Below, piece by piece: positions 1-64,000 of a stretch of DNA of 64,000 nucleotides. The first letter of the stretch is position 1; every line of letters starts with the position of its first letter. A program made the position numbers and the translations under genes. The notes under the pieces were generated by a model that saw only the letters and a list, made by a program, of their open reading frames with translations, was not told the origin of the DNA and made no database searches. Source of the DNA: Anolis carolinensis. Taxonomy: Eukaryota. Location: contig NC_085846.1 of NCBI RefSeq assembly GCF_035594765.1, positions 13,875,190 to 13,939,189 of the forward strand, read 5' to 3'.

Positions 1-319
1 CTGCATGTAAAATATCTCAGTCTGACTTTTGGTTATAAGGAAGTATTATCAAGCAACCTATGCATTCGGGTTGCTGAGTACAAGCAAAAGTAAACATTGC
101 ACAAGCATAATGATACACAATAAGAATCTTATGAGTGAAGTAATGTCATCAAGCAAGCAGGACTTCCCTTTGTTTCTGCTTTTTCTTTACCCGCTTTGCT
201 TTTTACTTCTCCTTTTTAAGAATAATCTGAGTAAGAAAGAGCACCAGCCTCTCCTTCTGAAGCTGTAAACATCTCTATGGCAGCTCACCAAGGATGTCCC
301 ATTATTCCCTGCCATTTAC

Positions 320-436
320 CTTGGAGATGAGATCGTCGTGGTTGGCCAGGTGGGCCCTGCAGTGCACACAGCTGTAGCGTCGGTGGCAGTTGTCCAGATA
401 GGCTTGGAAGGTTTTGGGTTTGGACAGCCTCACCAT
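320..436 (-). CDS. YPEL3: Yippee-like 3, first coding exon ([39 protein letters not shown]); gene continues off the left edge
   Basis: Manual translation matches the YPEL3 N-terminus with the CxxC Yippee motif; acceptor ttttcatcag| opens the exon at 504; donor AAG|gtaaat at 320/319; position next to GDPD3 matches 16p11.2 synteny. Confidence 0.93.
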
Positions 437-3400
437 TGTGGTGGGGTTGCACAAGGGGAAGAAGCCACAGGAGGGGTGTGAAGAACTGAACGGTCCTCAA
501 AAGCCTGATGAAAAGAGCAAGTCAAGAGAGAACTGTTACCAAAACACAGACAAGCTGGCATGAGCGGGAATGTTTGTATGGGAGTTAAGGGCTTTGTTTT
601 TGTTCTGGGAGCTAGTCAAGTTCTATCTAACCAGTCTGGCATCTTTAAAAAAATAGTACCACGTGCTTCTCCTCCCTAAGCAATTTCTCAAAGGCTCAAC
701 CTGTCATTAACCCCGAGATGTAGGTCAGGGCTGCTTGCCTTGTGATGAAACAGCCTTACCAGGAATAGAACCCAAGCCTCCCAGCTCTAATACACCTCCC
801 CTTCTGAAGAAGTTTCTGTTAGTGACCTCTTCCCCTTTCTAATAGGTCTGAAGCTGTGAGTGCCATCTGCCACAACAGTTGGATTTCATTATTGGAGAAC
901 CCAGGAGCTCTGGGCTTTCCGTTACTTTCATTTCTATCTCTATCAGAGCATCCAAGAGGCTCTGGCACATGGTCAACGATTTAAAACAAAGCTTTCATCC
1001 CTTGCCATCTTTCCCTTTTGCCTGTGTCTATTGTTCCTGTTTGGAATTAACTACCACCCACCTTGCCTAGTTTATCTCTCTTTCACAGTCAGGACTTGGA
1101 ATGCTATGATTTAAAGCTCAAAGGGTGAGTAGGGTAGGAGGCAAAAAATATGCAGAAGGAATAATGACCATATGTCTGAGGGAGGGAAGAGAGAAACAGC
1201 TGAACAATGAATGTTAGAAGACATTCGGCCTTTTGGGAAGATGGCGGGAGTAATAAATGGGTATCATGCAATGAGCGTAGAAAGTAATGTAGGGGATAGC
1301 TATTAAAGCGTGGAGAAAGGAGATGACTCAGAAAGGATCGAAGGGATGGATGGCAGTAAAGGGCATGCCTAAATGCAGAACAGAGGGAGTTGTGTAGTAG
1401 AAGGCACATTTGGAGATTTGAGGGCAAAGGAGCCTGCAAATTCCAGCTGGATGTGGAAGGAGGAGATAGACACAAAGCAGGCCACAGATGGACGGATGGA
1501 AGGAGGGGAGGCCAAGAAGGGGAGGGGACAGCAACCGTGCAGGGAAGAGGTGGCTGCTTCAGAAAGCCTGGGGACCATTTCTTGGGGAAGGGGAGTCACG
1601 CAAATGGAGAGCCCTGGGCAAGGAGGAGGGACTGAGGTTTGCTTTGCAAAAGGAAGTGCGATGGGGGAGGGAAAAAACAGTTCCTTGAAAGAGAAACAAA
1701 CCCGCCAGCCCTAGAGGCAGGGAAATGCTAGAGAAAATGGAGGCTGAGACTCTATGCATCTGCAAAGGAAAAATACAGGAAGCGAATTTAGGGTAGCGGG
1801 GAGCATCTGAAGGGGCGCTCTCATGCAAAAGACCCAGTGTCCTGCATATTTGATATATCGCCTCTATCAATGCAAGTTATAGCTCTGATTCTCCCTATCT
1901 AAGTGTAAAATAGCGTCTGTTGTTCCATGCTCTTTCCCCTTGAAACATTTTCACGATGGCCTTCTGTTTATCTGCTTCTGGAGCTTGATAAGAGACCAGT
2001 AGCTACAGGCCAGATAAAGGCTGAGATGAACAAGGGGGACATTTAACAATAAAGGTGAAAGAAAGGCAAGGCATGACAAGTTAACAGAGACCAGTCAAAA
2101 AACAGAAGTAGCTTTTTGAAGATTTGTAGCAAAACATGACTTATTCCTATTTCAGCAAATTAACAAAATGCTGTGTGAAAAATAGAATGCCACAACAGCT
2201 ATTGAACAATTTGCAAAAAAAATTTTGCTCCTCATTACATTTGAGAGCATAATGTTAATGTGTATCTGTGGTAACTTAGATACACTTCCATGCAAAATAC
2301 AGGATTGCCCAGCAGACAATGGAAACACACTGGCTACTACGTTAGCTCCCTTAATATGGAGGCATTGTATTTCTGAGAGAGAGCATGACTGTGTGGTTGC
2401 TAGTTTAGTGGAGAATAAGACTATGGAACAAATGTAAATTCTCTTTGCCTAGTAGATCATTCGAAATAAGAAGAAAAGCATAATGTACTTTAAACAGTAT
2501 TTCCACCAGACAATATAATCTTTCTCTGTATGACAGAAAATATACCAGATTTTAATCCCATAGTCCACAGTGTGAGAAGCAATTGTCTTAAGATGCCTTC
2601 AACACAACAGTTCTATAAAATGGCTATTCAGTCCCCTATGAGGCTGTAGAATAGATTTTGACCCCGGACTCTTGGTTTTTAGCACAAAAATTGCTGTGCT
2701 TATATCAACATGCTGCAGAATTTATATATTTAATATAGCTTGGCTCTGTTTTGCAGAAAACTTGAACATAAATTATCAATGTTTATCTTGTAGAAACAAA
2801 GAAATAGTGGGATGTGAAATTTAAGAGACCTGGTTCTCAAGAAAACTACATAATTTTTTAAACAGTCTACATCATGCTACTATTTCTTTTAGCATATAGT
2901 ATGTATTTACATGGATTAATAGATTTTAGGGGAAGGACCCATGAGAAAGAGATGGGCCTTGAATGGGAAGCAAGCCAAGCTACATAAAATATCTTAGTTT
3001 TCTGTTCTTAGGTTGCAAAAATTATCATTTATATGTCATAGTCTTTGGTCCTTATCTATTAAATAAGAAAACTTTAAGGTACAATTAGAGAAGGGGGAGA
3101 TATTTGGTTGACACAGTTTTTAAAGATAGGGTCTGAATGCTTGTAAACTTCGGTTCTTTGTCAAATAGATATGACAGGAGATCTATTCAGTGAGCTATAA
3201 TCAAAAGCTAAGCATTGCTGGAAAAGATGCTAACTTTGTCACTTCCCAGTTAATATTAAATCCACTGATGTTTGCACAAATGTCTGTTTATATAATTTTA
3301 ATGAAATATTAACATAGAAAATTCAGAATATGAAAATATATGAAGTATGTTTCCCTGCTTCAGATATTTTTTACCCAATTGTGTTGTCTGTTAAGATAAG

Positions 3401-3963
3401 ACTTGTTGTGTACCAAAACAGCTAGAAAAAAAACCACAGTATCTTCCATCAGATCTCAGACATAATCTTTGTCTCCTGGATTCTGGGAAATATTGGTGGT
3501 ATATTTACTGTTACAGGCTATAAAAATATGGTCTAAATCACCCTCCTTTCATAAACAAATCCAGAGTTATGATTTGTGGGGTTTGGCTCTGTGCCTCCGA
3601 CCAGTATTTTGCTGGCAATCTCGCCTAGAAACAAACAATTGCACAGGATGGTCAAGACGGTAAGGGGCACGATAGTATTCTCAATTGGAAATCATAGTCT
3701 TTGTCCAGATCTTTTTTCTCTCTGACATGAAAATGAACATATTGTTCCATTTGGAGAAAGATCCAGTCTTGATTCTCATACAACAAAGACCATTTATGTA
3801 GTGGGTATATGCAAGGAGTATGACCAACCTGTGCTGTCAAAATGAACAAAATAATTGCTTGCTGGGATGCATGCCATCCCTTGTTATTCAACAACCCCAT
3901 TTGTCACTTGCGGATTATAGATCGGATTATAGATTTTACTGCAAGACACCCAGTTGCCCACTG

Positions 3964-4097
3964 CAGCCGTGGGCAAACTTTGGCCCTCCAGGTGTTTTGG
4001 ACTTCAACTCCCACCATTCCTAACAGCCTACCGGCTGTTAGGAATGGTGGGAGTTGAAGTCCAAAACACCTGGAGGGCCAAAGTTTGCCCACAGCTG
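3964..4097. mobile_element. Palindromic hAT-like MITE (about 134 bp)
   Basis: Near-perfect foldback gggcaaactttggccctccaggtgttttggac... Confidence 0.8.
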
Positions 4098-5228
4098 CAT
4101 TAATGCATCTCTTACAAGAGACATCCTCCTCAAGTCTTGGGGTGCCATACAGACTCATTGTGGTCTATGCTCCCATGGATTTGAGCCCACCCACTCTAAT
4201 ATCTCACCTGGCAGGAGAGAAATGTCCAAGGTGTTCCCCTTCTTTGGATGACGCCTCTTCGCTCTCCCAAGGCTGAGAAGGTGAGGGTCAGAGGGTTCAA
4301 GGTTGGCCTTTTTTGGGTGGGGAGATACCCCTCTGGGAGTCTTGCAGCCCCCCAGAAAACAAGCTCCAGCTGGAAGTCTAGACTTCCTCTTGTTTACAAA
4401 CCAGAGCTGAGAAACAAAGGTGTCTCCACCCCTTTTTTCTCTCCCTCCTCCTTTCTGCAGGCTTTCCCCTTCGCTCCTTCCTCTTCCTTCCCCAGCCAAT
4501 GAAGGCACAGCATGCAAATCAACTGCAGAGTTTTGGAGAGGGGAGGGCAGGCCAAGGGAGGAAGCACATCATCTGGCACATGAGAGGTGGGCGGAGGCAT
4601 GGGGGGCGCATGGGGGCTTGGGCTGCAGGTGGGCAGCAGCACAGGTAGGCCAGGCTCAGCCCCTGCTCCTCAACCTGTGCAAAGTGCTTTGGCCTTGTTT
4701 TTGGAGAGCTGTCACATCCGAGGATGCCACTGCCAGGCATCTCTGCATTTTCTGTTTACCAAAAAAAATAAAATAAAAAATAAAGGCCAATATGCTGCAG
4801 ATGAAACAATGACGCTGTAGATAAGAATAGACTTGCGTTAGAAACAGGAATAGCTTCCCTATTAGGTCTCTGTGCCAAAATAAAACTTCACGATGCGAAC
4901 AAAAGCAGCTCTTGCTGCAAATGGAATCGATTTTGGGTTGTCGTGAGTCTTACGGGCTTCCCTCAACCTCAGAGGATGCCTGCCATAGGTATGGGCAAAA
5001 TATCAGGAGAGGATGCTTCTAGAACAGGGGTCCTCAAGCTTTTTAAGCAGATTGCTAAAAAAAATATAGGTATGTATATGTATGTATGTATGCTTGCCCA
5101 CAATGCCCTGCCTCATGCACGGAGGAGGAGTTGTTTAAAGCTACGGACAATGCGATTGCTGTTGCCCGCTTTTGGTCCAAAACTGTTTAGCTGTTTGTGA
5201 TTCCTTTATTTTATCACTTTTAAACCTA

Positions 5229-5551
5229 CAGTAGAGTCTCACTTATCCAACATAAACAGGCCAGCAGAATGTTGGATAAGCGAATATGTTGGATAATAAG
5301 GAGAGATTAAGGAAAAGCCTATTAAACATCGAATTAGGTTATGATTTTACAAATGAAGCACCAAAACATCATGTTAGACAACTAATTTGGCAAAAAAAGT
5401 AGTTCAATACGCAGTAATGCTATGCAGTAATTACTGTATTTATGAATTTAGCACCAAAATATCATGATATATTGAAAACATTGACTACAAAAATGCGTTG
5501 GATAATCCAGAATGTTGGATAAGCGAGTGTTGGATAAGTGAGACTCTACTG
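5229..5551. mobile_element. Tc1/mariner MITE
   Basis: TIR CAGTAGAGTCTCACTTATCCAA, TA flanks. Confidence 0.88.
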
Positions 5552-5604
5552 TATTTATTATGCAATGCTTTTGACACGAAATAAATAAGCAGATTGCTGG
5601 TCCA

Positions 5605-5867
5605 CAGGCTGTAGCAAGGTTTTTTTTTTAGGGGTTCACCCCCCCCCCCCCGAAATTTTTACTCATGAATTTTCACTGTTTAACCAAATCCCCATGCTAA
5701 GTCTATGAGACATAAAACATTAAGAGTCCCTCCAGGCACTATCTCAAGCAGATATTGACAGGTCTGAACCCGGGGGGGGGGGGGGGGCGGGTGGGTCAGG
5801 GGTTCAACCCCCCCCCCCCCGAAATTTTCAAAACCCCTCCCGAAATTTTTTTCTGGCTACGGCCCTG
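5605..5867. mobile_element. hAT MITE
   Basis: TIR CAGGCTGTAGC / GGCTACGGCCCTG; perfect 8-bp TSD ctggtcca. Confidence 0.85.
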
Positions 5868-5946
5868 CTGGTCCACAATCCTTCAGAATGTTAAGGGGGT
5901 GAATTATCTTTTGGGAAAAAAATACAAATAAAGTCCTATGCACATT

Positions 5947-6262
5947 AGTAAGGTAAAAGTTTCCCCTGATGTTTGACCGACTCTGGGGGTTGGTGCTCAT
6001 CTCCATTTCTAAACCGAAGAGCCGGCGTTGTCCATAGACACCTGCAAGGTCATGTGGCCGGCATGACTGCATGGAATGCCGTTACCTTCTCGCCGGAGCA
6101 GTACCTATTGATCTACTTACATTGGCATGTTTTCAAACGGTTAGGTTGGCAGAAGCTGGAGCTAACAGCGGGCGCTCACTCCACTCCCGGGATTTGAACC
6201 TGCGACCTTTTGGTTTGCAAGTTCAGCAGCTCAGTGCTTTAACACATTTCGCCACCGGGGTT
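5947..6262 (-). mobile_element. Sauria SINE
   Basis: tRNA-derived head with A/B-box-like motifs, conserved body and accttta tail; six similar copies in the window. Confidence 0.85.
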
Positions 6263-6896
6263 CCTGCCATAGATTTGGGCAAAATATCAGGAGATAATGC
6301 TTCTAGAACAGGGGTCCTCAAAATGTTAAAGGGGCGAAATATCTTTTGAAAAAAAATACAAACAAATTCCTATGTACAATGCACATGTCTTAACTGTATT
6401 AAAAAAACAAAACCCAAAACGACAACAATGAAAAAACAATACAATATTTAAAAATAAAAACAATTTTAACCAACATAATCCTATTAGGAGTTAAATGGGA
6501 AGTGTGGGCCAGCTTCTGGGCAATGAGATAGTCAAGTTAATTAGGATTGTTGTTGTTGTGTGCCTTCAAGTCATTTCAGACTTTGGGCAAGCCTAAAACT
6601 GGGGGGGGGGAGGTAAATGACCTTGGAGAGCCGTATCCATAAGCCTTAGTTTGGGAACCCTGTTCTAGAACATGGCCATACAGCCCGGAAGACTCACAAC
6701 AACCCAGTGATTCCGGCCATGAAAGCCTTCGACAACACATGGAATAGATTTTAATGAGTCTTTCAGAAAGTTCAAGGCAATGCATCTGGCCCCATACTGA
6801 GGATGGGGAAAGTATGGCCCAATGCCATGTACAGACTCTGAGGGACAATTATATAGCCACTGAAACCCCTTTTAAAATCCTCAACCCTCTCCAAAA

Positions 6897-7175
6897 TGTG
6901 TTGTCAAAGGCTTTCATGGGTTGCTGTGAGTTTTCCGGGCTGTATGGCCATGTTCCAGAAGCATTCTTTCCTGACATTTCGTCCACATCTATGGCAGGTA
7001 TCGTCAGAGGTTGTGAGGTCTGTTGGAAACTAGGCAAGTGGGGTTTATATTATATATCTGTGGAATAATGTCCAGGTTGGGAGAAAGAATTCTTGTCTGA
7101 GGCAAGTGTGACTGTCTTAATTGATCACCTTGATTAGCATTTAATGGCCTTGCAGATTCAAAGTCTGGCTGCTTC
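6897..7175 (-). mobile_element. Penelope-like terminal fragment (hammerhead core CTGACGA/GAAA/GTC)
   Basis: Reverse complement of the same family. Confidence 0.65.
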
Positions 7176-7392
7176 AGATCTTGTCTGATCTTGGTTACTA
7201 AGCTGGGTCTGGCTAATAGTTGGATGGAAGACCACCAATGAATAGCTTAGGCTATATAGCAAAACCACCTCTGAATAGTCATTGCATAACAAAACTAGAA
7301 ATTCAGGGCTTGCTATAAGTCAACAGAGGATGTAAACATTTGTTTAAATTGGGTGTTGTGTGGTTTCAGAGCAATGTGGCTATGTTCTAGCA

Positions 7393-7526
7393 CAGGCATG
7401 GGCAAACTTTGGCCCTCCAGGTGTTTTGGACTTCAACTCCCACAATTCCTAAAAGCCGGTAAGCTGTTGGGAATGGTGGGAGTTGAAGTCCAAAACACCT
7501 GGAGGTCCGACGTTTGCCCATGCCTG
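7393..7526. mobile_element. Palindromic hAT-like MITE inserted in a Penelope-like fragment
   Basis: Foldback; TSD ttctagca/ttatagca. Confidence 0.82.
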
Positions 7527-8116
7527 TTATAGCAGCATTTTCTCCTGATGTTTCGCCTGCTTCTGTGGCTGGTATCTTCAGAGGATTTGTTTAAATCTTT
7601 GTTTATCCATGTAATGACCTCTAATCCTTATTCAAGCGATGTAACTCCTGTGCTGGCAAAATTGCCCCTTCAGACAAGCATGATCTGTGCCTTTTTGGCT
7701 TTGGAGGGAGTAAGAAGACTCAGTCTTGTTCAATCTGCAGAGGTTTCACTAAGCAAGGAGTCACACCACTAAATTAAAATGTAAGATTAGACAATAGGGT
7801 CATTTTGACAAAAAGAACTGTAGAAATGTTAACTTTACCTAACTATAGTAATAAGACATATTATTACACAATATTTGGAAAAAATAATTTTAATAAATGT
7901 ATCTGGGCATCATCACACTCACATTAAATGCTCCCAATTGTACCTGGCTTAAGCTGCCAGTGTCAACTCACCCTTTAATGTCTATAATTGCAGCAACTAT
8001 TAAGCTGTGCCCATGAAATTAAATTGTTAGAATTTTTTTTTTGCAGGAAACAGAAATTATTTTGTTATGAACAGGATTTGTGAGCTTTATTGTTGTGGTG
8101 GTGATGACGGTGTGCC

Positions 8117-8564
8117 TTCTGCAAGGATGTTGCCCAGGAGATGCCCAGAGGTTTGATGTTTTACCATCCTATGTGGGAGGCTTCTCTCATGTACCCTCAC
8201 GGGGAGCTGGAGCTGACAGAGGAGCTCACCCCAGGGCCATAGCCAGAAAAAAAATTGGGGGAGTATTGAATCTTTTTTTTAGCCAATCATGAAGAGTAGT
8301 TCCATAACACAAAATAATATAGAAATCAGGCTCCATTGACAAACTTCACTGGACACTCATGAGAATTTGGTTAACCATTTAAAATTCATGAGTAAACCAG
8401 TTTTTTTAAAACCTGTAAAATTTCGGGAGAGGGTGAGTTGAACCCCTATCCCCCCCCTTTGGCTACAGCCCTGGTTCACCCCCTCTCCCTGGATTCGAAC
8501 TGCCGACTGTCAATTGGCAGTTCTGCCGGCACAAGGGTTTAATCCACTGCGCCACCAGGGGCTC
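8117..8564 (-). mobile_element. Second tRNA-derived SINE family (Anolis SINE2-like), split by a hAT MITE
   Basis: gaggcttctctcatgt body and ggattcgaac B-box; homologous to 12779, 16065 and 28358. Confidence 0.75.
8232..8473. mobile_element. hAT MITE (same TIR family as 5605-5867)
   Basis: TIR CAGGGCCATAGCC / GGCTACAGCCCTG; TSD gctcaccc/gttcaccc. Confidence 0.82.
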
Positions 8565-8599
8565 ATCCAAGCAATTAAAACATCAATAATTAAAAACAT

Positions 8600-8942
8600 C
8601 AATTAAAATTACGCAATCCAGTTTATAATCCAGGGCCATTCCATTTGTCAATCACATTAATTCAATTATTGCACTTCTCCGATTATTGGTCATATGCTTT
8701 GTCCTAAAGCCACGTCTTACATTTTTTCCTTAAGGTCAGGAGAGCGGGGCCTGATCTGATTTCATTGGGCAGTTCCACAGATGAGGGGCCACCACGGAGA
8801 AGGCCCTGTCTCCCATCTCCACCAGTTGCGCATGCGAGGGGTGTGGGACCGAGAGCAGGACCTCCCCCGATGATCTTAACTTTCAAGGTGGATCATCGAA
8901 GAAGATACATTTGGACAGGTAAGCTGGTCCAGAACTTACAGG
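8600..8942 (-). mobile_element. L2 LINE 3' fragment
   Basis: ELPNEIRSGPALLTLRKKCKTWL. Confidence 0.7.
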
Positions 8943-10144
8943 ATATGCTGTCTGTCTGCCTTAACCATTGTTTTCTTCTTGGTTTTGCTTGGGTTCTAGT
9001 AAGAAGTAAAGTAGGCTGCAATCCTTGAAGCTCCCTATTCCTTCTTAAGAGACTGCGGGCGTGAGAATACTGTGGAGTAAGACATCCAGCGTAGTATTTT
9101 GGACCAAATGTACTTCCTGAACACTCTTCAAGGGCAGTCTCACGCATAATAATTGCACCCTTGTGATTGCTATAATTATTAATTACCTCAATTTTAGATG
9201 TGCAATTTTAGAAAAATTATTTAGTCATAAGTATCATGGCATGAGGGCATCATAATTGAGAGCAGCTTGCACAAGAAGAAGGCGTTAACCTAAGTTTCTG
9301 GATTGAGACAGTTTTTTGGTAGCAGAGCTGTACCAAGCATCAGTTCCTCTGTCAAGCTGCTTCAGTAATCATATATACATTTGCTTGCGTTTCCTATATA
9401 TGTCAGCTGATTTTGGAGAAGAATCTAGTATAAGCGAATGAAGTGGAAACCTGTGTTTGGAATCTTGTCTTATCATTTGTTGGTAGTGCCAAGTATCTGC
9501 TTAGGGAGGGGTAGAGATAAATGACTACCTACCTCCTTGGAATAACACCTTGATTCCCCTCTCAATTGCATTGAGTCTCTGTTGACACCAAAGAACAGAG
9601 AAGGAGGAGGAAAACAGGTCCTACAAATGACAGGTTACGCTTCTAAACTTGTCAGCTATCTTGTTTCTTAAAGCACGTGCTCCTGCATTGTCTTCCACAG
9701 GATTACAAATAGGACAAAATCTCTATTCTTTCTATCTCTAAAAAACTTAATGGAACAGATGTTTGGCTGTCTTTACCTTTTTTACAAATCATTTCAAAGT
9801 GTTAAATTCTTCATGTTTCTTATTTGCTAGCAAAGGTTTCCTTTGGTGGAGGTTTGGGGACCTGTTCTAATCTGTTTTGCTGTAGTTTGAGTGAGCTTGA
9901 TGATCATCATTAGAAAGGCACCAAGAGAAGTTAAATGTACAGTATCAAAGAGAAGTACATGTTCAATGAAGGTATAGCAGTCTTAAAATAACTGAAAGCC
10001 AATTATTGAAAGTCAAATGCATTTCTTTTTCAGCAGTGGGAACAGCCCACATTTTCCTTTAAGCTACGAGCAGTAAGGACTAGAAATTCAAGATAACATT
10101 TTCAAGATTTTAGAAGATGGTTGTAAACACATTTTGTGAATTGT

Positions 10145-10463
10145 GGACCCCAGTGGCGCAGTGGATTAAACTGCTGAGCTGCTGAACTTGCTGACTGAAA
10201 GGTCGGCAGTTCAAATCTGGGGAGCGGGGTGAGCCCGCTGTTAACCCCAGCTTCTGCCAGCCTAGTAGTTCGAAAACATTCAAATGTGAGTAGATCAATA
10301 GGTACCGCTTCGACAGGAAGGTAACGGCACTCCATGCAGTCATGCCGGCCACATGACCTTGGAGGTGTGAATGGACAACACTGGCTCTTCAGCTTAGAAA
10401 TGGAGATGAGCACCCCCAGAGTCAGACATGACTAGACTTAATGCCAGGGGAAAAGCTTTACCT
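10145..10463 (+). mobile_element. Sauria SINE
   Basis: gtggcgcagtgg A-box, gttcaaatc B-box, same body. Confidence 0.85.
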
Positions 10464-10865
10464 ACACAAAATAATATTTCATGGACTGGTATGTGTCCAT
10501 GAACTATTGGCTATTCTGGTCTGTGGCGGGTTTACAGGGAAAAATGAATAATTGTACTCAATGGGAACAAATATGTTAGTGATCCCTGACACATTAGAGA
10601 GATAGCTGAAGAAGTACCGATTTATAGCACAAGGCACCTGCCAAACTCCTTGTTTTATATAAATGATCAAAGAGATAGCTACCCCAAACTGTTTTAGTAT
10701 AAAAAGAGAAAGAAGTTTTGTGGCATCTTTGAAACCACCCAGATAATTTCAGGCTATTCTGGAAATGGTTACTATTAAAGATTACCAAAGACTCTCCTTT
10801 TCCTTCCTCCCATTGTAAACATGATCGGTCATTGAAAATGCTACTAATATCTAACAATAATCAAC

Positions 10866-10875
10866 TTTATTTATT
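10866..10875 (-). terminator. Probable GDPD3 polyadenylation signal (overlapping AATAAA x2)
   Basis: tttatttatt on + strand about 150 nt past the stop codon. Confidence 0.6.
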
Positions 10876-11019
10876 TCACAATTTTACACTGTGTTTTGAT
10901 TATCCAAAGCTTAGCTCAGGGTTTCTTTCTTTTCCTTCCGATGTGGCACATCTTTTTTCTTTCCCCAGGCAAGTACCTAAATAGCTTCTCCCCCAGCGCA
11001 CTCCCAGTCATGTTCTGGA

Positions 11020-11154
11020 TTATTCATTGAAAAGGGGTGGATGAGCATCTAGATACTTCCGGAGACGGGTGGGATAATCAGTCATGACTCCAGAAACCCC
11101 ATAACTGAAGGCCTCGTCAAAATCTTTGTCTTCATTCAAGACCCAAAGAAGAAC
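11020..11154 (-). CDS. GDPD3: GDPD3 last coding exon (VLLWVLNEDKDFDEAFSYGVSGVMTDYPTRLRKYLDAHPPLFNE*)
   Basis: tgtag| acceptor, GVMTDYP motif, TAA at 11022-11020. Confidence 0.93.
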   Translation of the reverse strand, partial: VLLWVLNEDKDFDEAFSYGVSGVMTDYPTRLRKYLDAHPPLFNE

Positions 11155-12778
11155 CTACATGGGAGAGAGATGATTCTGAATATTGACATTTCTGCAGAAA
11201 ACTAGGGTTTTTTCATACCTTTTTAATGAGTGACTTATTTATTTAGCCATTAACTCAAACAGTTCAGAATGTTGCTGAAGTAAAAGTCGCAGGCACTATT
11301 TTACAATCAGCAAAGTGTGTTGTTGGAAGAAAAGCACTTTCTGAAGAGGAAAAGTCATGGTGATTTTGATACTGATTGACATATACAAAATAGTTGCAGA
11401 TAATACCACAGACACCTGAGAACCAATGCAGAGTAAACTGTGAGCTGGAGACAGGAAGACATTGGTTTAGATTTAATCTGAGCTATGAACTGAAGATGGT
11501 AGGTGTTTGTGGGCCTTTCTATACTGCCATATAATGCAGTTTCATAATGCAGTTTAACTGTACTGAACTGCATTATATGGCAGTGTCGACTCACATAATG
11601 CAGTTTAACTGCATTATGAAACTGCATTATATGGCAGTGTAGATGGGGTCTGTGTTCTTATGCAGATATAAAGGCCATTGAACTTACTGGTGCTGATTTC
11701 CAGGAATACATGAAACTACTATTTTCAGATTTCAGCTCTGCATTTGCAGTGTAAAGATGAACTACTTTACACAGTTCTTTCCAGTAATATAGGTAAAGTA
11801 CTTTCAACATTGCAGATGGGCTATAGGAGAGTTGTGTAGTTTCCTGCAGCAAGAATAAATCTAACACCAGAAAGACAGGAAACAATTTTCTGGTAATCTT
11901 TTGTGGGTTAGACTTACAGAACTTTCCACTCTAGTGCTTTTGTCTTTTTTTGTCTGTGGTTTGCTCACCTAGTGTGGAACATCTGCACAATGTTGCTGTA
12001 ATCGATCCTGTTTCAATGTAATGTTGTTTCCTTTCAATGGCCACCACCTGATTGGTGGTAATTTTTTAAAAAAAAACTTCTTGTGATGCAATCACAGCAC
12101 TAGGTGATCCAGTATGGACAAGCAAGTGATGTTGACATAGCTGTCCGAATACAGTGGTCTGCAACCCAACCAGAAAACATTAATGTTCATTCTGTATCAC
12201 TCACCACCATACCATTTCTGAGATGTTTGGGTTCGGGCCCACATAAAAGTTCATACCACAATCAGTGCACTAGTGTGATATGTTGTTCTTTTTATTATTT
12301 ATGAGGATAAAAATTGTACATTTAAGATCCCTTCCACACTGCCCCTATATCCCAGGATCTGATTCCAGATTATCTGTTTATCCCAGATTATCCGGCAGTG
12401 GAGATGCATATAATCAAGTTTATAGCAGATAATCTGAGATCAGATGCTGGGATACAGAGCAGTGTAGAAGGGACCTAAATCTAACCTACCTTAGAGGTTT
12501 AAAGTCAAGAGGCAAGCTCTAAACATAGAATGAGAAAAGCTTGGTCCTTCCTGGTTTAAATTGTGGGACATCTCAATTAAGAGTGATTTATCCAATCTAT
12601 CAGACAGGGTATATATTAATTGTATTTATGCTCTGTTCAGTGTACAATTAGGAACATTATTTTATTACTGTAAGATACTTCCATCCTTCTCATGGGATAG
12701 CAGTAATGGTATACAAATAAACTGGTAATAAACACCCATATTCCTACTCTTCATTCCCATTTAAAAGGATTTTTAATC

Positions 12779-13025
12779 ATGTCAAAAGCAACTTGAGAAC
12801 ATACTGCAAGTCGCTTCTAGTGTGAGAGAATTGGCTGTCTGCAAGGATGTTGTCCAGGGGACATCTGGATGTATTAGCTAGGAGGCTTCTCTCATGTCCC
12901 AGCAAGCTAGAGCTGACAGACAGGAGCTCACCCTGTCTCGCAGACTCAAACCGGCAACCTTCAGGTCAGCAACCCAACCTTCAGGTCAGCAGTTCAACCA
13001 GCAGAAGGAATATGCGCCACCATGG
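12779..13025 (-). mobile_element. Anolis SINE2-like
   Basis: gcaacttgagaa..gcaagtcgcttct..gagaattggc body. Confidence 0.75.
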
Positions 13026-25550: not shown

Positions 25551-26639
25551 TATATGTTCCGAGTAGGTGATGATGGAGTGACTTGGGGGTCTTTCATCCA
25601 TAGGGTCATTATAAGTAAGTCGACTTAATGGCAGTTCATAAAAAGTCCAGAATTTAGTAAAAACAAAGCCTTGACAGATAATGATTCTCATATTGTAGAA
25701 TAATCTGACAAGGCTTTGCTTTTACTGAGATTGTTTGGACCTAACACTTTCTGACTTAGAAGGATTTTTTTCCCCTCGGGAGGTTATTGAGCCCTTTTCC
25801 AATTATTTTAGATTACATTCATTTTATTGCTTTTAACGAATTGTGATTTGTTTATAAAGTTATGAATTAGTATAGAAATATGGAAGATGGGGAAGACTTC
25901 TGTTCAAGTCTTTTAAATCTTTGCTCATATATTTTTTAAAAAAGGATCATCTCTTGTAGTAAAAATCTCTGAACAGGTTCCACTGCCTTCATCCTTTTTC
26001 TGCAGCTCTTGTTGTTTCCCATTTATGCCCTATATATGTACCTACACTTTATTAGCTGGGATAATGGGGAAAAGCCCTGGTTGTCAGGGGAATCCAGTAG
26101 ATCCACTCAGCTGTGGCACACATGCTTGCCCTCGCCCTTGCCCAAAGTGGCAGGGGTGTCAAATGCCAGTGGAAAGGGTCACCCCAAAGAAGTGATCCAT
26201 CTGCTCAGAAAACGTGCTGGCCTCCTTCCTTTGCATTGGTACTCTGTGAACATTTGCTTGCTTGCTTTGTAATGCAACCTGTCATAGGCACAAAAAGTGA
26301 AGTGTGAGGAATATACTTGTTAGATATCTTGTTGCTGTGACATTTGTTGCTTGGCTACGGTTTCAGAATAGGCTGAGCTTTCATAACCTCACAGTACGTT
26401 GGTGAAAAAAGTATTCTTGTTATGTGAATTTGGTCAGCCATTTTAGATTTGGAGGAACAAAAAATAGTATTTTAGAAGACCATAGCAATTGTTTTGCTTC
26501 ATCCTTCATAACAAAGATCCATTCTTTTTTCCACATTTGCGAGTGTTTGTTGCATACAGTGCAATACTTTCCAGTTATTAGTCTTTCATAATCGTTTCTC
26601 AGATAATATATTTTCAATAAGGGGTCTTCTATTTGAATA

Positions 26640-27840
26640 GTATATATAAAGTATTATCGGCTCCAAATTAATATCCGTTTCCTCCTTGTCTACAGTCTGA
26701 TAGCTTCCCCTATGTACATTTTTATATTAATTTTACATTGAGATATTAGATCATTGGTTGCCATTCATTAACAAAGTTCTCTATAGGTTCTCCTCTTAAG
26801 AGCACAGTTATTTTATCCATTATCATCAAATCTGTAATGTATTTTTCCCAGTTTTCTAAGGGAGGTATCTCTGAGGTTTTCCAATGACTGGCGTATACTA
26901 TTCGAGCTGCCACTGTCATATAAAACAAAATGTTTCCAAATTTCCTTTCTAGTTCTTCACCGGGCATGTTCAAAAGGTACATTTGTGGTGTCATTTTGAA
27001 ATTTGTGTTTAATATTTTTTCTAGATATACATGAATTTGTTTCCAGTAGTTGTTTACTTTGTTGCATGACCACCACAGGTGGTAAAATGTGCCTTTTTCT
27101 TTCCCACATTTCCAAAATTTGTCGGTGCAGTTGTACATCTTCGCTAATCTCTCTGAAGAGAGATATCATCGCAGGTGCATTTTGTAGACGTTTTCTTTTA
27201 GGCTTTGACATGCCGTGTACTTAATTCTTCTCTTCCATGTTTTTTCCCATTGAACCATTTTTATCTCTTGGCCGATGTTTTGAGCCCATCTAAACCATCG
27301 AGTCCTTTCCTCTTCCATGTGCCAAGTCAATAGATTTTTGTATATATATGATATAAGTCCTTTGTATATATATGATATAAACCATGTTTTTTGCAATCTG
27401 GAAGCCCAAGGTTCGACGTTGTTCTTTAAATTTCTCACACAGTTGTCTATATAGAAGTCAATTTCATTTAAGGCCCATTTGGTTCAGTTCTCTAGGGATT
27501 TCATTTCTGAGTTTTCTAACTTGGTCTGGATCAGCTCCCTGTAAGTTAACCATTTCCCTTGTAAGATGTTCTCCCTTTTGTAGTATGCCTCATCTGGGGA
27601 CTTCCACTCCGGCATTTTTGTATATACCTATGTTCCAGGTATTTAGAATTGGTCTCCGTATGTAATGGTCATTAAATATGCCTATTAGTTTGGACTTTCG
27701 TATATCCAAAAATGCATGCCACCCAAATGGGAGATTTATGCCATCTAAATCTAATAGCTCATTGTCTTCTAGGGTCACCAATTCTTTAACCCAGTCCAAA
27801 CAGCACGCGTGAAAATAGAGTTGTCAATTTGGAAATTTCC
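26640..27840 (-). mobile_element. L1/Tx1-clade LINE ORF2 3' fragment, frameshifted
   Basis: KCGKEKGTFYHLWWSC zinc-knuckle-like motif, DWVKEL..DL.G..LPFGWHAFL. Confidence 0.8.
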
Positions 27841-28357
27841 AAATTTACTACAAAGATCCATTCTGATCTTGTCTCTTAAAATCCCCTAGTCTGAGAAATA
27901 TAGAAATAGGGCATGATGGAAACAACCACTTCTTGTGGTCTGTCTCAGCATTCAATATTTAGAGGTAAACTGCCTCTGAAAATAAAGGTTAAACTTCAGT
28001 TATTAAAACCATTCACCTCCAATAGTTTCTGCGTTCCTTTTTTACAAGCCTTTCGAGTGTGCAGTTTGTGATAGTACCGGTAATTAAATTTTCTTTTTGG
28101 TCATCTTCTTTTGTTATTTTATTAAAGCATGACAAAATAATTAACTTCATTGTTACACTTTAGATTCTCAATAGTGACCTGCCTTGCAGGATGCTTATAA
28201 AATTACAATACAATATATGAGAAGCGTATTCTAAAGTTTAAAATGCTCTTCCTATGTGCTGTAATTGTATTTTTTGTAAACATCTGTAGAGCAAGTCATT
28301 ATTATTATTTCTAAGTTTCATAAGGTGAGCCTGGAGAAAGCTTATTTTCTTCTCGTT

Positions 28358-28482
28358 AGAAGCAACTTGAGAACATACTGCAAGTCCCTTCTGGTGTGAG
28401 AGAATTGGCAGTCTACAGAGATGTTGCCTAGGGAACCCCTGGATGTGTCCTTCGGGAGATGGTAGCGGGGTACAAATAAAGT

Positions 28483-28530
<48 letters not shown>

Positions 28531-28678
28531 CGTTACCAACCTGCTGCGAGGCTTCTCTCATGTCCCCGCAAGCTAGAGCTGACAGATGGGTGCTCACCCT
28601 ATCTTGCGGATTCAAACCAGCAACCTTCAGGTCAGCAATCCAGCCAGCACAACGGTTTAACCCATTGTGCCACTGCAG
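28358..28678 (-). mobile_element. Anolis SINE2-like, interrupted by an (AAT)n-tailed LINE end
   Basis: Same body; insert at about 28450-28530. Confidence 0.7.
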
Positions 28679-30026
28679 CTGTATTGGAGAAAGTTGAGAG
28701 ATAATAATAATTTCCTTGAGGCCACTTTGTACATTTAGGCAAATATCACTCTTTAAGCCACTTCACCACAACAGCTTTCCAGTGTGGCAATGAATCCCCT
28801 TATCCGATCATGGAGGAAAAAGAAATGGATGTAGTGAGTTGTGGCCCTCTTGAAAATCTGGGCAGGATTAGGGGGATTTAACATTACTAAACTACGCATT
28901 ATCAGGTAACAAGCACAAGCAGGGAATCACTTCCTTGCATTTTTTCAGATGCCTGACTGACCACTGTTTGGACTAAAATTGTCGTGCTGTGTGAAGCTTT
29001 AGTTGGTTCTTGCTTGGCAATTCTACTCCTGGGGGCTACAAATCTAAACACCTTATCTTGTATTTGTTAATTTGCTGTTGTCTTTTCTAAAGCATTGATT
29101 GCTTACTATTCATTAGTCACTCATGATGCATTTTAATTTTCCAGCACAACATTAATATCACAGTGAAAAGGTGACTTTTCTGTCTCGTTATCATAGAATC
29201 ATAGAGTTGGAAGAGACCCCGCAAGCCATCCAGTCCAACCTCCTGCTCTGCAGGAAAATACAATCAAAGCACTCCTGACAGATGGCCATTCAGCCTCTGT
29301 TTAGAAACCTCCAATAAGGAGACGCCACCACACTCCTAGGCAGCATATTTCACTGAAGAAAAGTTCTTACCAAAAGTTCTTCACTCTTTTTGATTTACCG
29401 TATTTTTGAGGATGGTATTTTCATGATAAAGCTAGTGAACTGCTCTTTCTCTACCATTTATCTTGAAACATTTTATCATGAGGTGGATAGAATTACTGTT
29501 GCGTTAGTTTCAGGCATAGTGTAAAACAGGCCTAGTCAGTCATGCATGACCCTCCGAATACTGTTTGGCATCAACATTCATCAGCCCCAGCCAGCAAAAC
29601 CAACGGAGAAGGGCAAGAGGATTCATGTTCCAACAAGAGGAGGGCTGCATATGACCCAGCCATTAGCACTAGGCTTTCAAACACTCATTTTTCATAGGAA
29701 ATATATGATCAGTCAAGGTTCTTGGTAAACAGAGAGATAAAATTATATATTTTTTTCTTGAAAGTAGAATATCTGTCTTGAAACAATTCCAGTTTCCTTG
29801 CGTGAAGAATGTTAATCTGATCAAGACCTTTGCATAAAGTTATATAAAATCTCAATCAAATGTATATAAGACTTTATGGCTTTGAACATGTTGCATTTAA
29901 AGTTTATTTTAACAGTTTCCCCCTCCACCTATTTCAAATAATCAGTGAGTTAATGTCACCCAGGTCATCACTGTAACTATAAATCACATTAGAGTGCTCA
30001 GAGCATATTAAATACCCTATTATCCT

Positions 30027-30027
<1 letters not shown>

Positions 30028-30079
<52 letters not shown>
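30028..30079. repeat. (AAT)n microsatellite
   Basis: Direct read. Confidence 0.95.
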
Positions 30080-30082
<3 letters not shown>

Positions 30083-30369
30083 TAAAAAAACTTTATTTAT
30101 ACCCCGCCACCATCTCCCCAATGGGGACTCGGGGCGGCTAACATGGGGCCATGCCCAGAGCAATACAGCATAATAAAATATAAAAACAACATATCATAGC
30201 ACCATTTAAAATACAATAAATAATAATAAACAGAACATCAAGAAATCAAAAAACAATAAAGCAAGGGCAGGCTGCGTGAACACAGAGATAAAACCTGGAG
30301 TGAGAGGGACCGAGGAGTACTCCACTATGGGCAGGGACATTTGGAAGGGGTAATCTAGAGGATAGATGT

Positions 30370-30770
30370 TCGGAGGGGAGTAATACGGAGATATATAACA
30401 GAAATTACTCACCGAAGGCACAGCGGAAGAGCCATGTTTTCAATTCTTTCCTAAAAGCTAACAGAGTGGGAGCTTGCCTTATTTCAGTAGGTAGTGAGTT
30501 CCACAGTCGGGGGGCCACAGCAGAGAAGGCCCTCTCCCTTGTACTTACAAGGCGAGCCTGGGATAACAATGGTGATAACAGGGCCTCCCCGGATGATCGC
30601 AAAGAACGGGCAGGTTTATGGAAGGAGATACGGTCACGGAGGTAGGTGGGTCCCAAACCGTTCAGGGCTTTATAGATGATGGTCTGCACCTTGAATTGGG
30701 ACCGGAAGATGAACGGCAGCCAGTGGAGCTCCTTAAACAAGGGAGTGGATCTCTCCCTGTAATTTGCCCC
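30370..30770 (-). mobile_element. L2 LINE 3' fragment
   Basis: ORF TPLFKELHWLP...RAFSAVAPRLWNSLP...LKTWLF. Confidence 0.85.
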
Positions 30771-31106
30771 TTGCAGGAACAATGTAAGAAGTCATAGCAC
30801 CTGATCAATTTATCTTCATATTACTGGGAGTGATTTTCCAGAGTTTCAGACATTTATCTTTAGCAGCCCTTTAGCTACATCTGAGACATCTAGCATATGG
30901 CCTATGTGATCTACCACTGAGCCTATACATAGTGCATACAGGGACTGAGATAAGAGACTATTTTGTTGTTAATTACTCCTTTTTACCTTAGGAAACATTA
31001 TTGTCTTTTTTCTGTGTCATGTCTTCTCATGATATATCCAAAACATGACAAAATCAATTTAGTCAATATTCGCTTGTAGGAGGCATTCCGGCTTCATTTG
31101 CTCCTA

Positions 31107-31430
31107 GTTAAAGGTAAAGATTTTCTCCTGACATTAAGAGTAGTCGTGTCCAACTCGGGGTTGGTGCTCATCTCAATTTCTAAGCCGAAGAACTGGCGTT
31201 GTCCATAGACACCTCCAAGGTCATGTGGCCGGCATGACTGTATGGAGCACAATTACCTTCCCGCCATGGCGGTACCTATTGCTCTACTCATATTTGCATG
31301 TTTTCAAACTGCTAGGTTGGCAGAAGCTGGGGCTAACAGCAGGAACTCGCCCCACTGCCTGGATTTGAACTACAGAACCTTTCAGTCAGCAAGTTCAGCA
31401 GCTCAGTGGCGCTGCACCATTGGGGGCTCC
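31107..31430 (-). mobile_element. Sauria SINE
   Basis: Near-identical to the other copies. Confidence 0.85.
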
Positions 31431-32032
31431 TCATTTGCTTCTAGATCCATTTATTTGTCTTTTTTTGTGTAGTCTGTTGTATCCATAAAACACTCTTCTG
31501 CCACCACACTGCAAATGTGTTGATTCTCTTCCTGTAAGTGTTCTTCTCTGTCTAACTTTCAAAGTCATACATAGAAACTAAAAATACAATGACACTGGCG
31601 ATCCTGAATTTAATCGTTTCTTCCTACTGATGTCTTGACTTCTCCATTCTAATGCATGACTGAGGCAAAGTACAGAAAATCTTTAAATTATTTAAATGCC
31701 GTAATTGTCTGCTTTAGATTTATATGAGTCATAATGTAGCAATTATTTTTGTTTTGTTTTGTTTTCTTAACTGCCTTATCTAGGTCTACCTAATTAGTTC
31801 ACGACAGAGGCCAGATTAGTACAGGTGGCATCCCAACTATTAGCATGTGTAATAAGCCACTGCAGTCTTTCGTTTTCTTCAGGGGATGAACAAATAGCTT
31901 TCAAAATAATCTCTCCATTGAAGCATTCATTTGATAGCCATAGGCAACAAAGAAGTGAATAAAGATACGTGGGCACAGTAGTTAAGGGATAGAGTGGTCC
32001 AGCCTGCATCCACTGATAAATCTATCTCCTTA

Positions 32033-32352
32033 GGTAGGTAAAGGTTTTCCCCTGACATCAAGTCTAGTCGTGTCCGACTCTGGGGGTTGGTGCTCACCTC
32101 CATTTCTAAACCAAAGAGCCAGCGTTGCTCATAGACACCTCCAAGATCATGTGGCTGGCATCACGGCATGGAGCGCTATTACCTTCCTGCCAGAGTGGTA
32201 CCTATTGATCTACTCACATTTGCATGTTTTTGAACTGCTAGGTTGGCAGAAGCTGGGGCTAATAGTAGGAGCTCATCCTGCTCCCCAGATTCAAACTGCC
32301 GACCTTTCGGTCAGCAAGTTCAGCGGTTTAACCCGCTGTGACACTGGGGGTT
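32033..32352 (-). mobile_element. Sauria SINE
   Basis: Near-identical to the other copies. Confidence 0.85.
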
Positions 32353-35300
32353 CTTTAGCATGCAGATAATAAAATGCAATGATGGAGAGGTGGAAATCTC
32401 TACCTCTCCTTTGCCAGCCTCAGTTGGCTAGTATCTTTTTTCATGTCACTAATTTTTGTGAGTTTATTTACAAAACTACTCTTAATGTTTCTTTTGGACA
32501 CATTTCATGAAACTTCACTCTTGGTGTGTGTAACATTCATGCATACACACATACACTTTTTGTAAAAAGGAGTGATGAAAATCTCAAAGTCTAATTTCAG
32601 ATGCCCTATAAACAGTTGCGCCGTTGTTCTCTCCAAGGGTTATGAGGCATTCTTGTTGTAAAGAACTATTAGGTCATTATGTTGCATGCATAATAGGATG
32701 GCTATGAACATGTTTTGTCCATCCTTGCCTCCCCTACTGAAGGTTTGGCTTAGATGCCAACAGAAAAAAGCATTCTGACCAAGAAGTTGTTTATATGACT
32801 AAGAGGTGGTCTGTAGAAGCATTTTGAGGTGGTAATATGAGCTTGATTATTTCAGACTGCTGGTTAGGGTACCAATTTAAAACCCCCAATATAAATATAC
32901 CAACTTTCCTACAGTTAAGAAACTAGCACATGGGGAGTAGGCTGAGCCAGAATCTCTTTAGCTGTTATATGTTTTTCTTATAGGGTTTTGTTGTTGTTAA
33001 ATATATGGAGCACTCAAAAAGGGCATCTCTTCCATCTGTTGTCTAAATTGGCAGATTCCAAAGTTACACCTCATTCTCACTCAAGTTTACACCAGATTCA
33101 AGAAGGTCTTGTGAGTAAGGAAGTGTAGGGGTTTTCATGTACATTAAACTTGGTGATTCACCCTTTCAAACACTCAGTGTAGAATTATGAATCCCATTTC
33201 CCTATGTGGCATTCATATATGTAAGTCTTCATTGTCTGTCCTCAAGTGAGCAAGCTGGAAATGAAGTATTCAAAAGGAAATTCCCCTAAAAGGCCACTGG
33301 GTCAGATGGTTACTTTGTGTGAAAGAGGTTGTCAGCTAAACCAGAAACCCATGAGTTATATATGGCTCCCTTATCCACAGTCTAAATATCCGGTTTTAAC
33401 TTATCCACGATCCAAAAAATTTCCCCCCTGGAAGTATTTGTGGAAGTCTCTAGGTCCTCCTATGCAATCCTAAGGTATATGTCTGGTCCATGTGTGGCAA
33501 AAATATAGGCTTTGCTTTTATCCTTGATTTCAGTATTCGTTATGAGAAGGGGCTTGGAACGCATCCCTGGAAGTCATACTGTGTTTTTGTATGCGGTATC
33601 AACACATGAAAGAATTGATAATTGTGGATCAGTAGGTAGAGATGTCAAAGATGGTTTGGAGAAACAGAAAGGGGCCCTAATGATCAAGTTGGAGTGAGAG
33701 TCCTGCTAACGGATGATCACAAATTAATTCCAACTTTCACAGCATGGTGGATAGTCTTCTTTAAGCAGAAGTACTTCCTGTGCATGGCATTTCAGAGATG
33801 CTATGAAGACAATGGAGGAAACAATCCTTGAACATCTTCCAGCTCAGACTTAAATCATGCAGGTTGTCTCAGAGGGATAGAGGCCTCCAGCGTCACAACC
33901 AGTTGGATCATATGGTTGCGAGATGGGAGGCCTGTAACCATACAAACCTGCCCACACACTTCGGTCCTCAGAGAAGCTTGGGTATAGGTCACATCTCCTC
34001 CCAACCATGTCACAGAAAGAAGACAGGACTTTCTCTGTAATGTTGTCCAACTCGAGAACATTTGGTGAGGAAAAAAAATGGGTAATTCAGTCTGACTTAG
34101 GTACCAAGTATACATTTCATTTTAGCCATTCTTCATATCAGAAGCCATTTTGAACCCAGAAGGCCCAAACAGATTATAAGACAAGTCTGGGGGCACTCTT
34201 TTGAAATCCAAAATATCTTGACACTCAGATTAAAAAAAAAACTATAGCAGACAACCTGAGAATGGTAAAAAGGTAACTGTGGCTTAGTAACATGTCTGTT
34301 CTTTTTATCAGTTGTGATAGCTACCATTTAATTTTAATAGTTTAACTTTTTGCCTGTGTGTATTATCTTGAAGTCTCCACTGAAGAGCCAAGACATAGGA
34401 TTTTGAATGTTTTATTAAACCAAGTCAAAGAAAGCTTTTGGTTTTTGCTCTTACCCATAAAATGGTATCCAATTGTGTTTTCAGTACATTTGGCAGCTTC
34501 TTTATACATTTGTATTAATAATCTATTTCACAAAACAGTCCCCATTCTAGGAATCTACCCAGTTTGAAGTTTTCTTACTTATGAACTTCTAAAATCTGTT
34601 CAAACTGTGCCTTAGTAGAGACAACTGTGAAAAACTATCAAGCCACATGCCCCCCTAGATATCATCCCTTTCGCTCCTCTAGTTTTACTTGTATTAAGTT
34701 TGATTGATAAGAGACGTCAACACAAAGAACAGACAAGGAAAGTTCCCTAGGATTGTCTATTTCCTTGTGGCCTGTACAGATTAAGATCTCTGAATCCCGC
34801 TTGACAAGCTCATCAAGGAAATAGTGACTCTCTGATAAAAGTAATTTATGCCAGACTGCAATGTAGTGAGTTGTAGAGGGTTTTAGTTGGAACAAAGGGT
34901 GTGTATTGCATTTCTTTTCATTTTGTAATACGGCATTAATTCTGAGTAGTCAAATATGGAATGACAATTGATGTCACAATCAATTTTTATATGTACATAT
35001 TCTAGCTACATGACACAGATGAGAATCTACCATCTTTGAAGTCAGACCAGAGAAAATTTTTTCTCATCATCTGCCTCTGCCTCTGCCTCTCTCTCTCTAT
35101 ATATATATATATTCTTCAGTGCTATCGGTTTCTGGCCAACCAGTGTGATATTTCAGTGTTGAACCATAACACCACATGAAATACATCTCAAGGAAATATT
35201 TAGAAACCAAAGCCTATGTCAGATATGGATAAAGTCCATATCCAGGTATGGATTCCAGATGTTACTTGACTGTAATTCCCAGTGGATGACCATTCAGCAA

Positions 35301-37149
35301 CATTTGGAGTGTCCAGCTTTGCCCATCTCTCTCCTATGTGGAAAACCTGAAGGAGTTGGCTACATTTAACTTGTACAAGAAACTACCAGGCAACATGATA
35401 GTAGCCTTCATATATTTGGACAACCATCACATGTATAATGGAACAAATGTTTTCTGTCACTCCAGACTACAGGATTTGTACTGATAGGTTTATACTACAA
35501 GGAGGAGGATTACTGCTAAACATTAAGAAAAATGTGGATGCCAAACCAACTGGCAGAGCAACAGTGTACTCCTCTTTGCTAATGTTTCTAAGCAGAGACT
35601 GCATCACTTGTCAGGAGCATCGTAGTGGAAGATGTCCTGCAGTGGCAGGGTGCTGTACTGGATAACCTTCAACACCTCTTCTAAATTGACAATTCTGTTT
35701 TCCCTCCCCATCAACTCAAAAGCAAGACATGACATTACACATGGAAGGAATAAAGGAATGATTTATTTCAGGGTCTTTATACAATTCAAAGCAGGAGAGG
35801 ATGGGGAGGCATTAAATCCCTTCAATCCAGATTCTTTCAAAATATAACATCAAAAAAGGAAGTCCATCCTATGTCACCACATGTTCAAGATCAGGCTTCT
35901 CCAACTGGACCCATCCAGATGTGTTGTATTACAATTCCTGCCATCACTGACATAAGGGCTAGGGATGGTGGGAGGAGTAACCCAACACATTGGAGGACAC
36001 TTGGCTGAAGGAGAAGAGTCCAGGCAATGCTGTTTGAACAGAAGCTTCCTCCTCAGCCAGAAAGCTAAAGAAACAAAAGACTTTTTGCACTTTTTGCTTA
36101 CAGAATTTTCCTTTGGGAACCAAAAGGTTCCAGCAGTCTTAATTTATCCAAAGTGATGCACATATGGAAGGGCCTAAAAGGTTAATCCATCTGAGAAGTG
36201 GCACTTCTTTAAGGCTCACTTTGAAATGAAGTGGCTTCATTCCCACTTTCAGTGGATGCCAAAAACAAATAACTTGCTCCTTTCACTGCTCACATATCTA
36301 AAGTGCCTCCTCCGCCCACAAGCTGGCCAGTTGTAATGGGATAACTGGGCTGTCCCCTCAGGACACACAGAGATGATCATCCTTCATCTTCCCAGTCTTT
36401 CCCTCCCTTTTAAATTAATGTTTCCTGATCACTGCAGGCTCAACCGTTTTTTGAATTTGTTCTGCATGGTAGAGACTGGGCGTTAAAAATACACATAGTT
36501 GTTTAAAAATATCATAAAGGAGTGGAGAATTAGGTGGCAGCCATGTTAGTTCATAGCAGCAAGACGACAAAAGTGCCATGTTGTTGCAGGGCCAATTTAT
36601 TTATCAAGGCATTGTAAGAGTTTGCATACTCAGCTGTCCAATTTCTCAGATAGATGCAGGTAGGGGAGGAAGCGAGGGAGACATCTACGAACTCTGTCCT
36701 CCCCAATTGGAGGAAGCAGAAGACATTGAAAGCCCTCTTTGCCAGCTGCACAGCTTTTCAAAACAACACATTTAAAGCAGGAGGGGCAGACATCTGCCCT
36801 TCTTCAAACCAAGCACACTTTTCAGCATCTGATGAATCTTAGCTTGCACTGTATACCAGATGGGACCCACAGCGATGAATATGGTCAGATGTGCAACTGC
36901 AGACATTTCAAAATGGCACTAACCCAAGGACAAAAGCCAGCATAGACGTGCTCCATTTGTGCATGGAGGAACTGGGACCTCTGTGTTCTTGAAGAGTTTT
37001 GTGCAAAACTGAGCCAGAATCTTTGGGTTCTGTCTCCAGCTTTCAAAGGGTAGTGAGGTTCAAGTGGATTACTGGAAGGAGACTCCAGGAGCCGGAATTT
37101 TACGTTCAACTCCCCTTGTTAATAATGCCCAAGGGATCAAAAATGGCCC

Positions 37150-37525
37150 TGCTAAACTTAGCATTAGTTTATTAACTAATTAACAAAGACAATAAAATGC
37201 CAAAAAAGAGGAGATGACACTCCCCCTTCAATTTCTCCGAAGGGGGTGTAAAGGGTAGGGGCAACCGATTTCCCTTCCCTCCTGCAGAGGAGGAGCAGCC
37301 CCTCCCCTTCCCCAACCTGGGCACCAGGGTCTCACCCCAACACATCACATTAAGGGGGACCAGAGATGGGTTACCAGGGTTCACAGCCACGTAGCAAAGC
37401 GCAGTTGTACAGCAAGTCAACAGGGGCACCCCCAAATTGGTACTCCCTGAATCCTGTGCTCCCCTCAAAAAATCTGATAGGGGAGCCGGGTACAGTCCCA
37501 AATCACCTCCTGTTGAAGCAGAGAC
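37150..37525 (-). other. MAPK3: Probable non-coding terminal exon (3' UTR) of MAPK3; may extend to about 35750
   Basis: Strong acceptor ttcttgttcttacag| at 37525; AATAAA candidates at 37168-37173 and 35762-35767; mammalian MAPK3 also has a non-coding last exon. Confidence 0.55.
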
Positions 37526-38490
37526 CTGTAAGAACAAGAAATCAAGTGAACATTACGCCTCCAGACAAACAGTCTGGACTACAAACCAGTTGGCTATTGC
37601 TTAAACCAGAATCTTTTGAGTAATTTATGATGGCATAACTGGAGGAAGAGTTTATACAAGCACAACTATCACTTCCTGTGTTGTGTAAGGAAATATTTGG
37701 TACTTCCTGGTGCAATAATTTTTATAGCCTGTAGAACAGCTGCTGGATGGTGTCCAGGCCAAGCCAAATGGACAGTTTTGCTCTCCTTTGCTCTCCTTTG
37801 CCCTACAGGATTATTGGCATAAGTGAGCTGCCACACTTTACCAGCTTCAAATAGGACCCATGCATGTTGCAATTTACCAAGCTTGCTACAGTGAATCCAC
37901 AAATTCTATACATGCAAACAGACCTTAATTTTGTGTTAGCAAAGCTTCAAGAGTTCCTTGGAACACCAAGAACTGTTGCAAAATTATAGCAACAAGTGGG
38001 GATAGATTCAACATGTATTTGAAGGGAATTTAGCAATACTTCTTTGCATCACACATATCTCAGCAGTTCAGTTAAAAGGCCTTTCTGTGTGTGAGGCAAA
38101 CACAGGAAGCATGGTTGGTGTTTTGTATCTATTTCATAATTTGCTTTAAGTGATTGCCACTTGAATTAGTCCCATTATGTAGGACTACCTCAGTATGGCA
38201 ACATTTCCACGGCTCTTTTGGCAATGTGAAGGGATGTTTCACTCACTTGTTTGAATCATATTTTAACTATCCCCAACTAATCAGTTGTAGGATTATTTTT
38301 CTTTTTCTTAGGAAAAAACTACTACAGAAATATGAAGCCATTTAAATCTCTGATAATCTGAACATAGGTTATATCCACATCTCTAAATCAAAAGAGTAAC
38401 CCTAGGCCAAAAGTACATCTAACATACATTGAAGTCTAGTAGTCCATTTTAAAAAATGAAGATATATTCACCAATGGTCCAAACAACCCT

Positions 38491-38610
38491 TCAGGGACCT
38501 TGATAGCCAGGCTGGAAGCGTGCTGTCTCCTCAAATATCAGTTCTTTCAGCTTCTCTTTGGGAAGGTCATCCAGCTCCATGTCAAAAGTGAATGGCTCTT
38601 CAGCAACGGG
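38491..38610 (-). CDS. MAPK3: MAPK3 exon 8 coding part ([39 protein letters not shown])
   Basis: ctag| acceptor; TGA at 38493-38491; probable donor TTG|gtgaat at 38472/38471. Confidence 0.95.
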
Positions 38611-38789
38611 CTAGAGGGAGCCAAAGCCAGATAGATAAAATCCAGTTATCCTGGTTCTTAAATGTCTTCCTCCCAGACCTGCTAGCTATGCTGGGAGCTG
38701 CAGTTCAAGAAGCTTAATTTTTTTGAGTTCTGGACTTTCTCTTTCCTCATTCTGCCCCCCAATCCTGTCAAACCCCAAGAACCAAGTAC

Positions 38790-38899
38790 CTCATCTGAGG
38801 GGTCGTAGTACTGCTCTAGGTAAGGATGGGCCAAGGACTCCTCCACTGTGATGCGTTTGTTGGGGTTAAAGGTCAACATTTTGTCCAACAGGTCTAGAG
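38790..38899 (-). CDS. MAPK3: MAPK3 exon 7 ([37 protein letters not shown])
   Basis: 110 nt; ctcag| ... GAG|gtactt. Confidence 0.95.
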
Positions 38900-39554
38900 C
38901 TGAGAAGATACATAAGAGAATGTACTATGAACAACCAAACAGCAGATGGCAATAGAAGCAACAATGCTATTTCTTCTTACATGTTGATAAACAGATGGTT
39001 GTAGGGATGGAACGTAGCCAGAGGTGGCAGCAGAGTGCAGTTTAGGATGGCAACTGCTGGTTTTTAAGGCAATAGGTCAGAACTCCTAGAGTTGGCTATG
39101 TGCCAGACTTACAACTGTGTCAAGTGAAATCTCCATAAAGCATGAGACCAACTAGATCTGCGTGCACCCCACAGACAATGAGCTTCCAACAATGGTTGGC
39201 CAGATCACTCACAAAATAATATTTTAACATTCTCATAAAGTTTATCTAATATTTTCATAAATATTCTACCTCCAATGTAGAGGACCCAGTTAGCAATTAC
39301 CCTGCATTAGCTTGTCAAGCCCCTTAGAATCTAATCCAGTATAATGGAAGGAAGGAAGCTAAGCAGTTGCTAGCAAAAGTAGAAAAAGAGCAGATGTCCT
39401 GGGTCAATTTTTAATTCAGGATTGGCTCCAGGCTATAAAACACTGAATACTTCTAGCACAGGTAACTGGCATTAGACAAATATATATGTTCTGGGATCCA
39501 CACTATGAGTCACATAGTCTATAAAATGTGCATATTCTGCATTCTTTTCCTCAC

Positions 39555-39686
39555 CTTTGGGATCTGCCTTAGGAAACAGTTTGTTCCACGGAACCTTGGG
39601 CTTTTGGGGCAGCGACTGGAGATAGTTGCGAGCCTTCATATTGATGATGCAGTTCAGGTCATCCTGAGATGGGGAACCTAGAATAC
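39555..39686 (-). CDS. MAPK3: MAPK3 exon 6 ([44 protein letters not shown])
   Basis: 132 nt; ccag| ... G|gtgagg. Confidence 0.95.
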
Positions 39687-39834
39687 CTGGAGAGATGGAT
39701 AAGCAGAACATTGTTTGGGATCTAGGATGAGACAAGGCTTAGAGAAGAAACAGGTATCAAATCTGTAACAAGGTTGATTTCAGGCATTAAAAGGAGTGTA
39801 ACCAGAGATCAAATGAGGGAAAGCCCACCATTTA

Positions 39835-40020
<186 letters not shown>

Positions 40021-40690
40021 CTAAGAAGAGAGGAAAGACATGGAAAGAGAATCCTTAGTCCATTCTTGTTCACATAAAGTCATATATAGCAACTGATCTG
40101 TGAATGTCACTTCTTGCCCCTTGCATTACAGCAGCTTTTAACCAGAACAAAAACTCAAATTTTCAATCCCTTATAGAGAAAAGCATCTTCAACTGTTGAG
40201 TAAGTGAGCAGTATGCAGGAATACCTTCTTTCTTTTAGCCAAACCTAGACCTACAATGGAGGTGATGTGCAAAAATCTTAGAACTCAATATCCCAATAAG
40301 AAAAATAAGGTGGCAGTTTAAGTAATGTAGAGATGAGGAAGAAAACAGACAATGGGAAGGATGGCGCTTGAAGGCAGGGACAAGCGTAAGTGTGGATATC
40401 CTGTCACATGAAACTTAACTGATAAGGGACAGGAAATAGAAAAAAATCTGGTAATTGTATTGTGGCTTTTTGCTGTCATTTGCTGTATTGTGGCTTTTTG
40501 CTGCAGTAAGCTACAGAAACAACATGATAAAAGCCTTCTCAAATGTAAAGGGAATGCTTTAGTTTATCTGTTTCATAGCTTAGAAGCTATTTTCATTTAA
40601 GACCAAACTAGATCTTATTTTTCTTTTCAAGGGAGTCAGGAAACCACATGCACAATTATTTAAGGAACCCTGGCTTCCAAGCCCCCTCTA

Positions 40691-41753
<1,063 letters not shown>

Positions 41754-41936
41754 ACATCACGCATCTGATCAATAGTAGGGGCACGCAGAATGTCATTGAT
41801 GCCGATGACGTTCTCATGTTTAAAGCGGAGTAGTATTTTTATTTCGCGCAGTGTGCGTTGGCAATAAGTTTGATGCTCGAAGGGACTGATCTTTTTGATG
41901 GCAGCTCGAATCTTGTTCACGTGGTCATAAGAAGAA
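41754..41936 (-). CDS. MAPK3: MAPK3 exon 2 ([33 protein letters not shown]...MRDV)
   Basis: 183 nt; acag| acceptor; ends at the U12-type donor |GTATCCTTG. Confidence 0.95.
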
Positions 41937-42637
41937 CTGTGGAGAAAGGAAGACATGGGCAGATAAGGATCACGAGATCTGTGCTGTCTTCTTAGTATGT
42001 TATTTCTGCACACTTTCATAGTGGAAATTATCCAGTATCATTCCAGTGGAAGAAAGAAATGTGATGTTTTACAAGAGAAACTGGCAAATAGCCAGGTACA
42101 GGCCCTAGATTTGCACCTTAAGTCAATGGGATTGATTCAAGAACAGAAGCACAGGAAACATCAAGTTTTCACAATATAGATAATGAAATGCAATAGTAGA
42201 TAAGAGTTCAGCTGTTCAGCACTGTGCATTCAAATGGCAAGCTTACCAGTGTTGACACAATTGAGACCTGAAAGGTGATAACTCTTAATAATATGGAGAA
42301 ATAATTCTAAGGCAAGTCAGGACCATCATTCTAAGCATCATGTATCTGGGCTTTTTCACTCACATAGACATGATGTTTAGAAAGATGGCCATGAATAAAT
42401 CAGCCTAAAAAAGCTACAAGTATTGGAGTTCAAGTAGAAACTTAGGCATCCATTCAATGTAGTCAATTCAATAATATGGTGGTTGTGTGTGGTATTCTAA
42501 AATATTATTAAAAGTATTCTGGATTAGAGAACCCTTCTAGACATAACTAACATCTACTGCAGTCCAGACACCTACAGGCTAATATTAACATAAACACTAC
42601 AAGTCATGTGTTAGTGTAGGACCAATATGCCATACTT

Positions 42638-42868
42638 GGGCTGCATCTACACTGAACAAATAATGCAATTTCACACCACTTTAACTGCCATATTTCAATG
42701 CTATGGAATTTACGGGAGTTGTACTTTGGTGAGGTACCAATACTCTTTGGCTTAGAAGGCTACAGGCTTTGTAAAATAACATCTCACAGGATTCCACAGC
42801 ATTGAATTATGTGGTTAAAAGGGTGTGAAACTGCATTAATTCTATAGTGCTATAGTGTAGATGCACCC
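42638..42868. mobile_element. Harbinger-like MITE (gggtgcatctacact TIR family); relatives at 11511-11650, 12326-12475, 15193-15337, 25037-25167, 43109-43320
   Basis: TIR ggg(c)tgcatctacact / agtgtagatgcaccc; superfamily assignment tentative. Confidence 0.6.
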
Positions 42869-43327
42869 TTAGCGTTAGTGAAACCATTTGTCAAACAGAT
42901 CTAAAGTGGTCAAACAGACCAGGTACTGAGTGGGATTGACATCTGGTGGTGTGGCTTAACGACTACACGGCAATGAAAGACTTGGAAGGTAAAAGCTTAG
43001 CTAACGACTGGGTTCTTGCAGTGCAATTATCTGAAAGATTGCTATCAAGGACAATTTCTTCATGGATTGCTGCAACAATGTCAGCCGCCTCAGGCTCCCT
43101 GATATCGTGGGGTGCATCTACACTGGACAATGAATGCAGTCTGACACTGCTTTTAAACGCCATGGTCCAATGCTATGGAGTTGTTGTTTTTACAATGTTT
43201 CTAGCCTTCTCTGCCAAAGACTGCTGGTGCCTTACCAAACTACAAATCCCGGGGGTTCAACAGTCTTGAGCCATGGCTGTTTCAAGTGGCATCAAATTGC
43301 ACTAATTCTACAGTGTAGAACTACTTA

Positions 43328-43508
43328 AATTTGTCCCTCCAGGTGTTTTGGACTTCAACTCCCACCATTCCTAACAGCCTCAGGCCCTTTCCTTTCCCCC
43401 CTCAGCCGCTTAGGCGGCTGAGGGGGAAAAGGAAGGGGCCTGAGGCTGTTAGGAATGGTGGGAGTTGAAGTCCAAAACACCTGGAGGGTCCAAGTTTGCC
43501 CCTGCCTG
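43328..43508. mobile_element. Palindromic hAT-like MITE (long variant) in MAPK3 intron 1
   Basis: Foldback centred on cagccgcttaggcggctg. Confidence 0.8.
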
Positions 43509-43739
43509 TTCTACAGTTGTATGCAGCCCTCAGCGTTAAACTCACAAAAGGGCCTGGTGCTGGCACTCTACCAAGGCAGAGCTTTAGCCAAGAAGCCTGG
43601 CAAATATTGGCCCAGAGAGATAGCGGGCCAATCCCTGGGAGGAGCTTAGTAGGCGGCAACAATAACTTTGCAGGCTTGGGGTGTGTTTTATGTGCCCGAT
43701 GGGCTTACAGTGCAGCGTTTTCCAGAGGTGTAGGACTTC

Positions 43740-44560
43740 AACTCCCAGAAGCCTCCGCTGGGTCTACGGGTTCTTTGGAGGGTCGAGAGGCGCACATTAT
43801 GGAGAACGACACCCTCTTTTATGGGGAGGTTCAGGAACTTAAATTAAAAATAAAAAACAATATGGCGGAGGCCTGGTTCAGAGGCTACGGCAGCCGCGCG
43901 GGGCCAATTTTAGAACGCTGGGTACGGCGGCTGGGATGGGCCATTCCGCGCTTGCTCGCTCGTTCACTCACCACACCATTCCGTAGGCGCCCTCGCCGAT
44001 GTACTGCAGGTCCGTGTAGCGCGGGCCCACGTCGAAGACCTGCCCTTTCACCGTCTCCACGCCCAGCCTCGGCGCCCCGGGCACCGGCACGGCTCCTGCC
44101 CCACCAGGCGCTGCTGCTGTCGCTGCCGACATGGCCGATCCGCTGGAGAATCCCCTGCAGCCGCTCCTTAGTGCTGCTGCTGCTTTACCCGGAACCGACA
44201 CCGCCCGACGGCACTGCGCAGGCGCTGGCCTGGGAAGCTGAAGGGATGGTCACTGCGCATGCGCTCCTCAGAAGCTGCGGCTGGGAAGTTCTCTCCCCCC
44301 AGAGCGCATGCGCAGGGTTTGCCTGCTATAGCGATATACACACCGCAGCTCGCCTGGGTGGGATTGGGACGTCAGGGACTCAACCCGGAAGCGCCGCACC
44401 CAAAACATTCCACTCCAGCGAGGCCCCGCCCCCTCGGGCCCGCCCCTTGGCTCAGCGCGCCGCCAATCCCCTGCTCGAGGCCCCGCTCTTGTTCTTCTCT
44501 CAGGCCCCGCCCCTTCATCCTCCTTCCCCCCCCCCGTAATCACGTGTTCGAACCCCGAGT
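43740..44560. promoter_or_regulatory. CpG-island, TATA-less promoter of MAPK3
   Basis: Only strongly CpG-rich stretch in the window; NRF1-like GCGCATGCGC at 44255 and 44304, ETS CCGGAAG 44385, GACGTCA 44368, GC boxes 44424-44512, CCAAT 44463, CACGTG 44541. Confidence 0.85.
43972..44132 (-). CDS. MAPK3: MAPK3 exon 1 ([53 protein letters not shown])
   Basis: ggccATG at 44132; donor TG|gtgagt; Ala/Gly-rich N-terminus. Confidence 0.93.
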
Positions 44561-44724
44561 GTGCTAATAGAAAATGTTTATGCAGTTATTAATTGATTAG
44601 TTTCCTTGACTCATCGCAGTCTTAGTGGAGCTAGCCAAAGTCACACCTGTGGGATTTCTGGTTATAATGTGCAACGAGACGAGTTTTTCTTTACCTGATT
44701 TTAATTTACTGTAAAGCATGTGTG

Positions 44725-44990
44725 GGCTTTATTCCCCCAGGCAGTAAACCGCCAGACCTTGAAACTGAAAAGCTATTCAATGCTAATCAAGGTGGCCAAT
44801 GGAAACATTCACACCTACCTCAAACGGACAAGAATTCTTTCTGCCACCCTGAACAGCTATATAAACCCCACTTGCATAGTTTCCAACATACCTCACAGCC
44901 TCTGAGGATGCCGGCCACAGATGCAAGCAAAAGGTCAGGAGGAAATGCTTCTGGAACATGGCCATACAGCCAAGAAAACTCACAGCAACA
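44725..44990 (+). mobile_element. Penelope-like terminal fragment with a degenerate hammerhead
   Basis: ...tataaaccccacttg...cctcacagcctCTGAGGAtgcc...GTCagg...catggccatacagcc. Confidence 0.65.
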
Positions 44991-45126
44991 CATGTGTGGG
45001 TTGCCTGTTAGTCATACGGGCCCTAAGGTAAACGTTTGGACTCAAAAGTCTAAAAATAAAGCTATAAACGAATAGGCAACCCAGAGAAAGAAATACCAGC
45101 TGCTGGAGTAATTCTAGACTCATAGT

Positions 45127-47215
45127 TGAGTCAGGAATCCCAGGTCTCGGTGGTGACTAGGGGAGCTTTTGCACAATTAAGACTTGAGCGCCAGTTGCGC
45201 CCATATCTTCAGATGTCTGATTTGGCCACGGTGGTCTGCCCTCTGCTTACTTCCCGAATAGATTACTGCAATGCATCCTATGTGGGGTTGCCTTTGAAGA
45301 CTGTTTGGAAGCTCCAAATAGTCCTATGGGCAGCAGCCATATTGCTCACCGGAGTGACATACAGGGAGCATACCACCCCCCTGCTACGTCAGCTCCACTA
45401 GCTGCCAGTCTGCTACCGAGCACAATTCAAAGTGCTGACTTTAGCCTATGAAGCCCCAAACAGTTCTGGCACAGCTTACCTATCTGAACGTATCTCCCTC
45501 TATGACCCACCTTGCAAGCGCAACTGGTGGGGACGCTAGACAGGACCTTCTCAGTGGTGGCTACACGGCTCAGAACTCCCTCCCTAATGAAATCAGAACA
45601 GCCCCCTCCATCCTGTCTTTTAGGGGAAAAATTAAGACATGGTTATGGGACTAAACATTTGAACATTTAATTTTGCCATTTATTATGTTGTAAACCGCTT
45701 TGAGTCTCCCCAGGGGTGAGAAAAGCGGTATAGAAATGCAGTTAATAATAATTATTATAGCAGTGCAATAATTGAGAACTTTTTAAAGTATTGACTAATG
45801 GACTGATTCTGGACTACGATTTTGAACTTGCGTGATTTTAATTGTTGTTTTAATAATTTATGTTTTAATTTTTTATTTTAATTGTAATTGTATTTTTGGA
45901 ATTTGTATGTCGGGCATCGAATTGCTGCCGGTTGTGAGGTCACCCTGAGTCCCCTTCAGGGTTAGAAGGGTGGGATACAAGTATGGGAAATAGATAAACA
46001 AAAAATAGAATTAATGCAACAGGATCAGAATAATAAAGACAGCAGCAGAAATCATTATGATATGACACATGCTTCTAGGATGGCTTCTAGCAGCTTTCAG
46101 TACCATCAACCATGGTATCCTTCTGGGCCGGCTCTCCGGAATGGGTCTTGGGACCATTCCTTTGCTGTGGCTCTGCTCCTTCCTAGAGGATCGTACCCAG
46201 ATGGTGATACAGGGGGATACCTGCTCAGACCCCTGGCAATTGACCTGTGGGGTCCCGCAATGTTCCATTCTTTCTCCCATTCTTTTCAACATCTACATGA
46301 AACCGCTGGGTGAGGTTATCTGGAGTTGTACGCAGATGACACACAGCTCTATTACTCATTTCCACCGTAATCCAAGGAAGCTCCCCGAATTCTGAACCAG
46401 TGCCTGATGGCTGTAATGGACTGAATGAGAACTAATAAGCTGAAATTAAATCCAAACAAGAAAGAGTTCCTCCTGGTCAGTCGTAAGGCCGATTGGGGTA
46501 GAGGGTGGCAATCTGTGCTCGACGGGGTTACACTTTCCCTGAAGACACAGGTCCGCAGTCTGGGGGTCTTCATGGATTCAGCACTGACGCTTGAAGCTCA
46601 AGTGTCAGTAGTGGCCAGGAGGGCCTTCACACAGTTAAAACTTGTGCGCCAGCTGCAACTACAGTATACCTTGAAAGGTCTTAGTTACATCTAGAATGGA
46701 TTATTTATTTATTTATCTATTTACAACATTTCTACCCTGCCTTTCTCACCAGAGGGGACTCAAGGCGGCTGTTACTGCAATGCACTCTATGTGGGGCTGT
46801 CCAAAAATTACAACTAGTGCAAAGATCGGCAGCCAGGCTATTGACTGAGACTAGCTATAGGGAGGGAGCATACCACGCCTCTACTAAAGCAGCTCCATTG
46901 GCTGTCCATAAGTTACCAGCCCTAATTCAAAGTGCAGATTATCACATATGAAGCCCTATACAGTTTGTGTGCAGCCTATCTACATAACTGCAACCCCCCC
47001 CCCCCCAATCCTTATGAACTTGTGTGGGCCCTAAGATCTGCTGGGAAGGCCCTACTCTCAGTCCCACCTCAGTCTTAAGCATGGTTGGTTGGGGATGAAG
47101 AAGAGGGCCTTCTCATTTGTGGCTCCCTGGCTTTGGAATCAGGGAAATCAGACGAACCCTCACTATTAAATCCTTTCGGAGGGAGCTGAAGACATGGCTA
47201 TTCCAACAGGTCTTT
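45127..47215 (+). mobile_element. Cluster of L2 LINE fragments (two or more copies)
   Basis: SRIDYCNA, AAFSTINH, CGVPQCSILSPILFNIYM, KLKLNPNK segments. Confidence 0.8.
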
Positions 47216-47553
47216 AAAAATGGCTATGCATCATATACATTGGGGAACCTAAATAGAACAAAGTTTTACTCCTGTCATTTTAATGGTTTTTTTAAAAAAA
47301 ATCTGGATTGTGGCTGGGATGTTATTGGTTTGTATATCTCATTTTTTAATTTAATTTATTGTTGTGTTTTCGCCAGTTATGTGTATTTGAATTTAAATTG
47401 TACTCTGTTAATTATTGTCAGTTGTTATTTTATGTTATTTGGTGTTACTCATTGTTGTGGGCAATTTTTTATGTTTTATATGTTTCTGTATTGCATTTTT
47501 GTTACCATGTAAACCGCCCTGGTTCCTTTTTGGGAGATGGTGGTGGGATGTAC

Positions 47554-47607
<54 letters not shown>
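47554..47607. repeat. (ATT)n microsatellite at a LINE tail
   Basis: Direct read. Confidence 0.95.
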
Positions 47608-47845
47608 GTTCAAGTTATGTAGGTGGCTTTGTGTCTCAATCGAGAGATACAAGTGAAATATAAATAAAATGAGAACTAATAGGGTGAATCTCCTTTTCCA
47701 ATTGCTTCTTAACATCTTTATTAATGACTTAGATGAAAGGCTAGAAGGCATAATCATCAAGTTTGCAGACAACACCAAGAAGACAGAAGACAGGAGCAGA
47801 ATTCAAAACGATCTTAACAGATTAGAGAGAAGGGGCGAAACTAAC

Positions 47846-47985
47846 CAGATATATATTAACTTTCTTTGCTTAGTTTCTCCATACCTCACAACCTCTGAGG
47901 ATGCCTGCCATAGATGTGGGCGAAATGTCAGGAGAGAATACTTTTGGAACATGGCCATACAGCCCGGAATACATACAACAACCCT
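47846..47985 (+). mobile_element. Penelope-like (PLE) terminal fragment inserted in a CR1 copy
   Basis: Same family as 44725-44990 and 6897-7175; flanked by a ctaac direct repeat (47841-45 / 47986-90). Confidence 0.7.
47885..47936 (+). ncRNA. Minimal type-I hammerhead ribozyme motif in a Penelope-like fragment
   Basis: CCT-CTGAGGA-t-GCCTGC(catagat)GTGGGC-GAAA-tG-TC/AGG: core boxes, stem II and stem I present; predicted cleavage after 47929. Confidence 0.7.
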
Positions 47986-48823
47986 CTAACAAAATGAAGT
48001 TCAACATGGACAAATGCAAGAGACTCCACTTAGGCAGAAAAGATGGAATGCAAAGATACAGAATGGGGGACGCCTGGCTCGACAGCAGTACGTGTGAAAA
48101 AGATCTTGGAGTCCTCGTGGACAACTAGTTAAATATGTGCCAACAATGTGATGCGGCGGCAAAAAAAGCCAATGGGATTTTGGCCTGCATACATAGGAGT
48201 ATAGTGCCTAGATCCAGGGAAGTAATGCTACCCCTCTATTCTGCCTTGGTCAGACCACACCTGGAATACTGTGTCCAGTTCTGGGCACCGCAATTGAAAG
48301 GAGATATTGACAAGCTGGAATGTGTCCAGAGGAGGGCGACTAAGATGATCAAGGGTCTGGAGAACAAGCCCTATGAGGAACGGCTTAAAGAGCTGGTCGT
48401 GTTTAGCCTTCAGAAGAGAAGGCTGAGAGGAGACATGATGAGGGCCATGTATAAATATGTGAGTGGAAGTTATAGGGAGGAGGGAGGGAGCTTGTTTTCT
48501 TCTGCCCTGGAGACTAGGACACGGAACAATGGCTTCAAACTACAGGAAAGGCAATTTCCTGAACATTAGGAAGAACTTCCTGACTGTGAGAGCTGTTCGA
48601 CAGTGGAACTCTCTGCCCCGGAGTGTTGTGGAGGCTCCTTCTTTGGAGGCTTTTAAGCAGAGATTGGATGGCCATCTGTTGGGGGTGCTTTGAATGTGAT
48701 TTTCCTGCTTCTTGGCAGAATGGGGTTGGACTGGATAGCCTGTGAGGTTTCTTCCAACTCTTTGATTCTAAGAATTAAAACACAGATGTTGGTTCACCAT
48801 TAGAAGAAGTCAGTTTTACATCA

Positions 48824-49225
48824 AATGAGTCAACAGTGTCATGCAGCAGCTAAAAAGGCCAATGTGATTCTAGGCTGTGTCAATAGGAGTATAATGTCTA
48901 TACTGAGTAAGGTCAGACCTCACCTGGGATTATATTATGTCCAGTTCTGGGCACAACAATTCAAGAAAGATGGACGAGCTGCAACTTATCCAGAGAAGGG
49001 TGACGAAAATGATCAAAGATTTGGAAATGAAGCCCTATGAAGAGCGGCTTAGGATGCAGGGAATGTTTAGCCTGGAGAACAGAAAGCTGAGAGGAGACAT
49101 GATAGCCATGTTTGCACATTTGAAAGGCTGTCATAAGAAAGAGGAAGCAGGCTTGTTTTTTGCTGCTCTAGAGTCCGGACACGGAGCAATGGATTCGAAC
49201 TGCAGGGAAAGAGATTCTACCAGAA
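48824..49225 (+). mobile_element. Older CR1 fragment
   Basis: SQQCHAAAKKAN..., PYEERL..LRGDMIA. Confidence 0.8.
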
Positions 49226-49749
49226 TGAGGAGTCTAATGAATAAAAAATTTCCACTTGAGGCCATATCACGTCCTCAAACATTTCGCAGATGAAAACAAC
49301 CTTTCTCTGAGGAAGCTGTGCCAGGTTGCCATGGGAACCAGCATGGTAGTTGCGAGGAGTGACAGGCCTGGTCTAGGCCTCATCTTGTTCTGAGGCTGAA
49401 CTCAGCCATGGAAACAACCTTCCACACCGTTCCCTGGGGCTCCTCGGCGCTAAGCACTTATAACACTCCGATTCCACTTTAGCTGCCATGGCGATATCAT
49501 CCCCTCCAGTCTTTCACCAATTAAAACTGGGATACACGTGACCAAACACTATCAGAGCAAGGTGACTTGTAAAATTGGGACCATCTTTGTAGGAATGTTA
49601 AGGGGTTTTTTTGTCTTTCTCAGGCAATGAATCAAGTCCAAAATATGCATAATATGAACATCACAGTCCTTCAAATGAAAAAGCCTAGATGTAAGATCCA
49701 AAACCTGCCTGTTGTATTCTATATTAGGCTTCTGAGAGTGCATCTACAC

Positions 49750-49941
49750 TGGCATGGGCAAATTTGGGCCCTCGAGGTGTTTTGGACTCCAACTCCCCCA
49801 ATTCCTAACAGCCTCAGGCCCCTTCCTTTTCCCCCTCAGCCGCTTAAGCGGCTGAGGGGGAAAAGGAAGGGGCCTGAGGCTGTTAGGAATTGGGGGAGTT
49901 GGAGTCCAAAACACCTCGAGGGCCCAAGTTTACCATGCCCG
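49750..49941. mobile_element. Palindromic hAT-like MITE (long variant) nested in a Harbinger-like MITE
   Basis: TSD atctacac at 49742-49 and 49942-49. Confidence 0.82.
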
Positions 49942-50226
49942 ATCTACACTGTAGAATCAATGCAGTTTGACACCACTTTAACTACAATGGCTCAGTGCGA
50001 TGGAATTATGGGATTTGCAGTTTTACAAGGTCTTTTGCCATCTCTACCGAAGAGTAGCAGTAGATTTTGGGGAGTTACAAAAGCACTGAGCCATGGCACT
50101 TAAAGTGGTATATCAAACTGCATTAATTCTATAGTGTACATCAGGCATGTAAAGCTCATTTTCATTGAGGGCCACGTCAGCCTTAGGGTTGCCTCAAAGG
50201 GCCATTGGCTGGAGAATCCATGGATA

Positions 50227-50558
50227 AGGTAAAGACAGAGGTTTCCCCCGACATGAAGTCTAGTCGTGTCCGACTCTGGGGGTTGGTACTCATCTCCATT
50301 TCTAAGCCGAAGAGCCAGTGTTGTCCGTAGACACCTCCAAGGTCATGTGGCCGGCATGATGGTATGGAGCGCTGTAACCTTCCCACCAGAGCAGTACCTA
50401 TTGATCTACTCACATTTGCATGTTTTTGAACCGGTAGGTTGGCAGAAGCTGGAGCTAATAGTGGGAGCTCACCCCGCTCTCCAGATTCAAACCGCTGACC
50501 TTTAAGGTCAGCAAATGCAGCAGCTGCTCGGTTTAACCCACTATGCCACCTGAGGCTC
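50227..50558 (-). mobile_element. Sauria SINE
   Basis: Near-identical to the other copies. Confidence 0.85.
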
Positions 50559-51742
50559 CAAATCCATGGATACAGAGGTTCAATTATAATGTTTTACATA
50601 GGTGTCGGTGCTCTTTAGCTTTTACCCAATTTAGATGCCCAGATGTTATGCAACGACAGCTCCCATTGCTTTTGATTATCTGCCATAAAGACTGGGGATA
50701 ATGGGCATTACAACCCAACAGCACTTGTGGCTCTGAGGATGGGAATGGTTAAAGGGCATTTTAAAGTCAGGCATCATATCTACAAGCCTTGTATCTTAAG
50801 CCAAACCCCACTATCCTAACTAAACAGAGCAAGCTGTAGCTTCCCAGATGGTACTGCATTCCAACTTCCATCAACTGTAGTCATTATGTCTAATGAAGAG
50901 GAATACAGGAGTTGTAATCCAGCATCTGAAGGGTCACATAAAATGACATGAAAGGCCGGAATGCCTTGTGTTTGATGCTTGTGGTGTAGATGCACCTGTA
51001 GACTCTTCCTATCCCAGTTGCAGCCATATGATTAATCTATATATATAAAAGAGTGATGGCATCACGGCAATTCACAAAACAACAAAAGTACAGGCCCCCC
51101 AACCTCAAAATTTGACAACACAACCCATCATCCACGCCTCAAGGTTGATACAACAAAAAGAAAAGAAAAATAAAGTCCTAATTAGAGGGAGAGCAATAAT
51201 TTTTTTATCCAATTGCTGCCAGTTTAGAGGGCTAATCTCTGCCCACTTGGTTGCCTAGCAACCAAGGCACAGCCAGGTTTCAGTTAGGGGACAGGCAGAT
51301 TTAGGCCTCACTTAGACTTCTTCCACAGATTATCTAATTTGCACTGGATTATATGGCAGTGTAGACTCAAGGCCCTTCAACACAGCTATATAACCCATTT
51401 ATAATCTTATATTATCTGCTTTGCACTGAATTATCTTGACTCCACACTGCCATATAATCCACTTCAGTGTGCATTTTATACAGCTGTGAAGAAGGGGCCT
51501 CAGATAATCCAGTTCTGAGCAGATAATATAAGATTAGAAATATACAGTAGAGTCTCACTTATCCAACGTAAACAGGCCGGCAGGATAAGTGAATATGTTG
51601 GATAATAAGAAGGGATTAAGGAAAAGCCAATTAAACATCAAATTAGGTAATCGTTATACAAATTAAGCACCAAAACATCATATTATACAACAAATTTGAC
51701 AGAAAAAGTAGTTCCATGCGCAGTAATGCTATGTAGTATTTA

Positions 51743-52062
51743 CAGTAGAGTCTCACTTATCCAACACTCACTTATCCAACGTTCTGGATTATCCAACGCA
51801 TTTTTGTAGTCAATGCTTTCAATATATCGTGATATTTTGGTGCTAAATTCATAAATACAGTAATTACTATATAGCATTACTGTGTACTGAACTACTTTTT
51901 CTGACAAATTTGTTGTCTAACATGATGTTTTGGTGCTTAATTTGTAAAATCATAACTTAATTTGATGTTTAATAGGGTTATCCTTAATTCCTCATTATCC
52001 AACATATTCGCTTATCCAACGTTCTGCCGGCCCGTTTATGTTGGATAAGTGAGACTCTACTG
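51743..52062. mobile_element. Tc1/mariner MITE inserted in reverse into a copy of its own family (51545-52200)
   Basis: Complete TIRs with TA flanks inside a homologous element. Confidence 0.8.
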
Positions 52063-52631
52063 TACTGTATTTACAAATTTACCACTAAAATATCACAATG
52101 AATTTAAAACACTGACTACAAAAACATTGATTATGAAAAGGCAGACTGCGTTGGATAATCCAGAACATTGTATAAGCGAATGTTGGATAAGTGAGATTCT
52201 TCTTTAATATGAAATAATTACTGGGATAGAATAATGCAGAACAATATAATCTCTAAAACCAGGACAGTAAATAAACAGGGGAATTCCACACAGGAAACAA
52301 TAAGGGCCAGCTAACACCTCCCAACAAAGTATTCCCATCATCAAAGTCTGGAAAATCCTCTGTTTTCTCAGGGCCACAGACAGTAGAAGCACAAAAAATA
52401 TCGCAAACAACACCACTCTGAAAACAAGGGAATTCCAGACAGGAAACAATTAGGGCCAGCTAACACCTCCCAACAAAAAATTCACTCAGGGAGGAAACAG
52501 CCAGGCTTTAAAGCTGCAAGGCCATTACATCCTAATCATTTTTCCTAATTGCAGCATTCATACTTGCCTCCAACAAACAAAAAAAACCAATCAGAAATAT
52601 TGTATATTCACAACCTTTAGGAAATAATATC

Positions 52632-52943
52632 CCCTGATGGCGCAGCGTGTTAAAGCGCTGAGCTGCTGAACTTCTGGACTGAAAGGCCACAGGTTTGAAT
52701 TGGGGGAGCGGAGAGAGCCCCCACTGTTAGCTCCAGCTTCTGCCAACCCAGATGTTCGAAAACATGCAAATGTGAGTGCATCAATAGGTACTGCTCCGGC
52801 GGGAAGGTAGTCATCCCACATGACCTTGGAGGAGTCTACGGACAACGCCGGCTCTTCGGCTTAGAAATGGAGATGAGCACCAACCTCCAGAGTAAGACAC
52901 GACTGGACTTAATGTCTGGGGAAAACCTTTACCCTTGACCTTA
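52632..52943 (+). mobile_element. Sauria SINE inside the Helitron
   Basis: Same family, within 51036-53021. Confidence 0.8.
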
Positions 52944-53059
52944 ACTACCACCAATTCCTCAATACTTTATTTCCCATACCACCATACTTCGCCACAGCAA
53001 CGCGTGGCCAGGCACAGCTAGTAAATATATAAGCAGACACTTCTATAAAGAAGAAGAAA

Positions 53060-64000: not shown

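Follow-up and report, generated by a model that had tools for sequence, protein, structure and literature searches.

A minimal type-I hammerhead motif in a truncated, LINE-inserted Poseidon_Ac copy of Anolis carolinensis, very likely an inert passenger

Hammerheads of Penelope-like elements (PLEs) are reported to cleave as dimers (Lunse et al., as cited in PMC6765202). For the minimal hammerheads (min-HHRs) of metazoan PLEs, inactive monomers and weakly cleaving dimers were described in vitro (Cervera and De la Pena 2014, PMC4209133). The PLE layout includes head-to-head partial copies of which one end bears a tail, and the function of the hammerhead was called unclear in print (PMC8557442). 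In the green anole, Penelope insertions are abundant and often polymorphic, and 16,208 of them have been listed (PMC7561263). The closest described system is the PAc hammerhead of Poseidon_Ac in Anolis carolinensis (Frangieh et al. 2024, PMC11167929). In that paper, cleavage was seen only with the PAc protein. It was abolished by the single mutations C3G and G8C, with partial rescue when they were combined, and the ribozyme was dispensable for insertion in vitro. The PAc RNA is expressed, and the paper reports no RNA-seq reads that start or stop at the cleavage site for the whole Poseidon_Ac family. The open reading frame (ORF) starts at stem II, and the cut site lies 26 nt after the start codon. 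The minimal insertion template requires the first 172 nt of the ORF; this limit was measured for insertion, and a protein-binding motif within these 172 nt is the hypothesis of the authors, who had also already suggested a folding role for the PAc protein. Two internal start sites of reverse transcription were described, with a tail of 30-40 nt between them and the lower one at +111-118.

The locus studied here lies on the plus strand of the window, by which we mean the whole 64,000-nt stretch of DNA that was analysed. All motif elements listed in the preliminary description were recovered between 47885 and 47936 (+), and the minimal type-I hammerhead topology it proposed was borne out, with CTGAGGA, stem II, GAAA and GTC all present. 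The catalytic core CUGANGA (C3-A9) with an extra U occupies 47895..47902, with CTGAGGA at 47895-901 and the extra T at 47902, between positions 9 and 10.1. The Poseidon start codon (47901..47903) stands at the start of stem II, in agreement with PMC11167929. Stem-loop II (47903..47921) has 6 bp (47903-08/47916-21), two of which are G.U, and a 7-nt loop; its pair probabilities were 0.85-0.99 and G47903-C47921 forms the pair G10.1-C11.1. It is followed at 47922..47929 by GAAA (G12-A15.1, 47922-25), T (U15.2, 47926) and GTC (47927-29). The family cleavage site falls after 47929, where the preliminary description had also put it, and this agrees with the published cut 26 nt beyond the start codon (PMC11167929). 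Concerning stem I, the claim held in part. Its 5′ strand (47885..47894, outer CTC at 47885-87 and inner CCT at 47892-94) and its 3′ strand (47930..47936, AGG at 47930-32 and GAG at 47934-36) do offer 3+3 complementary bases, but their pairing was predicted with a probability of at most 0.02.

The core CUGANGA, GAAA and the NUH triplet are thus all as in PLE minimal type-I hammerheads. Like the metazoan min-HHRs (PMC4209133), the motif is of type I without a monomer helix III, shares the extra nucleotide at 9/10.1, G10.1-C11.1, a long helix II and a short, putative helix I, and belongs to a class found mostly as dispersed solo copies. In contrast to them, it has lost the palindromic 15.2-16.2 that would form the dimer helix III and reads U15.2/G16.2. 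We also searched both strands of the window with a minimal-hammerhead descriptor (3-bp stem I, CUGANGA, an optional extra base, stem II of at least 4 pairs, GAAA, a short spacer, UH and the stem I partner). It matched once, at 47885-47936, whereas 300 dinucleotide shuffles gave 0.01 matches on average; when stem II was set to at least 6 pairs, none of the 300 shuffles gave a match. A looser pattern of the core alone matched twice (47885-47936 and 6973-7007 on the minus strand) against 0.04 expected. The Rfam search proposed in the preliminary description returned no hammerhead family at E values up to 10, neither for the whole window nor for 47840-47995 alone. This is unsurprising, since the motif has no helix III; the stable helix III and the loop-loop contact of canonical Rfam hammerheads are both lacking here. 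Pattern scans for relatives gave 0 matches in metagenome contigs and 0 in viral contigs.

The Penelope-like origin suggested earlier was supported by the match to the 361-nt Poseidon_Ac template printed in PMC11167929. Compared by eye, without an alignment program and against one printed sequence (Repbase Poseidon_Ac), 51 of the 52 bases of the motif are identical. By the same comparison, the segment 47846-47985 matches the template at about 94%, with seven substitutions (47861, 47926, 47940, 47944, 47958, 47967 and 47970) and two one-base indels in 140 nt. Both indels recur in contigs from the runs. The segment (47846..47985, +) is therefore a 5′-truncated Poseidon_Ac fragment of 140 nt, the ends of which were set by the duplication and the contig joints described below. 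It comprises the last 55 nt of the pLTR/UTR and the first 85 nt of the ORF (28 codons). Near its 5′ end, an AT-rich, TATA-like stretch of the pLTR (47849..47859, +) is a putative promoter, and two sibling copies have a similar stretch at their 5′ ends. At 47940, a non-CpG site, A makes up about half of the family depth and the published template has G; this A may mark a subfamily or may reflect bias in contig placement.

Compared with the PAc hammerhead (PMC11167929), the ORF start at stem II and the cut 26 nt after the start codon are the same, and the 3′ end is that of tail-less family copies. This copy differs in C15.2>U and is a solo one, with 55 nt of upstream sequence, 85 nt of ORF and no RT or GIY-YIG coding part. 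Both the 5′-truncation and the inverted partial copies, tailed at a single end, agree with membership in Poseidon_Ac, whereas an autonomous element would have a single ORF with RT and GIY-YIG endonuclease, of which 28 codons are present. Non-LTR retrozymes (bioRxiv 10.64898/2026.07.22.740005) likewise have a type-I hammerhead related to that of PLE pLTRs, but theirs are tandem, with at least two full ribozymes, and here we have one truncated copy. The conserved hammerheads of amniote introns, e.g. RECK (PMC6155905), share the type-I topology in a reptile genome; they are intronic and conserved across lineages, whereas the present one is minimal, probably intergenic and part of a high-copy repeat. 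We conclude that 47846-47985 is a Poseidon_Ac fragment and is neither an autonomous element nor a retrozyme nor a conserved intronic hammerhead. The motif shares the build of the PAc minimal hammerhead and derives from it, and this ribozyme family is already published and assayed.

The fragment is flanked by a 5-bp target-site duplication, with the left copy at 47841..47845 (+) and the right copy at 47986..47990 (+), both supported by the sequence and by contig joints. In all four runs (10, 4, 7 and 5 contigs), a joint from 47840 to 47986 skips 145 nt, with five letters fitting both sides; these contigs are other LINE copies or empty alleles. Once the 145 nt are skipped, the reading frame of the LINE on the left of the fragment resumes on the right. 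The upstream part of this multi-copy host LINE (47690..47845, +) has an open reverse-transcriptase frame that continues past the insertion, and its downstream part (47991..48770, +, 3′ limit approximate) has one stop within the first 50 codons. Its protein reads like a CR1-type reverse transcriptase, which is our assumption, and a Pfam search gave no family for the LINE flank on either side. At each of 47984 and 47985, 252-430 loose contig ends per run were found in all four runs, and beyond these positions they run into mixed AT-rich sequence or a tail. The pile-up shows that +84/85 is a common end of the family copies, and tailed siblings extend about 30 nt past the +85 end. This end fits the two published internal start sites of reverse transcription with a tail of 30-40 nt between them, if the upper site is placed, as we do here, at +111-118 minus the tail. 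From PMC11167929 and the ends seen, the element endonuclease would nick the LINE, reverse transcription would start within the RNA of the element, close to ORF nt +85, and halt after 140 nt, repair would leave the 5-bp duplication, and later CpG decay would turn C15.2 into U. As copying starts just downstream of the ribozyme, short copies mostly carry it regardless of any use.

The only change in the motif relative to the template is C>T at position 15.2 (47926). The preliminary description regarded this T as CpG decay of a palindromic ACGU, and the family majority and the Poseidon_Ac template, both C, upheld it. In all four runs, C at 47926 made up 66-68% of the summed contig depth, so the T of the window is the minority form; these depth shares come from contigs at 85% likeness, are biased to the letters of the window and are not copy counts. 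No contig in the runs spans the locus, and the T at 47926 rests on the window sequence. At the other CpG positions of the motif, C11.1>T accounted for 23-31%, G12>A for 16-20% and G16.2>A for 12-15% of the depth. The variation is stated among these listed positions, and unlisted core positions carry no inference. The CpG changes of the motif fall inside the range of 4-40% measured at eight CpG positions of the flanking LINE. With C as the family majority, CpG decay fits the C>T at 47926. G12 is the general base of the hammerhead (PMC6155905), and copies once inserted thus lose catalytic letters freely.

A search of the window with nhmmer, using 47846-47985 as the query, gave 12 segments, 11 of them at E <0.001; some segments are halves of a single insertion. 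Eight segments reach the GAAA-GUC part, and none of the eight has the full family motif. T at 15.2 was found in five of them, A at 16.2 in three and a lost G12 in four, and the 5′ core was absent in two. The copy at 47885-47936 is the best preserved in the window and the sole full-core copy by the descriptor. Covariation, which the preliminary description would have expected in stem II of the family, was not seen at the pairs compared: compensatory two-sided changes numbered 0 at 9 pairs (71 cells, alignment A1; few copies from one genome). Sibling copies decay at catalytic CpGs without compensatory change. The copy at 54827-54834, previously quoted for its palindromic form, does read GAAACGTC, but it is not a hammerhead and has no CUGANGA, and it was ruled out as an intact ribozyme for this reason. 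It belongs to a sibling head-to-head Poseidon insertion (54707..54910), which is tailed at one end and has a 13-bp duplication. The plus half of this insertion begins at the ATG of the inversion junction, without CUGANGA; from the other half, C11.1 and G12 have been lost. The junction sits on a 3-base microhomology at the ORF ATG. There is no partner copy in tandem with our motif. The closest same-strand copy is 3 kb off and has lost G12; the copy at 44852 was rejected as a tandem catalytic partner, as G12 is lost and stem II is broken.

Several other Poseidon copies in the window deserve a description. The segment 19284-19404 is a second head-to-head composite insertion, again tailed at one end, and its duplication measures 8 bp. 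The copies at 6917-7060 (-) and 44852-44989 (+) represent a second Poseidon subfamily, which differs in the sequence that precedes the ribozyme. Like 47846-47985, they start just before the TATA-like stretch. Their upstream sequence, which dominates the loose contig ends at 47883, does not contain the outer arm of the decoy fold described next.

When folded with its own flanks (ViennaRNA), the copy was predicted to adopt a decoy fold at 47874..47937 (+). A decoy hairpin, 47884-88/47896-900 (CCUCA/UGAGG), buries the core with pair probabilities of 0.85-0.98, and a decoy outer stem, 47874-80/47931-37, takes up the 3′ strand of stem I. Opening the hammerhead fold costs 6.4-9.7 kcal/mol across the nine 5′ ends tried. 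A later transcript start was thus ruled out as relieving the decoy, the cost still being at least 6.4 kcal/mol. The 4-bp helix III duplex was estimated at -1.7 kcal/mol for ACGU/ACGU, +0.1 for the mixed pair and +2.6 for the 47885-47936 copy with itself. The dimer helix is thereby weakened by about 4 kcal/mol as a homodimer and by 1.8 kcal/mol with an intact partner. These nearest-neighbour energies leave out Mg2+, tertiary contacts and proteins. In the literature collection searched, no paper was found that deals with a G.U pair at 15.2-16.2. By eye, the decoy bases are identical in the published Poseidon_Ac template. The predicted decoy may explain the protein dependence of the PAc ribozyme, and the hairpin is a small but usable lead on this question.

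Judged from the sequence, the motif probably falls in intergenic DNA, with a MAPK3-like gene on one side and a coronin-1A-like gene on the other. The minus strand carries a protein kinase gene; a CpG island (43500-44500) contains its first coding exon, near 44000-44150, and the motif is located about 3.4 kb beyond this island. On the plus strand there is a DUF1899/WD40 gene, the coding part of which starts near 56450. From their translations, we take the two genes to be MAPK3/ERK1 and coronin-1A, respectively. They are divergent, with the kinase at ~37000-44500 (-) and the coronin-1A-like gene at 55350-64000 (+), about 11-12 kb apart. A candidate non-coding first exon of the latter likely ends near 55420. 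A location of the motif inside the coronin pre-mRNA was rejected, as the end of this candidate exon lies 7.5 kb downstream. Long near-perfect inverted repeats also occur in the window, at 3964-4091, 7393-7526, 43327-43500 and 49757-49934. They score 61-71 bits against Rfam mir-5408, under the 90-bit cut-off, and look like MITE hairpins, not miRNA genes.

Taken together, the motif is the minimal type-I hammerhead of Poseidon_Ac in a truncated, LINE-inserted copy, and it is very likely an inert passenger, with no RNA cut at this site. The preliminary description held that it could still self-cleave if transcribed, and our results do not support this. The intact family motif itself shows no cleavage without the element protein (PMC11167929). 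The copy stops at +85 and so misses ORF nt +86 to +172, which the minimal template has; in the predictions, the core lies buried in the decoy and the dimer helix is weaker by about 4 kcal/mol; and the site is apparently intergenic, with no tandem partner copy. For all these reasons the copy is likely to be inert. Against this, every catalytic core letter is intact, a G.U wobble of the changed base could still arise in a dimer, and the motif, taken as the substrate strand for an intact copy, would keep the two core-proximal pairs. The copy might accordingly be viewed as a conditionally active relic, whose transcript would form a double hammerhead with an intact Poseidon RNA and be cut slowly after 47929, the decoy being removed by the PAc protein or another chaperone, with no benefit to the host. 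The intact core, stem II and GUC agree with such a relic, and so does the small loss, 1.8 kcal/mol, of a mixed helix III relative to the intact one. In addition, there is expression of PAc RNA, whose ribozyme is assisted by protein (PMC11167929), and min-HHR dimers cleave weakly in vitro (PMC4209133). However, constraining the RNAs to the double hammerhead raises the energy by 17-35 kcal/mol over that of the free cofold, and RNA-seq ends at the site were reported as lacking even family-wide (PMC11167929). We therefore consider slow conditional cleavage unlikely. Still less likely, with only a slight chance of being true, is the full sequence of events in which the copy is transcribed from the TATA-like stretch or the MAPK3-like CpG island and pairs with the RNA of an intact Poseidon copy, the element protein melts the CCUCA/UGAGG decoy and cleavage occurs in trans after 47929. 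If it were true, the many dispersed fragments would form a genome-wide series of protein-switched cleavage sites, working at any time when Poseidon is expressed, and the published protein dependence would be due to the decoy hairpin acting as a switch.

Recruitment by the host, with the ribozyme ending transcripts that run from the MAPK3-like CpG-island promoter toward the coronin gene, would suit the plus strand of the motif, its distance of about 3.4 kb from the island and its standing as the sole full-core copy in the window. Domesticated hammerheads have indeed been described in amniote introns, but these are canonical, intronic and deeply conserved (PMC6155905). The copy is close to the template of a young family, so its preservation needs no selection; its single change falls on a functional position, and a decoy fold is predicted. 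Hence we regard recruitment as hardly credible. A chance resemblance to a hammerhead has practically no probability. It would agree with the lack of an Rfam hammerhead match and with folding z-scores of -1.5 to +0.4, whereas the descriptor expectation is 0.01 per window, and the motif is nearly identical to a ribozyme that C3G, G8C and rescue mutants have validated (PMC11167929). The match to the assayed Poseidon_Ac motif refutes it. Under the preferred reading, that of an inert passenger, this copy matters little, since truncated copies of this ribozyme-bearing retroelement are many and the element has already been published and assayed. The question of PLE hammerhead function is made no easier by 47846-47985 than by the intact element.

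The Poseidon copies at 6255-6745 and 7350-7590 (also 4960-5030) are split at the same site by short elements. The interrupting elements have terminal inverted repeats and an 8-bp duplication, and are presumably hAT-like. The shared interruption site suggests a preferred target just downstream of the ribozyme.
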